Assembly (NCBI RefSeq): GCF_944388125.1
Contig: NZ_CALXHO010000003.1
Origin: an uncultured Gemmiger sp.
GTDB lineage: Bacteria; Bacillota; Clostridia; Oscillospirales; Ruminococcaceae
Strand: one strand, 5' to 3'
DNA: 64,000 bases
Made by a program: the position numbers and the translations under genes. Numbering within the stretch: the first letter of the stretch is position 1; each line of letters starts with the position of its first letter. The notes below the pieces were generated by a model, which worked only from the letters and a program-made list of their open reading frames with translations, was not told the origin of the DNA and ran no database searches. Below, piece after piece: positions 1 through 64,000 of this stretch.

Positions 1-1201
1 AAAGACCATGCCCTGCATCATCTTCATTGATGAGATCGATGCGGTGGGCCGCCAGCGCGGCACCGGCCTGGGCGGCGGCCACGATGAACGTGAGCAGACG
101 CTGAACCAGCTGCTGGTTGAGATGGACGGCTTTGATGCCAATGACGGCGTCATTGTCATGGCGGCCACCAACCGTGCGGATATCCTGGACAAGGCGTTGC
201 TCCGTCCCGGCCGTTTTGACCGTCAGGTCTATGTGGGCCTGCCCGATGTGAAGGGACGCGAGGATATTCTTCGGGTGCACACCAAGAACAAGCCCCTCGG
301 CCCCGATGTCAACCTCAAGACCATTGCCCAGTCCACGGCGGGCTTCTCCGGTGCGGATCTGGAAAACCTCGTCAACGAGGCGGCGCTCCTGGCTGCCCGC
401 AAAGGCAAGAAAGCCATCACCGAACCCGAGATCGAGGAGGCTTCCATCAAGGTGGTTGCCGGTCCGGAAAAGAAGAGCCGGGTTGTCACCGACAAGGAAA
501 AGCGCCTGACCGCCTACCATGAGGCCGGCCATGCCATTACCGGCTACTATTGCCCGACGCACGATCCCGTGCATCAGATCAGCATCATTCCCCGCGGCGC
601 GGCCGGCGGCTACACCATGTATCTGCCGGACAAGGAACCCAGCTATGTGACCCGCACTGCCATGTGCGAGGATATCGTCTGCCTGCTGGGCGGCCGTGTG
701 GCGGAGCAGCTGGTACTGGAGGATATCTCCACCGGCGCATCCAACGACCTGGAGCGTGCCACGGACCTGGCCCGCGCCATGGTTACCCGTTACGGCTTCT
801 CTGAGCGTCTTGGCCCCGTGGTTTACGGCAACGATCCCAATCAGACTTTCCTGGGACGTGATCTTGCCCAGGGCAAGGGATATTCGGAGACGATCGCTTC
901 CGAGATCGACAATGAGATCCGCGACATCATGGACGAGTCCTATGAGTCCGCCCGCCGGATCCTGTCCGATCATATGGATAAACTGCATGCAGTGGCACAG
1001 GTCCTGGTGCAGAAGGAAAAAATCTCCGGCGAGGACTTCCGTGCCCTAATGGAAGGCACCTATCAGCCCGAGGATGAGTCGGAAGCGGAGCCCGGGACGG
1101 AAACAGCCGAAGCGCCGCAGACAGAATCTGTAGGGCAGACGCCTGACGTTACGGCGCCGGAAGAGGCTACTCCCGCCCAGGACAATCCTGCACAGGAATA
1201 A
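1..1201 (+). CDS. ftsH: ATP-dependent zinc metalloprotease FtsH (5'-truncated by window edge)
   Basis: Walker [12 protein letters not shown] region [25 protein letters not shown] zinc motif, TGASNDL; acidic C-terminal tail. Confidence 0.98.
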
Positions 1202-1276
1202 CGGAAGAAGGATGAAGCGGCGCAACCCTGGTTGCCGCTGCAAGGGACAGCAACAATTAAGCAAGGTGAGTGAAGC

Positions 1277-2347
1277 ATGGATCAGAATTTCTCTTTGATG
1301 GCCCAATCCCGTGCCAACTATTATACGGCGGGCAGTCCGGTGCAGTTCGTTCGCGTGGAACTGCTGAAAGGGGACGAGACGGGCGAGATCGCCGTCTGCC
1401 TGACCTTCAAGAATGTGGGAACCGAACCGCTGACCGGGCTTGTGATCCATTTCAAGTGTAAAGATGCGGCAGGCCAGGTCCTGTGCGAGGATGATTTCTA
1501 CTATGAGCAGCTGGATGCCCAGCCGGGGGATATGTTCGGCAGTGACGACGCTGTCTATGTCAGCGATACTCCGGTGTCCAGTGTGGAGATCGAGCAGGAC
1601 CGCGCCTTCCTCAATGGCCGCGGTGTTGACCTGCGGGGCTACAAGCGTGTGCGTTTGCAGACGCCGCGGATCCTGCCGGCATCCATTGCCAAAACATTGC
1701 AGCAGCGCACCGGTAACGATGCATTGATCTGCGTGCCCCAGGACATTGAGCAGGGCTGGTTCTGCGCCTGTGGGGCTTTCCATCCCAACGAGGAAAACAC
1801 CCAGGTTTGCAGCGAGTGCGGCGGAGACCGCGCCTACATCAAGGCTGCGCTGACCCATGTGCTGGAGGAAGCCCGCCAGGCGGCTGAACAGCAGCAGAGA
1901 GAGATCAACGCAGTAGCCAACTCTGACCCTCAGCAGGATGCAGCGGCAGCTACGGCCGCCGCCGCCCAGGCAGCCATTGCCGAGGAGCCCACGGCTCAGT
2001 TTGCGCCGCCCCAGGAAGAAAACAATCCTGAACTGGATCGCGTCCGCCGCTATGCCAACAAGGGAATCCTTTTGGATGAGGAAGAGGATGACGATGACGA
2101 GGACGGCACCCGGATGTTTGATGCCGAGGAAGCTTCCGGCGAGCTGGACTATGACGGCGATTACGACGAGGAGGATGAGGACGAGTATGACCGTCCCCGC
2201 CGCCGCGGCCGTTATGCTGACGACAGTGAGGAGAGCGCCGATGACGTCATGGCGGAGCGGATTATCCGCTGGGCACCGCCCATCACCGCGGTGATCTGCG
2301 CCCTGATCATTGCAGTAGCGGTCATTTACCGCTTCCTCATCGCCTGA
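1277..2347 (+). CDS. Hypothetical protein with zinc ribbon, acidic linker and C-terminal TM helix
   Basis: RBS AAGGTGAG; WFCACG...CSECG; D/E-rich tract; hydrophobic C-terminus ITAVICALIIAVAVIY. Confidence 0.85.
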   Translation: MDQNFSLMAQSRANYYTAGSPVQFVRVELLKGDETGEIAVCLTFKNVGTEPLTGLVIHFKCKDAAGQVLCEDDFYYEQLDAQPGDMFGSDDAVYVSDTPVSSVEIEQDRAFLNGRGVDLRGYKRVRLQTPRILPASIAKTLQQRTGNDALICVPQDIEQGWFCACGAFHPNEENTQVCSECGGDRAYIKAALTHVLEEARQAAEQQQREINAVANSDPQQDAAAATAAAAQAAIAEEPTAQFAPPQEENNPELDRVRRYANKGILLDEEEDDDDEDGTRMFDAEEASGELDYDGDYDEEDEDEYDRPRRRGRYADDSEESADDVMAERIIRWAPPITAVICALIIAVAVIYRFLIA

Positions 2348-2369
2348 CGCGGGACATAAAGTATACAAG

Positions 2370-2404
2370 AAAAAGGCACCGTCTGTTTTAGACGGTGCCT
2401 TTTC
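2370..2404. terminator. Bidirectional intrinsic terminator
   Basis: AAAAGGCACCGTCT-loop-AGACGGTGCCTTTT between convergent genes. Confidence 0.85.
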
Positions 2405-2518
2405 TATGCCCATTTCGTTTCTTTGCGTCAGAGTCAAAATACGGCTGCCCGGAAAATCATCCGGGCCACGGGAACCAATTAAGGCGTCAGTCCCTGGACT
2501 ACAAAGCAGCTGGCAAAC

Positions 2519-3508
2519 TCAGCCTTGCGAATTCACTTTCTCCGGCCCGGCTGCACACAGCTGCTCAAACTGGGTCAGGATACCGGGGCTATCCAGTTTG
2601 ATGACCCGCCCGGACAGATAGTGCAGCGTGTTTTCTTCCGGAATTTGTCCGAAGGTCAGCCGCTGTGCGCACAGCGCCTGGGTGCGCAGTCCGGTGCGCT
2701 CGTTCATCTTACGGTTGCCGTATTTGATGTCGCCCAGCACCGGGTGTCCCAGATAGGCCAGGTGGGCGCGGATCTGATGGGTACGGCCGGTGACCAGTCC
2801 GATGCGGCACAGGGCAAAAGGCCCGGATTGGCGGATCACCGTCACATCGGTGATGATCTGCTTGTAGCCCTCGCTTTCCCGGGCGTGGATGCGGACCTTG
2901 TTGTTTTTCTCACTGTGCTGCAGCCAGGCAATGTGACGGCCCTGGGGCGGAGCTCCCACCGTGATGGTCAGATATTCTTTCTTCATCCAGTTTTCCCGGA
3001 TAATCTCGTTCATGTCGCGCAGAGCGGCCTGAGACTTGGCGGCCAGGACAAGCCCCTCAGTGCCCCGGTCCAGGCGGTTGCAGATGGCAGGAGCAAAACG
3101 GTTTTCCGCCTTTGGGTCGTAGGTGCCCTGTGCGGTCAGCTGTGCGATGAAGGCGTCCACCAGGTTGGCGTCGCCTGTCCGGTCACTGTGGCACAGAAGG
3201 TGGGCGGGCTTGTACAGCGCAGCAATGTTGTCGTCCTCGTAGATTACCGTGACGGGAGGCTGACGGCGGGGAGCCGGTTTGGATCTGGCGGGGGAGACGG
3301 CGGGGAAAAACTCGTCGTTGATGTACAGCTCGATCACATCGCCCTGCTTGAGACGGGTGTCTGCCTCTCCGCGCTTTCCGTTGACCTTGATCCGTTTGTT
3401 GCGGAAACTTTTGTACAGGAGACTGCGGGGCATGCCTTTGGTGACGGACTCCACGAATCGTGACAGCCGCACGTCGTTTTCATTTGGACCGGCGACAAAT
3501 TGTTTCAT
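2519..3508 (-). CDS. RluA/RluC-family RNA pseudouridine synthase with S4 domain
   Basis: NRLDRGTEG catalytic Asp motif, TGRTHQIRAH, GDIKYG; start MKQF at 3508 with GAGG RBS. Confidence 0.93.
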   Translation of the reverse strand: MKQFVAGPNENDVRLSRFVESVTKGMPRSLLYKSFRNKRIKVNGKRGEADTRLKQGDVIELYINDEFFPAVSPARSKPAPRRQPPVTVIYEDDNIAALYKPAHLLCHSDRTGDANLVDAFIAQLTAQGTYDPKAENRFAPAICNRLDRGTEGLVLAAKSQAALRDMNEIIRENWMKKEYLTITVGAPPQGRHIAWLQHSEKNNKVRIHARESEGYKQIITDVTVIRQSGPFALCRIGLVTGRTHQIRAHLAYLGHPVLGDIKYGNRKMNERTGLRTQALCAQRLTFGQIPEENTLHYLSGRVIKLDSPGILTQFEQLCAAGPEKVNSQG

Positions 3509-3612
3509 AAAATGGACCTCTGACTTTTCATTTATTTGGGTTACGTGTATAATAAGGGGGTAGGACGGTGCAGTTTTGCCCGGAACAAAACAAAGGATAG
3601 GGACGATGCAAC

Positions 3613-4341
3613 ATGGCACAAGCCAAAAAACCAAAGCCGCTGCATGAGGCACATCGGGCCCGGATGCAGGAGCGGGTGAAGCGCGATGGCCTAGAAAGCC
3701 TGGCGGAGCATGAGGCGCTGGAATATCTTTTGTTTTTTGCCATTCCGCGGCAGAATACCAATCCGTTGGCACATCGGCTCATCCAGCATTTCGGCAGTTT
3801 CTGCCGGGTTCTGGAAGCAGGTGAGGAGGAGCTTCGGGAAGTGGAGGGCATCGGCCCGTCCAGTGCCCGGATGATCCATTCGGTGCTGGAGTTCGCACGG
3901 TATTACACCATGCACAAGCGGGTCCGCCGGGTCGGGCTCAACAGTACGGAACGGGTTCTGGAATATGTTCGTCCGCTGTTCATGGGGCTGCAGCATGAAG
4001 TCCTGTACCTCATTGCCATGGATGACAATTATACGCCGCTGCGGGATATCCGCATCGGGGAAGGCTTGCCCAACAAGCTGACCTTTGACATCAACAAGCT
4101 GGCACGGACTGCCGTCTCCACCGGCTGTACCTGTGGTGTGCTGGCCCATAACCATCCCTCGGGACTGGCGGTTCCGTCAGAAGAAGATTTCGCCGCCACG
4201 GTGCAGATTTCCAAAACCTTGGGAATGCTGGGCATTGATCTTCTCGACCATCTTATTATAACCGCAGATGACGCCGCGTCAATGCGTGACAGCGGCAGAA
4301 TGCCGCATTTTGATCCCTATAACCAGCAGGTTTATTATTGA
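3613..4341 (+). CDS. radC: RadC/JAB-domain protein
   Basis: HRARM..R N-terminus, HhH VEGIG, AHNHPSG...PSEED, LLDHLII. Confidence 0.92.
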   Translation: MAQAKKPKPLHEAHRARMQERVKRDGLESLAEHEALEYLLFFAIPRQNTNPLAHRLIQHFGSFCRVLEAGEEELREVEGIGPSSARMIHSVLEFARYYTMHKRVRRVGLNSTERVLEYVRPLFMGLQHEVLYLIAMDDNYTPLRDIRIGEGLPNKLTFDINKLARTAVSTGCTCGVLAHNHPSGLAVPSEEDFAATVQISKTLGMLGIDLLDHLIITADDAASMRDSGRMPHFDPYNQQVYY

Positions 4342-4361
4342 GCACCCGGGTCTGCCGGGAC

Positions 4362-4404
4362 AAAACAAGCGCCGCCGGCAGTTTCCCGCCGGCGGCGCTT
4401 TGTT
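4362..4404. terminator. Bidirectional terminator between radC and hpf
   Basis: AAGCGCCGCCGGC...GCCGGCGGCGCTT inverted repeat with A/T flanks. Confidence 0.8.
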
Positions 4405-4425
4405 ACATTTCAGCTGAAATCCGGA

Positions 4426-4944
4426 TCAGTTCTCCGGAATCAGGACGCCATATCCACCGTCTGCACGGCGGTAGACGGCCTGGATGCAGTCGTTTTCGAT
4501 GCTGCGGTAAAGGAAGAAGCTATGCCCCAGCAGATTCATCTGCAGGATGGCCTCCTCGGTGCTACAGGGCTTGACGGCAAAGTGCTTTTCCCGGATGACC
4601 TCGTAGCTTTCTTCCGGCTCAGCCGGAACAGCGGGGATTTCGGCAGCGGCGCTGGTCAGTTTGTCACCCAGACGCTTACGGTATTTGACCACACGGCGCA
4701 TCAGCAGATCGAAAGCATCGTTGAAGGCATCCTCCATCCGCTCGGATGCCTTTTCGGCGCGGAGCGTCAGCCCGGTGCTGCGTACGGTGATCTCCACGGT
4801 CTGACGGGATTTCTCCACATTGACCGTCACCTGGGCCTGTGCCTCATTGGGGAAGAATTTATCCAGCTTGGCGAGCTTTGCCTCCGCTTTCTCTATAAAA
4901 CTGGGCTTCAGCGAAACCCTGCGACCGGTGCATGTAACCTTCAT
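4426..4944 (-). CDS. hpf: Ribosome hibernation promoting factor (long HPF/RaiA)
   Basis: KLAKLDKFF, VEITV, C-terminal EEAILQMNLLGHSFF..VYRR.DGGYG; AAGGAGG RBS. Confidence 0.95.
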   Translation of the reverse strand: MKVTCTGRRVSLKPSFIEKAEAKLAKLDKFFPNEAQAQVTVNVEKSRQTVEITVRSTGLTLRAEKASERMEDAFNDAFDLLMRRVVKYRKRLGDKLTSAAAEIPAVPAEPEESYEVIREKHFAVKPCSTEEAILQMNLLGHSFFLYRSIENDCIQAVYRRADGGYGVLIPEN

Positions 4945-5171
4945 AGAACCTTGCCTCCTTGGCCGGGACGCACAGGCACAGCGGCGTGCACATCCCGCGA
5001 TATATTCGCAGCCGTTCCGGATATGCAGTGCCGTGGCCTCAAAACATTTGCGGAGAAAATCCCCGGCACAACAGAAAGGTCTGGCTGTTACTATCATTAT
5101 ATCAGGGTTTGGAAGGATTGAAAAGCTTCCTGATATGAAAAAAGCGGAGGGCTTTTTGGCGGATTTTTCTC

Positions 5172-5200
5172 TTGACATTTGCAGGGGTTTGCGGTATAGT
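5172..5200 (+). promoter_or_regulatory. sigmaA promoter of tRNA-Ala
   Basis: TTGACA-17nt-TATAGT. Confidence 0.8.
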
Positions 5201-5226
5201 AATCAAGTCGCCAATATAACTGATAT

Positions 5227-5302
5227 GGGCCTGTAGCTCAGTTGGGAGAGCGTTCGGTTCGCATCCGAGAGGTCAAGGGTTCGAATCCCTCCAGGTCCAC
5301 CA
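5227..5302 (+). tRNA. tRNA-Ala(CGC)
   Basis: Cloverleaf GGGCCTG...CAGGTCC-A-CCA, G3:U70 Ala determinant, anticodon loop TT-CGC-AT, GGTTCGAATCC. Confidence 0.96.
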
Positions 5303-5304
5303 GT

Positions 5305-5339
5305 ATGGAGCAAGCAGTGATTGCTTGCTCCATTTTTTT
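5305..5339 (+). terminator. Intrinsic terminator after tRNA-Ala
   Basis: ATGGAGCAAGCA-loop-TGCTTGCTCCAT followed by T run. Confidence 0.9.
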
Positions 5340-5417
5340 GTCACTGGCTGTCGGTATTCCACAGAAAACCACGCACAGGCAGGGGAATTTTCTGGATGTG
5401 CTTCCCGGGGGGCTCCC

Positions 5418-5446
5418 TTGAAAAAGACCGGCAAAGATAGTAAAAT
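5418..5446 (+). promoter_or_regulatory. sigmaA promoter of yicC operon
   Basis: TTGAAA-17nt-TAAAAT. Confidence 0.65.
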
Positions 5447-5505
5447 GAAATACATCTATATAATGTCGCACTGTGACTTTCCAAGGCCAGAATGAGGTGT
5501 TTGAT

Positions 5506-6384
5506 ATGATTCTTAGCATGACGGGATACGGCAGAGCACGCCAGACGCTGGGCGGCCGTGATATTACGGTGGAGCTGCGCAGCGTCAACTCGCGCTTTTT
5601 GGAGTATTCCTCGCGCATTCCCCGGGCGTTTTCCTTTCTGGAAGACCCGCTGAAAAAACTGGTGGCCGCCCGGGTCAGCCGCGGCAAGGTGGAACTGTCC
5701 CTGACGGTGCAGAGCGTGGAGGCTGCCGATACGGTGGTCTCGGTCAACTGGACGCTGGCCAAGGGCTACCATGACGCCCTGGTCCACCTGTCCGAGCAGC
5801 TGGAGCTCAAAAACGATATGACCACGGGTATGATTGCCCGATTCCCCGATGTGCTGACCCAGACTGCAGCCCCCCTGGATGAGGATGCTCTGTGGGAGGA
5901 TGTCCGCACGGTGGCAGAGCAGGCGGTGGATGCTTTCCTGACCATGCGCGCCACAGAGGGCGAAAAGATGCGGGAAGATCTGTTGAGCCGTCTGGATACG
6001 GTGGAGACCCTGGTCGCCGGGATTGAGGCAAACAGCGCCGGCCGGGTCCAGGCCTACACGGATAAACTGTATACCCGCCTTAAGGAACTGCTGGATGACC
6101 GCAATATTGATGAGTCCCGCATTCTCACCGAGGCAGCCATCTTTGCGGACAAGACCGCTGTGGATGAGGAGACCGTCCGCCTGCGCAGTCATGTGTCCCA
6201 GTACCGTGCCATTCTGGCAGGGGACGGCCCGGTGGGCCGCAAACTGGACTTCCTGACGCAGGAACTCAACCGTGAAGCCAATACCATCGGTTCCAAGTGC
6301 CAGGATCTGGACATCACCCGCCTGGTGGTGGAGCTCAAAGCCGAGATCGAGAAGATCCGCGAGCAGCTGCAGAATCTGGAGTAA
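5506..6384 (+). CDS. yicC: YicC/YloC family endoribonuclease
   Basis: SMTGYGR, ELRSVNSRF, GRKLDFLTQELNREANTIGSK, EKIREQ.QN.E. Confidence 0.96.
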   Translation: MILSMTGYGRARQTLGGRDITVELRSVNSRFLEYSSRIPRAFSFLEDPLKKLVAARVSRGKVELSLTVQSVEAADTVVSVNWTLAKGYHDALVHLSEQLELKNDMTTGMIARFPDVLTQTAAPLDEDALWEDVRTVAEQAVDAFLTMRATEGEKMREDLLSRLDTVETLVAGIEANSAGRVQAYTDKLYTRLKELLDDRNIDESRILTEAAIFADKTAVDEETVRLRSHVSQYRAILAGDGPVGRKLDFLTQELNREANTIGSKCQDLDITRLVVELKAEIEKIREQLQNLE

Positions 6385-6414
6385 GCAGCCCACATCCGAA
6401 AGGCGGAACAATCT

Positions 6415-6678
6415 ATGAAGCTCATCAACATTGGATTCGGCAACATGGTCAATGCGGACCGTCTCATCGCCATTGTCGCGCCCGAGTCGGCCCCCATCAA
6501 GCGTATCGTGCAGGACGCGCGGGACAAGGGCGCCCTCATCGACGCGACCTACGGCCGGCGGACCCGTGCCGTACTTATCACCGACTCCGACCATGTCATT
6601 CTCTCGGCCATCCAGCCCGAGACGGTGGCAGGTCGTTTTGACGGAAATACACAACCTGCCCCGGAAGAGCAGGACTGA
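6415..6678 (+). CDS. remA: RemA/DUF370 family regulator
   Basis: LINIGFGN..., [21 protein letters not shown]; conserved yloC-remA-gmk synteny. Confidence 0.95.
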
Positions 6679-6707
6679 CTTCCGGCCCGGGCAAAACTGG
6701 TATCATA

Positions 6708-7304
6708 ATGGGAAAGGATAAGGATGTTATGCAGGGAGAAAAGTATTTGTTTGTCGTTTCGGGCCCCTCGGGAACGGGCAAGGACACCATCGTGGCGCGG
6801 CTTCTTGAAAAGCACCCTGAGATCAGCCGGACCATCTCGGCCACCACTCGCCCCATGCGCGAGGGAGAAAAGGATGGAGTGAATTACTACTTTGTCACCC
6901 GTGAGGAATTCGAGAACAAGATCGCCCACGATGAAATCGTGGAGCACACCTGCTACTGCGACAATTATTACGGCACACTGCGCTCGGAAGTGGAGCGCCA
7001 TATGCGCGACAAGACCCCTGTGATCCTGGTCATCGAGGTGGAAGGCGCAGGAAACATCAAGCGGATGTATCCCGGAGCGACCACCATCTTTGTCCTTCCT
7101 CCCGACATGGAGGAGCTGGAACGCCGCCTGCGCAGCCGTGGCACCGAGAACGAGGAGACCATCCAGAAACGCCTCAAGCGTGCCCAGACCGAGATTGCCA
7201 ACTCGGTGGAGTATGATGAGCACGTGGTCAATGTGGAGGTGGACTCCTGCGCGGAGAGCCTCTACTCCATCATTCAGTTCCACATCACCCACGGCAAGGA
7301 ATAA
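6708..7304 (+). CDS. gmk: Guanylate kinase (start may be ATG 6729)
   Basis: SGPSGTGKDT P-loop, SATTRPMREGEKDGVNYYF, YYGT. Confidence 0.96.
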   Translation: MGKDKDVMQGEKYLFVVSGPSGTGKDTIVARLLEKHPEISRTISATTRPMREGEKDGVNYYFVTREEFENKIAHDEIVEHTCYCDNYYGTLRSEVERHMRDKTPVILVIEVEGAGNIKRMYPGATTIFVLPPDMEELERRLRSRGTENEETIQKRLKRAQTEIANSVEYDEHVVNVEVDSCAESLYSIIQFHITHGKE

Positions 7305-7360
7305 TCCCTCGCCGGACCTTTGCCTGAAAGGGGGCGGCGCGTCTGCCGCGGATTGCAAAA

Positions 7361-9601
7361 GTGGCGGTCAGCGATGCCACCATCCATTTCGACAAGCTGT
7401 ATTCCTATCTGGTACCGCCGGAACTGGCAGAGCGCATCTGGCCGGGCAGTATGGTGCTTGTCCCGTTCGGCGCGGGCAGCAAGCCCCGCATGGCTGTGGT
7501 GCTGGAATGCGGGGAAGAGCTCCAGCCTGACCCACGGCTCAAAACCATTCTTGACGCCGCACCGGAGGAAGCCCGCCTCACCCCGGATCTGATCGATCTG
7601 GTCCATTTCCTGAAGGACCGGACCTTCTGTACCTGGTTTGAGGCGGTCAAGGCGATGATCCCCTACGGTGCCCAGTATCAGCCCGCCAGAAAGGACGGGC
7701 GCTGGGTCATGCAGAGCCGGCTTTCCCGTACGGCGGAGCCGGTTTACACTCTGGCGGGGGAGCTCCCCCAAAAGCCGAAGCCCGGTCCCAAACAGGCTGC
7801 GGCGGTGGAGGCCTTGCGAAACGGCCCCCTCAGCCGCAAGGAGCTGGCGGAACAGGGAATTTCCGATGCGACGCTCAAAACTCTTTGCGAAAAAGGCGTT
7901 CTGTCGGTGGAACAGCGGGATAAACTGCTGGATCTGTTTGCGTCCATCCCCTTTGATCCCAGGCCGCTGGAACTTTCCCCGGAGCAGCAGACGGCCTATG
8001 ACGCTCTGGAGCCCGCTCTGGAGGCCCGTCAGCCCTGTGGCGCGCTGCTGTACGGCGTGACCGGCAGCGGTAAGACGGCGGTGTTCCTCAAACTGATCGA
8101 GCGCACCCTGGAGCTGGGCCGCAAGGCGCTGGTCCTGGTGCCGGAGATCAGCCTGACCCCGCAGATGATCCGCCGCCTCAAGCAGATGTTCGGCAGCCGC
8201 CTTGCGGTGCAGCACTCGGCCCTCAATAATACCGAGCGGCTGTTGCAGTGGCGGATGATCCAGTCCGGGCGGGCGGATATTGTGGTGGGGACCCGCAGTG
8301 CGGTGTTTGCCCCTTTGCAGGATATCGGCCTCATCATCATTGACGAGGAGCAGGAACACACCTATCAGAGCGAATCGGCCCCGCGCTACTCCGCCCACGA
8401 TGTGGCCAAAAAGCGCGCAGCCGCCGAGGGTTCCCTGCTGGTCTTTGCCTCAGCCACCCCGTGCACCGAGACTTATCATGCGGCTCAGTCGGGGCGTCTC
8501 CGGTTTGTCACACTGACCCAGCGGTACGGCGGCCGTCCGCTGCCCACCGTGGATTTCATTGATATGCGGGCAGAGCTTGCCGCGGGCAATCCCCGGGAGG
8601 TCAGCGGACGCCTGGTGCAGGAACTCAAAAGCAACCTGCAAAACGGGGAACAGAGCATCCTGCTCCTCAACCGGCGGGGCTACCGGACGGTGGGCATGTG
8701 CTCGGTCTGCGGGCATGTGATCAAATGCCCCAACTGCAGCGTACCCATGGTGTACCACAAGCCGCAGCAGGCGCTGATGTGCCATCACTGCGGGCATCAG
8801 ATCCATCCGGTGCCCCAGCGCTGCCCCGAGTGCGGGGGCAAGCTCAATTACAGCGGTTTCGGCACCCAGCGGGTGGAGGAGGAGCTGGAACAGCTTTTGC
8901 CGGGCGCCCGCATCCTGCGCATGGACCAGGACTCCACAGGCCAGAAAAACTCCCACGAGAAGATGCTGGCCGAGTTTGCAGCCGGTCAGCATGATATCCT
9001 GCTGGGAACCCAGATGGTGGCCAAGGGCCTGGACTTTGAAAAGGTCACTCTTGTGGGGGTGCTGGGCATTGATTCCATGCTGTTCGGCCAGGGATTCCGG
9101 GCCTTTGAAAATGTGTTCAGCCTGGTGACCCAGGTCATCGGCCGGGGCGGCCGTGCCGATCTGCCCGGGCGGGCGCTGATCCAGACCGTCGTGCCGGAAC
9201 ATCCGGTGCTCAAACTGGCAGCGGCCCAGGATTATCCTGCCTTTTACCGGCAGGAGATCGCTTTCCGCAAGTTCAGCCTGTATCCGCCGTTCTGCGCCTT
9301 TTGTGTGGTGGGCTTTACCGGCAAGCAGGAGGGAGCCGTCTGTCAGGCGGCCTTTGCCTTTGCCCGGATTCTTGCCGACCTTGCCGCCCGGCAGCCGGAC
9401 ATTCCTCTGCGCCTGCTGGGCCCCGCCCCCATGAATATCGGCATGCTCAATGGAAAGTACCGATACAAACTCACCATCAAATGCCGCAACGATGCCACTT
9501 TCCGAGGATTGATGCGTGCAGCACTGGATGCCTACGCCAAACAGAAACTGCCCGCCAAGGCCACCATCGCCCTGGACTTCAATTCCGACGGTGATATGTG
9601 A
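7361..9601 (+). CDS. priA: Primosomal protein N' (true start possibly CTG at 7343)
   Basis: GVTGSGKT, DEEQE, Cys clusters CSVC/CPNC/CHHC/CPEC, GTQMVAKGLDF. Confidence 0.96.
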   Translation: MAVSDATIHFDKLYSYLVPPELAERIWPGSMVLVPFGAGSKPRMAVVLECGEELQPDPRLKTILDAAPEEARLTPDLIDLVHFLKDRTFCTWFEAVKAMIPYGAQYQPARKDGRWVMQSRLSRTAEPVYTLAGELPQKPKPGPKQAAAVEALRNGPLSRKELAEQGISDATLKTLCEKGVLSVEQRDKLLDLFASIPFDPRPLELSPEQQTAYDALEPALEARQPCGALLYGVTGSGKTAVFLKLIERTLELGRKALVLVPEISLTPQMIRRLKQMFGSRLAVQHSALNNTERLLQWRMIQSGRADIVVGTRSAVFAPLQDIGLIIIDEEQEHTYQSESAPRYSAHDVAKKRAAAEGSLLVFASATPCTETYHAAQSGRLRFVTLTQRYGGRPLPTVDFIDMRAELAAGNPREVSGRLVQELKSNLQNGEQSILLLNRRGYRTVGMCSVCGHVIKCPNCSVPMVYHKPQQALMCHHCGHQIHPVPQRCPECGGKLNYSGFGTQRVEEELEQLLPGARILRMDQDSTGQKNSHEKMLAEFAAGQHDILLGTQMVAKGLDFEKVTLVGVLGIDSMLFGQGFRAFENVFSLVTQVIGRGGRADLPGRALIQTVVPEHPVLKLAAAQDYPAFYRQEIAFRKFSLYPPFCAFCVVGFTGKQEGAVCQAAFAFARILADLAARQPDIPLRLLGPAPMNIGMLNGKYRYKLTIKCRNDATFRGLMRAALDAYAKQKLPAKATIALDFNSDGDM

Positions 9602-9628
9602 CCGATGCCACAAAAAAGGAGGTCGCCC

Positions 9629-9910
9629 ATGTTTCGTATCCTGCGCTTTCTTTCGGCCATCCTGCTGGTCGGATCGGTATTTGTCACAACGGACCTGGCC
9701 ATCAACCTGGCGGGAGCGCTGGTGCCGGAACTGCAGGTGGACGGGATTCCTTTTTCCAGCGTTCTGCAGTTCTGGTTCGGCCTTTGGGAAGGCCATCTCG
9801 TGACCCGGGTGGACTTCTTTCACGCGTTTGCCACGTCTGCCTGGATCAGCTTTGCCTTGCTTGCCTGGAACACGGTGCTTGCCGTGGTTTCCTGGTTTCA
9901 TACAAAATAA
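9629..9910 (+). CDS. Small membrane protein, unknown function
   Basis: AGGAGG RBS, 93 aa with hydrophobic segments, fills the priA-def gap. Confidence 0.7.
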   Translation: MFRILRFLSAILLVGSVFVTTDLAINLAGALVPELQVDGIPFSSVLQFWFGLWEGHLVTRVDFFHAFATSAWISFALLAWNTVLAVVSWFHTK

Positions 9911-9967
9911 TTTCCCGGCAATGATTTCCGTGGCCGGGACCCACATGCATATTGGAGGTATTCACTT

Positions 9968-10483
9968 ATGGCTCTTCGCACCATTGTACAGGACGGCGAC
10001 CCGATTCTGAAAAAAGTCTGCCGCCCGGTCACCAAGTTTGACGACCGTCTGGCAACCCTGCTCGACGATATGAAGGAGACTCTCATTGAGGCCAATGGCC
10101 TTGGTCTGGCAGGCCCTCAGGTGGGCATCATGCGCCGTCTGTTCATCTGCCTGGATGACCGTGACATGCCCGAGGAACTGCCCGAAAATTACGAGTACAA
10201 GTTCATCGAGTTCATCAACCCCGAGATCCTCGAACTCAGTGATGAGAAGGTGGAACTGTACGAGGGCTGCCTGTCCTTCCCGGGCCATAATGGAGCGATC
10301 TCCCGCTCCAAGCACGTCAAGGTGAAGGCTCAGGACCGCAACGGCAAGGAGTTCACCATGGAGGCGGACGACATGCTGGCCCGCTGTATCCAGCATGAGA
10401 ACAACCATCTGGACGGCATTACCATCATGGACCTTGCCACCCATTTTTATGAGGATGACTACCCCGAGGAACGCGAAGACTGA
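9968..10483 (+). CDS. def: Peptide deformylase
   Basis: GLGLAGPQVG, EGCLS, QHENNHLDG. Confidence 0.96.
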   Translation: MALRTIVQDGDPILKKVCRPVTKFDDRLATLLDDMKETLIEANGLGLAGPQVGIMRRLFICLDDRDMPEELPENYEYKFIEFINPEILELSDEKVELYEGCLSFPGHNGAISRSKHVKVKAQDRNGKEFTMEADDMLARCIQHENNHLDGITIMDLATHFYEDDYPEERED

Positions 10484-10510
10484 CCGCGCAGTACAGGGAG
10501 GAAGGTATTT

Positions 10511-11431
10511 TTGAAGATTCTGTTCATGGGAACGCCCGACATCGCAGCCCAGAGTTTGGCGGCACTCCTTGACGCCGGACATGAGATCTGCGGCGTCTAT
10601 ACCCGGGCTGACAAGCCGGTGGGCCGCAAGCAGATTTTGACGGCACCGCCTGTCAAGCAGCTCGCGTTACAGCATGGGCTGACCGTCTACCAGCCGGCCA
10701 CTCTGCGGGACGGGGAGGCGGAAAAGGTTTTCCGCGCCCTGGCACCGGATCTGGTGGTGGTAGTGGCGTATGGCCGCATCCTGCCACCGGAGCTGCTGCA
10801 TATTGCCAAATACGGCTGCATCAACCTGCATGTCTCGTTGCTGCCCAAGTACCGCGGTTCCGCCCCCATTCAGTGGGCGGTCATCCACGGGGATGCCGAG
10901 ACCGGCGTCACCATCATGCAGCTGGACGAGGGCTGCGACACCGGCGACATCCTGATGGTGGAGAAGGTCCCCATCGGGCCGGAGGAAACTTCGGGCGAGG
11001 TGTTCGACAAAGTCAGCTCCATCGGCGCACGCACGCTGGTCCGTGCCGTCGAGCTGCTGCGGGAGGGCAAACTTACCCCCAAAAAGCAGAATGACTCTCA
11101 GGCCACCCAGGCCCCGCCCCTCACCAAGGAGATGGCCCACTTCACCTTTGATACCACGGCCCAGAAGCTTCATGATCTGGTGCGCGGTATGAATCCCTGG
11201 CCTGTCGCTTTCTTTGAATACGGCGGCAAAAAGGTCAAGGTTCTGCAAAGCCGTATCGCAGGGAACCCGGAGGACGCCAAGCCCGGCACGGTGCTGGCCC
11301 TCAAACCGCTGACCATTGCCTGCCACGCCGATGCCCTGCAGCTGCTCAGCGTCACACCGGAGGGCGGCCGCCCTATGGACGGCACTGCCTGGGCTGCGGG
11401 ACGCCGCCTCAAAGTGGGGGACCGCCTGTGA
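10511..11431 (+). CDS. fmt: Methionyl-tRNA formyltransferase
   Basis: FMGTPDIA, NLHVSLLPKYRGSAPIQ, D.GD. Confidence 0.97.
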   Translation: MKILFMGTPDIAAQSLAALLDAGHEICGVYTRADKPVGRKQILTAPPVKQLALQHGLTVYQPATLRDGEAEKVFRALAPDLVVVVAYGRILPPELLHIAKYGCINLHVSLLPKYRGSAPIQWAVIHGDAETGVTIMQLDEGCDTGDILMVEKVPIGPEETSGEVFDKVSSIGARTLVRAVELLREGKLTPKKQNDSQATQAPPLTKEMAHFTFDTTAQKLHDLVRGMNPWPVAFFEYGGKKVKVLQSRIAGNPEDAKPGTVLALKPLTIACHADALQLLSVTPEGGRPMDGTAWAAGRRLKVGDRL

Positions 11432-12735
11432 CGGCGCGGTATCTGGCAGTCCGCGCCCTCATGCACCAGGAGAGGGACGGCTATTCCAACCTGGTGCTGG
11501 ATGCCGAGCTCAAAAAATGTGACCCGCCTCTTTCCCGGCGGGACGCAGCCTTTGCAGCAAGTATTTTTTACACCACCCTGGAGCGCCAGCGCCTTCTGGA
11601 TTGCTGCCTCGATCGGTTTACCCGCAAGCCGGTGGCCAAACTGGATGCCCCTGTCCGGGCCATTCTCCGCGCCGGGCTGGCGCAGGCCAAGTTTCTGGAT
11701 GTGCCCCTGCCCGCCGCTGTCAATGAGTCGGTCAAGCTGGCCAAGGCCTTTGGCAAGACCAGCGCAGCCGGCATGGTAAATGCTGTTTTGCGCCGCGCCG
11801 CTGCCTTTGATGAGGCGACCCTGACTTTCGCAGAGCCGGTGGAACAGCTGGCTGTACAGTACAGTCTTTCGGATGCCGTTGCGGCGCTTTTGTACCGGGA
11901 TTACGGGGAGGAGGCCTTTGCCATTGCCGAGGCCTTCTACCACCGTGGGGATACCTTCATCCGGGTCAACACCCTCAAAACCGGGGATGAAGCTCTGGCC
12001 GACACATTGCGTGCGGAGGGCTGCGAGGTCCGTCCCGGTCCGTGGGAGCATTGCCTGTCCGTCCGGTTCCCGGCATCCCCGGCAGCGACCAAAGCCTTTG
12101 CCCGGGGGCTTTTCCATGTGCAGGGACTGGCATCCCAGTTTGCAGCCGGGTGCGTGGATGCGCTTCCGGGCCAGCGGGTGCTGGACCTCTGTGCCGCACC
12201 GGGGGGCAAGAGCCTGACCCTGGCTGAAGCCATGCAAAATGAGGGCAGCCTTGTCAGTACGGATGCAGTCAAAAGCCGTCTGCCGCTCATTGAGCAGGCT
12301 TTTGCCCGCTGCGGCGTAACCTGCGGCAGTGTACGCGCGGGGGATGCCTCCCGGTTTGACAAGACACTCGGCACCTTTGACCGGGTGCTGTGCGATGTGC
12401 CGTGCAGCGGCATCGGAGTCATCGGCAAGAAGCCGGATATCCGGTTCAAGACGCTGGAAAATCTGTCAAGCCTTGTGGCTTTACAGCAAAAGATCCTGCA
12501 AAATGCAGCCAGGTATCTTGCCCAAAACGGGCGTTTGGTGTATTCTACCTGTACAATCAACGTGAACGAAAACGAGGATCAGGTCCGCGCGTTCTGTGAA
12601 AACCATCCGGAATTTCACGTTGTGGCGCCGCAAACTGTGCCGGAGGGCGCGGTGGCGGGAAAGTGGGGAACGCTGTTTTTGCCCCACAAAACCGCATCGG
12701 ACGGCTTTTTTACAGCAATTTTAGAAAGAGTTTAG
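11428..12735 (+). CDS. rsmB: 16S rRNA m5C967 methyltransferase
   Basis: NusB-like N-terminus, DLCAAPGGKS, DVPCSG, YSTCT. Confidence 0.94.
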   Translation: MTARYLAVRALMHQERDGYSNLVLDAELKKCDPPLSRRDAAFAASIFYTTLERQRLLDCCLDRFTRKPVAKLDAPVRAILRAGLAQAKFLDVPLPAAVNESVKLAKAFGKTSAAGMVNAVLRRAAAFDEATLTFAEPVEQLAVQYSLSDAVAALLYRDYGEEAFAIAEAFYHRGDTFIRVNTLKTGDEALADTLRAEGCEVRPGPWEHCLSVRFPASPAATKAFARGLFHVQGLASQFAAGCVDALPGQRVLDLCAAPGGKSLTLAEAMQNEGSLVSTDAVKSRLPLIEQAFARCGVTCGSVRAGDASRFDKTLGTFDRVLCDVPCSGIGVIGKKPDIRFKTLENLSSLVALQQKILQNAARYLAQNGRLVYSTCTINVNENEDQVRAFCENHPEFHVVAPQTVPEGAVAGKWGTLFLPHKTASDGFFTAILERV

Positions 12736-12777
12736 AAATTTTCCGCTCAATGCATTATAATAAGAAGGTGGATCTTG

Positions 12778-13833
12778 ATGGAAAAACGCTGCCTCTCTTC
12801 CATGACACAGAAGCAGCTTGCCGAATATATTGCCTCGCTGGGGCAGCCGTCGTTTCGGGCCGGGCAGATCTATAAGTGGCTCCACCAGAAGCTCGTTACC
12901 GACTTCGACGCCATGACCGATCAGCCCAAGGCGCTTCTGGAACGCCTGCGGGAGGAGTGCACCATCGCGGCGCCCTCCATCCGGCGCAAGCAGTGTTCCC
13001 GGGACGGCACCATCAAATACCTGCTGGAACTTGCGGACGGCAACTGCATTGAGACGGTGCTCATGCGCTACCATTATGGCAATTCGGTCTGTGTGTCCAC
13101 CCAGGTGGGATGTGCCATGGGCTGCCGCTTCTGCGCATCCACGCAGGCGGGCCGCGTCCGCGACCTGACTGCAGGGGAGATTGCCTCCGAGATCTACACT
13201 GTCCAGCGTGACACCGGGGAGCGCGTCTCCCACATTGTCCTCATGGGCATTGGGGAGCCGCTGCACAATTTCAATAACGTCATGGATTTCCTGGAGATCA
13301 TCTCCAGCCCCGGAGGTCTGAACATCGGCATGCGCAATATCAGCCTGTCCACCTGCGGCCTGGTGCCCAAGATCGACGAGCTGGCCAAGCGCAAACTCCA
13401 GCTGACCCTGTCGGTGTCGCTGCACGCACCCAACAACAAGATGCGCAGCAGCATGATGCCGGTCAATGATGCCTACCCGCTGGAAAAACTGATCCCGGCC
13501 TGCCGCCGCTATCAGAAAATGACCGGGCGGCGCATCAGCTTCGAATACTCCATGGTGCGCGGCGTCAATGATTCGCCCGAGACGGCCAGGGAACTGGCCG
13601 ACCTCATCCGCGGCATGGGCGCTCACGTGAACCTGATCCCGATCAACCCGGTGGATGGCAGTCCCTACTCCGCCACCGACGACAAAAATGTTCGCCGCTT
13701 CCGGGATCTGCTTGAACAGCTCGGCGTCAATGCGACCATCCGCCGCCGCTTGGGCGCGGATATCAGCGCGGCTTGCGGTCAGCTGCGCAGGGAGGACGCC
13801 AAAATGACGATGGAAAGGAACCAGCATTCATGA
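12778..13833 (+). CDS. rlmN: 23S rRNA/tRNA m2A radical SAM methyltransferase
   Basis: STQVGCAMGCRFC, MGIGEP, AACGQL. Confidence 0.96.
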   Translation: MEKRCLSSMTQKQLAEYIASLGQPSFRAGQIYKWLHQKLVTDFDAMTDQPKALLERLREECTIAAPSIRRKQCSRDGTIKYLLELADGNCIETVLMRYHYGNSVCVSTQVGCAMGCRFCASTQAGRVRDLTAGEIASEIYTVQRDTGERVSHIVLMGIGEPLHNFNNVMDFLEIISSPGGLNIGMRNISLSTCGLVPKIDELAKRKLQLTLSVSLHAPNNKMRSSMMPVNDAYPLEKLIPACRRYQKMTGRRISFEYSMVRGVNDSPETARELADLIRGMGAHVNLIPINPVDGSPYSATDDKNVRRFRDLLEQLGVNATIRRRLGADISAACGQLRREDAKMTMERNQHS

Positions 13834-14579
13834 AACTTGCGGCGCTAACAGATATCGGCAGCTGCCGGCAGGAAAATCAGGATAACTACTGCGGCCAGCA
13901 GTTGACGGACGGTTCCGGCTGGGGCATCGTCTGCGACGGCATGGGCGGTGCGAACGGCGGCCGAGTGGCGGCCAAGATTGCCACCGATACCATGCTTCAG
14001 TATTTTTCCCGCCAGCTCAAGACCCTTCGCCACGGCGAGGAGAAGCAATTCATCATGCGGGGATTTGACATTACCAACCGGGCAGTTTATGATAAAGCTA
14101 CGTCGGATCCCGACATGCTGGGAATGGGCACAACGGGCGTGTGCGCTTACATTTATGAGAATATGGCGCACATTGTCCACGCGGGGGATTCCCGCGCCTA
14201 CCTGTTCCGGGACGGTCAGATCCGGCAGCTCACGCGGGACCATTCCATGGTCCAGCAGCTGGTGGACAGCGGTCAGATCACGCGGGAGCAGGCTGCGGCC
14301 CATCCGCAGAAGAATCTGATCACCCGGGCGCTGGGGGTGTCGGCCAACATCGTGCCGGAGTACAACCGCTGCGGCATCGAAAAAGGCGATATCATCCTTT
14401 TGTGCACTGACGGCTTGACCAATATGGTCTCAGATGCAGAAATCGCCCTCATCTTACAGGAAACCACATTCTTTGACGCACCCGGTGTGCTGGTGGATCG
14501 GGCCTTGTTGGGCGGCGGTCAGGACAACATCACCGTACTGCTGATGGGCGTGGAATCAACGGAGGAGACAAATGGATAA
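13830..14579 (+). CDS. prpC: PP2C-type Ser/Thr phosphatase
   Basis: R.ENQD, CDGMGG, GDSRAY, LCTDGL, GG.DN; ATGA overlap with rlmN. Confidence 0.95.
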   Translation: MKLAALTDIGSCRQENQDNYCGQQLTDGSGWGIVCDGMGGANGGRVAAKIATDTMLQYFSRQLKTLRHGEEKQFIMRGFDITNRAVYDKATSDPDMLGMGTTGVCAYIYENMAHIVHAGDSRAYLFRDGQIRQLTRDHSMVQQLVDSGQITREQAAAHPQKNLITRALGVSANIVPEYNRCGIEKGDIILLCTDGLTNMVSDAEIALILQETTFFDAPGVLVDRALLGGGQDNITVLLMGVESTEETNG

Positions 14580-16482
14580 TCTGATCGGCAAAAAGCTGGA
14601 CGGCCGCTATCTGATCGAGAGCCTGATCGGTGTGGGCGGCATGGCGAACGTTTATCGCGGCCAGGATACCCAGACCGGCAACGCAGTGGCGGTCAAGGTG
14701 CTGAAAGAGGAATTCCTCGATAATGAAGAGCTGGTCCGGCGCTTCAAAAACGAATCCAAAGCCATCTCGATCCTTGACCATCCCAACATCGTCAAGGTAT
14801 ACGACGTGTCTGTCTCGGACAAGATGCAGTATATCGTCATGGAGTATATCGACGGCATCACGCTGAAAGAATACCTCAAACAGCGCGGCGGGGCACTCAC
14901 CTGGAAGGAGACCGTCCATTTCGCCACCCAGATCTTGGGTGCTCTGGAGCATGCCCATTCCAAGGGCATCGTCCACCGGGACGTCAAGCCCCAGAACATC
15001 ATGCTGCTGGCCAACGGGTCCATCAAGATGATGGACTTCGGCATCGCGCGGTTCTCCCGTGCCCAGAGCCAGACCGTCAGTGACAAGGCCATCGGTTCGG
15101 TGCACTATATCAGCCCCGAGCAGGCCAAGGGCGACAAGACCGATGCCCGCACCGATATTTACTCGGTGGGCGTCATGCTGTATGAGATGCTCAGCGGCAA
15201 GCTGCCCTTTGACAGCACCGGTGCCGTGTCCATTGCCATCATGCAGATTTCGGAGAAGCCCCGTCCGCTGGCCGAGGTGGCGCCCAATGTTCCGGAGGGA
15301 CTGCGCCAGATCACCGAGAAGGCCATGAACAAGGACCCCAACGAGCGCTACCAGTCTGCCCGTGAGATGCTGGACGCCATTGATGCTTTCAAGCACAATC
15401 CGTCCATCCGCTTTGAGTATGAGTATATGACCCAGGATAACCCCGGCAAGACCATCAACAAGGTTGTCAACGACAGCAAGGGTCGCGGGGCCATCCGGAC
15501 ATCCGATGCCCGCCGCGCAGGACAGCCATCTGCGGCTGCAAAAGGGAAAAACGTGAAAAACAAACGCAAGAGCAAAAAAGGTGCCAAACCATTCTCTGTT
15601 GTGCCCATCTTCCTGGGCATGGCGGTGGCTTTCGTCATCGGCGCATATATTCTGGTCTACCTGATTTTTGCCAACTCCACCAACCCCCTGTTCTCCAACC
15701 GGGCAGACGTCCAGCTCATCAATTTTGTGGGGGAGACAGAGGATGATTTTCGCGCCTCGGAATACTATTCGCTTCTGACCCCCAACTGGGTCTATGAGTA
15801 TAATTCCCAGTATGAGGAGGGTGTGATCTATCAGCAGAACCCCAAGTCCGGCCGTACCGTCAAGGAGGGCCAGACCATCACCCTCAAGGTCAGCCTGGGT
15901 ACCCTCTGGGTACAGATCCCCGACTCGGTCATCGGCATGACCCAGGACGAGGCGGAGCAGGCCCTCAAGGACCTGGGGGTCAGCAATGTGGTCAACAGCT
16001 TTGTCATTGACGACAGCGTCACCTCCGGCACCGTTGTGCGCACCTCTCCCGAGGCCGGCCAGCAGGTGGAGGGAGATGCCACGGTCACCCTGTATATCGC
16101 CCAGCCCAAAATTGAGACAACCAAACTGGTTCCCACTGTGGAGGGCCTCGACTCCGAGAAGGCCCGCTCCACCCTGGCCAACATGCAGCTGGTCCCGTCC
16201 ATCATCGAACAGCCCAGCGACCAGCCTGCCGGCACGGTGCTGAGTCAGTCGCCTGCAGGCGGTACCGAGGTCCGCATCGGCTCCAGCGTGCGCCTGTATG
16301 TCTCCAGCGGTATTCCGGAGACGCCGGTGACAACACCTACTGACGGAGAACTCAACGGCGATCCCAATACCGTTGTCAAGACCTGGTCGGAAGACCTGGG
16401 CGACGGCAACTGGGAGGACCGTTACCAGACCGGCGACGGCAAGGTCTACCGTTCCGACGGAACCTTCCTGTATCAGGGATGA
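14572..16482 (+). CDS. prkC: PASTA-domain Ser/Thr kinase
   Basis: GVGGMA, HRDVKPQN, DFGIAR, TM helix, three PASTA-like repeats. Confidence 0.96.
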   Translation: MDNLIGKKLDGRYLIESLIGVGGMANVYRGQDTQTGNAVAVKVLKEEFLDNEELVRRFKNESKAISILDHPNIVKVYDVSVSDKMQYIVMEYIDGITLKEYLKQRGGALTWKETVHFATQILGALEHAHSKGIVHRDVKPQNIMLLANGSIKMMDFGIARFSRAQSQTVSDKAIGSVHYISPEQAKGDKTDARTDIYSVGVMLYEMLSGKLPFDSTGAVSIAIMQISEKPRPLAEVAPNVPEGLRQITEKAMNKDPNERYQSAREMLDAIDAFKHNPSIRFEYEYMTQDNPGKTINKVVNDSKGRGAIRTSDARRAGQPSAAAKGKNVKNKRKSKKGAKPFSVVPIFLGMAVAFVIGAYILVYLIFANSTNPLFSNRADVQLINFVGETEDDFRASEYYSLLTPNWVYEYNSQYEEGVIYQQNPKSGRTVKEGQTITLKVSLGTLWVQIPDSVIGMTQDEAEQALKDLGVSNVVNSFVIDDSVTSGTVVRTSPEAGQQVEGDATVTLYIAQPKIETTKLVPTVEGLDSEKARSTLANMQLVPSIIEQPSDQPAGTVLSQSPAGGTEVRIGSSVRLYVSSGIPETPVTTPTDGELNGDPNTVVKTWSEDLGDGNWEDRYQTGDGKVYRSDGTFLYQG

Positions 16483-17342
16483 CGCCGTATATTACCAAAG
16501 GCGTCGGCGGCTTTTATTATGTCCGTACGGAAAACGGCATTGCCGAATGCCGTGCCCGGGGGATTTTCCGCAAACGCGGCATCACGCCGGTGGCGGGAGA
16601 TCAGGTGGAACTCAATGCCGACGCCAATATGATCGACGAGATCCTGCCCCGAAAAAATGTTTTTGTGCGGCCTCCGGTGGCAAATCTGGATGTTCTGTTT
16701 ATTGTTGCCAGCACCACCCAGCCGGTCCCCAGCACGCTTGTGCTGGACAAGCTGGCGGCGTCGGCTTTTTACCAGAATGTCCAGCCGGTGCTGGTGGTGA
16801 CCAAGACCGATCTTGCGGCGGCTGATATGCTGCGGAAATCCTACACCGGCAGTGGTCTGCCCCTGATTCTTCTCCACTACGATACCGGGGAAGGGCTGGA
16901 CGAGGTCCGCGGATGGATCCAGGGGCATCTCTGTGCCTTCTGTGGCAACTCGGGCGTGGGCAAGAGCACCCTCATCAACGCTCTTGCCCCGGATCTTGAC
17001 CGGGAGACCGGGGCCATCAGCAAAAAGCTGGGCCGCGGCCGCCACACCACCCGGGAGGTTGAAATCTTTGAAGTCTGCGGCGGCCGCATTGCGGATACGC
17101 CGGGCTTTGCCAGCCTGGAGACCCAGCGGCTGTGCCGGATCCCCAAGGAAGAACTGGAACTGGTGTTCCCGGAATTTGAACCCTACCGCCAGCAATGCCG
17201 TTTTGTGGGCTGTTCCCATCGGTCCGAGAAGGGCTGCGCCGTGCGGGAGGCTCTCGCCGAGGGCAAGATCTCCCAGTCCCGGTATGACAGCTACCTTGCC
17301 ATGTACGAGGAAGCCGCTCAGCTGAAAGACTGGGAAAAATAA
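16479..17342 (+). CDS. rsgA: Ribosome small subunit-dependent GTPase A
   Basis: TKTD, GNSGVGKS, GRHTT, DTPG, Zn motif CRFVGCSH..E.GC. Confidence 0.96.
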   Translation: MTPYITKGVGGFYYVRTENGIAECRARGIFRKRGITPVAGDQVELNADANMIDEILPRKNVFVRPPVANLDVLFIVASTTQPVPSTLVLDKLAASAFYQNVQPVLVVTKTDLAAADMLRKSYTGSGLPLILLHYDTGEGLDEVRGWIQGHLCAFCGNSGVGKSTLINALAPDLDRETGAISKKLGRGRHTTREVEIFEVCGGRIADTPGFASLETQRLCRIPKEELELVFPEFEPYRQQCRFVGCSHRSEKGCAVREALAEGKISQSRYDSYLAMYEEAAQLKDWEK

Positions 17343-17430
17343 GCACTGTTTGCCGCAGGTTTTGCCGGCGTGCCGTCAACGCACCCGCGCAGGCCTGCGG
17401 CTTTTTGAATGAGAGGGGAGAAAATACCTC

Positions 17431-18060
17431 ATGGAACGTGCCGTCATTCTGTCTGCCTGCGGGGTGTCGCCGCAGATGCGCCGCTATATTCACAAGGGAG
17501 ACTATATTGTCGCCTGTGATGCCGGATATCGCAATGCGGCGGTGCTGGGGGTAAAGCCCGACCTGATCGTCGGCGACTTTGACTCAGCGCCCCGGCCGGA
17601 TACGCAGGGCGATATGATCGTGCTGCCTCATGTCAAGGACGATACCGATACCCAGTACGCGGCGCGCTGGCTGCTGGAGCACGGCGCAAAACAGGTCACA
17701 TTGCTGGGCGCCCTGGGCGGTGCACGGATGGAACATACGCTGGCAAACATTGCCACGGGATTGTTTCTTGCCCGTGCGGGGGTGCAGGTGATTCTGGCCG
17801 ATGAGCGCAGCGAGCTTCACTACCTGCTGCCCGGCCAACCGCTGAGCCTGCCGCGCGGGGATTGGATGTACCTCTCCCTCTTTCCCGTTGACGGCAGCCT
17901 GACGGGCGTCTGTATGTCGGGTGTGTACTATCCCTTGTCGGATGCCACACTGACGCCGGACTATCCGCTGGGGGTCAGCAATGAATTCACCGCCCCCACC
18001 GCGGAGCTTTCCTGTGCAGGAGGCTGCGGCCTGATTGTTTTGACCCGTGCCGACGGGTGA
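17431..18060 (+). CDS. thiN: Thiamine diphosphokinase
   Basis: ACDAG, VGDFDS, KDDTDT, GALGG.R.EH, GVSNE. Confidence 0.94.
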   Translation: MERAVILSACGVSPQMRRYIHKGDYIVACDAGYRNAAVLGVKPDLIVGDFDSAPRPDTQGDMIVLPHVKDDTDTQYAARWLLEHGAKQVTLLGALGGARMEHTLANIATGLFLARAGVQVILADERSELHYLLPGQPLSLPRGDWMYLSLFPVDGSLTGVCMSGVYYPLSDATLTPDYPLGVSNEFTAPTAELSCAGGCGLIVLTRADG

Positions 18061-18086
18061 CGTTTTTTCGGCAGACGGCATACAAT
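18058..18086 (+). promoter_or_regulatory. Putative sigmaE promoter of spoVM
   Basis: -10 CATACAAT at 18079-18086 matches the sigmaE consensus; -35 weak. Confidence 0.55.
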
Positions 18087-18116
18087 GGCGTACACGAGCA
18101 AATGGAGGTGGATGCC

Positions 18117-18188
18117 ATGCAAATCGTTGTCGTCAAATGCCCCAAGGCGCTCAGCTGGCTGCTGCGCGCGGTGTTCAAGGTGAAATAA
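18117..18188 (+). CDS. spoVM: Stage V sporulation protein M (23-aa amphipathic peptide; absent from ORF track)
   Basis: GGAGGTG RBS; MQIVVVKCPKALSWLLRAVFKVK with conserved Pro9; downstream of thiN as in Bacillus subtilis. Confidence 0.85.
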   Translation: MQIVVVKCPKALSWLLRAVFKVK

Positions 18189-18194
18189 CAGAGC

Positions 18195-18248
18195 AAAACA
18201 TCCCCCGGGAAGTCCCAACGGACACCCCGGGGGATGCTTTTCTTTTTG
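18195..18248 (+). terminator. Terminator after spoVM
   Basis: CATCCCCCGGG...CCCGGGGGATG followed by T run. Confidence 0.75.
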
Positions 18249-18350
18249 GATAAAGCCTTTCCGCCACGATGCAGCAGAAAAAGGACTAGTCTGAATTGCC
18301 GGACAGCCGCATATAGATGCACAAGAAAGCGTGGAAAGGGGCATGCACAT

Positions 18351-19892
18351 ATGGAATTGAAGGTGTTCAAAGACACCATTGCCGCATACGGCGGCAGATG
18401 GGAGACGAGGCTGGAACTGCCGGTGGAGACCGAGATCCTCGTCCCGGATTATCTTCCGGCAGTGTTCAAGATCGTCAAGTGCCTGATCGAGCCGGTACTG
18501 ATGCAGAACCATACCGCTGCTGCCAAATGGCAGGGGGAAGGCTACCTTCGCTGTACCGTCTACTACCAGTCGGACGAGGCCGGAACCCAACTCTACCGCA
18601 TCGAGCAGAAGTTCCCGTTTGAAAAATCGGTGGATCTGCCCGAGGGCCGCTATGAGACAGGCCCGGCGGGAGTCTGGGGGGAGCTGGAATACTGCAACTG
18701 CCGGGCCATCAGTGAGCACCGCATTGATTTGCGGGGGGCCTATGCCCTGGGGGTGATGGTGCAGGCGGTGGAGGAACTGGAACTGCTGACCTCCCTGGCG
18801 GACTGCGGCATTGAACAGCGGACCCGGGTGCTTTCCGGCAAGGTCTGCGCAGCGGCGGAGGAAAAGACCTTTACTGCCGAGAGCACCATCTCCCTGCCCG
18901 GCGGCGATGAGGTGATCCTGGACATTTCTGGGTTGTTTGTGCCGGACACCTGCACGGTGCAGACAGGGCAGGTCAGCTGCCAGGGAATGCTGCGGGTGCA
19001 GGCATGTTACCGTCCGGCAGGCAGTGAGGAGATCACCGGCCGCCAAAAGGAAATTCCTGTCCGCCAGACCATGGAGGTGCCCGGCGCTGCGGAAGGGGAC
19101 GAGTGTGTTTTCTGGGGCGAAGTTCTGGGCTGCGCACTGGCAGCCGATGATGCCGGCGACCCTGCACTGACCGTTACATGGAAGCTCCACGCCGAATTGT
19201 GGCGGCCGGTACAGTACACGGCGGTGGCGGATGCCTACTCCACCCTCTGCCATACCGAGACCCAGGGGACAGTCTGCCGCCTGCTGGAGGATGCCTGCTC
19301 CCTGCGCCAGACCATTCTGGCCGAAGCGGGAGATGATCTTCCAGACCCGGATCTGGAGGTCAAGGGATGTTTTGTCACGCTGGGTGCTTTGATGCCCACG
19401 CCCGGGGAGCAGGAAAACACCGTCTGTTTCGGTGGCAAAGGCACGGCCCATGTGCTTTGTGCCGATGCACGGGGAGAGCTGACCTGCTATGATAAGGGGT
19501 TCACATGGCAGCTGCCTCAGAGTTTTGCAGGAACGGCAGCGGATTACTGCCTGCGGGCGCATGCAGTGGTGGCCAAGATCACTTCGGGCAAGACTGGCGG
19601 CCGGCTCCGGGTGGAAATCGAGATTGCAGTGGACGGCCAGCTTCTGAAGGTCACCGCCGTCCCGGTCGTGGGGGATGTTGCACTGGGGGAGGAATTCCCT
19701 GATAAGAACGACGGCCCCGCACTCTACCTCTACTATGCATCGGAGGGAGAGCGGGTGTTTGACATCGCCAAACGTTACCATGCCCGGGCCAAAGATCTGG
19801 CGGCGGCCAATCATATGGAATCCGATCCCGGGACACCGGTGCAGGAGATGACCACTGCCCGGACCTGCCTGCTGATCCCCGCGGCACTGTGA
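18351..19892 (+). CDS. SPOCS (DUF3794) repeat plus C-terminal LysM-like coat morphogenetic protein, SipL-like
   Basis: ILVPDYLPAVFKIVK SPOCS-like start; C-terminal LysM-like GERVFDIAKRY...LLIP; directly upstream of spoIVA. Confidence 0.8.
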   Translation: MELKVFKDTIAAYGGRWETRLELPVETEILVPDYLPAVFKIVKCLIEPVLMQNHTAAAKWQGEGYLRCTVYYQSDEAGTQLYRIEQKFPFEKSVDLPEGRYETGPAGVWGELEYCNCRAISEHRIDLRGAYALGVMVQAVEELELLTSLADCGIEQRTRVLSGKVCAAAEEKTFTAESTISLPGGDEVILDISGLFVPDTCTVQTGQVSCQGMLRVQACYRPAGSEEITGRQKEIPVRQTMEVPGAAEGDECVFWGEVLGCALAADDAGDPALTVTWKLHAELWRPVQYTAVADAYSTLCHTETQGTVCRLLEDACSLRQTILAEAGDDLPDPDLEVKGCFVTLGALMPTPGEQENTVCFGGKGTAHVLCADARGELTCYDKGFTWQLPQSFAGTAADYCLRAHAVVAKITSGKTGGRLRVEIEIAVDGQLLKVTAVPVVGDVALGEEFPDKNDGPALYLYYASEGERVFDIAKRYHARAKDLAAANHMESDPGTPVQEMTTARTCLLIPAAL

Positions 19893-19906
19893 AAGGAGGC
19901 CCACAA

Positions 19907-21382
19907 ATGACGCAGGAACAGATCTATCAGAACATTGCCAGCCGGACCGGTGGCGATATTTATATCGGGGTGGTAGGCCCGGTGCGCAGCGGCAAGAGCA
20001 CGCTGATCAAGCGCTTTGCCGAGCTGATGCTTTTGCCCCACATCAAAAATGACGCCCAGCGTGCCCGTGCCACCGATGAATTGCCCCAGTCTGCGGCGGG
20101 GCGTACCATCATGACGACGGAGCCCAAGTTCATTCCGGAAAAAGCGGTGGAGGTGGAGCTGTCGGGCGGGGGAAGCTTCCGCGCCCGGCTGGTGGACTGT
20201 GTGGGGTATATGGTGGAAGGCGCCCTCGGCCATGAGGAAAACAATGCCCCCCGCCTGGTGAAAAGCCCCTGGTTTGACAAGGCGGTGCCCTTTGACCTCG
20301 CGGCCGAGACCGGTACGCGCAAGGTGATCCGGGAACACGCCACCGTGGGGCTGGTGGTCACCACCGACGGCAGCATTGCCGAGATCCCGCGGGAAAATTA
20401 CCTGGATGCCGAGCAGCGCATCATTGCCGAACTGGATGAGATCGGCAAACCCTATCTGATCCTTCTCAACTGCACCGATCCCGACAGCGAAGCCAGCCGC
20501 AGCCTGGCTGCCGGTCTGGAACGGGACTACGGCCACCCGGTCTGCCCGGTGAACTGCACCCAGCTCACCGCCGAAAAACTGGATGCCATCCTCAAACGGC
20601 TGCTGTATGAGTTCCCCGTGCGGGAGATTGCCGTCACCATGCCGCCGTGGGTCACCATGCTGGAACCCGGCCACTGGCTGCAAAGCTCGGTGTACGAGGC
20701 GATGCTGGAATTTGCCGCGGGCGTCCACCGTATGCGGGACGTGGCGGGCAAACAGCCGGCCATCGACTGCGAATATATCACCGGGGCATCGCTGTGCGGC
20801 ATGGATCTGTCCACCGGCAGCGTGCATATTACGGTCCGGATCGCCCCCGATATCTTCTACAAGATCCTGGGCGAGCAGACGGGGCTGGACATTGTGGATG
20901 AGGCGAGCCTTTTGCCCTGTATTGTCAGCCTGGCCAGAGCCAAACGCGCCTATGACAAGATCAAGGGGGCCCTCGACCAGGTGGAGGCCACCGGCTACGG
21001 CATTGTCATGCCCGGTATTGATGAGCTTGCCCTGGAGGAGCCCGAGATCGTGCGCCAGGGCGGGCAGTATGGGGTGAGGCTTTCGGCCAGCGCACCGTCG
21101 CTGCATATCATGAAGGCCACCATCCGCACCGAGATCTCCCCCAGTGTGGGCAGTGAGCAGCAGGGGGAGGAACTCATCAAGAGCATCCTGCAGGATTTCG
21201 AGAGCGACCCCGGCAAGCTGTGGAACACGAATATTTTCGGCAAGAGCCTCAATGAGCTGGTCAATGAGGGGTTGCAGGCCAAATTGCTGCATATGCCGCA
21301 GGAGGCCCGGGGCCGCCTGCAGGTGACTCTCGAGCGCATCATCAACGACGGCTGTGACGGCCTGATCTGCATTCTGCTGTAA
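19907..21382 (+). CDS. spoIVA: Stage IV sporulation protein A (coat ATPase)
   Basis: IYIGVVGPVRSGKSTLIKRF, TIMTTEPKFIP, VDCVGY, C-terminal GLICILL. Confidence 0.97.
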   Translation: MTQEQIYQNIASRTGGDIYIGVVGPVRSGKSTLIKRFAELMLLPHIKNDAQRARATDELPQSAAGRTIMTTEPKFIPEKAVEVELSGGGSFRARLVDCVGYMVEGALGHEENNAPRLVKSPWFDKAVPFDLAAETGTRKVIREHATVGLVVTTDGSIAEIPRENYLDAEQRIIAELDEIGKPYLILLNCTDPDSEASRSLAAGLERDYGHPVCPVNCTQLTAEKLDAILKRLLYEFPVREIAVTMPPWVTMLEPGHWLQSSVYEAMLEFAAGVHRMRDVAGKQPAIDCEYITGASLCGMDLSTGSVHITVRIAPDIFYKILGEQTGLDIVDEASLLPCIVSLARAKRAYDKIKGALDQVEATGYGIVMPGIDELALEEPEIVRQGGQYGVRLSASAPSLHIMKATIRTEISPSVGSEQQGEELIKSILQDFESDPGKLWNTNIFGKSLNELVNEGLQAKLLHMPQEARGRLQVTLERIINDGCDGLICILL

Positions 21383-21407
21383 GGCGGAAGAGGGAAAGGG
21401 GGCGCGT

Positions 21408-21623
21408 ATGCGGCGCAACAAGAAGGACCAACTTCGCCGTGCACAGGAAGCTGAACTGAACCGCATTGTGGCGGCGCTGGCTGCCAATGAGCGCAATTAT
21501 CAGCAGGCGGAGGATGCGCTGGGCATTGAGCAGCTGGTCTATGAGCGCGCGGCGCTGATGTGTCGTTACCGTGCGCTGCTGCGCGCGGTGCGGGGAGGTG
21601 ACAAACCATGCCCCTCGGTTTGA
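21408..21623 (+). CDS. YaaL/DUF2508 family protein
   Basis: IEQLVYERAALMCRYRALL pattern; directly upstream of bofA as in the yaaL-bofA order. Confidence 0.7.
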   Translation: MRRNKKDQLRRAQEAELNRIVAALAANERNYQQAEDALGIEQLVYERAALMCRYRALLRAVRGGDKPCPSV

Positions 21624-21859
21624 TGCTGGCCGGGGCGGTCTGCGTGCTGGTTGTGGCACGCTGTGCCGCACGGCAGAAACACGCGGTGGCGGCGCTTTTG
21701 GGCAGTGCTGTCTGCGGGCTCGCGGCGCTGGCGGTGGTGGGGCTGCTGGCACCGTATACCGGGGTGACGCTGCCCCTCAACCGACTGACTGCTTTTGCGG
21801 CGGCGGTGCTGGGACTGCCCGGCGTGGTGGGGGTGCTGCTGCTTCAGCTGCTGCTGTAA
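21608..21859 (+). CDS. bofA: Pro-sigmaK processing inhibitor BofA family
   Basis: GGAGGTG RBS; hydrophobic 83 aa with LPLN..T....VLGLPGV signature. Confidence 0.8.
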   Translation: MPLGLMLAGAVCVLVVARCAARQKHAVAALLGSAVCGLAALAVVGLLAPYTGVTLPLNRLTAFAAAVLGLPGVVGVLLLQLLL

Positions 21860-21868
21860 CGCGGCGGC

Positions 21869-21981
21869 AAAAAAGAAAACAGGCGGACGGGGAAGATACC
21901 CAGTCCGCCTGTTTTGCCATGGTTCAAAAAGCAACGCGGCCGCTGCGGAGGGGCAAATCCCATCGCAGCGGCCGCGTATTG
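21869..21981. terminator. Two tandem hairpins between convergent bofA and rnpB
   Basis: AAAACAGGCGGAC...GTCCGCCTGTTTT and ACGCGGCCGCTGCG...CGCAGCGGCCGCGT. Confidence 0.75.
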
Positions 21982-21987
21982 TGTCAG

Positions 21988-22350
21988 GAAAACGACTGGA
22001 CCGTAAGCCGGGTTCTGTATTAAACGACGATCTATCTTGACCTTGCGTTGCCGCAAGGCTCCGCGGGAAATCCCGCATGCCATCTCCGGGACGCGCGAGG
22101 CTCCGCATCTGTCCCATACGGATGTTGCTTCTGACAGGGTTTACATAGCCGCAAAGTCGCCAGTGCGCTGGTGAGCTCTTACCTCGCCTTTCCATCCTTG
22201 CCGGACCATTGCTGGTCAGGCGGTTTCTTTCTGTTGCACTATCCCTGGGGTCACCCCCGGCTGCCGTTAGCAGTTGTCATGCCTCTGAAAAGCCCGGACT
22301 TTCCTCAGAACGGACAAAGCCGTTCCGCCGCCGTATGTTCCACTCGTTTC
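21988..22350 (-). ncRNA. rnpB: RNase P RNA
   Basis: Minus strand has GAGGAAAGTCCGGGC, AGTGCAACAGAAAG, GGTAAGAGC, ACAGAACCCGGCTTAC; termini pair as P1. Confidence 0.96.
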
Positions 22351-22356
22351 GGTGGA

Positions 22357-22385
22357 AGTATACCACATCCGGCACAATTTGGCAA
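22357..22385 (-). promoter_or_regulatory. sigmaA promoter of rnpB
   Basis: TTGCCA-17nt-TATACT with extended TG. Confidence 0.8.
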
Positions 22386-22511
22386 GCCGGAGACACTCCC
22401 GTTTGGGTTTGCAACACACTGCCCGATGTGATATAATCTATCCATACACTGCCGTGCGGTGGGCTTTGCCCTGCCCGCGGCCGTATCAGGCAACAGATCG
22501 GGAGGGCGTAT

Positions 22512-23495
22512 ATGCTGTATCTTTCCTGCCGGGTCCCATCCGACGCTCAGGGCTGCCGTCTCGACAGTTTCCTGCGCGCTCAGGGGCTTTCGGCGGGACT
22601 GATCCGCGGGGTCAAGCACCAGTGCGGCGGCTTTTTTGCCGACGGCGCGCCCATTCACACCAATATGCCGCTTACAGCGGGGCAGCAGCTGACCTTTGCA
22701 CTGCCGCCCGATCCGCCCACCCAGGTGGAACCTCAGCCGGTGGACTTCGGCATCCTGTTCGAGGATGCCTTTGCCGCTGTGCTGGACAAGTCCGCCGGTC
22801 TGGCAGTGCATCCCACCCTCAACTATCCGGACAAAACGCTGGCCAACGGCTGGCTGTGGCATCTGGAACAGAGGGGACAGGCTGGCGTTTTCCGCCCGGT
22901 CAACCGCATTGACAAAAATACCAGCGGGCTGGTACTCTGCGCGGGCAATTCCTTCGCAGCGCCCATCCTGGCCGAAACGGCGCACAAATGTTATCTTGCC
23001 GTGACGGAGGGACTTCTGCCGGAGGATGACGGCACCATCGATGCCCCCATTGCCCGGCGGGGTGACTCCATCATCGGCCGGACAGTGGCTCCGGACGGCA
23101 AACCCAGCATCACCCGTTACCGCGTTCTTGCAAGAGGCGGTGGCCATACTTTGGCGGCCTGTATCCCTGTCACAGGCCGTACCCATCAGATCCGGGTGCA
23201 CATGTCCCATCTGGGCTGTCCGCTGGCGGGGGATACCCTCTATGGCGGTCATACCGAACGGATCGGCCGCCACGCACTGCATTGTGCCGCGCTGGCTTTC
23301 CGCCATCCTTTGGACGGTTCGCTGCATTCCGTCCGGTGCCCGCTGCCGCCTGACATGGGGGAGCTTTGCCGGGAATGCGGCATGCCGCCGGTATCTTTCG
23401 ACACCCTGTTTGCCCTGATACAGGAACTTTCCCCCAAGACAAGGGGAGTGGAACCCAAAACGCCTTTTGCGTATTTTATCAGAGAAAATGACTAA
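22512..23495 (+). CDS. RluA-family pseudouridine synthase
   Basis: NRIDKNTSG, TGRTHQIRVH, GDTLYG, HALH. Confidence 0.93.
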   Translation: MLYLSCRVPSDAQGCRLDSFLRAQGLSAGLIRGVKHQCGGFFADGAPIHTNMPLTAGQQLTFALPPDPPTQVEPQPVDFGILFEDAFAAVLDKSAGLAVHPTLNYPDKTLANGWLWHLEQRGQAGVFRPVNRIDKNTSGLVLCAGNSFAAPILAETAHKCYLAVTEGLLPEDDGTIDAPIARRGDSIIGRTVAPDGKPSITRYRVLARGGGHTLAACIPVTGRTHQIRVHMSHLGCPLAGDTLYGGHTERIGRHALHCAALAFRHPLDGSLHSVRCPLPPDMGELCRECGMPPVSFDTLFALIQELSPKTRGVEPKTPFAYFIREND

Positions 23496-25359
23496 AAAAT
23501 CTTTGGAACAAAATCATACCGAAGAAACCGCCTCCCGCCGTCATAAGGAGCGCAGCCGATTCTCCCAGTGGCTGGACGTTCACCGCGTCAAGCGCACTGT
23601 CCGCCTCTGGCACAAAAAGCAGAAAAAGTCCGAGCGCCGCAACCGTCTTGGCGAGATGATCCGTCGGCTGCCGCATGCGTCGCTTATCGGTGATGTTCTG
23701 TACATGTTCGGTTTCTGGCTGGAGTATGCGGTGGTCTGCGCGGGGCGCACTACGCTGCACGCTGCAGGAGCGGTCCTCTCCCATGTGTGGGATATTCTGC
23801 TCATGATCATCCGGCCGCTGGCCATCGGGATCATTACCTTCCTGGAAGATCTGCTGGAACCTCTGGCCCGCATGCATTCAGGCCTGAGTCATATCCGTGC
23901 TCTGCCGCAGCAGCATCCCGATGAGGACGCCAGACAGATCCGCGCCGAGAAGATCCAGTATTTCAAGCGCGGCACCAAGCTGTACCTGCCCCTTGTGTGG
24001 AATGCCCTTTCCTATGCGCTGCCGGTGGCGGCGGCGGTTTTGCTGGTCTGGGTGGTGCGCACTCAGCTCAGCTTCAATTACCTGCTGGAGGTTCGCGTCA
24101 ACGGGGAACCCGTCGGCTACGTAGCCAGCGAGCAGGTGTTTGACAGTGCCCGGGATGACGTACAGTCCCGTATTGAGCGCGCCCGCGCCGTGATGGAAGC
24201 GGCGGGGGTGGAGACCACTGACGATGCCTGGAACATCACGCCGACCTATACCCTGGCAGTCTCGGGCAATGTCATGACCGAAAACGAGGTGGCCGACGCC
24301 ATTCTCAGCGCCTCCAGCGATGAAATCGGCGACGGTACTGCCGTGTACATTGACGGAGAGCTGCGCTTTGTCACCACCGAGGGCGACCATCTGCGCGCCT
24401 ATCTGGATGCCATCAAGGCACCCTACGAGGATGCCTTTGATTCCGACCGCCGGGTGGAGTTTGTCCATGACATCACGCTGGTGGACGGCGTCTACTTCCT
24501 GTCCTCCATTGTGCCTTATGATACGGTCATTTCCACCCTCAACGCCATGTCCGATCCGGCAAGCTATACGGTGGAGGAGGACCAGACGGCAGGGGAGGCG
24601 GCCAAGGCCATCGGCGTGGACTACGCCACGCTGCAGACCTGGAATCCGGAACTCACCGGCGAGGATGAGGAGCTGACCGCGGGCCAGACGCTGGTTGCAT
24701 CGGAGTCCACGGCGGAGCTTTTGCAGGTCAAGGTGGTGGAGCGCCAGTCGGTGCTGGAGGATGTCCAGTACGATGTGATCAAGACAGAGTCGGACGAGTA
24801 TGACTTCGGCAAAGAGGTCGTTGTACAGGAAGGCCAGCTGGGCCTGCAGGAGGTCACCAGCGATGTGACCTACATCAACGGCCAGGTCAGTGCCATTGAT
24901 ATCGTGGACATCACCACCGTCATTGAACCGGTGGCGGAACAGGTCGTTGTCGGCACCAAGCTGAAAAACAACATGGTTTCTCAGGTTGGCAGCGGTAACT
25001 TCTACTGGCCGGTTCCCGGTTACAAGGCGGTTTCCCGTTGGGTGGAAAACGACCGTTACGCTACGGACATCACAGCCAATTACGGTACCCCCATCATCGC
25101 GGCGGACAGCGGCGTGGTGGTCACGGCGGGTACGCACTGGAGCTATGGCAACTACGTGGTTATCGACCACGGCAACGGATGGCGGACGCTGTACGCCCAT
25201 ATGTCGTCCATTGCCGTCACCATGGGACAGTCGGTGACAGGAGGTCAGACCATCGGCTACGTCGGTATGACCGGCGTTGCCACCGGCTACCACTGCCACT
25301 TTGAGATGTCCTATAACGGAACCCTGGTCAACGCACACGACTACTTCCCCAATATGTAA
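23488..25359 (+). CDS. Membrane-anchored LysM-G5-M23 family protein, paralog 1 (HxxxD His replaced by Arg)
   Basis: N-terminal TM segments, LysM-like, G5 (QEGQ.G), M23 YGNYVVIDHG..YAHM..HCHFE; RYATD in place of HxxxD; start approximate. Confidence 0.9.
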   Translation: MTKKSLEQNHTEETASRRHKERSRFSQWLDVHRVKRTVRLWHKKQKKSERRNRLGEMIRRLPHASLIGDVLYMFGFWLEYAVVCAGRTTLHAAGAVLSHVWDILLMIIRPLAIGIITFLEDLLEPLARMHSGLSHIRALPQQHPDEDARQIRAEKIQYFKRGTKLYLPLVWNALSYALPVAAAVLLVWVVRTQLSFNYLLEVRVNGEPVGYVASEQVFDSARDDVQSRIERARAVMEAAGVETTDDAWNITPTYTLAVSGNVMTENEVADAILSASSDEIGDGTAVYIDGELRFVTTEGDHLRAYLDAIKAPYEDAFDSDRRVEFVHDITLVDGVYFLSSIVPYDTVISTLNAMSDPASYTVEEDQTAGEAAKAIGVDYATLQTWNPELTGEDEELTAGQTLVASESTAELLQVKVVERQSVLEDVQYDVIKTESDEYDFGKEVVVQEGQLGLQEVTSDVTYINGQVSAIDIVDITTVIEPVAEQVVVGTKLKNNMVSQVGSGNFYWPVPGYKAVSRWVENDRYATDITANYGTPIIAADSGVVVTAGTHWSYGNYVVIDHGNGWRTLYAHMSSIAVTMGQSVTGGQTIGYVGMTGVATGYHCHFEMSYNGTLVNAHDYFPNM

Positions 25360-25407
25360 GGCGAAGGCAGCCCGGCGGGCTGCCCCACGCTGCAAAGGAG
25401 AACGTCT

Positions 25408-27291
25408 TTGAAATCTCAGATTGACGACAAACAGCAGAAGGAGAGCGGCACCGGCCACTCGTCCCGGCCGTCCGGAGGCGGGTTCGGTGCGTGGCTGGAT
25501 GAACTCCGCGTCAAGAAAACGGTGCGCATCTGGCACAAACGCCAGAAAAAAGCAGCCCGCCGCGGCAGATTCAGCGACCTGATCCATAACCTTCCCCACG
25601 CGTCCCTGATCGGGGATGCGCTGTACATGGTAGGCTTTTGGGCCGAGTATGCGGTGATCTGCGCGGGCCGTACCGTCATGCGCGCTGCGGCGGCGATCCT
25701 GTCCCACGTGGGGGCCATTCTGCTCATGATCATCCGGCCGCTGGCCATCGGGATCATCACCTTCCTGGAGGATCTGCTGGAGCCCTTTGCCCGGATGCAC
25801 TCGGGTCTGCGCCATATCCGGGAACTGCCGGAACAGTATCCTGACGAGGACGCCAGACAGATCCGCGCGGAGAAGATCCAGTATTTCAAGCGCGGTACCA
25901 AACTTTATCTGCCTCTTGTATGGAATGCCCTTTCCTACGCGCTGCCGGTGGCGGCAGCGGTTCTGCTGGTCTGGGTGGTGAGCACCCAGCTCGGCTACAC
26001 CTACCTCCTGGAAGTCAAAGTCGGGGAAAAGACCGTGGGCTATGTGTCCAGCGAGCAGGTGTTTGACAATGCCCGGGATGATGTGGCATCCCGTATCGAA
26101 CGGGCCCGCTCCGCCATGGAGGCAGCCGGTGTGGAGACCACCGATGCCGAGTGGGACATCACACCCACCTACACCCTGGCTGTCTCGGGAGATGTCATGA
26201 CCGAGAGTGAGGTGGCCGACGCCATCCTCAGCGCTTCCAGCGATGAGATCGGCGACGGTACCGCCGTGTACATTGACGGAAATCTGAGCTTTGTTACCAC
26301 CGAGGGCGATCACCTGCGCTCTTACCTGGATGCCGTCAAGGCGCCCTACGAGGACAGCTTCGACTTCAACCGCCGGGTAGACTTTGTCCATGACATCACG
26401 TTGGTGGACGGCGTTTACTTCCTGTCCTCCATCGTGCCCTACGATACCGTGATTTCCACCCTCAATGCCGTGTCCGATCCCTCGACCTATACCGTCGGGG
26501 AGGAGGAAACAGCCGGTGAGGCGGCCGAAACCCTGGGCCTGGATTTCACGACCCTGCAGGCATGGAACCCCGATCTCACCGATGAAGATACCGAGCTGGA
26601 GGAAGGCCAGACGCTGGTGACTTCCGATGCCCAGGCGGAACTTCTGCAGGTCAAGGTGATCGAGCGCACCTCCGAGGTGGAGGATGTGGACTTTGACGTG
26701 GTCAAGACCGAGTCGGACGAGTACGACTTTGGCGACGAGGTGGTCGTGCAGGAGGGACAGCCCGGACAGCAGGAGGTCATCCGCGACACGACTTATATTG
26801 ACGGTCAGGTCACCGATGTGAGCATTGTCAAGATCAATACGCTGGTGGAGCCGGTGACCGAGCAGGTCATCGTCGGCACGCGGCTGGAGAGCGGCATGGT
26901 GGCTCAGGTAGGCAGCGGTACTTTCTACTGGCCTGTGCCCAACTACCGTTACGTCAGCCGCTGGATGAGTGCCGACCACAAGGGTGCCGACATCGTGGCC
27001 CCGGCCGGAACGCCCATCATCGCTGCCGACAGCGGCAAGATCGAATATGCCGGCTGGCACAACCATCCCTACGGCTACGGCAACTACGTCATCATCGACC
27101 ACGGCAACGGCTGGAAGACCCTGTACGGGCACATGTCCGCCTTCGCCGTCAGCACGGGTGACGCCGTGAAAGCGGGGCAGGTCATCGGCTATGTGGGCAA
27201 TACCGGTTATTCTTTCGGCAACCACTGCCACTTTGAAATGTATTACAACAACTCTCTTGTCAGTGCAAGGACCTATTTCCCCAACATGTAA
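25408..27291 (+). CDS. Membrane-anchored LysM-G5-M23 peptidoglycan endopeptidase, paralog 2 (motifs intact)
   Basis: AAAGGAG RBS + TTG; HKGAD and HCH zinc motifs. Confidence 0.92.
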   Translation: MKSQIDDKQQKESGTGHSSRPSGGGFGAWLDELRVKKTVRIWHKRQKKAARRGRFSDLIHNLPHASLIGDALYMVGFWAEYAVICAGRTVMRAAAAILSHVGAILLMIIRPLAIGIITFLEDLLEPFARMHSGLRHIRELPEQYPDEDARQIRAEKIQYFKRGTKLYLPLVWNALSYALPVAAAVLLVWVVSTQLGYTYLLEVKVGEKTVGYVSSEQVFDNARDDVASRIERARSAMEAAGVETTDAEWDITPTYTLAVSGDVMTESEVADAILSASSDEIGDGTAVYIDGNLSFVTTEGDHLRSYLDAVKAPYEDSFDFNRRVDFVHDITLVDGVYFLSSIVPYDTVISTLNAVSDPSTYTVGEEETAGEAAETLGLDFTTLQAWNPDLTDEDTELEEGQTLVTSDAQAELLQVKVIERTSEVEDVDFDVVKTESDEYDFGDEVVVQEGQPGQQEVIRDTTYIDGQVTDVSIVKINTLVEPVTEQVIVGTRLESGMVAQVGSGTFYWPVPNYRYVSRWMSADHKGADIVAPAGTPIIAADSGKIEYAGWHNHPYGYGNYVIIDHGNGWKTLYGHMSAFAVSTGDAVKAGQVIGYVGNTGYSFGNHCHFEMYYNNSLVSARTYFPNM

Positions 27292-27554
27292 GACAAAAAG
27301 GAAAGCCCGCCCTGCACGTTGCGTAAAAAAACTGCGTGGGACAGTCTGATAATTTGGGATTTTTCACGCAATTTTTGTAAATACTAAGGGCGGTACTTTT
27401 CAAAACTTCCGTTTTGGTGTATAATACAGCAAACCATGCGGCTTTGTGCCGGCAGGGCCTGGAGCCTTGGCCGGCGGCAGGAAAGCGGGGCATCTCTGGC
27501 TCTGCACAAGTCCTGTCGGCCGTGCTCGGCTGGGCAAAGGAGAGAATTATCACT

Positions 27555-28838
27555 TTGGAAAAATTTGTGATCCGCGGCGGGAATCCGCTCACCGGCGATG
27601 TCACCATCGGCGGTGCCAAAAACGCGGCTGTGGCCATATTGCCTGCAACCATTCTGGCAGCGGGAAAGTGCATTATTGAAAACCTTCCCTGTATCAGTGA
27701 CGTGATGGCATCTCTGCAGATTCTGAGCGAACTGGGTGCCAGCATCCGGATGATCAGCAAAAGCACCTACGAGATCGACACCACCCACATTGACTGCACC
27801 GAGGTGTCCAATGAGCTTTCACGCCAGATGCGCGCCAGCTATTATTTCCTGGGGGCACTGCTGGGACGTTTCGGCTCGGCACAGGTAGCCATGCCGGGCG
27901 GCTGTAATCTGGGCCCCCGCCCCATTGACCAGCACCTCAAGGCATTCACCGCCCTGGGCGCGCAGGATTCTGTGGAGTACGGCATGATCCGCGTCAGCGC
28001 CAACGAGCTGACCGGTTCGCACATCTTTTTCGATACCGTCTCGGTAGGCGCTACCATGAATGCCATGCTGGCTGCCGTAATGGCGGACGGCCAGACCATT
28101 CTGGAAAATGTCGCCCGGGAACCCCACGTGGTGGACCTGGCCAACTGCCTGAATATGATGGGCGCTGACGTCCATGGCGCCGGAACCGATGTGATCAAGA
28201 TCCGCGGTGTCGGCTCCATGCACGGCTGCAGCTATTCCATCATCCCAGACCAGATCGAGGCGGGCAGCTATATGGCGGCGGCAGCCATCACCAGGGGCGA
28301 CGTCACGCTGCACAATATCATCCCCAAGCATCTGGAACCCATCACCGCCAAGATGCGTGCGGCTGGGTGCGAGATTGAGGAATTTGACGATTCGCTGCGC
28401 ATCCGCTGCAATCAGCGGCTCAAGCCTCTCAAAATCAAGACGATGCCTCATCCCGGTTTCCCCACCGACATGCAGCCGCTGATGACGGTGCTGCTCAGCG
28501 TTGCCGACGGCACTTCCATTGTCACTGAGGGCATCTGGGAAAACCGTTTCCGCTATGTGGATGAGCTGGTGCATATGGGGGCCAGCATCCAGGTGGACGG
28601 CCAGGTTGCCGTCATTGAAGGGGTGGAGCAGCTGCATCCCGCCCCTCTGCGCGCGCTGGATCTGCGTGCCGGTGCGGCCATGGTGGTTGCAGCCCTTGCC
28701 GCCGACGGCGTGAGCGAAATCGACGAAACCAGCCACATCGAGCGCGGTTACGAGAATATCGTAGAAAAACTCCAGGCTCTCGGCGCGGATATCCGCCGCG
28801 TAGAGATTCCGGTCAATACCATCACCCGCGCCATGTAA
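27555..28838 (+). CDS. murA: UDP-N-acetylglucosamine 1-carboxyvinyltransferase
   Basis: GAKNA, MRASYY, PGGCNLG.RPIDQH, PGFPTDMQ, DLRAGA; TTG start after AAAGGAG. Confidence 0.96.
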   Translation: MEKFVIRGGNPLTGDVTIGGAKNAAVAILPATILAAGKCIIENLPCISDVMASLQILSELGASIRMISKSTYEIDTTHIDCTEVSNELSRQMRASYYFLGALLGRFGSAQVAMPGGCNLGPRPIDQHLKAFTALGAQDSVEYGMIRVSANELTGSHIFFDTVSVGATMNAMLAAVMADGQTILENVAREPHVVDLANCLNMMGADVHGAGTDVIKIRGVGSMHGCSYSIIPDQIEAGSYMAAAAITRGDVTLHNIIPKHLEPITAKMRAAGCEIEEFDDSLRIRCNQRLKPLKIKTMPHPGFPTDMQPLMTVLLSVADGTSIVTEGIWENRFRYVDELVHMGASIQVDGQVAVIEGVEQLHPAPLRALDLRAGAAMVVAALAADGVSEIDETSHIERGYENIVEKLQALGADIRRVEIPVNTITRAM

Positions 28839-28910
28839 TGCAGGTGAGAAATGGCACAAAGGAATCGGAGCCGTATTTTCCCGTTGCGGAACAAACCTGA
28901 CCGCTTTCTG

Positions 28911-28937
28911 GGGCCGCAGTATTGCGGCCCTGTTTTT
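28911..28937 (+). terminator. Terminator after murA
   Basis: GGGCCGCA-GTAT-TGCGGCCC followed by TGTTTTT. Confidence 0.7.
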
Positions 28938-28981
28938 GTGAGCGGCCGAAAAAATCAGACAGAGAGGAATTCAGACAAGGC

Positions 28982-29770
28982 ATGGCACTGTTTACCACAT
29001 TGTACTCCGGGTCGTCCGGAAACTGCGCGCTCATCCGCCACGAAAACAAGTATCTCCTGGTGGATATGGGCAAGAGCTGCCGCATCACCCTCACGGGACT
29101 GCGCAAGCTGGGGCTTGCCATCGCGGACTGCGAGGGCATCCTCATCACTCACGAGCACTCGGACCATGTCAGCGGCCTGGATACCTTTCTGAAGCACTAC
29201 AATGTCCCGGTCTACGGGTGCGCCGAGACGCTGGAGATGCTGGCATCCCGCGGCACGCTGCCCCCGGCCATTGAGGCCATCGCGGTGGATGGGCGCACGG
29301 AGGAGATCGGATCCTTTGTGGTGACGTCTTTTCCCACCAGCCATGATGTGCCCTGCTGCGGCTACCGCATCCGTACGCCGGACCAGCGCACCATGGCCAT
29401 TGCCACCGACCTGGGAGTGCTGACACCGGTTGTGCAGCAGAATCTGGCCGGATGCGACCTGGTTGCGCTGGAGGCCAATTATGACCGGTTCAGCCTGCAG
29501 GGAGGGCCGTATCCCTACTATCTCAAAGTGCGTATTGCCAGTGACCGCGGCCACCTGGACAATCGCGCCTGTGCGGCGGAGCTGCTGGAACTCATCCAGG
29601 ACGGCTGCAAAAAGTTTGCCCTTTGCCATCTGAGCCAGACCAACAACACGCCGGAACTGGCGCTGACCACCATCTATAATGTCTTGCTGGCCGCAGGCAT
29701 CCAGCCCGGCCGGGATGTTCTGATCCAGGCGCAGAGCCGCAACGAGATCAGCCCCTACATAGAGTTTTAA
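28982..29770 (+). CDS. MBL-fold metallohydrolase, WalJ/YycJ-like
   Basis: SGSSGN, THEHSDH, SHD, TDLG, EANYD, GHLDN, HLSQTNN; upstream of rlmH. Confidence 0.9.
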   Translation: MALFTTLYSGSSGNCALIRHENKYLLVDMGKSCRITLTGLRKLGLAIADCEGILITHEHSDHVSGLDTFLKHYNVPVYGCAETLEMLASRGTLPPAIEAIAVDGRTEEIGSFVVTSFPTSHDVPCCGYRIRTPDQRTMAIATDLGVLTPVVQQNLAGCDLVALEANYDRFSLQGGPYPYYLKVRIASDRGHLDNRACAAELLELIQDGCKKFALCHLSQTNNTPELALTTIYNVLLAAGIQPGRDVLIQAQSRNEISPYIEF

Positions 29771-29779
29771 GGTGTCTTC

Positions 29780-30265
29780 ATGCAAAATATTGACCTGATC
29801 TGTATCGGAAAACTCAGCACCTCCTTTTACGCCTCCGGTGTGGCCGAGTACCAGAAGCGGCTGGCGGCTTTCTGCAATTTCCGCATCATTGAGCTGCCCG
29901 AAGCCACAGTGGATGAGCGTCATGCCGGGGACGCCCAGATTGCCCGTGCGCTGGACAAGGAGGCCAAGGCCATCCTCGGCTCCCTGCGTAAGGGAGAATA
30001 TCTGGCGGCGCTCTGCATTGAGGGCAAGCAGATTTCCAGTGAAGAACTTGCCAAAATGATCGCCGACCGGGCCATGAGTGGTTCGGGCGATATGGCCTTC
30101 GTCATCGGATCTTCCCATGGGCTGGCCGACAGCGTCAAGCGCGCAGCACAGGCCAGGATCTCCATGGGGCGCATCACCATGCCCCACCAGATGGCCCGTC
30201 TGGTTCTGACCGAACAGCTCTACCGGGCGTTCTCCATCAATGCCGGCATGAAGTATCATAAGTAA
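29780..30265 (+). CDS. rlmH: 23S rRNA m3Psi1915 methyltransferase
   Basis: FVIGSSHG, TMPHQMARLVLTEQLYRA, KYHK end. Confidence 0.96.
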   Translation: MQNIDLICIGKLSTSFYASGVAEYQKRLAAFCNFRIIELPEATVDERHAGDAQIARALDKEAKAILGSLRKGEYLAALCIEGKQISSEELAKMIADRAMSGSGDMAFVIGSSHGLADSVKRAAQARISMGRITMPHQMARLVLTEQLYRAFSINAGMKYHK

Positions 30266-30298
30266 CGAACCCGTTGTCCAACTGAGGGAGGGACGATC

Positions 30299-31537
30299 AT
30301 GCGCCGCAGCCTGCTGTGTGGAATGCTTGCCCTGGGTGGATGCCTGCTTCTGTGCGGCTGTACCTTCCGGGCAGACCCGCCTTTGGCGCAGGTGACGGCC
30401 ACCCCTGAAAGCAGCTCCGCCATCTCTCCGATTGGGGAAAGTCCGGACAATGCAGAAGGGGAACCGCAGGAAATGTCGGAACTTTTGGCGGGTATGACCC
30501 TGCGGGAAAAGGTGGGACAATTGTTTTTTGTCCGTCCCGATGCCCTGGATCTGTCCCAGACACGGCAGCAGATCAATGACGCCGATGCTGCGGGCGTGAC
30601 GACGCTTTCTGATCTCATGAGAGATACTCTGGACCGGTATCCGGTGGGTGGGGTGGTCTTGTTCGGCAAAAACCTGACGGATTCCAAACAGCTTTCCGAT
30701 TTTACCGCTCAATTGCATGGAGTGGGAAAGACGCCGCTGCTCATCGCGGTGGATGAGGAAGGCGGGACGGTTGCCCGCCTGGCCAATCACTCCGGGTTTT
30801 ACAGTCTGCCGGACTATCCCAGTGCTGCACAGGTTGCCGCTGGCGGCACCGATGCCGTATATGAGATGAGCTCCGCCATCGGCGGCTACCTCAAGGCATA
30901 CGGCATTGATCTGGACTTTGCCCCGGTTGCGGATGTGAACACCAACCCGGACAACCCCATTATTGGCGAGCGCGCCTTTTCCGAGGATCCGCAGCAGGCG
31001 GCGGATCTGGTCGGTGCGGCGGTGAAAGGGTTTCACGACGGTGGCGTGCTGTGTTGCCTCAAGCACTATCCCGGCCATGGCGACACGGCCGAGGACAGTC
31101 ACAAGGATCTGGCCGTGACGCAGAAGGACTGGCAGCAGCTTCTGGACTGTGAGCTGGTGCCGTTCCGGGCCGGAATCCACGCCGGGGCGGATCTTGTTAT
31201 GGCGGGGCATATCGCCGCGCCCGGGGTGACGGGGGAGGATATCCCGGCTTCACTCTCTCCCGAGCTATTGCAAAGGCTGCGGCAGGAACTGGACTTTGAC
31301 GGCGTGATTGTGACCGATTCGCTGGCCATGGAGGGCATCACCAAACAATATTCTCCCGCGCAGGCGGCAGTACTGGCCGTACAGGCGGGAGCCGATATCC
31401 TGCTCATGCCGGATGACCTTGCCGAGGCCTTTGATGCAGTGGTCACGGCGGTGGAGGCGGGGGCCATTCCCGAATCCCGCATTGATGAGAGTGCGGCGCG
31501 GATTCTGGCACTCAAGCAGAAAAGTGGACTGATCTGA
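30299..31537 (+). CDS. Secreted/lipoprotein GH3 beta-N-acetylglucosaminidase (NagZ-like)
   Basis: Signal peptide with LCGC lipobox-like; DEEGG.V.R; KHYPGHGDTAEDSH; TDSLAM nucleophile. Confidence 0.88.
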   Translation: MRRSLLCGMLALGGCLLLCGCTFRADPPLAQVTATPESSSAISPIGESPDNAEGEPQEMSELLAGMTLREKVGQLFFVRPDALDLSQTRQQINDADAAGVTTLSDLMRDTLDRYPVGGVVLFGKNLTDSKQLSDFTAQLHGVGKTPLLIAVDEEGGTVARLANHSGFYSLPDYPSAAQVAAGGTDAVYEMSSAIGGYLKAYGIDLDFAPVADVNTNPDNPIIGERAFSEDPQQAADLVGAAVKGFHDGGVLCCLKHYPGHGDTAEDSHKDLAVTQKDWQQLLDCELVPFRAGIHAGADLVMAGHIAAPGVTGEDIPASLSPELLQRLRQELDFDGVIVTDSLAMEGITKQYSPAQAAVLAVQAGADILLMPDDLAEAFDAVVTAVEAGAIPESRIDESAARILALKQKSGLI

Positions 31538-31550
31538 CGGAGGAAACGAG

Positions 31551-32606
31551 ATGTATACAGTGGACGGGGCTTTTTTTGCCCAGCGGGTATCGGGCATCCA
31601 GCGGTATTCCATCGAACTTCTGGCGGAGCTGGACCGGATTCTTTCTCCGGGGGAACTGGAAATCGCGGTGCCCAAAAATGTCAGAACACCGGAATACCGG
31701 AATATCCGTGTGGTATCCTGCGGCAGCCACAGCGGTATGCTGTGGGAGCAGACCGATTACCCCCGTTACCTCCGGCAAAATGGACGCAAGGGACTCTGTA
31801 CCTGCAATGTCATGCCGTTGTTTGGATTTTCCGGCATGGTTGTGGTGCACGATGTCTGCTATCGTGCCCGGCCTGACTTCTATACCGATGCCCGCAGCCG
31901 CCTGAGCGCAGCCTGGCACCGGTTGCAGTATCGGGTTATCGCAAAAAAAGCGGAACATATTATTACAGTGTCTCAGTTTTCCCGCAGTGAATTGCAGCGG
32001 TATTATGGAGTAAACCCGGACCGTGTGACGGTCATCCCCAACGCCTGGCAGCATATGCAGCGCACCGAGCCAGACCCCACGGCTTTTGAAAAGTGGCCGG
32101 AGCTCCACCCGGGCGAATATTATTTTTCCATGTCCAATCTGCTCAAAAACAAGAATTTTCCATGGGTATTGCGTGCAGCCAAGGCCAAACCGGAAGCAAT
32201 CTTTGCCATTGCAGGCGGAGGCAATCTGGCAAAAGCGGCGGGGGAGATGGGACTGGAAAATCTGCCCAATGTACGCTATCTTGGCTATGTGTCGGACGGG
32301 GAGGCCAAAACGCTCATGGCAAACTGCAAGGCATTTCTCTTCCCCACGCTGTACGAGGGTTTCGGTATTCCGCCTCTGGAGGCCATTGCCTGCGGTGCGC
32401 CCCGTGTCCTGGTCAGCGACACCCCCTGTATGCGGGAAGTTTACGGCAGCCATGCGGACTACATCGATCTGGAGACCAACCCCGGCAATGTGGATGACGT
32501 TACCCCCGGACACAATGCAGCAGGCGTGCTGGCGCGCTATTCCTGGGCGGACAGCGCCCGCCAGCTGGCACAACTCCTGCGGGGAGAAACTGCTGCCGGC
32601 GTCTGA
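31551..32606 (+). CDS. GT4 (GT-B) glycosyltransferase
   Basis: SGIQRY, VVHD, TVSQFS, FPTLYEGFGIPPLEA. Confidence 0.92.
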   Translation: MYTVDGAFFAQRVSGIQRYSIELLAELDRILSPGELEIAVPKNVRTPEYRNIRVVSCGSHSGMLWEQTDYPRYLRQNGRKGLCTCNVMPLFGFSGMVVVHDVCYRARPDFYTDARSRLSAAWHRLQYRVIAKKAEHIITVSQFSRSELQRYYGVNPDRVTVIPNAWQHMQRTEPDPTAFEKWPELHPGEYYFSMSNLLKNKNFPWVLRAAKAKPEAIFAIAGGGNLAKAAGEMGLENLPNVRYLGYVSDGEAKTLMANCKAFLFPTLYEGFGIPPLEAIACGAPRVLVSDTPCMREVYGSHADYIDLETNPGNVDDVTPGHNAAGVLARYSWADSARQLAQLLRGETAAGV

Positions 32607-32640
32607 TGTGCGCGTGGGATCTTTATAAAAGAAATACAGA

Positions 32641-32684
32641 CAAAAAGGCTGTGCCCGATTGGGATGGGGCACAGCCTTTTCTTT
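32641..32684. terminator. Bidirectional terminator
   Basis: AAAAGGCTGTGCCC...GGGCACAGCCTTTT. Confidence 0.85.
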
Positions 32685-32748
32685 GTTGCAATTGTATGGA
32701 GGGAAGGAGCCTGCCAGGCCTCCGGTCCCGACAGCGGAAACACAAGCC

Positions 32749-33759
32749 TTACAGCAGGGCGATACCGGCCTCCTTGCAGGCGGCAACGGTATCGGCATCC
32801 CACAGGCTGACCTGCACTTCGCCCACGTGGGCCTTGCCCAACAGCAGCATGCACAGACGGCTCTGACCGATGCCGCCGCCCATGGTCAGGGGAAGCTCTC
32901 CATTCAGCAGCATCTTGTGGAAGGGCAGCTCGGCGCGCTCGGGGCAGCCGGCCTCCTCCAGCTGACGGCGCAGGCTCTCGGCATTGACGCGGATGCCCAT
33001 GCTGGAGAGCTCCAGCGCGCAGCCCAGAGCTTTGTGCCAGAACAAGATATCGCAGTTCAGCGCCCAGTCATCGTAGTCGGGGGCACGGCCGTCGTGAGGC
33101 TTGCCGCTGCGCAGCTTGCCGCCGATCTGAAGAATGCAGGCAGTTTTGTGTTCACGGACAAAGGCATTCTCCCTCTCTTTGGGGGTCAGGTTGGGGTAGC
33201 GGTCCTCCAGCTCCTGGGAGGTGATAAAGGTCACATCACGGCTCAGGACAATCTTTTTCAGGGCAGGAAATTTCCAGCGCAGCTCATCCGCAGTTCCGCA
33301 GACGGCATCGACGATGTCATGCACCGTGTCCTCCAGAAAGTCCAGCGTGCGCTGGCGTTCGGTGATGACTTTCTCCCAGTCCCACTGGTCCACGTAGATG
33401 CTGTGGAGATTGTCCAGATCCTCATCCCGGCGGATGGCGTTCATGTCGGTGACAAGACCCTGCCCGGCGCGGAACCCATACTTGCCCAGTGCATAGCGCT
33501 TCCACTTGGCAAGGCTGTGCACGACCTCAGCGTTCTCGTTGAGGCAGGGAACATCAAAGGCGACAGGACGCTCAACACCGTTCAGATCGTCGTTGAGACC
33601 GCTGCCGTGGGCGACGAACAGGGGGGCGGTGACCCGTTTCAGGTGCAGCGCCGCACAGAGCTTTTCCTGAAAGATGGTCTTGATGAGGCCGATGGCTTTC
33701 TGGGTATCATACAGGCCCAGAGTGCTCTTGTAATTCTTGGGAATGACAATGTTGGACAT
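32749..33759 (-). CDS. asnA: Aspartate--ammonia ligase
   Basis: VVHSLAKWKR, HSIYVDQWDWE, RAPDYDDW, GGGIGQSR. Confidence 0.97.
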   Translation of the reverse strand: MSNIVIPKNYKSTLGLYDTQKAIGLIKTIFQEKLCAALHLKRVTAPLFVAHGSGLNDDLNGVERPVAFDVPCLNENAEVVHSLAKWKRYALGKYGFRAGQGLVTDMNAIRRDEDLDNLHSIYVDQWDWEKVITERQRTLDFLEDTVHDIVDAVCGTADELRWKFPALKKIVLSRDVTFITSQELEDRYPNLTPKERENAFVREHKTACILQIGGKLRSGKPHDGRAPDYDDWALNCDILFWHKALGCALELSSMGIRVNAESLRRQLEEAGCPERAELPFHKMLLNGELPLTMGGGIGQSRLCMLLLGKAHVGEVQVSLWDADTVAACKEAGIALL

Positions 33760-33819
33760 GACTTCCATCCTCTCTGCTGCGGCGGTTCGGCGGTCTGCCG
33801 AGGCCGGGAAATATCTTCC

Positions 33820-33848
33820 ATTATAACGGTTGCGCGCAGCTGCGTCAA
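33820..33848 (-). promoter_or_regulatory. sigmaA promoter of asnA
   Basis: TTGACG-17nt-TATAAT. Confidence 0.8.
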
Positions 33849-33866
33849 ACTGTGTGCGTCAGGCGG

Positions 33867-35630
33867 TCAGCTCTTGGCAAACTGGCTCTGGTACAGCTGA
33901 GCATAGAATCCACCCTTGGCCAGAAGCTCTTCATGGGTGCCCCGCTCGATGATGTTGCCTGCCTTCATGACCAGGATGCAGTCGGCGTTCTTGATGGTGG
34001 ACAGGCGATGGGCCACGATAAAGCTGGTGCGGCCTTTCATGAGCTCTTCAAAGGCACTCTGGACAAGGATCTCGGTGCGGGTATCAATGGAGGAGGTCGC
34101 CTCGTCCAGGATCAGGATAGGCGGGCGGCGCAGCATGACACGGGCAATGCAGAGCAGCTGCTTCTGGCCCTGACTGATGTTGCCGCCGTCCTCAGTGATG
34201 ACGGTGTCGTAGCCGTTGGGCATCCGGCAGATGAAACTGTGGGCGCGGGCCTGCTTGGCGGCAGCGATGATCTCCTCCCGGGTGGCATCGGGCTTGCCGT
34301 AGGCGATGTTTTCAGCAATGGTACCGGCCTTGAGCCAGGTTTCCTGCAAAACCATGCCGAAGTTTGCCCGCAGGGAATCCCGCGTTACCTGGTCGATAGG
34401 TTCGCCGTCCACGCGCAGGGAGCCGCCGTTGATCTCATAAAAGCGCATGAGCAGATTGACCAGGGTGGTCTTGCCGCAGCCGGTGGGACCGACCAGAGCA
34501 ATGCGCTGCCCCGGTTCTGCTTTCAGACACATGTCCTCGATCAGGGGAACATCCGGAACATAGCGGAACTTGACATGATCGAATTCCACCTGCCCGGCTC
34601 CGTGCGGCAGCACTTTGGCATCGGGGGCATCGGGACGGATGGGGTCCTCGTCAATGAGGTCAAAGACCCGCTGGGCGCAGGCCAGAGCATTCTGCAGCTC
34701 AGTCATGACGCTGGAAATATCGTTGAACGGCTTGGTGTACTGGTTGGCGTAGTTGAGGAAGGCGTACAGGCCGCCCACCGTGATGGAACCGCCGATGGCA
34801 AGGAATGCACCGATAACGCCCACCGCTGCATAGACCAGTGAATTGACAAAGCGGGTGGCCGGGTTGGAGATGGAGGAATAGAACACCGCCCGGACGCCGC
34901 AGCGCTGGAGATCAAGGTTGATCTTTTCAAAGCGTTCCTCCGCGCGGGATTCATAGCCGAAAGCGCGGACCAGATGCTCATTGCCCACAAGCTCCTCTAC
35001 CAGGGAGGTCATCTCGGCGCGGGTTTCGCTCTGGACCTTGAACATGGAGTAAGTGTGTTCGGCGATAAAGCGGGCCACAAAGATGGACAGCGGGGTCAGC
35101 AGTACGACGATGAGGGCAATGCGCCACTCGATCACCAGCATGATGCCCAGGGTGCCAAGAATGGTCAGTACGCCGGTGAACAGCTGGGTAAAGCCCATGA
35201 GCAGACCGTCGGAGAACTGTTCCACATCGGTGGTGATGCGGCTGATGGCATCGCCGGGGCGGTGAGCGTCCATGTAGCTCAGGGGAAGCACCTGCATATG
35301 CTCAAAGGCCTTGACCCGGATGTCCCGAACCACCTGGAAGGTGATGCGGTTGTTGACGAGATTCATCAGCCACTGTGCCACCACAGTGATCAGAATGGTT
35401 GCGACAAGCTGGGCGCCAAGCGTCAGCAGGGAGGTAAAATCCACATTTCCGGGCCCGACGATGAGGTCGACGCCGCGCCCCGTCAGTACGGGAGCGTACA
35501 GAGTGGAAATCACGGTGACGGCGGCCAGGACCAGAGTGGCAGCCACCGACAGACGGTAAGGCCGGATCAGGTCCATGACCCGGCGGATGGTGGCGGCGTC
35601 CGCCTTGCGGAGTTTCTTCTTCTTGCTCAT
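33867..35630 (-). CDS. ABC exporter TMD-NBD subunit (consensus half)
   Basis: GPTGCGKT, ISQGQ, LDEATS, AHRLST. Confidence 0.94.
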   Translation of the reverse strand: MSKKKKLRKADAATIRRVMDLIRPYRLSVAATLVLAAVTVISTLYAPVLTGRGVDLIVGPGNVDFTSLLTLGAQLVATILITVVAQWLMNLVNNRITFQVVRDIRVKAFEHMQVLPLSYMDAHRPGDAISRITTDVEQFSDGLLMGFTQLFTGVLTILGTLGIMLVIEWRIALIVVLLTPLSIFVARFIAEHTYSMFKVQSETRAEMTSLVEELVGNEHLVRAFGYESRAEERFEKINLDLQRCGVRAVFYSSISNPATRFVNSLVYAAVGVIGAFLAIGGSITVGGLYAFLNYANQYTKPFNDISSVMTELQNALACAQRVFDLIDEDPIRPDAPDAKVLPHGAGQVEFDHVKFRYVPDVPLIEDMCLKAEPGQRIALVGPTGCGKTTLVNLLMRFYEINGGSLRVDGEPIDQVTRDSLRANFGMVLQETWLKAGTIAENIAYGKPDATREEIIAAAKQARAHSFICRMPNGYDTVITEDGGNISQGQKQLLCIARVMLRRPPILILDEATSSIDTRTEILVQSAFEELMKGRTSFIVAHRLSTIKNADCILVMKAGNIIERGTHEELLAKGGFYAQLYQSQFAKS

Positions 35631-37366
35631 AACGTGCGGGACACCTCCTCCTTGGAAAGCTGGCTCAGACAGATCTCACGGTAGACGTCGCAGCTCTTGA
35701 GCAGTCCGGCGTGGGTCCCAAGCCCGGCGGCGGAGCCGTCGTCCAGGACCAGGATCTTGTCGGCCCGCTGTACCGAGGCTGCCCGCTGGGATACGATAAA
35801 GACCGTCATGCCGCGGGTCTTTTCCTTGATGGCGGAACGCAGTGCCGCATCGGTGGCATAGTCCAAAGCCGAGGCACTGTCGTCCAGAATCAGGATACGG
35901 GGCATAGGAACGAGAGCCCGGGCAATGGTCAGACGCTGACGCTGGCCGCCCGAGAAGTTGCGCCCGGCGGTCTCCACCGGAGCATCCAGGCCACCCGGTT
36001 TTTCACGGACAAAATCCGCTGCCTGGGCGATTTCCAGGGCGGTCCAGATCTCCTCATCGGTGGCGTCAGGCTTGGCCCAGCGCATGTTGTCCCGGATGGT
36101 ACCGGTAAACAGCACGGCCTTCTGGGGGACGATACCCACAAGGCGGCGCAGCTGGGCAAAACTGTACACCCGGACGTCATGTCCGAACAGGGAAACCTGC
36201 CCGGTGGTGGCATCGTAGAAGCGGGGGATCAGGTCGATGAGCGTTGTCTTGCCGCTGCCGGTACCACCGATAATGCCGATGGTCTCGCCCGGGGCGGCGT
36301 GCAAGGTGATGTTTTCCAGGCTGGGGGCACCGGCACCGTTGTAGGTGAAGCTGACACCGTCCAGGGAGACCGCATCGGAGTCTGCCACCCCTGCCAGTTC
36401 GGGGGCGGCGGGATCCGGCATGGTGCAGGGGGTGTTCAAAACCTCGGTCACGCGCAGGGCACTGGCGATGGCGCGGGTCGCCACAATGACCAGATCGGCC
36501 ACACGCAGCAGATTGAGCAGGATCTGGCTCAGATAGTTGATAAGGGCAGTGATCTCACCCTGAGTAAGGGTGCCGGTATCCACCTCGCGTCCTCCATACC
36601 AGAGAACGGCAATAACGCCCAGGTTCACGACCAGATAGGTCAGAGGATTCATCAGTGCCGAGATCCGCCCGGCGGCCAGCTGGAAATCCCTCAGCCGGTC
36701 GTTGGTGGCGGCAAAGTCAGCCATCTCGTCCTGCTGGCGGGCAAAGGCACGCACCACGCGGGCGCCCACGTAATTTTCCCGGGTCAGCAGGGTAACACGG
36801 TCCAGGGTGCTCTGGGACTTGTGGTACATGGGGACTGTGGCCCGCATGATGAGGTAGATGATGAGGGAGATCACCGCCGTGATGAGCAAAAACCAGAGTG
36901 TCAGCCTGGGACTGATGGTGAACGCCATCACAATGGCACCGATGACAATGAACGGGCAGCGCAGCAGCAGGCGCAAAGTCATGTTCAGCCCGTTCTGCAC
37001 CTGGTTGATGTCGCTGGTCATGCGGGTGACCAGGGTGGGGGTGCCGATGTTGTCCAGCTCGGTGTAGGACAGGGTATCGATATGGGCAAATAGGTCCCGC
37101 CGCAGCGCGGTGCCGAATCCCAGCGCAGATTTGGCGGCAAAATACTGTGCCGTCAGACTGCACACCATGCCGACCACCGCCAGCAGGACCAGCAGTCCGC
37201 ACTGACGCCAGATCATGGGAACGTCGGCATTTCTGATGCCTTCATCGATGATCGTCGCCATGACGATGGGAACCAGAAGTTCAAAACAGGCTTCCAGCAT
37301 CTTGAAAAGGGGAGCGATCACGGTCTCTTTTTCGTAACCGCGTATGTAACGGAGTAATCTGTGCAT
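35627..37366 (-). CDS. ABC exporter TMD-NBD subunit (degenerate half of heterodimer)
   Basis: GGTGSGKT, FSGGQ, LDDSAS, SQR; overlaps partner gene. Confidence 0.94.
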   Translation of the reverse strand: MHRLLRYIRGYEKETVIAPLFKMLEACFELLVPIVMATIIDEGIRNADVPMIWRQCGLLVLLAVVGMVCSLTAQYFAAKSALGFGTALRRDLFAHIDTLSYTELDNIGTPTLVTRMTSDINQVQNGLNMTLRLLLRCPFIVIGAIVMAFTISPRLTLWFLLITAVISLIIYLIMRATVPMYHKSQSTLDRVTLLTRENYVGARVVRAFARQQDEMADFAATNDRLRDFQLAAGRISALMNPLTYLVVNLGVIAVLWYGGREVDTGTLTQGEITALINYLSQILLNLLRVADLVIVATRAIASALRVTEVLNTPCTMPDPAAPELAGVADSDAVSLDGVSFTYNGAGAPSLENITLHAAPGETIGIIGGTGSGKTTLIDLIPRFYDATTGQVSLFGHDVRVYSFAQLRRLVGIVPQKAVLFTGTIRDNMRWAKPDATDEEIWTALEIAQAADFVREKPGGLDAPVETAGRNFSGGQRQRLTIARALVPMPRILILDDSASALDYATDAALRSAIKEKTRGMTVFIVSQRAASVQRADKILVLDDGSAAGLGTHAGLLKSCDVYREICLSQLSKEEVSRTL

Positions 37367-37468
37367 AACCTTCCTGCCTTTCCGTGGACTGGAATTCTTG
37401 ACGTTCGTTTACGACCTTGCCGGGAAATCCCCGGGACAGACGGGCAGACTGTCAAAAATCCGACAACT

Positions 37469-37497
37469 ATTATACCACGCAAAAGAGGGCTTTGCCA
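37469..37497 (-). promoter_or_regulatory. sigmaA promoter of ABC operon
   Basis: TGGCAA-17nt-TATAAT with extended TG. Confidence 0.65.
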
Positions 37498-37595
37498 TGA
37501 CTTTTGCCCGCTTTCGATGATTATTTGCCCGGGCTTCGCCTATACTGTCCGTGGAAGGTATGCCGCACGGATACCGGCTGCCTGACAAGGGGGAA

Positions 37596-39881
37596 ATGCT
37601 TATGCTCTATTTTCAAAAAGGACTGTCCCGCCAGACCTGCCGCACGGTGGGCAAGGCGCTGACGCTGGCTTCCCGGGAGGGGTGTTCCAGTGCCGATACC
37701 GGTCACATTCTGCTGGCCATGCTGGAAACGGACAACGGCCCGGCAGCAGAATTCCTGCGCCGCAAACATGTTACTCCGCCGGCGCTGATGGAATGCGCGG
37801 CCCAGCGCAGCTGCCATGGAGCGCCGGTGCGTCTGAAAGCAAAGGATCTGGCACCCGAGACCCGCAAGGCCCTGGAGTTTGCCATTCTGGGGGCAAAGGC
37901 TGCGCGGGCACCCCGGGCGGAAAACGAACACCTTCTCTGTGCCCTGCTGGAGGACTGTGCCTGCACAGCAAGCGTGTGGATGGCACAGCTGGGGGTGGAG
38001 GTCACCCAGGCCGCCCGGGAATGCCGCCAGCTGTCGGGGCAGCTGGTTCTGCCGGCACAGCCCAGGATGAGCACCTCCCGGGGCAGCCGCCCCAGTGAAA
38101 AGTACGGCCGGGATCTGACCCGGCTTGCCCAGGAGGGGCAGCTGGACCCGGTGCTCTGCCGGGATGCGGAGCTTGACCGTATGATTGAGATCCTCTGCCG
38201 CCGCCAGAAAAACAATCCCTGCCTTTTGGGGGAACCCGGCGTGGGCAAAAGTGCCCTGGCGGAAGCGCTGGCCCAGCGCATTGCGTCGGGACAGGTCACT
38301 CAGAGCCTGAGAGGAAAGCGGGTATTGGCTCTGGATATGGCGTCCATGGTGGCAGGAACCAAATACCGCGGCGATTTTGAAGAGCGTTTCAAAAATTTGC
38401 TGGAAGAATTGTACCGCGACCGCTCCACCATTCTTTTCATTGATGAGATCCATGTGATTGCGGGGGCCGGGGCTGCGGAGGGCGCCATTGATGCGGCCAG
38501 CATTTTAAAGCCCATGCTGGCCAGGGGCGAAATCCAGCTGATCGGTGCCACCACCCAGGAGGAATACCGCCGCACCATCCAGAAGGATTCGGCGCTGGAT
38601 CGCCGTTTCGGCAAGGTCATTGTGGACGAACCCAGCCCGGCGGCAGCGGAAAAGATTCTGACGGGACTGATGCCGCGCTACGAACGCTACCACGGCATTG
38701 CCATTCCGGCACAGGCCATCCACGCAGCGGTGGAACTCAGCGTCCGGTATCTGCCGGGGCGATATCTGCCCGACAAGGCCATTGACCTGCTGGATGAGGC
38801 GGCGGCCGCGGTGCGGATCCGCTGTGCGGACCGCCGCGGCGAATCCCTGCCGGAGCTGAAGCCCTCGGACATTGCCCGGGTGGTCAGCAAAGCCAGCGGC
38901 GTGCCGGTGGAACGGGTGGGGGAAGCCGAGCGGGAGCGGCTGTATCAGCTGGAGGACCGGCTTTCCCAGGAAGTCATCGGGCAGCCCAGGGCGGTCAAGG
39001 CGGTGGCGGCGGCCATCCGGCGCAGCCGTACCGGGCTGAGGGAGTCGGGACGGCCCATCGGCGCTATGCTGTTTCTGGGCCCCACAGGCGTAGGAAAGAC
39101 CCAGCTTGCCCGGACGCTGGCAAAGAGCTGGTTCGGCAGCGAGAAAGCCCTGCTCCGCTTTGATATGAGCGAATATATGGAACAGCATACCGTTGCGCGG
39201 ATGATCGGCTCGCCTCCGGGATATGTGGGCCATGATGAGGGCGGCCAGCTGACCGAAGCCGTCCGCCGCCGTCCGTACAGCGTGGTTCTGTTTGATGAGA
39301 TCGAGAAAGCACACGCTGATATCCAGAATGTTCTGCTGCAGATTCTGGAGGACGGCTGTCTGACCGATGCCCAGGGCCGCAAGGCGGATTTTTCCAACAC
39401 CATCATTCTGCTTACCTCCAACCTGGGGGCACGATGCCTGGCGGGGCAGAATTCTCCCCTGGGCTTTGGCTCCGCAGCGGAGGAATCCGACCGCCGCGCC
39501 CAGAAAGCGCTGCAGGAAGCCAAGAACTATTTTCGCCCCGAACTCATGGGCCGTATGGATGAAGTGGTGCTTTTCGATCCTCTCGGCCCGGAGCAGCTGA
39601 CCCACATCGCAGACCGTCTGCTGGGAGAGCTGGAACAGCGCGCTGCTGTACAGGGCTACACACTGCATCATACGCCTGCGGCGGCGGCTGCGCTGGCAGG
39701 CCGGGAAACACCGGTCTACGGAGCCCGGGAACTTCGCCGCAAGGTGGGACGGGCCGTGGAACAGGCGCTTGCCGACCGGATCGCCAGCGGTGATACCATG
39801 CCGGGGGCATCCTTCACAGCGGATGTGGACCCGGATGGGCAGATCGTTTTGCGCAGTGGTGATTTTGCCGCCTGCGTCTGA
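37596..39881 (+). CDS. Class I Clp/Hsp100 ATPase (ClpA/ClpC-like, no M-domain)
   Basis: Double Clp-N repeat, GEPGVGKS, FIDE, RYLPDKAIDLLDEA, GPTGVGKT, PLGF loop, GARELRR. Confidence 0.92.
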   Translation: MLMLYFQKGLSRQTCRTVGKALTLASREGCSSADTGHILLAMLETDNGPAAEFLRRKHVTPPALMECAAQRSCHGAPVRLKAKDLAPETRKALEFAILGAKAARAPRAENEHLLCALLEDCACTASVWMAQLGVEVTQAARECRQLSGQLVLPAQPRMSTSRGSRPSEKYGRDLTRLAQEGQLDPVLCRDAELDRMIEILCRRQKNNPCLLGEPGVGKSALAEALAQRIASGQVTQSLRGKRVLALDMASMVAGTKYRGDFEERFKNLLEELYRDRSTILFIDEIHVIAGAGAAEGAIDAASILKPMLARGEIQLIGATTQEEYRRTIQKDSALDRRFGKVIVDEPSPAAAEKILTGLMPRYERYHGIAIPAQAIHAAVELSVRYLPGRYLPDKAIDLLDEAAAAVRIRCADRRGESLPELKPSDIARVVSKASGVPVERVGEAERERLYQLEDRLSQEVIGQPRAVKAVAAAIRRSRTGLRESGRPIGAMLFLGPTGVGKTQLARTLAKSWFGSEKALLRFDMSEYMEQHTVARMIGSPPGYVGHDEGGQLTEAVRRRPYSVVLFDEIEKAHADIQNVLLQILEDGCLTDAQGRKADFSNTIILLTSNLGARCLAGQNSPLGFGSAAEESDRRAQKALQEAKNYFRPELMGRMDEVVLFDPLGPEQLTHIADRLLGELEQRAAVQGYTLHHTPAAAAALAGRETPVYGARELRRKVGRAVEQALADRIASGDTMPGASFTADVDPDGQIVLRSGDFAACV

Positions 39882-39895
39882 AACTTTTCAATAAA

Positions 39896-39947
39896 AACAA
39901 AAGATCCCCGCGAGGCACAAAATGGCCCGGTGCGGGGATCTTTTGTT
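39896..39947. terminator. Bidirectional terminator
   Basis: AACAAAAGATCCCCGC...GCGGGGATCTTTTGTT. Confidence 0.85.
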
Positions 39948-39971
39948 TGGCTGAATGAGCAGACAGAAAAA

Positions 39972-41183
39972 TCATTCCTCCACCGTAGCAGTGGCAGGAA
40001 TCTTTCCGGGAGTGGGACACAACACTGGCAGCGGCTGACCCTTCCGGGCAAAGAATACACAGGGGAGCAGCACCAGGAAGGGGTTGGAGGCAATCAGGAA
40101 AACCTTGTTCTCCATCAGAAAGTAGGCAAGCATTCCGGTCATGCACAAAAGCTCGCCGGTATGCTGCCCCCGGCACAGCCGCCACAGCAGTACCAGAAAG
40201 ACCGCCGCTACCAAAATGGCGCCGATCAGCCCTTTATTCATGGGCAGGGCAAGGTACATGTTGTCGATGGAATGGTGCTCATCGCCGTCTGTGGGGACAC
40301 CGCCCAAAAGAGAGAGAGGCGTCTGCCAGAATACATTGTGCCAGATCTCGAACCGCCCCGAAAACAGCCGGTCGATCCGTCTGAGGATGGGGGTACGGTC
40401 AGGGACCATGGGGTCGAAAAAATACCCCGCAGCCACGCTGAACACAGTCAGCAGCGGATACACTGCCAGCAGCAGACCGTGATAAAGGCGGCTTTCAAAA
40501 ATACGGGGCAGCAGTTTCTGCAACAGAAACAGCAGAAGCAGCAGGAGCATGGCGCCGCCTGCCCCGCGGCAGATGGGCACAAACAGGGTATACAGCAGCA
40601 GGGCGGTCAGTCCGGCCCAGTCATACCAGCGCAGACGGGGCCAGCGCAGCCAGGCCCAGGCAAAGAAAACACCAATCAGCCGGGCTCCGTACCCGTTATA
40701 ATGCCCGTAACCATAGTCCCAATTCCGGCAGTAATATTTGAAGGGGACAAGGGGAGTGGTGTAATGCAGCAGCTGTACCACAAAAAGGCTGGCGGCGGTC
40801 ACGGCCAGAAAGACCCGCACCGCTTTCCTCAGGTCCACATCCTTTGCGCCCAGCCCGGCCAGGGCGGCCAGCACAAACCAGTTGTCGTCGCCATAGAGGG
40901 AGGCAAAACCGGTGTAAGCGATGACGGCGGCCAGCAATACCCATTGCCCTCTGCTTTCATACCGGGTGAGCAGGACACATTTGGCAAGAAGCAAAAGGGC
41001 ACCGCATCCGGTCAGGGCAACGCGGAACAAAGTGCTCAGCGTGGGCAGGGTGGACTGGATGTTGGAACTGAACACTTCGCTCAGAATCAGCAGCATGGCC
41101 AGCCCGGTACAGTAGACCCGCTGGGCGAGCAGACGGCAGCTCTCCTCTGAAAGGGAAATACCGTTCATGCGTTGGATCAGCAT
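39972..41183 (-). CDS. Polytopic membrane protein, Wzy/O-antigen polymerase-like
   Basis: About 10 TM segments; YGYGHYN, FSGRFEIW, IDNMY, MEN motifs resemble Wzy family; GGAGG RBS. Confidence 0.7.
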   Translation of the reverse strand: MLIQRMNGISLSEESCRLLAQRVYCTGLAMLLILSEVFSSNIQSTLPTLSTLFRVALTGCGALLLLAKCVLLTRYESRGQWVLLAAVIAYTGFASLYGDDNWFVLAALAGLGAKDVDLRKAVRVFLAVTAASLFVVQLLHYTTPLVPFKYYCRNWDYGYGHYNGYGARLIGVFFAWAWLRWPRLRWYDWAGLTALLLYTLFVPICRGAGGAMLLLLLLFLLQKLLPRIFESRLYHGLLLAVYPLLTVFSVAAGYFFDPMVPDRTPILRRIDRLFSGRFEIWHNVFWQTPLSLLGGVPTDGDEHHSIDNMYLALPMNKGLIGAILVAAVFLVLLWRLCRGQHTGELLCMTGMLAYFLMENKVFLIASNPFLVLLPCVFFARKGQPLPVLCPTPGKIPATATVEE

Positions 41184-41264
41184 GGGAAAAACCTCCGTAA
41201 AAGGCGAACAGACCAGAAAAAGATCGAATTACAGAATAGTATGCCCAATGGAGGGGCAAACCCC

Positions 41265-42158
41265 TTATTCGGTGGGGCAGCTCTGACCAAACTGGGCTTT
41301 CAGAATATGGAGAAACTTCTCGGCGGGCTTGGAAAACAGCTGATACTTTTTCCAGACCAGATAAAGCCCCACCTCAAGGCGGGGTTCCAGCGGGCGGAAA
41401 CAGAGGTTGCTGCCTTCGGTGTTGATGAGTTTGTCCAGCACAAAGGCATATCCCAAGCCCTCATCCACCAGGCGGGACGCATTGTAAACAAGATTGTAGG
41501 TGGCGACCAGATTGAGCTGCTCCTGATCCCGCTGCAGCCACTGGATGATATCGGACCCGTTGCAGGTCTGACGGGAGAGGATCAGCGGCTGGTTCAGAAG
41601 ATCCTCCCGCCGGACAGCGGACTTTTGTGCCAGAGGCGCATCCTTTCGCATCAGGATGCCCCAGGAGTCCCGGGCAGGGATCCCCATATAATCATAATAG
41701 GTATAGTCGGTGCCTCCGATCAGGATACCGAAATCGATCAGTCCTTTATCCAGGTTGTCGGAGACATCGCAGGCATCTCCGCTGGAAATCTCGAACCGCA
41801 CATGGGGATACATCCGCCGCATGGTCTCGGCGGCGCGGGCCAGCAGGCGGACAGCATCGGTCTCGCCACTGCCAATGCATACAGATCCGGACAGCATATC
41901 TGCTGAATCCACGATCTCGGTCTCGGTCTTGTGTACAAGATCCAGAATCTCCTCAGCCCGTTTGCGCAGCAGCATGCCCTCCTCCGTCAGGGTAATGCGG
42001 CGGCTTCCGCGGATCATGAGCTGCTTGCCCAGTTCCTGCTCCAGATCTTTCAGCTGCCGGGAGAGGGTGGGCTGGGAAAGATGCAGTGTTTCTGCGGCAG
42101 CGGAAATGCTCTGCTCCCGCGCCACAGCGAGAAAATATTGCAGTACCCGCAGCTCCAT
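41265..42158 (-). CDS. LysR-type transcriptional regulator
   Basis: MELRVLQYFLAVARE.SISAAA..LHLSQPTLSRQ HTH plus substrate-binding domain. Confidence 0.96.
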   Translation of the reverse strand: MELRVLQYFLAVAREQSISAAAETLHLSQPTLSRQLKDLEQELGKQLMIRGSRRITLTEEGMLLRKRAEEILDLVHKTETEIVDSADMLSGSVCIGSGETDAVRLLARAAETMRRMYPHVRFEISSGDACDVSDNLDKGLIDFGILIGGTDYTYYDYMGIPARDSWGILMRKDAPLAQKSAVRREDLLNQPLILSRQTCNGSDIIQWLQRDQEQLNLVATYNLVYNASRLVDEGLGYAFVLDKLINTEGSNLCFRPLEPRLEVGLYLVWKKYQLFSKPAEKFLHILKAQFGQSCPTE

Positions 42159-42194
42159 GACACCGTTTTCCTCCCGATTCCTTTTGATACAGAA

Positions 42195-42280
42195 ACTATA
42201 CCATTGCTATTTCATAACTGTCAAGCATGGAAGGGTATTTGATATAGGTATTTGATAATGGGCCAGGGATACCCTAAAAT
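42195..42280. promoter_or_regulatory. Divergent promoters and LysR box
   Basis: Minus: TTGACA-18-TATAGT; plus: TTGATA-17-TAAAAT; T-N11-A dyad ATAACTGTCAAGCAT; direct repeat GGTATTTGATA x2. Confidence 0.6.
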
Positions 42281-42452
42281 CGTAAACAGAATGGCCGGGG
42301 CAATCATCCCGGCCCGAGCGGTTGACGTTCGTCTCAATAGGTGCTACGCTGGATATGGAAATGGATTTTCGGGACAAGAGACTGCCCTCTTTGCCGGGAG
42401 CGGAATTTGGATTTGGCGTGCATCGGGCTCAGACTACCGGAGGAGGACAAAG

Positions 42453-42704
42453 ATGAGCATGGAGCATACCATCTCTGGGCGTGCAGCCCTGGAACAAAAT
42501 CTCCTGGATGCAGGCTGCTGCGAGGAGAAAACGCGCCAGATCCTGCAACTGTGGGAGGAGGGCCGCATGACGGAATTGCTCCAGCTGCTGCGGTGCCAGC
42601 GGTGCCATCTCATGGAGGCGCTTCACCGGGAGCAGCAAAAAGTCGATTGTCTCGATTATCTGATATACCAGCTCAAATGTTGTGACTGTGGGGAAAAGCG
42701 GTAA
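42453..42704 (+). CDS. Small Cys-containing helical protein
   Basis: GGAGGAGG RBS; QNLLDAGC...QRCHLMEALHREQQKVDCLDYLIY. Confidence 0.8.
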   Translation: MSMEHTISGRAALEQNLLDAGCCEEKTRQILQLWEEGRMTELLQLLRCQRCHLMEALHREQQKVDCLDYLIYQLKCCDCGEKR

Positions 42705-42813
42705 CGGTACCCTGCTGACCGCGGTGCGTTCCCGGCTTTCAGCACTTCCCAGGCCCCCAACCAAGCCGGAACTGTGTAAGAAAAATTGGATATCACAAAA
42801 GGAGTCGATCAGT

Positions 42814-43947
42814 ATGCTGTATAAAAATTTCGGTGACCTGCGGCTGTCCGCCCTGGGCCTTGGTATGATGCGCCTGCCCAAAAGCGGTAATGGTGACGGC
42901 GACATTGATGAGGCAAAAGCGGCGGAGATGGTGGACTATGCCATCCGCAACGGAGTCAACTACTTTGACACTGCCTACGGCTATCACGGCGGAAAATCCG
43001 AGATTGTGACGGGGCGTATTCTCAGCCGGTATCCGCGGGAAAGCTATCATCTCGCCAGCAAATTCCCGGGCTACGATGCCGCCAACCTTGAGCGCATCCC
43101 GGAAATTTTTGAGGAACAGCTGAAAAAATGCGGGGTCACATACTTCGATTTTTATCTGCTCCACAATGTCTGTGAAGACGACATTGACGGTTATCTGGAC
43201 GAGAGCAAGGGGCTGATGCGCTATCTGCTGGAGCAGAAGGCCGCCGGACGGATCCGTCACCTGGGCTTTTCCTGCCATGGCAATTACGATACGCTGAAAC
43301 GGATGCTGGATACATACGGACAGTACCTGGAGTTCTGCCAGATCCAGCTCAACTATATGGACTGGCACTATCAGGATGCCAAGGCACGGGTGGAACTGCT
43401 CAATGAGCGGAACATTCCCATCTGGGTCATGGAACCCCTGCGCGGCGGCAAGCTGGCCAACCTGCCCCGGTCTGCGGCGGAAAAACTCCATGCCCTGCGC
43501 CCGGAAGAATCCGTTCCCGGCTGGGCGTTCCGCTTTTTGCAGGCCGTGCCGGGGGTTACGGTCACTCTCTCCGGCATGTCCAGTATGCAGCAGCTGGAGG
43601 AAAATGTGGAGACCTTCCGCAGCGAGCAGCCGTTGAACCGGGAAGAATTCGACGCGGCGGTCTCTGTCGCCGACGCCATGGTTTCCGGCGGTGTGCTGCC
43701 CTGCACGGCCTGCCGGTATTGCACCACCCGGTGCCCGGCGCACCTGGATATCCCCGCATTGCTGGCGCTGTATAATGAGTACCGGTTCAGCGGTGATACA
43801 TCGGTGGCACAGGAACTGCGGGAACTGCCGGAGACGGCGTGGCCCAGCGCCTGCATTGCCTGCCGCAGCTGTGAGGGAATCTGCCCCCAGAAGATCAAGG
43901 TCTCCGAGGCCATGGCGGATTTTGCCAAAAGTGCAGGTCTGCGTTGA
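42814..43947 (+). CDS. Aldo/keto reductase with C-terminal 4Fe-4S dicluster domain
   Basis: LGLGMMRLP, FDTAYGY, ASK, LLH; CTACRYC..CP and CIACRSCEGICP. Confidence 0.93.
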   Translation: MLYKNFGDLRLSALGLGMMRLPKSGNGDGDIDEAKAAEMVDYAIRNGVNYFDTAYGYHGGKSEIVTGRILSRYPRESYHLASKFPGYDAANLERIPEIFEEQLKKCGVTYFDFYLLHNVCEDDIDGYLDESKGLMRYLLEQKAAGRIRHLGFSCHGNYDTLKRMLDTYGQYLEFCQIQLNYMDWHYQDAKARVELLNERNIPIWVMEPLRGGKLANLPRSAAEKLHALRPEESVPGWAFRFLQAVPGVTVTLSGMSSMQQLEENVETFRSEQPLNREEFDAAVSVADAMVSGGVLPCTACRYCTTRCPAHLDIPALLALYNEYRFSGDTSVAQELRELPETAWPSACIACRSCEGICPQKIKVSEAMADFAKSAGLR

Positions 43948-43976
43948 GCCCCTGGTGATATGATGTAAAAAGATAG

Positions 43977-44020
43977 AAAACCTCCCCGTCTCCGGATGAT
44001 CCGGCAACGGGGAGGTTTTT
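43977..44020. terminator. Bidirectional terminator
   Basis: AAAACCTCCCCGT...ACGGGGAGGTTTT. Confidence 0.85.
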
Positions 44021-44042
44021 ATATGGCAAATACAGGGAAAAA

Positions 44043-45179
44043 TCAGGAAGAGGCTTCCGTGGTCGCAGCGGCTGCAGCCCGGCGTTTTTGCACATCGCTG
44101 CGCAGCAGCTTGTATGCCGTGGCGGTGATCGGGACGGCAAGCAGCATCCCCACAATGCCGCCGATGCCGCCGCCCACCGTGACGGCAGCCAGTACCCAGA
44201 TGCCCGGCAGTCCGATGGAGGAGCCCACCACCCGGGGGTAGATCAGATTGCCTTCCAGCTGCTGCAGGATGGCGATGAAGATCAAAAAGGCGACGGCTTG
44301 CAGGGGATTGACCGTCAGAATCATGAACGCCCCCACTCCGGCACCCAGATAAGCCCCGACGACAGGCAGCAGGGCAGTAGCGCCCACCAGTGTGCCCACC
44401 ATGGTGGCATAGGGGAAGCGGAAAAGCAGCATCCCCAGGGTACACAGCACACCGATCACGATGGCCTCGGTAAACTGGCCGATGAAAAATTTGGAGAATG
44501 TATCGTTGGCGGTGGAGAGCAGGTAGAGCATCCGGCGATAGGTTTTGCCGCTCAGATAGGTCTGAGCCACCGAGCGGCACTGGGCGGCAAGGTGTTCTTT
44601 TCCTGCCAGCAGGTACAGTGCAAAGATGAAAGCAATCACGACCTGCATGACAACGGCACTCACATTGCTGACAATGGAGACCGCCGACGAGAACAGACTG
44701 CCCATGCCGGAGGAGAGGTAACTCATGGCTTTCTGCACAAACTGAGGCCAGTTGATGTCCAACGTGTTGAGCCATTGCTCAATCTGCGGCGTGGGATTGC
44801 CCAGACTTCCCAGCCAGTCGGAAAACTCGTCCAGCAAGGGCGGAATGCCCAGCAGCATGACGCGGAGAGCGTCTCCCAGCTGGGGGAGAATGATCCAGAC
44901 GAGGAGAACCAGCACAGCGGCGATAATGACAAGGGCACCTGCAAGGCTGATCCCCCGGCGGAAGCGATATACCGGACTGTTCTGCCTGGCAAGAAAGGGC
45001 AGCCGTTCCAGCCGGACGATCAGAAGATTCAGCACATAGGCGATGGCACATCCCAGAAAAATGGGGGTCAGCAGGGCAAATAACAATTGAATCGCCTGCA
45101 GCAAGGTGTCGCTGTACTTCACGATCAAAGCCAGCAGTGCGGCACAGACCAGAAGGATCAATGGCTTTTTGTAGGACAT
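44043..45179 (-). CDS. AI-2E (PerM/TqsA) family transporter
   Basis: AYVLN, LLPVVGAYLG, QQLEGNLIYPRVVG, GIVGMLLAVP. Confidence 0.93.
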   Translation of the reverse strand: MSYKKPLILLVCAALLALIVKYSDTLLQAIQLLFALLTPIFLGCAIAYVLNLLIVRLERLPFLARQNSPVYRFRRGISLAGALVIIAAVLVLLVWIILPQLGDALRVMLLGIPPLLDEFSDWLGSLGNPTPQIEQWLNTLDINWPQFVQKAMSYLSSGMGSLFSSAVSIVSNVSAVVMQVVIAFIFALYLLAGKEHLAAQCRSVAQTYLSGKTYRRMLYLLSTANDTFSKFFIGQFTEAIVIGVLCTLGMLLFRFPYATMVGTLVGATALLPVVGAYLGAGVGAFMILTVNPLQAVAFLIFIAILQQLEGNLIYPRVVGSSIGLPGIWVLAAVTVGGGIGGIVGMLLAVPITATAYKLLRSDVQKRRAAAAATTEASS

Positions 45180-45363
45180 GGGAAAAATCCTTTCCTGAAA
45201 GTGAGATGCCGGAAAATAAGGCAGTATGGCAGGTTTTGCCGCAATTGCCGGAATTGAAAATATTGTAGCATGATCCGGCAATGCTGTCTACCGAACAAAA
45301 AGCCCCGACTGTATCAGCCGGGGCAAAATATATCTTATAGGTAATGAATGCTGGGAAAACAGG

Positions 45364-45843
45364 TTACCGGGCTACGGCCTCCTTGAGCCGGGCGAGATCC
45401 TGTGCATCGGGATGGCTGAGTGCCTGCTCGAAATTCTCAAGCATGGCGGTGCGGCGGGGGCTTTCCTCCATGGCAAGATAGCGGCTGCGGACAGCCTCGG
45501 GCATTTTGCCCTGGCACATATAGCTGCCCACCACATTGGCATCCTTCAGGTTTTGCTGTACCCGTTGAAGAATCTGTGCAAAATAGGCCGGAGCCCCGCC
45601 AAACCCGGCGGTGCCGAACAGAAAAACCTTCTGCCCGGTGACGCTCTGCAAGAAACTGGAGATGGTTTCATCGCAGGTGCCATTGTCAGTCCAGAAGCCG
45701 ACGTAGATGGTGTCGGCTTCCAGGGCGCGGGCATCCGGTGCGCCAAAATAGAGACAATCCCCGGCAGGCAGAGCCTCCCGGATGGTCTGCGCCAGCAGAG
45801 CTGTGTTGCCGGTACGGCTGCTGTATACGATGGAGTAACTCAT
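45364..45843 (-). CDS. bilS: Flavodoxin-like protein BilS
   Basis: YSSRTGNT FMN loop, GFWTD.G, FGTAG, CQGK, HPD; ATGA overlap with bilR. Confidence 0.85.
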   Translation of the reverse strand: MSYSIVYSSRTGNTALLAQTIREALPAGDCLYFGAPDARALEADTIYVGFWTDNGTCDETISSFLQSVTGQKVFLFGTAGFGGAPAYFAQILQRVQQNLKDANVVGSYMCQGKMPEAVRSRYLAMEESPRRTAMLENFEQALSHPDAQDLARLKEAVAR

Positions 45844-46952
45844 TTTGTTTCCTTCCTTTCATAAATGCAATGGACGCCGCGGTGAGCCATCATGCCGCCG
45901 AGGCATTCCTTGTTGCAGCGGACGCAGCGGTGAAGATTCTGTACCTGCCCGGCCAATACCTTATTGGGCCAGTCGGGATCAGCGGTGAGCTGACGGCTCA
46001 TGGCGGCGCAGTCGATACGGCCGCAGGCCAGCTGCCGCTCAATGAAGTCCGGATCCGTCAGACCGCCCACACCGCAGATGGGCAGCTGGGTAAAGCGCCG
46101 GACTTCATCACAGAATTTAAGAAAACATCCTTCCTCTCCAAAAGCGGGATGGTTTTTCGGCGGGATGGTGTCGCTCAGATCCCCATGATTGGCCAGCGTG
46201 ACATGAAAGCTTGTGACGCCGGCCTTTTCCAGAAGGGGCACAAAAACCGACAGCTCCGATTCTGTCACGCCGGCATTCCCGTAATGAGGGTCTTCCTGGC
46301 GGACAGCGAGTTTATAGTCGATGGGCAGATCAGGCAGGCAAAGGCGGATGGCGGAGACCGCCTCCACAGCAAAGCGGGCGCGATTTTCCGGGCTGCCGCC
46401 GTAGCGGTCGGTGCGGTGGTTGAAGACGGTGGAACTGAAACTGCCGCACATACGGTCGCCGTGAACCTGTACCATATCAAAGCCAGCCTGTACGGCCAGC
46501 TCCGCTGCTGTGCCGAAGGCCTCGGTGATCCGGGCAATCTGCTTTTCCGGCAGGTTTGTGATGTAGGGGGCGATCTGCTCATTGAGCAGGGGCCGGAGCT
46601 CCTCCATGGAAATGCGATGGGTGAGGACGCCGGGGATATAGCGGAGCATCCCCTTCAGGTTGGAATCCGACTGATGCAGCTGCGCACACAGCTTGCAGCC
46701 TTCCCGGTGGACAACGTCAGCCATTTCCCGGTAATAAGCCTGGCCCTTGCGGGTATACAGGGAAGGCCCGAATCCGTGCGGCAACACCGGCACATCACCG
46801 ATGATGATCATGGCACAGCCGCCCGCTGCAATTTTTTGCAGGCGCTGCAAGGTCTCTTCCCGGGACAGGCCCAGGCTGGTTGGAGCAAAGATGATGCGGT
46901 TTTTCAAAGTCAGCCCGCCATAATTCAGAGGGCCGCGGATGGTTTCATACAT
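45840..46952 (-). CDS. bilR: Bilirubin reductase BilR, short form (OYE/2,4-dienoyl-CoA reductase-like barrel)
   Basis: LKNRIIFAP; H164-G-D166-R167 (HGDR) motif; RTDRYGGS.ENRARF; Fe-S motif CVRCNKEC...C; bilQ-bilR-bilS order. Confidence 0.88.
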   Translation of the reverse strand: MYETIRGPLNYGGLTLKNRIIFAPTSLGLSREETLQRLQKIAAGGCAMIIIGDVPVLPHGFGPSLYTRKGQAYYREMADVVHREGCKLCAQLHQSDSNLKGMLRYIPGVLTHRISMEELRPLLNEQIAPYITNLPEKQIARITEAFGTAAELAVQAGFDMVQVHGDRMCGSFSSTVFNHRTDRYGGSPENRARFAVEAVSAIRLCLPDLPIDYKLAVRQEDPHYGNAGVTESELSVFVPLLEKAGVTSFHVTLANHGDLSDTIPPKNHPAFGEEGCFLKFCDEVRRFTQLPICGVGGLTDPDFIERQLACGRIDCAAMSRQLTADPDWPNKVLAGQVQNLHRCVRCNKECLGGMMAHRGVHCIYERKETK

Positions 46953-47362
46953 GTAGGATCGGCTTCTTTCTGAAATGCTTTTGCCAAGAGGGAAAACAAC
47001 TGCTGCTGTTCTGCATCGCTCAGCCGGGACAACGTCTCCTGATCCCAGTCAAAAAAGACCTGATGGCTTACGGCGAAAGCCTCGCGGCCTTTTTCACTCA
47101 GATCCAGATGGTAGGCGCGGCCGCTTTTTTTCCGGGTGAGAAAGCCGTCCTCCACCAGCTTGGTGACGCATCGCTGGGAATATCCCCAGTCCAGGTGAAG
47201 GGCAGCGGTCAGTTCCGCCTGCGTACAGCCTGGGTGCTTGCCCACGTAGATCACAGGAAACAGAGAACCAAAACTCAGTCCCAGCGCCTGCAGACGCTGG
47301 GTGGTGTAAGCGACAAAGCTTCGGTGAAATACCGTGGCGTAGTAAGCCAGTGTCTGGAACAT
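46925..47362 (-). CDS. bilQ: MarR-family regulator BilQ
   Basis: AAAGGAG RBS; wHTH HPGCTQAEL...LDWGYSQRCVTKLVEDGFL; first gene of the bil operon. Confidence 0.85.
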   Translation of the reverse strand: MFQTLAYYATVFHRSFVAYTTQRLQALGLSFGSLFPVIYVGKHPGCTQAELTAALHLDWGYSQRCVTKLVEDGFLTRKKSGRAYHLDLSEKGREAFAVSHQVFFDWDQETLSRLSDAEQQQLFSLLAKAFQKEADPTCMKPSAAL

Positions 47363-47381
47363 CAAACAGTCAACTCCTTTT

Positions 47382-47425
47382 CTTGACTGGGTCAAGTATA
47401 GACCGGAAACTTGACAAAGTCAAGT
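47382..47425 (-). promoter_or_regulatory. bil operon sigmaA promoter overlapped by two palindromic operators
   Basis: TTGACT(47423-47418)-17-TATACT(47400-47395); CTTGAC-TGG-GTCAAG at 47382-47396 and CTTGAC-AAA-GTCAAG at 47410-47424. Confidence 0.78.
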
Positions 47426-47597
47426 ATAATTGCAAAAAAATAATGGACCAAATCACCAGAATCCGCAGCAAAATTTTTGACGGTGAAATGATGAAAAATC
47501 AGCAGCTCGGGCAGCATCTTGCCAAATCATGATGGCCGGCCTGGGATAGAGTATACAAAAAGACACCATTTCCGCACAATGTCGAAAATGGTGCCTA

Positions 47598-47680
<83 letters not shown>

Positions 47681-47783
47681 CTATTCAATTGGAATATTGA
47701 CTTTTCAAAAAAGGCATTGCCCGGGGCTGCGACCTTCGCAGGCCGGGAGAAAAACAGACCCGGACAAGCTGGTCTCTGCGAGT

Positions 47784-48050
47784 TTATATGCCAAACCAAT
47801 ACCGTCTCATCTTTTCAAGAAACTCAGGGGTAATGGGATAACCGGAGCTCTCTCCGATCACCGAATCTATACAACAATATGGACAGATGGCAGTGCCCTC
47901 TCTGTCGCAGTCGTTATCAGCAATGATCCAGCACTCGATTTCAGAAGGAGAAAAAATCTTCCCGCAGTGAAAACAGCCACAGACCTTATCCTGTTTGAGC
48001 TGCTTCATGTGGTTGTTGGAAAACCTGTGAGCCTCGATGTAATCTTCCAT
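47784..48050 (-). CDS. Small zinc-ribbon-like protein
   Basis: AGGAGG RBS; CGCFHC...AICPYCCIDSVI. Confidence 0.82.
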   Translation of the reverse strand: MEDYIEAHRFSNNHMKQLKQDKVCGCFHCGKIFSPSEIECWIIADNDCDREGTAICPYCCIDSVIGESSGYPITPEFLEKMRRYWFGI

Positions 48051-48161
48051 AAGAATGCCTCCTGCAAACACCGATCTTTTTAAAGACGGCGGGAAAAACT
48101 GTGCGGTCTCCCAAAACTGTTCATTTTATAAAGAGGAAGCCATAGGTTGACTGTAAAGACC

Positions 48162-48190
48162 AGTTTACCAACCGGGAGCGGGTTTGTCAA
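48162..48190 (-). promoter_or_regulatory. sigmaA promoter upstream of zinc-ribbon gene and tRNA-Leu
   Basis: TTGACA-17nt-TAAACT with extended TG. Confidence 0.7.
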
Positions 48191-48289
48191 TTCCCACCCG
48201 GTGAGGAAGCCGGGCAAGGTGCGAAAAAGGGGGAAGTGCAAAAAAACCAATAATTCGCCCCCTCCCTGCACATACTCTAAGGCAGGGAG

Positions 48290-49525
48290 ATGATAAAAAT
48301 GCACAAGCTGTTCCGGCGTGCGGCCGTAATACTGCTGGCCGCCGCAATGGCCGTGGGCGCGGGACTCTATGCCCTCAACCGCTCGCTGCCGGATACCTTT
48401 TATGTAGAGCCGGGGCAACCGCTTTCCATTGCATCCATGCCCTGGCTTACTGAGAAAACCGGATCGGCCCGGGAGGTTGCTGCGGGCAATATGGGAGAGG
48501 ATTCCAGTGCCAACCGTACACTGGCACTGTTTGACCTGATCCCGGTCAAGACGGTCCGGACCGTTCAGGCCCAACGGCGGGAGGTTACGGTCTGCGGGAC
48601 GCCATTCGGCATCAAGATGTTTTCCAACGGTGCTCTGGTGGTGGCCTTTTCTGATCTGTATACCGGTCTTGGAAGCGAAAACCCGGCTAAGGAGGCAGGT
48701 CTTCGCCTGGGGGACCTCATCGTTTCTGCCGGCGGGCGGACGGTGCGCAATAACGATGAGCTCAGCGCTGCCATCACGGAAGCTGCCGGCCAGCCTATGG
48801 AGATTGTGTATATCCGTGACGGCGTACGCCAACAGTGTGTGCTGACGCCTGTAACGGACCAGAGCGGCGTATACAAAGCGGGGGTATGGGTCCGGGATTC
48901 CTCGGCAGGGATCGGTACGCTGACCTTTGCCGACACCGGCCACGGAACGTTTGCGGGGCTGGGCCATGCCATCAGCGATACCGATACCGGCACCAGCATA
49001 TCGCTGCTTTCGGGGGAGATCGTCCCGGTCAGCATCACCGGCTATGTAAAGGGGACGGCGGGTTCACCCGGGGAATTGCGCGGCAAATTTTCCGGGGAAA
49101 CGGTTCTGGGGACGGTTTTGTCCAATGGCGAAACCGGCGTATATGGCGTACTGGGAACAAACCTGGAGGGAACACGGTATCCGGTGGCCAATATTCAGGA
49201 GGTCACCGTGGGGGAGGCACAGATCCTGACAACGATTTCAGGCGGACAGGCCCGTCTGTATGATGTCCGCATTGAGCGAGTCAATCTCAACGCCGGGGAT
49301 CCCAACCGGAATATGCTCATCCGGGTGACTGATCCCGAACTGCTGGCGGCCACCGGCGGCATTGTGCAGGGCATGAGCGGGAGCCCCATTCTTCAGAACG
49401 GAATGCTGGTAGGGGCGGTGACCCATGTTCTCATCAACGATCCGTCCCGGGGTTACGGGATTTTTGCACAAACGATGCTTTCTGCAGCGGATTCCTGTGG
49501 TGCGGCACAATCCTCCACAAACTGA
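48290..49525 (+). CDS. spoIVB: SpoIVB serine peptidase (S55) with PDZ domain
   Basis: WVRDSSAGIGTLTF, LGHAISD, TGGIVQGMSGSPILQ, GAVTHV; upstream of spo0A. Confidence 0.96.
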   Translation: MIKMHKLFRRAAVILLAAAMAVGAGLYALNRSLPDTFYVEPGQPLSIASMPWLTEKTGSAREVAAGNMGEDSSANRTLALFDLIPVKTVRTVQAQRREVTVCGTPFGIKMFSNGALVVAFSDLYTGLGSENPAKEAGLRLGDLIVSAGGRTVRNNDELSAAITEAAGQPMEIVYIRDGVRQQCVLTPVTDQSGVYKAGVWVRDSSAGIGTLTFADTGHGTFAGLGHAISDTDTGTSISLLSGEIVPVSITGYVKGTAGSPGELRGKFSGETVLGTVLSNGETGVYGVLGTNLEGTRYPVANIQEVTVGEAQILTTISGGQARLYDVRIERVNLNAGDPNRNMLIRVTDPELLAATGGIVQGMSGSPILQNGMLVGAVTHVLINDPSRGYGIFAQTMLSAADSCGAAQSSTN

Positions 49526-49696
49526 CACGCAGTTCCATGATTGGGAAATAAAGTAAATTATTTTCCAAAATAAGAATCCAGGCCTTTGTGCGGTGACTCC
49601 GTCGAATTTCGTACGGCGCCGTCATATCCTTGGAAAAAGCCAAAGAATTTGTCGGACAAAACATTGAAATTCTTCCTGTTTTTTTCGAGAACCCAC

Positions 49697-49725
49697 TTGC
49701 AGGATATGGAAAAATATGGTAAAAT
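49697..49725 (+). promoter_or_regulatory. spo0A promoter (overlapping sigmaA- and sigmaH-like elements)
   Basis: TTGCAG-17-TAAAAT and GCAGGATAT-11-GTAAAAT. Confidence 0.55.
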
Positions 49726-49774
49726 TTCCATTGTCACGAAGATCAAAACATTCACATAAAGGAGATTGCGTGTT

Positions 49775-50536
49775 ATGGAGAGAATCAAGTTTGTGATGAC
49801 GGATACCGGGGCGGATATCTCGGCGCTTTGCAAGGCGGCTCTGGAAGAAAAGGGCGTTGCCGTGACGGTTTGCGAGCGCAATGGCTCCAAAGCGCTGCAG
49901 ACGCTTCTGGAAACAAGACCCCAGGCGGCGCTGCTGGATGCCTTCATGCCGGACCTGGACGCCATCACGGTCAAACAGCGCTATGAGGCGCAGGTGGGCC
50001 GCCAGGGCCCCAAGACCACCTTCTTCGTGACGGGCGCATTCCAGAATGAGGCGGTGGAGCAGGAATTGCTGGACAATGGTTTTTCCTTTTTCTTTGTAAA
50101 ACCCTTTGACGAGAATGTCCTGGCGGCGCGGGTATTGAAATGTGCCGGCACACCGGTACAGCACATTACCTTTTCTCAGGACAGTGATGAACTGGTTGTG
50201 ACCGAGATTCTGCATCAGATCGGGGTACCGGCTCATATCAAGGGATATCAGTTCCTGCGCGACGCGATCCTGCTGACCATCGACGACCATGAGTATATCA
50301 ACGCAGTGACCAAGCGGCTGTACCCGGAAATTGCTAAGCGCAACGGTACCACGGCTTCCCGCGTGGAGCGTGCCATCCGTCATGCCATCGAGGTGGCATG
50401 GGACCGGGGCGATGTTGATACGCTCAACAGCTATTTCGGTTATACCATCCACAATCTCCGCGGCAAGCCCACCAACTCCGAGTTCATCGCCATGATTTCG
50501 GATAAGATCCGCCTGGATAAAAAGCGCCGTGCCTGA
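49775..50536 (+). CDS. spo0A: Sporulation master regulator Spo0A
   Basis: [37 protein letters not shown]; N-terminal receiver domain. Confidence 0.97.
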
Positions 50537-50592
50537 ACGCGTCACGGAGACGGAACCGGCGGGCGGCAGCTTCATTCAAAGGCAGATCAATC

Positions 50593-50638
50593 AAAAACCT
50601 TCCGATCTTCCCGCATTCGGGGAGCGGAAGGTTTTTTT
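50593..50638 (+). terminator. Terminator after spo0A
   Basis: AAAAACCTTCCG...CGGAAGGTTTTTTT. Confidence 0.85.
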
Positions 50639-50774
50639 GTGGAAGTTATGGAAAGAAATCCATACAAGAAAGTTCATATAAATTTATTTTTTCAGGCATT
50701 GCCGGCGGTGGATTTTTTGCATGAAAGCCTGTATAATGGGACTGTATTATTGTGCCTTACAGGAGGAACTGCCC

Positions 50775-51911
50775 GTGAATACGCCAAACAAACCGTCTGT
50801 TACCGCCATTATTGTGGCGGCGGGGGCTTCGCGCCGGATGGGATTTGACAAGCTCAGTCATCGTCTGCCGGATGGCCGCACAGTACTGGAAACCAGTGTG
50901 CATGCCTTTGATGCCCATCCGGATGTGGATGAGATCGTGCTGGTCGCGGGCAAGAACCGGGAGGACTGCCTGGCCATTGCTTCGCGGTGCAGCACGCCGG
51001 CCAAAGTCGTGGACGGCGGCGAGACCCGGGCAGACAGTGTCCGGGCGGGGATCACCGCTGCCGGAGGCGAGGTTGTGGCAATCCATGATGCAGCCCGCCC
51101 CTTTGTCAGCCGGGAGCTGATCACCCGGACGCTGGAAGCAGCGGCGGAATGCGGTGCGACAGCTCCGGCGGTGGCGGTCAAGGACACCATCAAGGTTACC
51201 CGTTCGGATGGCACCGTGGAGCTTACCCCGGACCGCTCCCGCTTGTTTGCCGTGCAGACGCCCCAGTGCTTCTCACGGGAGAAATACCTTGAGGCTCTGG
51301 AGCTGGTCCATGCGGACCGTGCCGCCGCCGTGACCGATGACTGCAGCCTGTTTGAGCTGGCCGGATTTCCGGTGCGGCTGACACAAGGGGACTATGAAAA
51401 TTGTAAAATCACTACCATTGACGATCTGAAAGGGGAGAGCCGCATGCGCATCGGACACGGATACGATGTCCACCGCCTGGTTGAGGGGCGCAGATTGATT
51501 CTGGGAGGAGTGGACATCCCGTATGAGAAAGGCCTGCTGGGGCATTCCGACGCGGACGTGCTGCTCCATGCAATCTCGGACGCTCTGCTGGGTGCTGCGG
51601 CGCTGGGGGACATCGGCAAGCATTTCCCTGACAATGACCCGGCCTATGAGGGCGCTGACTCCCTGGTACTCCTGAACCGGGTCGGGCAGCTGCTGCACCA
51701 GTCGGGGTATACCGTCGGCAACATTGATGCCACCGTGCTGTGCCAGGCACCCAAGCTGGCGCCGCATATCCCCACCATGCGCGAGAACATTGCCCGGGCG
51801 CTGGAGATCCCGGTGGATTCTGTGAGCGTCAAGGCCACCACGGAGGAAAAACTGGGCTTTACCGGTGCGGGACAGGGCATTGCCGCCCATGCAGTGGCGC
51901 TGATCCTGTAA
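50775..51911 (+). CDS. ispDF: Bifunctional IspD/IspF
   Basis: AGGAGG + GTG; [22 protein letters not shown]; then [22 protein letters not shown]. Confidence 0.95.
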
Positions 51912-52032
51912 CGGTGGGGAAAAATCAGCCGGAACGCTTTGCGGACGGCGGGAACTATGGTATACTGAAAAGAATCCCGGCAGCTGCCGGGTATGCCGTT
52001 TGCTGCGGCGGGGAGAGGAGGACTGCGTGCTG

Positions 52033-52923
52033 ATGAACAATGAGCTGGTCAACATCATCAGCAATTTCCGTTCTTTTGACTGGACGCGGGATCTGCTGGA
52101 TGTCATCATCATTGCGGTGGCATTCTATGAGCTGATCCTGTTTGCGCGCAAATCCCGCGCCGGACAGCTGGTCAAGGGCGTTTTGCTGTTCCTGGCATTT
52201 TATGCCATAGCCTTTTATTTCCGCCTACGCACCGTCAAGTGGGTGCTCAGCAACGTCATGCAGATCGGCTTCATTGCTGCGGTGGTCCTGTTCCAGCCGG
52301 AACTGCGCCGCACACTGGAGCGGTTGGGCCAGAGTACCAACTGGGCAAGCAGACTGCTGTTTACCCGCAAGATGGAGCCCACCCTGCGCGGCCAGTGGCA
52401 GAGCGCCATTGTGGCCATCTGCGATGCGGCGGAGCAGCTTTCGGATACCCGCACCGGCGCGCTGATGGTTCTGGAACGGAAAAACAACCTGGAGGAGATC
52501 ATCCACACCGGCACTCAGTTCAATGCAAATGTGATTCCGGAAGTTCTGGGCACCATTTTTTATGAGGGCACGCCCCTTCATGACGGTGCTGTCGTGATCC
52601 GGGACGGTCAGATCGTTGCGGCCGGGTGCGTGCTGCCCCTTTCCAACAACCTGGAAATGGGCAAGGATATGGGCACCCGTCACCGTGCGGGCCTTGGCAT
52701 GAGCGAAAACTCCGATGCCGTTGTGGTCGTGGTCAGTGAGGAAACCGGCATCATCTCCCTGGCAAAGAACGGCGTTCTCATCCGCCGTCTGGACCGCCAG
52801 AACCTGTTCAGCCTGCTGCAGGAGGAAATTGTCCCCCCCGAAGAGGGACCCGACAAGGAGCAGGGCATTCTCCAGCAGCTTTTCGGCAAAGGAGGCACAG
52901 CCGTACATGGTAAGCAAAAATAA
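52033..52923 (+). CDS. cdaA: Diadenylate cyclase CdaA
   Basis: Three TM helices, FQPELRR, TPLHDGA, GTRHRA, VSEETG. Confidence 0.95.
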   Translation: MNNELVNIISNFRSFDWTRDLLDVIIIAVAFYELILFARKSRAGQLVKGVLLFLAFYAIAFYFRLRTVKWVLSNVMQIGFIAAVVLFQPELRRTLERLGQSTNWASRLLFTRKMEPTLRGQWQSAIVAICDAAEQLSDTRTGALMVLERKNNLEEIIHTGTQFNANVIPEVLGTIFYEGTPLHDGAVVIRDGQIVAAGCVLPLSNNLEMGKDMGTRHRAGLGMSENSDAVVVVVSEETGIISLAKNGVLIRRLDRQNLFSLLQEEIVPPEEGPDKEQGILQQLFGKGGTAVHGKQK

Positions 52924-54208
52924 GGCGTCCAAGCCGGAACAGACAACCAAAAAGCATTCCATCTGGGACAATAAACTGTTTGTCCTGGCGGCGTCGCTTC
53001 TGTGCGCCATTCTTTCGTGGAGTATCGTAACGCTGACCCTTGACCCGGAGGGGGACAAGACGTTCAACGTGTCGGAGATCAGTTACAGCTACAATTCCAA
53101 TCTCTATACCTCTCTCGGACTGGACATCGTCAAGACCGAACAGGTCGGCAACATCCAGGTCAAGGTAGAGGGCAGCGGCACTGTCATCGGTCAGCTGCAG
53201 GCCAGTGACCTGATCGTTTATCCCAACTATTCTACAGTGACCGGCGCGGGGGAGCAGACGCTCAGTTTGCAGGCCCGGGTATCCAGTTCCCAGTTCTCAA
53301 CCAACAACATTGATGTGCAGGTCGTCTCGCCCAAGCAGGTCACGGTGGTATTCGACAAGGTGGGCGAGAAAACATTGCCGGTCACCATCGAGAGCTCCAA
53401 CCTGAGCGTGGCCGACGGCTATATGCTGTACCGCAGCAGTTCGGTCCCGGCGGAGGTCACCATCTCCGGCCCGCAGTCGGAACTGGATTCCATCACTTCG
53501 GTGGTAGCACCGGTCACGGTGGACGATGAGCTGGCGGACAGCACCAGTGTCACCTCGGCCCTGGAAATGCGCGACGTCAACGGCAATGTGGTTTCACCGC
53601 AGTATGCCTCGATGGACTCCTCCAGCGCCAATGTCACGCTGACGGTCTATCAGGTGCGGGAACTGCCCCTGGCCATTGACTTTATCAATGTGCCCACCGG
53701 ATTTGACACCTCCAGCCTGAAATATTCTCTCAGTCAGGAGACGATGGTGGTGGCAGGGCCTACCCGCACGGTGAGCGCCCTGAACGAACTGAGCGTCATC
53801 AGCTTTGACCTGGGCCAGCAGTTTGCCTTTGACCGGGACTATCAGCTTCCGGTGGAATTGCCCAGCGGTCTCGTCGCCCAGGACGACACGACCAGTGTTA
53901 CCCTGAGCTTTGATACGTCGGATATGGCCAGTGTTACCCTGAATGTGCCCAATATCCGTACCATCAATATGCCCAGCAATTATGATATTACCGTTCAGTC
54001 GGAGCGCGTCAGCAACGTGACGCTCTACGGCCCGAAGGATGAGATCGAGGAACTTCTGCCGGACAGCGTTGTGGCGCAGATCGATTGCCAGAATCTGCAG
54101 ATCACCGCCGGCCAGCAGACACTGCCGGTGACCATTCAGGTTCCGTCGTCCTCCCGGATCTTTGCGGTGGGCAGCTATACGGTATCCTGCCAGATCACCT
54201 CGCGGTGA
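52907..54208 (+). CDS. cdaR: CdaR/YbbR-repeat regulator
   Basis: GGAGG RBS, N-terminal TM, repeated P..V.V.G YbbR-like units, overlaps cdaA. Confidence 0.85.
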   Translation: MVSKNKASKPEQTTKKHSIWDNKLFVLAASLLCAILSWSIVTLTLDPEGDKTFNVSEISYSYNSNLYTSLGLDIVKTEQVGNIQVKVEGSGTVIGQLQASDLIVYPNYSTVTGAGEQTLSLQARVSSSQFSTNNIDVQVVSPKQVTVVFDKVGEKTLPVTIESSNLSVADGYMLYRSSSVPAEVTISGPQSELDSITSVVAPVTVDDELADSTSVTSALEMRDVNGNVVSPQYASMDSSSANVTLTVYQVRELPLAIDFINVPTGFDTSSLKYSLSQETMVVAGPTRTVSALNELSVISFDLGQQFAFDRDYQLPVELPSGLVAQDDTTSVTLSFDTSDMASVTLNVPNIRTINMPSNYDITVQSERVSNVTLYGPKDEIEELLPDSVVAQIDCQNLQITAGQQTLPVTIQVPSSSRIFAVGSYTVSCQITSR

Positions 54209-54252
54209 ACCGGCACGCCAACCAAACACAAGGGGGAGCCATAACACAGAAC

Positions 54253-55851
54253 ATGATCCTGGTCAGAAACATCCGCCTGCCGCTGTCCTGCGGCGAGCAG
54301 GAAGCCGGAGCCCGTGCGCTGAAACTGCTGCATCTGGCTCCGGGCCGAGTCGCCCACTGCGGCGTCGCCAAATTGTCGGTGGACGCCCGCAGGGGTGCAC
54401 CGGTTCTGGTATACACGATGGCAGTCACGCTCAAGGACGAGGGTGAGGAATCGGCATTTGCCGGGGCCTCGCCCTATGTCTGTATTTCCCACAAACCGGT
54501 TTTTCGCTTTCCAAAGGCCGGAACGCCGCTGGAACATCCTCCCGTGGTGTGCGGACTGGGGCCGGCAGGCCTGTTTGCGGCATTGCTGCTTGCCCGTAGC
54601 GGCTACCGCCCGGTGGTGCTGGAACGGGGGCCTGCTCTGGAAGATCGCGTCCGTGCGGTGGAACACTTTGAAAAGACCGGTGAGCTGGACCCCAATGCCA
54701 ATCTTCAGTTTGGAGAGGGCGGCGCGGGAACCTTCTCCGATGGAAAGCTGACCACCCGGGTGGGGGATCCCCTCTGTGCCTTTGTGACCGAGGCACTGCT
54801 GGAACACGGTGCGCCCAAGGATATTGCCTGGCGGCAGAAACCTCATGTGGGGACCGATCTGCTGCGCGGGGTCATCACCTCCGTCCGGCAGGAGATCGAA
54901 CGCCTGGGCGGCACCGTGCGCTTCAACACACCGCTGACCGGACTCCGCACCCGGAACGGCAGGCTTTGTGCCGCAGTGACTCCCCAGGGGGAAATCCCCT
55001 GCGAGACACTGATCCTGGCGGTAGGGCACAGTGCGCGGGATACCTTTGCCATGCTCCACGGCCTGGAACTGCCCATGGAGTGCAAGCCTTTCTCGGTGGG
55101 CATGCGGGCCGAACATCTGCAGACCGAGATTGAGAAAAGCCTTTACCATGCAGCGGCCGGACATCCTGTGCTCCCCCATGGGGAGTATCAGCTCAGCCAG
55201 CATGTGGGGCAGCGCTGCGTTTATACCTTCTGCATGTGCCCGGGAGGCCGGGTTATGGCGGCTGCCAGTGAGGAAGGCGGCGTCGTGACCAACGGCATGA
55301 GCTATCACGCCCGCAGCGGGCCCAACGCCAATGCGGCGGTGGTTGTCAGCGTGGACGGCAGAGACTTTGGCGACGACCCGGCCAGAGCGGTCCGGTTCCA
55401 GCAGGAGCTGGAGCGGGCAGCCTACCGGGCAGGGGCTCCCGCAGCACCCTATGCTGCACCGGCTGAGACGGTGGGCAGCTTCCTGGAAGGCCGCGGCGCC
55501 CTGGAACTGGGGGCAGTGCAGCCCACCTATCCCCGGGGTGTTGTGCCGTATGACCTGGGCAGCCTGCTGCCCGCGGAACTGGCTGGAACTCTCCGCACCG
55601 GTCTGCGGGCGTTTGGCCGCAAGATGGCAGCTTACCGTGCGCCCGATGCGGTTCTGACGGGGTTGGAAACCCGGACCTCCAGCCCGGTCCGCCTGCTGCG
55701 CGGGGAAGATCTGGAGTGCCTTGGCATGCCGGGGCTCTATCCCTGCGGGGAGGGCGCCGGTTATGCGGGCGGCATTATGACCGCAGCGGTGGACGGTGTG
55801 CGCTGTGTCGCACAGCTGATGTCGGGCCATATGCCGTCGCCCGGCTGCTGA
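54253..55851 (+). CDS. FAD-dependent oxidoreductase (uncharacterised)
   Basis: GLGPAG, FGEGGAGTFSDGKL, TFCMCPGG, GEGAGYAGGI. Confidence 0.9.
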   Translation: MILVRNIRLPLSCGEQEAGARALKLLHLAPGRVAHCGVAKLSVDARRGAPVLVYTMAVTLKDEGEESAFAGASPYVCISHKPVFRFPKAGTPLEHPPVVCGLGPAGLFAALLLARSGYRPVVLERGPALEDRVRAVEHFEKTGELDPNANLQFGEGGAGTFSDGKLTTRVGDPLCAFVTEALLEHGAPKDIAWRQKPHVGTDLLRGVITSVRQEIERLGGTVRFNTPLTGLRTRNGRLCAAVTPQGEIPCETLILAVGHSARDTFAMLHGLELPMECKPFSVGMRAEHLQTEIEKSLYHAAAGHPVLPHGEYQLSQHVGQRCVYTFCMCPGGRVMAAASEEGGVVTNGMSYHARSGPNANAAVVVSVDGRDFGDDPARAVRFQQELERAAYRAGAPAAPYAAPAETVGSFLEGRGALELGAVQPTYPRGVVPYDLGSLLPAELAGTLRTGLRAFGRKMAAYRAPDAVLTGLETRTSSPVRLLRGEDLECLGMPGLYPCGEGAGYAGGIMTAAVDGVRCVAQLMSGHMPSPGC

Positions 55852-55880
55852 GTTTGCTGAGAGAGGAATGTGTGTATACT

Positions 55881-57134
55881 ATGCCGTACGGCCATCCATA
55901 CAGGGAAAATACGGGATCAGGGGACTCTTCCCGGCAGGAAGCGCGCCGTAATTCGGCATCGCAGGGGGACGGAACCCCGAATAAAAGCTGGGAAAGTGAG
56001 CTTGACGCCGCGGTGGAAGAGATCGTTGCCGCCGGAGAAGAGATCGGCGCTACCGTTCTTGGCGGCCTCTCGGAGTTCCTGGGCAGCCTTGGCGACGGCA
56101 TTGCGGCCCGGCGCGGAGCGAAAAAGGAGCTGACCTTTGAACAATGGCGAAAGGCCACGGACCGCCGTCTGCAGGAATCCGAACAGTCGGGCTGGCTGAG
56201 CGCCGCAGTTGCGGGCTGTTTCTTCGCCGCAAGCTTTGGTATCGCCGCAGTGGTGATGCTGGCGCTGTCGGCAGTAGGGGCAGCGCCGCTGGGCATTTCG
56301 GAAAGTGAATATCTGGTATTTCCCATTCTGGGCGTGACGTTCTCCGCCATTACTGCGGGATTCGGTATCCTGGGAGGAATCAGCATCGGCCGTTACCGCT
56401 ACTACGGCAGGCTGCGGCGCTATCTCCACGGGGCGCGGGACTGGGTGTGCACTGTTTCGACTCTGGCACGCGCAGCGCTCGGTGATCCCGATACGGTGCG
56501 CAGGGAACTGGCTCAGGCGATTGCCAGCGGCAAGCTGCCTGGGGTTTGCCTGAGTGACGATGGAAATACCATCTATTTCAAAGAGCAGCTCTATACACCG
56601 CAGTCGGCCTCTTCCGCCCCGGAGACTGCCGAAGCGAACGGGCCGGAGCGGGAACAGACCCCGCTGGAACGGTTTGAGAGTGACGGGAGAAATTTTCTCC
56701 GCTATCTTGGCGAGTGCCAGGGCAAGCTGGATGCCGCAGCCGGCGATGAGCTGGTACAAATGGAGAAAAACTGTGCGCGAATCCTGGGATTTGTGCACAA
56801 CCATCCGGGACAGCTGGACAGGGTGCGGCGGTTCGGGGAGTATTATCTGCCCACGACCCGCAAGCTGCTGGACACGGCGCTTGGTCTGGGCGGGACGGAA
56901 ACGGAAAACGCCAGAACCATCCGCAGGGATATTACCGGGATCCTCCACACTCTCAACACCGCCTATGTCAAACTGTACGACACCTTGCTGGAGGAGGTCT
57001 CCCTGGATGTCTCCACCGAGATCGACACGTTGGAGACGATGCTTCGTCAGGATGGACTGACCCATGATTTTGCCAGTGATTTCGGCATGGACGGCAAACT
57101 CAGCAACGCCGAGGGCACGAATGTGTCTGTATAA
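55881..57134 (+). CDS. XpaC-like (5-bromo-4-chloroindolyl phosphate hydrolysis family) membrane protein
   Basis: Two TM helices; C-terminal YYLPTTRKLL...LDVSTEIDTLETML..DGL. Confidence 0.75.
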   Translation: MPYGHPYRENTGSGDSSRQEARRNSASQGDGTPNKSWESELDAAVEEIVAAGEEIGATVLGGLSEFLGSLGDGIAARRGAKKELTFEQWRKATDRRLQESEQSGWLSAAVAGCFFAASFGIAAVVMLALSAVGAAPLGISESEYLVFPILGVTFSAITAGFGILGGISIGRYRYYGRLRRYLHGARDWVCTVSTLARAALGDPDTVRRELAQAIASGKLPGVCLSDDGNTIYFKEQLYTPQSASSAPETAEANGPEREQTPLERFESDGRNFLRYLGECQGKLDAAAGDELVQMEKNCARILGFVHNHPGQLDRVRRFGEYYLPTTRKLLDTALGLGGTETENARTIRRDITGILHTLNTAYVKLYDTLLEEVSLDVSTEIDTLETMLRQDGLTHDFASDFGMDGKLSNAEGTNVSV

Positions 57135-57153
57135 CAGGAAGGAATGAGGAAAG

Positions 57154-59211
57154 ATGGGATATCGCATCTGGCAGCAAAAGACGCAGGATGCTCAGGCAGA
57201 AAAGGACCTGACCGCGGCAGGCTGCGGCAAACTGCTGGCAAGGGTTCTGGTGGCCCGCGGATGCCGGACCCCGGAACAGGCCAGAAGCCTGCTGGATGCG
57301 GAAGCCCCCCTGTCCGATCCGTTTCTGATGAAAGATATGGACAAAGCGGTGGACCGCCTGCATCGTGCCCTTGAGGAGGAGGAAGCCATTGTCATCTACG
57401 GCGACTACGACGTGGACGGTGTTTCCGCCACGGCACTGCTGTATGAGTATCTGACCAACCTTGGTGCGCAGGTCCGCTGCAAACTGCCGCTCCGAACCGA
57501 GGGCGGCTACGGCCTCAATCGTCCGGCCCTGAAAAAACTGGCGGATAAGGGATACCATCTTGTAATCACGGTGGATAACGGCATTGCCGCGGTGGAGGAA
57601 GCCGCCTATGCCAGGGAGCTGGGGATCGACCTCGTCATAACCGACCACCATCTGCCGTCGGGAGAACTGCCGCAGGCGGTGGCGGTCGTCGACCCCAACC
57701 GTCCCGATGATGAGAGCCCATTTAAATCTCTGTGCGGCGCTGGGGTGGCCTTCAAGCTTTGCGCTGCGATGGAAGGCTGTGACCCTGCGGAACTGCTGGA
57801 CGTCTGCGGAGATCTGGCCGCCATCGGCACCATCGCCGATGTGGTCCCCCTGGTAGGAGAAAACCGCACCCTTGTGCGGGAAGGCCTAGCCCTCCTGCAG
57901 GACACCGTCCGTCCCGGTCTTGCCGCCTTGCTGGAAGCTTCCGGCTGCGCGGGCAAGGCCATCACCTCCGAGACGGTGGGGTACAGCATTGCACCCCGCC
58001 TCAATGCGGCAGGCCGGATGGACACAGCGGCAACCGCCCTCAAACTTCTTTTGTGCTCTCACGAGGAACAGGCCACCGGCATTGCCGCACGCCTGACCGA
58101 GATCAACACCGACCGCCAGCACACCGAACAGGATGTACTTGCCGCGGCGCTGAAGCAGCTGGATGCCGACCCCGCCCGGGGCCATGACCGGGTGCTGGTG
58201 GTATGGGGGGAAAACTGGCATCCCGGTGTGCTGGGTATTGTGGCCAGCCGCCTGACCGAGCGTTTCGGCCGCCCGTCCATCGTCATTTCGGTGGCGGACG
58301 GGGAAGGGCGCGGCAGCGGCCGTGCTCCCCGCAGTTTCAATCTGCACGGGGCATTGCAGGGCTGCGCAAGCCTTTTGAGCCGCTATGGCGGCCATGCGGC
58401 AGCGGCAGGCCTGACCATCGACGAGGAAAATCTGCCCGCTTTCCGCCAGGCGGTCAACCACTGGGCGGAACAAAATTACCCTGAGCCGGAACCGCCGCTT
58501 TTGGAGCTGGATGCCCCCGCAACGGTGGCCGAACTGACGGTGCAGGAGGTCGCCCAGCTGGAGAAACTGGCGCCCTTCGGGGGCGGCAACCATCAGCCGC
58601 TGTTCTTCATTGAAAATGCCGTTCTGGATGGTGTCTGGCCCATGGGGGCAGAGAAACGGCATTGCCGGATCCGTCTGCGGCAGGGGGCGGATTGCTGCTT
58701 TGCCTCGCTGTTCGGCACGCCGCCGGAGGATCTGCCTTACCGGGTGGGGACGATGGTGGATGCCGCGGTGGAAGCCGGGATCTACCAAGGACGCAGCGGC
58801 CCCGCGGTATCGGTGCATATCCGGGCCTTGCGTCCGGCGGGCCTGGGAGACGGGCCGGTGCGGCAGGCCGCTCTGCTGGATGATTTCCTGGCAGGGCGGG
58901 CGATTACCCGGGAACAGGCGCAGGCCTTTTCCCCTGACCGGACGGATACCGTCGCACTTTACCGCATGATCCAGGCGGGAAATGTCTACGCGGAGGACCT
59001 GCAGCCAGTGTTTGCGGCACTGGGAAGCGACAAGGCGGGCAAGGTTCTGGTCAGTCTGGAAGCTTTGAGGGAACTCGGCCTTGTGGAGCGCCGCGGCGCC
59101 CGGTATCTGCCGGCTGCGGTGGATGGCAAGAAAGACCTGATGAGTGCACCGGTTCTGCGCCGGATGGCAAAAATGGCGGCGGAACCGGACGATGCCACGC
59201 AGGAACACTAA
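57154..59211 (+). CDS. recJ: ssDNA exonuclease RecJ
   Basis: GDYDVDG, TVDNG, TDHH, PRLNAAGR, GGH..AAG. Confidence 0.96.
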   Translation: MGYRIWQQKTQDAQAEKDLTAAGCGKLLARVLVARGCRTPEQARSLLDAEAPLSDPFLMKDMDKAVDRLHRALEEEEAIVIYGDYDVDGVSATALLYEYLTNLGAQVRCKLPLRTEGGYGLNRPALKKLADKGYHLVITVDNGIAAVEEAAYARELGIDLVITDHHLPSGELPQAVAVVDPNRPDDESPFKSLCGAGVAFKLCAAMEGCDPAELLDVCGDLAAIGTIADVVPLVGENRTLVREGLALLQDTVRPGLAALLEASGCAGKAITSETVGYSIAPRLNAAGRMDTAATALKLLLCSHEEQATGIAARLTEINTDRQHTEQDVLAAALKQLDADPARGHDRVLVVWGENWHPGVLGIVASRLTERFGRPSIVISVADGEGRGSGRAPRSFNLHGALQGCASLLSRYGGHAAAAGLTIDEENLPAFRQAVNHWAEQNYPEPEPPLLELDAPATVAELTVQEVAQLEKLAPFGGGNHQPLFFIENAVLDGVWPMGAEKRHCRIRLRQGADCCFASLFGTPPEDLPYRVGTMVDAAVEAGIYQGRSGPAVSVHIRALRPAGLGDGPVRQAALLDDFLAGRAITREQAQAFSPDRTDTVALYRMIQAGNVYAEDLQPVFAALGSDKAGKVLVSLEALRELGLVERRGARYLPAAVDGKKDLMSAPVLRRMAKMAAEPDDATQEH

Positions 59212-59232
59212 GTGCAAAGGGGAGGAAGGAAG

Positions 59233-61401
59233 ATGGAGAACACTGAGAAATTGCCGATCACCTATGAGGTGCTGAAACAGGAACTCAAGGACAGCGGCCG
59301 GCCCTACGACTTTGATATGATCGACCGGGCTTTCGCCCTGGCGGATCAGGCACACAGCGGGCAGCGCCGCCGCAGCGGGGAGCCGTACATCTGCCACCCG
59401 CTCAGCGTTGCGCAGATCCTGATCGACCTGGGTATGGACAGCGAAAGTATCGCGGCCGCACTGATGCATGATGTTGCCGAGGATACGGATGTCACCATTG
59501 ATGAGATCCGGGCAAAATTCGGGCCGGAAGTTGCACTTCTTGTAGATGGCGTCACCAAACTGACCCAGATCAAGTTCTCCAATGTGGAGGACCGGCAGGC
59601 GGAAAACCTGCGCAAGATGCTGCTGGCCATGAGTCAGGACGTCCGTGTCATGATCATCAAGCTGAGCGACCGCCTGCACAATATGCGCACCGGAGATGCC
59701 TGGCCCGAGCAGAAGCGCCGGGACAAGGCCCTGGAAACGATGGAGGTCTATGCCCCCATCGCCCATCGTCTGGGCATTTCCAATATCAAGGAAGAACTGG
59801 AGGACCGCAGCCTGCGGTATCTGGACCCGGTGGGCTACAATACCATCCGGGATCTGCTGAACAAACACGGCGACGAATTTCTGCACAGTGTCTGCGACAC
59901 CATCTCGGCCCATCTCACCGAGAACGGCATTGAGAACGCAAAGATCAAATACCGGGTCAAGAGCGTCTACGGCATCTACCGCAAGATGTATATGCAGAAC
60001 AAGGAGTTCGAGGAAATCTACGACATCTATGCGGTTCGGATTATCCTGAACAGCGTGGCTGAATGCTACACCGCCCTGGGCCTGATCCACGATATGTACC
60101 ACCCGCTGCCCAACCGGTTCAAGGATTACATCTCGACGCCCAAGCCCAATGGGTATCAGAGCCTGCACACCACTGTCATCGGTCATGAAGCTCTGCCCTT
60201 TGAGGTACAGATCCGTACCTGGGACATGGACCGCCAGGCGGAGTACGGCATTGCTGCGCACTGGAAATACAAGGAGGGCATTACCGGCTCCAATGACAAG
60301 CTGGAGGAGCGCCTTGCCTGGGTGCGCCAGCTGCTGGAAAGCCAGCGTTCCAGCGCCGATGCCACCGATCTGCTCAGCGATATCAAGAGCGATCTGCTGC
60401 CGGAAGAAGTTTTTGCCTTCACGCCCCGGGGCGATGTCATCAATCTGCCGGCGGGCGCTACGGTCATCGACTTTGCCTATGCCATTCACTCGGCGGTGGG
60501 CAACCGGATGATCGGCGCCAAGGTGAACAATCGGATTGTTCCCATCGACCATCAGGTGGTCACAGGCGAGATCATCGAGATCATTACGGGGCCGGAAAAC
60601 CGTGGCCCCAGCCGTGACTGGCTCAATATTGTCAAGACCAGCGAGGCCAAGAACAAGATCCGCAACTGGTTCAAGAAGGAACGCCGGGAAGAAAACATTG
60701 CCGAGGGCAAGGATGCTCTGGAGCGGGAACTGCGCCGCAACATGATGACCATTCCGCCCGAGGCCTACGACGAGTTCATGTCCAATCTGGCCCGGCGCAA
60801 CCGCTGCAACACGGTGGAGGAAATGTACGCTGCCATCGGTTACGGCGGCCTGCAGCTTTCCCGCATGCTCACCAAGATCAAGGACGAGTATGCCCGTCTC
60901 AAGGCCAGCGAACCCAAGCAGGTTACCCTGGATATCAAGCGGGTGCATTCCTCCGAGGGCGTCGTGGTGGAAGGCATCGACAACTGTCCCATCAAATTCG
61001 CCAAATGCTGCTCTCCGCTGCCCGGGGATGACATCATCGGTTTCGTCACACGGGGATTCGGTGTTTCCATCCACAAGCGGGACTGCAAGAACGTTCATGA
61101 GAGCATGCGCCATCCCGAAAATACCGACCGCTGGGTGCGGGCGTACTGGGATACCGGAGCCAAGGAACAGTACAGCGCCACGTTGGAACTGACCTGCATG
61201 GATCGTTCCAACCTGGTGTCGGACATTGCGCTGGCACTGTCGGACATGCGGGTGCCCATCTATTCCATGGCAGCACGGGCCTCCGAACAGGGGCGTGCGC
61301 ATATGAGCCTGACCATCGGCATCACCAACACCGAGCATCTCAACAATGTTGTGGCCAAACTGAAAAAAGTGCGGGATGTGGTCAGCGTTCTGCGCACCTG
61401 A
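59233..61401 (+). CDS. rel: Bifunctional (p)ppGpp synthetase/hydrolase Rel
   Basis: HD hydrolase LMHDVAED, DRLHNMRT, YQSLHT, EVQIRT, TGS, ZFD and ACT domains. Confidence 0.97.
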   Translation: MENTEKLPITYEVLKQELKDSGRPYDFDMIDRAFALADQAHSGQRRRSGEPYICHPLSVAQILIDLGMDSESIAAALMHDVAEDTDVTIDEIRAKFGPEVALLVDGVTKLTQIKFSNVEDRQAENLRKMLLAMSQDVRVMIIKLSDRLHNMRTGDAWPEQKRRDKALETMEVYAPIAHRLGISNIKEELEDRSLRYLDPVGYNTIRDLLNKHGDEFLHSVCDTISAHLTENGIENAKIKYRVKSVYGIYRKMYMQNKEFEEIYDIYAVRIILNSVAECYTALGLIHDMYHPLPNRFKDYISTPKPNGYQSLHTTVIGHEALPFEVQIRTWDMDRQAEYGIAAHWKYKEGITGSNDKLEERLAWVRQLLESQRSSADATDLLSDIKSDLLPEEVFAFTPRGDVINLPAGATVIDFAYAIHSAVGNRMIGAKVNNRIVPIDHQVVTGEIIEIITGPENRGPSRDWLNIVKTSEAKNKIRNWFKKERREENIAEGKDALERELRRNMMTIPPEAYDEFMSNLARRNRCNTVEEMYAAIGYGGLQLSRMLTKIKDEYARLKASEPKQVTLDIKRVHSSEGVVVEGIDNCPIKFAKCCSPLPGDDIIGFVTRGFGVSIHKRDCKNVHESMRHPENTDRWVRAYWDTGAKEQYSATLELTCMDRSNLVSDIALALSDMRVPIYSMAARASEQGRAHMSLTIGITNTEHLNNVVAKLKKVRDVVSVLRT

Positions 61402-61414
61402 ACGGAGTAATTGT

Positions 61415-63133
61415 ATGGAAAACCAACGGAATATCGCTCTTCGCCGGGGACTGTGCGCGCTGTTGGGCGCTGTGGCGGGAATCGCGGTATTTTGGATGCT
61501 GTACGGCACCATGACGCTGGATGTGACCCAGGACGGGTGGATTCTGAACGGTTACGACGAAACCGACATCCAGCAGCATTACGCCGGATGGGTGTTGTTC
61601 CGCAATTCCCATTGGACGTTTCCGCTGGGAATGTGCGATACGATGGCGGTGCCCGACGGAACCGTCATTTCCTACACTGACAGCCTGCCCTGGGTGAGTA
61701 TCTTCTTCAAACTGCTGCGCGGGATCTTGCCTTCTACCTTCCAGTGGTTCGGGTGGTATATCCTGTTTTGCTTTGCCATGCAGGGGGCTGCGGGAGCGTT
61801 GCTCTGTACCCGTGGCAGAATGCTTGCGTCCCGGCTTGCTCCGTTGTTCGGGGCAGTGGGCGGCCTGCTGTTTGCCTGTCTGCCTACCTTGTGGGAGCGG
61901 GCCTTTCGCCATGTGGCGCTGGCCTCCCAGTATCTGTTCCTTTTTGCGCTGTATGCATATCTGGAATACCGCACGGCCTTGCGGGCCGGCAGAGCACCGC
62001 GGTATGCCTGGTGGGTGTTTCCCATGCTGGGTTTTGCGGCGGTGGGCATCCATCCGTATTTCCTGCCGCCTGTCATGATCTGCGCTTTGCTGACAGCGGT
62101 GGACCTGGGTAGGATTGCCCGCCGACCCGGAGCAGGAGCCGGACTGTTCGGAGCCAGTATTGCTGCGGCACTGGCAGGTGGTGTCCTTACCGGGGCATTG
62201 GGCAGCGGTGTGGAGGTTTCCCGCTACGGATATGGAGAACTCTCCATGAACCTCAACGCGGCCTGGAACCCCAGCTCCCGCGGCGGGTATGCCTGGTCTA
62301 GAATTTTGCCGCAGCAGACCCAGTACGCGGGGCAGTATGACGGTTTCAATTATCTGGGCCTTGGCGTGCTGGTGCTGGCACTGGCCGCGCTGGGATACAG
62401 CCTTTGGAAAACACTGCACCAGCCGGGCTGTGCGCGCCGATGGTGGCAGCGCAACCTGCCCCTGGTGCTGGCCAGCCTTTTCCTGACCCTGTTTGCGGCC
62501 AGTAATAATCTGACTCTGGGAAACTGGAAAATCAGTATCCCTTTTCCCCAGGTTTTGACCGACCTGTGCGGGATTTTCCGATCAAGCGGCCGGATGTTCT
62601 ATCTGGTGGAGGCCTGCATCCTGCTGTTCGGCGTCTATACTCTGCGGGAGGCTGCCGGCAATTCCGGCCGGGGCCGTGTTTTGGCCTGTCTTCTTCTTGC
62701 ATCCGTGGCGGCGCTGCAGTTGTGGGATCTGTCCCTTGTTGCAGCCCAGAAGCGCCAGCTCTTTGAACAGCCGGTGGAAGCCACCGTTGTCAACGCGGAG
62801 CAGACCCAACACCTCGGCAGCGGTCATACGCAGCTTCTCGCTGCGTCGGAACTGCGGGCGGACCGTACCCGGCGCCTGGCGATTCTGGCGGGCAAACAGG
62901 GGCTTGCCACCAATATTTCCATCGCAGTATCCGGCAGTTATCCCGGTGCGGAAGAGTCCGCCCGGCAGGCGGGGGCGCTGCTGGATGGCGGGCAGTATGA
63001 TCCCGACGCTGTCTATGTCACCAACGACGAAGCGCAATATAACCGGTGGCAGCAGATTTTTGCGGAGGATCCCGGTGTGCTGCTGTTCGTGACGGATTCC
63101 TGCTATTTCCTTGTGCCGCAGCCCACGGCCTGA
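61415..63133 (+). CDS. Polytopic membrane protein, DUF6311-like / putative GT-C glycosyltransferase
   Basis: D.QQHYAGW..FR...W.FPLG, YTDSLPW, IHPYF, DGFNYLGLG, FRSSGRM. Confidence 0.72.
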   Translation: MENQRNIALRRGLCALLGAVAGIAVFWMLYGTMTLDVTQDGWILNGYDETDIQQHYAGWVLFRNSHWTFPLGMCDTMAVPDGTVISYTDSLPWVSIFFKLLRGILPSTFQWFGWYILFCFAMQGAAGALLCTRGRMLASRLAPLFGAVGGLLFACLPTLWERAFRHVALASQYLFLFALYAYLEYRTALRAGRAPRYAWWVFPMLGFAAVGIHPYFLPPVMICALLTAVDLGRIARRPGAGAGLFGASIAAALAGGVLTGALGSGVEVSRYGYGELSMNLNAAWNPSSRGGYAWSRILPQQTQYAGQYDGFNYLGLGVLVLALAALGYSLWKTLHQPGCARRWWQRNLPLVLASLFLTLFAASNNLTLGNWKISIPFPQVLTDLCGIFRSSGRMFYLVEACILLFGVYTLREAAGNSGRGRVLACLLLASVAALQLWDLSLVAAQKRQLFEQPVEATVVNAEQTQHLGSGHTQLLAASELRADRTRRLAILAGKQGLATNISIAVSGSYPGAEESARQAGALLDGGQYDPDAVYVTNDEAQYNRWQQIFAEDPGVLLFVTDSCYFLVPQPTA

Positions 63134-63164
63134 ATACCGGAAACATGATTTTGGGAGGACGATT

Positions 63165-63620
63165 ATGAGAGCTGTGATACAACGGGTCGCACGGGCGTCC
63201 GTTACCGTCAACGGCGGCGAACCCCGCTCCATCGGCAGGGGCATTGTGATCCTGCTGGGTGTGGGAGATACTGATACTTTGGACATCGTGCCCAAGCTGG
63301 CGGAAAAGTGTGCTCATCTGCGCATTTTTGAGGATGAGCAGGGCAAACTCAACCGCAGCGCGGTGGAACTGGGGTACTCAGCTCTTGTGGTGAGCAACTT
63401 TACCCTCTACGGGGATACCTCGCGCGGCCGCCGCCCCAGCTTTATCCGTGCAGCCAAACCGCCGCTTTCGGTGGACGGCTATGAGGCCTTCCTCCGGGAG
63501 CTGTCCGCCCAGGGACTTGCCGGGGTGGAACACGGGGAGTTTGGGGCGGATATGCAGGTGGATCTGGTCAATGACGGTCCGGTGACCATCTGGATCGACA
63601 CCGACGACTGGAACCGCTGA
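63165..63620 (+). CDS. dtd: D-aminoacyl-tRNA deacylase
   Basis: MRAVIQRV, VSNFTL, GRRPSF, FGADM, NDGPVT. Confidence 0.96.
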   Translation: MRAVIQRVARASVTVNGGEPRSIGRGIVILLGVGDTDTLDIVPKLAEKCAHLRIFEDEQGKLNRSAVELGYSALVVSNFTLYGDTSRGRRPSFIRAAKPPLSVDGYEAFLRELSAQGLAGVEHGEFGADMQVDLVNDGPVTIWIDTDDWNR

Positions 63621-63649
63621 GAGACCCTCATACCAAAAGGAGAACCATC

Positions 63650-64000
63650 ATGAATCTGATTCATATCACGGCCTCTGCGCCGCTGTTTACCAACACCTTT
63701 TTGATCCTGACCAAGGCCGGCCATGCCGTTGCCATTGACCCGGCAGCAGATCCGGCAGTTTACCTGTGCCGCATTGAACAGGAAAACGTGCAGCTCACCC
63801 ATATCCTTTTGACCCATGGCCATTACGACCATGTGGGGGCTGTGGTGGAACTGCAGAAAAAGACAGGTGCGGCAGTGTACGTCCAGCCGGAGGATACCAA
63901 CAATCCTCCCATGTTCCCGCTGCCCTCCATCGGCACCGCCTACCCGGAGGATGGAATTCTCAGGATCGACGAACTGGAATTCCGTATCTGGCGCACCCCC
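63650..64000 (+). CDS. MBL-fold metallohydrolase (3'-truncated by window edge; absent from ORF track)
   Basis: AAAAGGAG RBS; MNLIHITAS...AIDP...LLTHGHYDHVGAV. Confidence 0.88.
   Translation, partial: MNLIHITASAPLFTNTFLILTKAGHAVAIDPAADPAVYLCRIEQENVQLTHILLTHGHYDHVGAVVELQKKTGAAVYVQPEDTNNPPMFPLPSIGTAYPEDGILRIDELEFRIWRTP

What the first reader, a model, noticed from the sequence alone, without database searches (positions are those of the whole stretch)
47382..47430. Candidate BilQ operator: twin CTTGAC-N3-GTCAAG palindromes over the -10 and -35
Seen: CTTGAC-TGG-GTCAAG-TATA (47382) and ACTTGAC-AAA-GTCAAGT-ATA (47409), 28 bp apart. One overlaps the -10/+1 and the other contains the -35 of a TTGACT-17-TATACT promoter reading into bilQ. 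Known: MarR dimers autorepress via palindromes over their promoter and are released by ligands. Inference: a bilirubin/tetrapyrrole-responsive switch. I know of no published BilQ site; it could define the regulon and serve as a bilirubin biosensor part.
Basis: partly seen in the sequence, partly recalled or inferred. Interest (0 to 1): 0.8.

Follow-up and report, generated by a model that had tools for sequence, protein, structure and literature searches.

The report
Twin BilQ operator of bilirubin-reductase operon
Two matching DNA palindromes lie on the predicted promoter of a bacterium's bilirubin-reducing genes and recur in front of those genes in many relatives, so they are likely the binding site of the BilQ repressor, which would switch the genes on when it senses a bile pigment (untested).

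Summary
Confirmed: exact CTTGAC-N3-GTCAAG at 47382 and 47410, on the -10/+1 and -35 of a TTGACT-17-TATACT consensus promoter ahead of bilQ-bilR-bilS (all above NCBIfam cut-offs). 79 of 80 BilQ orthologs have a site within 120 bp; the 80th has it ahead of an inserted gene. None of 32 other MarR genes has one. Where the operon is split, separated bilR, bilS and bilQ each keep their own site, as expected if BilQ acts in trans. The motif also pointed to a fourth candidate member, a 108-aa membrane protein with no Pfam or NCBIfam family, which this genome lacks. Against: binding and ligand are untested; two genomes keep the site with no BilQ found; one bilQ lacks it; long-form bilR genes lack it; an unrelated TetR subfamily uses the same outer core with a different centre. 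This is a textbook MarR-type autorepression design, but I found no published BilQ site or ligand. Biliverdin is as plausible an inducer as bilirubin. This scan reported the same operator on another genome (e1-5258375).

The parts
47409..47425 (.). distal palindrome (ACTTGAC-AAA-GTCAAGT), contains the -35; predicted BilQ operator
   Evidence: PWM 34.7, best in the genome
47382..47396 (.). proximal palindrome (CTTGAC-TGG-GTCAAG), overlaps the end of the -10 and the predicted +1; predicted BilQ operator
   Evidence: PWM 26.8, second best in the genome
47418..47423 (-). -35 hexamer TTGACT (consensus match)
47395..47400 (-). -10 hexamer TATACT (consensus match; TATA part 86-95% conserved in 79 orthologs)
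47374..47379 (-). ribosome-binding site AAGGAG of bilQ
   Evidence: read from sequence
46925..47362 (-). bilQ, MarR-family regulator, 145 aa
   Evidence: NF045593 158.9 bits; Pfam MarR_2; MarR fold, pLDDT 89.8
45840..46952 (-). bilR, short-form bilirubin reductase, 370 aa, HGDR motif; overlaps the end of bilQ
   Evidence: NF045592 552 bits, cut-off 425
45364..45843 (-). bilS flavodoxin, 159 aa; overlaps the end of bilR by 4 nt
   Evidence: NF045594 216 bits, cut-off 155
45302..45324 (-). intrinsic-terminator-like hairpin closing bilQRS
47561..47596 (-). terminator-like hairpin after the upstream tRNA-Leu (47598-47680), so bilQRS likely needs its own promoter

Best explanation
The two palindromes are likely operators for BilQ: a BilQ dimer is predicted to bind each one, cover the -35 and the -10/+1, repress bilQ-bilR-bilS including its own gene, and would let go on binding a bile pigment (bilirubin or biliverdin; ligand untested). 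Shown: the sequence, the promoter consensus, the gene identities, conservation, and that the site travels with bilQ, bilR, bilS and a 108-aa membrane-protein gene when these are separated. Inferred: direct binding and repression (about 0.87, from MarR precedent and co-distribution). Least certain: release by a bilin (about 0.55).
For: (1) 79 of 80 orthologs (56-94% identical) have a site at <=2 mismatches within 120 bp of bilQ. In 67 of 79 both sites are at <=2 mismatches, and in 40 both are exact. The exception, L078, has a twin site in front of a 483-aa ORF lying between promoter and bilQ. (2) The right arms are no promoter element, yet carry 1.0-1.9 bits per base; the middle of the spacer carries 0.05-0.2. 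(3) Split operons: L066/L231, L068/L234 and L063 (back-to-back promoters) have twin sites before both bilQ and bilR. G964 has them before bilR-bilQ and a lone bilS. In G624 the only two genome-wide matches to a relaxed single-site pattern are at bilQ and bilR. (4) Controls: 0 of 32 other MarR genes reach PWM 10 upstream, against 14 of 17 held-out BilQ operons at >=14 (one counted at its operon head). No twin site at non-BilR OYE paralogs among L237-L260. (5) In 43 bilR-positive genomes, twin hits at <=2 mismatches occur only in BilQ-positive genomes (9 of 19, 12 places) and in 0 of 24 others. (6) Unbiased scan of 251 genomes of the family: 23 hit, and the 12 loci with PWM >=20 all head bilQ, bilR, bilS or the membrane gene. 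(7) The recognition-helix motif DWG(Y/H)xxR is present in 80 of 80 orthologs. (8) G712 has short bilRS, no BilQ found and no site.
Against: No binding, start-site or expression data. G491 (lone bilS, one arm decayed) and G532 (intact twin before a broken bilR remnant) keep the site with no BilQ found. One BilQ upstream of a long-form bilR (L337/L274) has no recognisable site. Genus g237 (L317, L320) scores under 10. None of 25 long-form bilR loci with upstream DNA and no adjacent bilQ has a site within 1.5 kb, including three whose genomes encode BilQ elsewhere in g237, so BilQ does not evidently govern all bilirubin reduction. 37 of 120 metagenome twin sites sit beside a TetR gene instead. 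The genomes are related, so counts overstate independence. The PWM was trained on close relatives.
Confidence: 0.8

Rival explanations
1. BilQ binds the sites but responds to something other than a bilin (heme or porphyrin, a flavin or redox signal, a bile acid), or a ligand tightens binding as acyl-ACP does for FabT.
For: MarR ligand outcomes vary and must be found case by case (PMC5487221 passages). bilQ-bilS or bilQ alone occurs in genomes where no BilR above cut-off was found (14 of 20 selected genomes, many of them MAGs). One BilQ (L103) sits opposite an ABC exporter near a ferrochelatase gene, like the heme/PPIX sensor PefR. M. gnavus bilR induction by bilirubin is only log2FC 0.43.
Against: The only regulon members of known function are BilR and BilS. 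Substrate induction is the common logic for catabolic MarR regulators. The M. gnavus gene is the long form, reported without adjacent bilQ, so it does not test BilQ.
Confidence: 0.35
2. A different regulator binds the sites, for example the TetR (TetR_N + TetR_C_33) subfamily that has twin CTTGAC-N3-GTCAAG sites at its own promoters.
For: 37 of 120 metagenome twin sites lie next to such a TetR. Two genomes keep the site with no BilQ found.
Against: The TetR sites never have T after CTTGAC (0 of 148 arms) and mostly have a G/C centre (64 of 74). The bil sites have T in 163 of 252 arms and an A/T centre in 116 of 126. This genome has no ortholog of that TetR (best 28.5 bits against 178-242 for members; genome 87% complete). 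The site follows bilQ across three families.
Confidence: 0.07
3. The palindromes are a by-product of promoter sequence and shared ancestry, or act as RNA hairpins, and bind no repressor.
For: TTGAC is itself the -35 consensus, and the orthologs are related.
Against: The right arms are as conserved as the left while the flanks have diverged. The predicted start site lies inside the proximal palindrome, so neither palindrome would be transcribed whole. The sites persist before different first genes with different leaders.
Confidence: 0.04

Closest known systems
PefR and the pefAB/pefRCD operators, Streptococcus agalactiae (PMC2858704; passages read)
   Same: MarR repressor; inverted repeat present twice at its own operon and once at a separate target; overlaps the -10; released by tetrapyrroles (heme, PPIX)
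   Different: Different sequence (TAAAATAGTTCTCACGATAACTA); controls efflux pumps, not a reductase; shown by EMSA, which BilQ is not
HsmR, Clostridioides difficile (PMC12541388; passages read)
   Same: MarR-family tetrapyrrole (heme) sensor of a gut clostridium with a pseudo-palindromic site
   Different: Site ATTAGTTTGTATGCAAACCATT is unrelated; induces hsmA; ligand is heme; bilirubin and biliverdin are not mentioned in that paper
bilQRS operon (Hall et al. 2024, PMC10769871; passages read)
   Same: Same three genes in the same order; bilQ named there as a MarR regulator
   Different: No site, ligand or regulon appears in the passages found; the 108-aa membrane gene is not among the three genes named there
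E. coli MarR/marO and P. aeruginosa MexR twin operators (recalled; MexR also named in e1-5258375; not read here)
   Same: Two palindromes over promoter elements, autorepression, release by ligand
   Different: Other sequences and ligands; the fold search gives only 16-24% identity to solved MarR proteins
Unnamed TetR_C_33 subfamily with twin CTTGAC(A/G)-N-(T/C)GTCAAG sites (seen here)
   Same: Same 6-bp outer arms, 3-bp gap, twin layout 26-29 bp apart
   Different: Unrelated fold; divergent gene pairs with SDR, DUF2306 or long flavin oxidoreductase genes; different central bases

Membership tests
MarR-family autoregulatory operator (MarR/MexR/PefR type) | Adjacent gene encodes a MarR winged-helix protein | tested here: met
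MarR-family autoregulatory operator (MarR/MexR/PefR type) | Palindrome of about 15-22 bp in the regulator's own promoter, conserved in orthologs | tested here: met
   79 of 80 directly, 80 of 80 at the operon head
MarR-family autoregulatory operator (MarR/MexR/PefR type) | Site overlaps the -35/-10/+1, giving repression by occlusion | tested here: inconclusive
   Consensus TTGACT-17-TATACT is kept here and at six separated loci; start site not mapped
MarR-family autoregulatory operator (MarR/MexR/PefR type) | Site co-distributes with this regulator and not with paralogs | tested here: met
   exceptions G491, G532, L337
MarR-family autoregulatory operator (MarR/MexR/PefR type) | Direct binding of the dimer to the site | not testable with these tools
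   needs EMSA or footprinting
Tetrapyrrole-sensing MarR (PefR, HsmR) | Tetrapyrrole binding changes DNA binding | not testable with these tools
   no ligand data found
Tetrapyrrole-sensing MarR (PefR, HsmR) | Operator sequence of PefR or HsmR | tested here: not met
   published sites differ; it may work like them but is not their ortholog site
TetR_C_33 subfamily twin operator | A or G after CTTGAC, G/C centre, adjacent TetR gene, ortholog in the genome | tested here: not met
   centres here are TGG and AAA, the neighbour is bilQ, and no TetR ortholog was found in G000

The most novel reading that the evidence does not exclude
BilQ is a one-component sensor of linear tetrapyrroles (biliverdin and/or bilirubin) in gut bacteria, and its operator defines a four-gene regulon: bilQ, bilR, bilS and an unnamed 108-aa membrane protein that is a missing part of bile-pigment reduction (uptake, export, or holding the hydrophobic pigment at the membrane for BilR).
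Probability: 0.4. Interest if true: 0.72.

Novelty: new member of a known kind. Interest (0 to 1): 0.5.

Why it matters
Gut bilirubin reduction affects serum bilirubin and neonatal jaundice, and in the papers I could search nobody has described how short-form bilR is controlled. A defined 15-17 bp site with promoter geometry makes this testable with one EMSA and one reporter. If a bilin releases BilQ, the pair is a compact genetically encoded bile-pigment sensor. The motif also yields a concrete new candidate gene for the pathway, and suggests that long-form bilR is regulated in another way.

Tried and rejected
Further regulon members in this genome: PWM scan of G000 gave only the two sites above 21. 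The next, C6:14572 (20.5), is a single intergenic site with no partner; not accepted. The others lie at 15-17. AI-2E transporter after bilS: it has its own terminator/promoter boundary and follows bilS in only 3 of the 80 ortholog loci, L001-L003 (it lies upstream in 2 more); not part of the operon. A divergent promoter on the + strand: none found. Eleven of 23 hits in the 251-genome scan have PWM <20 and no bil gene, against 3 genomes with the reversed control pattern; treated as chance or other regulators. Three hits at 3 mismatches in BilQ-negative genomes lie by other regulators or transporters. Extra single sites in G563, G489 and G964 are not before bil genes. Three MarR control loci (L225, L228, L334) were dropped because short flanks misplaced the upstream window; L210 and L219 were not included. 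Seven BilQ loci that duplicate training sequences were left out of the held-out count. Expression: no RNA holder listed; no evidence either way. No BilQ relative on plasmids at E 1e-15. No close solved structure (best E 3.6e-8). The 108-aa protein has no Pfam, NCBIfam or named Atlas family. A wider profile search for distant BilQ relatives was not run, so range outside Clostridia is open. The M. gnavus bilR and bilV promoters were not examined. Literature: no paper with the motif strings in a relevant context; 'bilQ' with 'bilirubin' only in Hall et al. among relevant hits. PMC3616900 passages gave no FabT motif.

Full report
Observation. The window has exact CTTGAC-N3-GTCAAG at 47382 and 47410 and nowhere else. 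A minus-strand TTGACT-17-TATACT consensus spans 47423..47395: its -35 is the left arm of the distal palindrome, and its -10 runs into the proximal one. A start site 7 nt past the -10 would be about 47388, inside the proximal palindrome (inference). The genome has 4 exact sites at gap 3 in 2.57 Mb, and a PWM ranks these two first, at 34.7 and 26.8; the next scores 20.5.

Anatomy. Downstream lie bilQ (46925-47362), short-form bilR (45840-46952, HGDR motif) and bilS (45364-45843), each above its NCBIfam cut-off, with overlapping ends and a terminator-like hairpin at 45302-45324. Upstream, tRNA-Leu ends in a terminator-like hairpin. BilQ folds as a MarR protein (pLDDT 89.8; best PDB matches are MarR proteins at 16-24% identity).

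Conservation. A genome scan found 138 BilQ relatives and returned the best 80, 56-94% identical. 79 of 80 have a site at <=2 mismatches within 120 bp. Both sites are at <=2 mismatches in 67 of 79, at <=1 in 63 and exact in 40; the best-fit spacing is 28 bp in 65, 27 in 12 and 29 in 2. L078 has its twin site 1.5 kb upstream, before an ORF that lies between promoter and bilQ. The right arms, which are not promoter elements, carry 1.0-1.9 bits per base; the middle of the spacer carries 0.05-0.2. More distant BilQ proteins (23-51% identical in alignment A1) mostly keep degenerate versions: 14 of 17 held-out operons score >=14, while 0 of 32 other MarR genes reach 10. In low-GC genus g185 (8 genomes) the degenerate pair is 31 bp apart.

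Natural experiments. Where the operon is broken up, the pieces keep the site. Two Faecalibacterium genomes have twin sites before both bilQ and a separate bilRS (L066/L231, L068/L234). L063 has four sites forming back-to-back promoters into bilQ and bilR. G964 has twins before bilR-bilQ and before a lone bilS. G624 has variant sites before bilQ and a distant bilR, the only two matches in that genome to a relaxed pattern. Six such promoters keep TTGACT-17-TATACT. Among 43 bilR-positive genomes, 19 have BilQ above cut-off. Twin hits at 28 bp and <=2 mismatches fall in 9 of those 19 and 0 of the other 24; at 3 mismatches 3 of the 24 hit, and the reversed control also hits 3 genomes. In 251 genomes of the window's family, 23 hit a relaxed twin pattern (control 3). 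The 12 with PWM >=20 all head bilQ, bilR, bilS or the membrane gene below; the other 11 have none of these nearby.

A fourth candidate member. A motif-only hit in G563 heads a 108-aa hydrophobic ORF. Its homologs (49-56% identical) directly follow bilQ, bilR or bilS in nine other genomes or contigs. Strong homologs occur in 6 of 251 and 2 of 251 genomes of two families, all 8 of which encode BilQ. The four stand-alone copies each have a twin or degenerate site. Five weak homologs (37-61 bits) have none. The protein has no Pfam, NCBIfam or named Atlas family and was not found in G000, which is 87% complete. Its role is untested; pigment transport or membrane handling is my inference.

Results against. 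G491 and G532 keep a partly decayed or an intact site with no BilQ found; in G532 it precedes a broken bilR remnant, which fits a recent deletion. One BilQ before a long-form bilR has no site, and two g237 loci score under 10. None of 25 long-form bilR loci with upstream DNA and no adjacent bilQ has a site within 1.5 kb; many are internal to operons, so their promoters may lie further off. The outer core is therefore shared with an unrelated family. The classes differ inside: TetR sites have T after CTTGAC in 0 of 148 arms, bil sites in 163 of 252. G000 has no ortholog of that TetR. Related genomes inflate all counts.

Mechanism. MarR dimers commonly bind palindromes in their own promoters, repress by blocking polymerase and are released by early pathway compounds (PMC5487221 passages). 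Two sites 28 bp apart would hold two dimers over the -35 and the -10/+1. I put direct binding and repression at about 0.87 and release by a bilin at about 0.55. Biliverdin is a serious candidate: short BilR dominates in avian guts, and BilR-S reduces biliverdin directly (PMC13252198 passages). Bilirubin raises bilR in M. gnavus (10.64898/2026.06.10.731317, passages and section 7), but only by log2FC 0.43 (first part of its supplementary table), and that gene is the long form without adjacent bilQ, so it neither supports nor refutes a BilQ switch.

Known systems and novelty. The closest precedents are PefR (heme and PPIX release; repeat twice at its own operon; PMC2858704 passages) and HsmR (PMC12541388 passages); their sites differ in sequence. 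Hall et al. name bilQ as a MarR regulator only (passages). Searches for bilQ, for the motif strings and for bilR regulation found no BilQ site or ligand. The library lacks most subscription journals; I did not see the BilR evolution paper cited in PMC13252198, nor the other supplements, any of which could mention it. An earlier follow-up in this scan reached the same operator reading on another genome (e1-5258375); that is not independent evidence.

Verdict. A real, highly conserved feature, very likely the BilQ operator: a new member of a well-known kind, useful because it makes regulation of gut bile-pigment reduction directly testable and points to one new candidate gene. Interest 0.5.

Noticed in passing
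L342:1630-1956; L063:762-1088; L068:3510-3836; L277:3150-3476; L358: 108-aa membrane protein with no family, in bilQRS operons or alone behind its own twin site; all 8 genomes with a strong homolog encode BilQ.
   Followed up: partly
L081, L083, L090, L093, L108, L116 and others among L081-L200: A TetR (TetR_N + TetR_C_33) subfamily has twin CTTGACA-N-TGTCAAG sites between itself and divergent SDR, DUF2306 or long flavin oxidoreductase genes: same outer core as the BilQ site, unrelated protein fold.
   Followed up: partly
L103:2076-2636: A BilQ above cut-off (134.5 bits) with a perfect twin site lies opposite an ABC exporter and near a ferrochelatase gene, with no bilR or bilS in the 4 kb locus; a PefRCD-like layout.
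   Followed up: partly
L203:1925-2476: BilQ with a degenerate twin site is followed by an unannotated 183-aa protein; a 42% homolog also neighbours another MarR (L331). No BilR found in that genome.
   Followed up: partly
L328-L330, L332, L333 upstream regions: BilQ-like MarR proteins below cut-off in family f47 have their own twin AGTTG-N5-CAACT palindromes ahead of a roughly 460-aa gene.
   Followed up: no
L265-L267, about 100-170 bp before long-form bilR: Three ATCAA(A/G) stretches resemble isolated right arms of the BilQ site in genomes that encode BilQ elsewhere; PWM below 12.
   Followed up: no
window 47369-47373: A further TTGAC half-site follows the ribosome-binding site here and in many of the closest orthologs.
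   Followed up: no
L026, L029, L036, L050, L054, L060, L062, L065, L077: bilQ-bilS operons with the site but no bilR between them; no BilR above cut-off was found in those genomes.
   Followed up: partly
window 47784-48071 (-): 95-aa ORF with CxxC motifs and no Pfam or NCBIfam match, upstream of tRNA-Leu.
   Followed up: no
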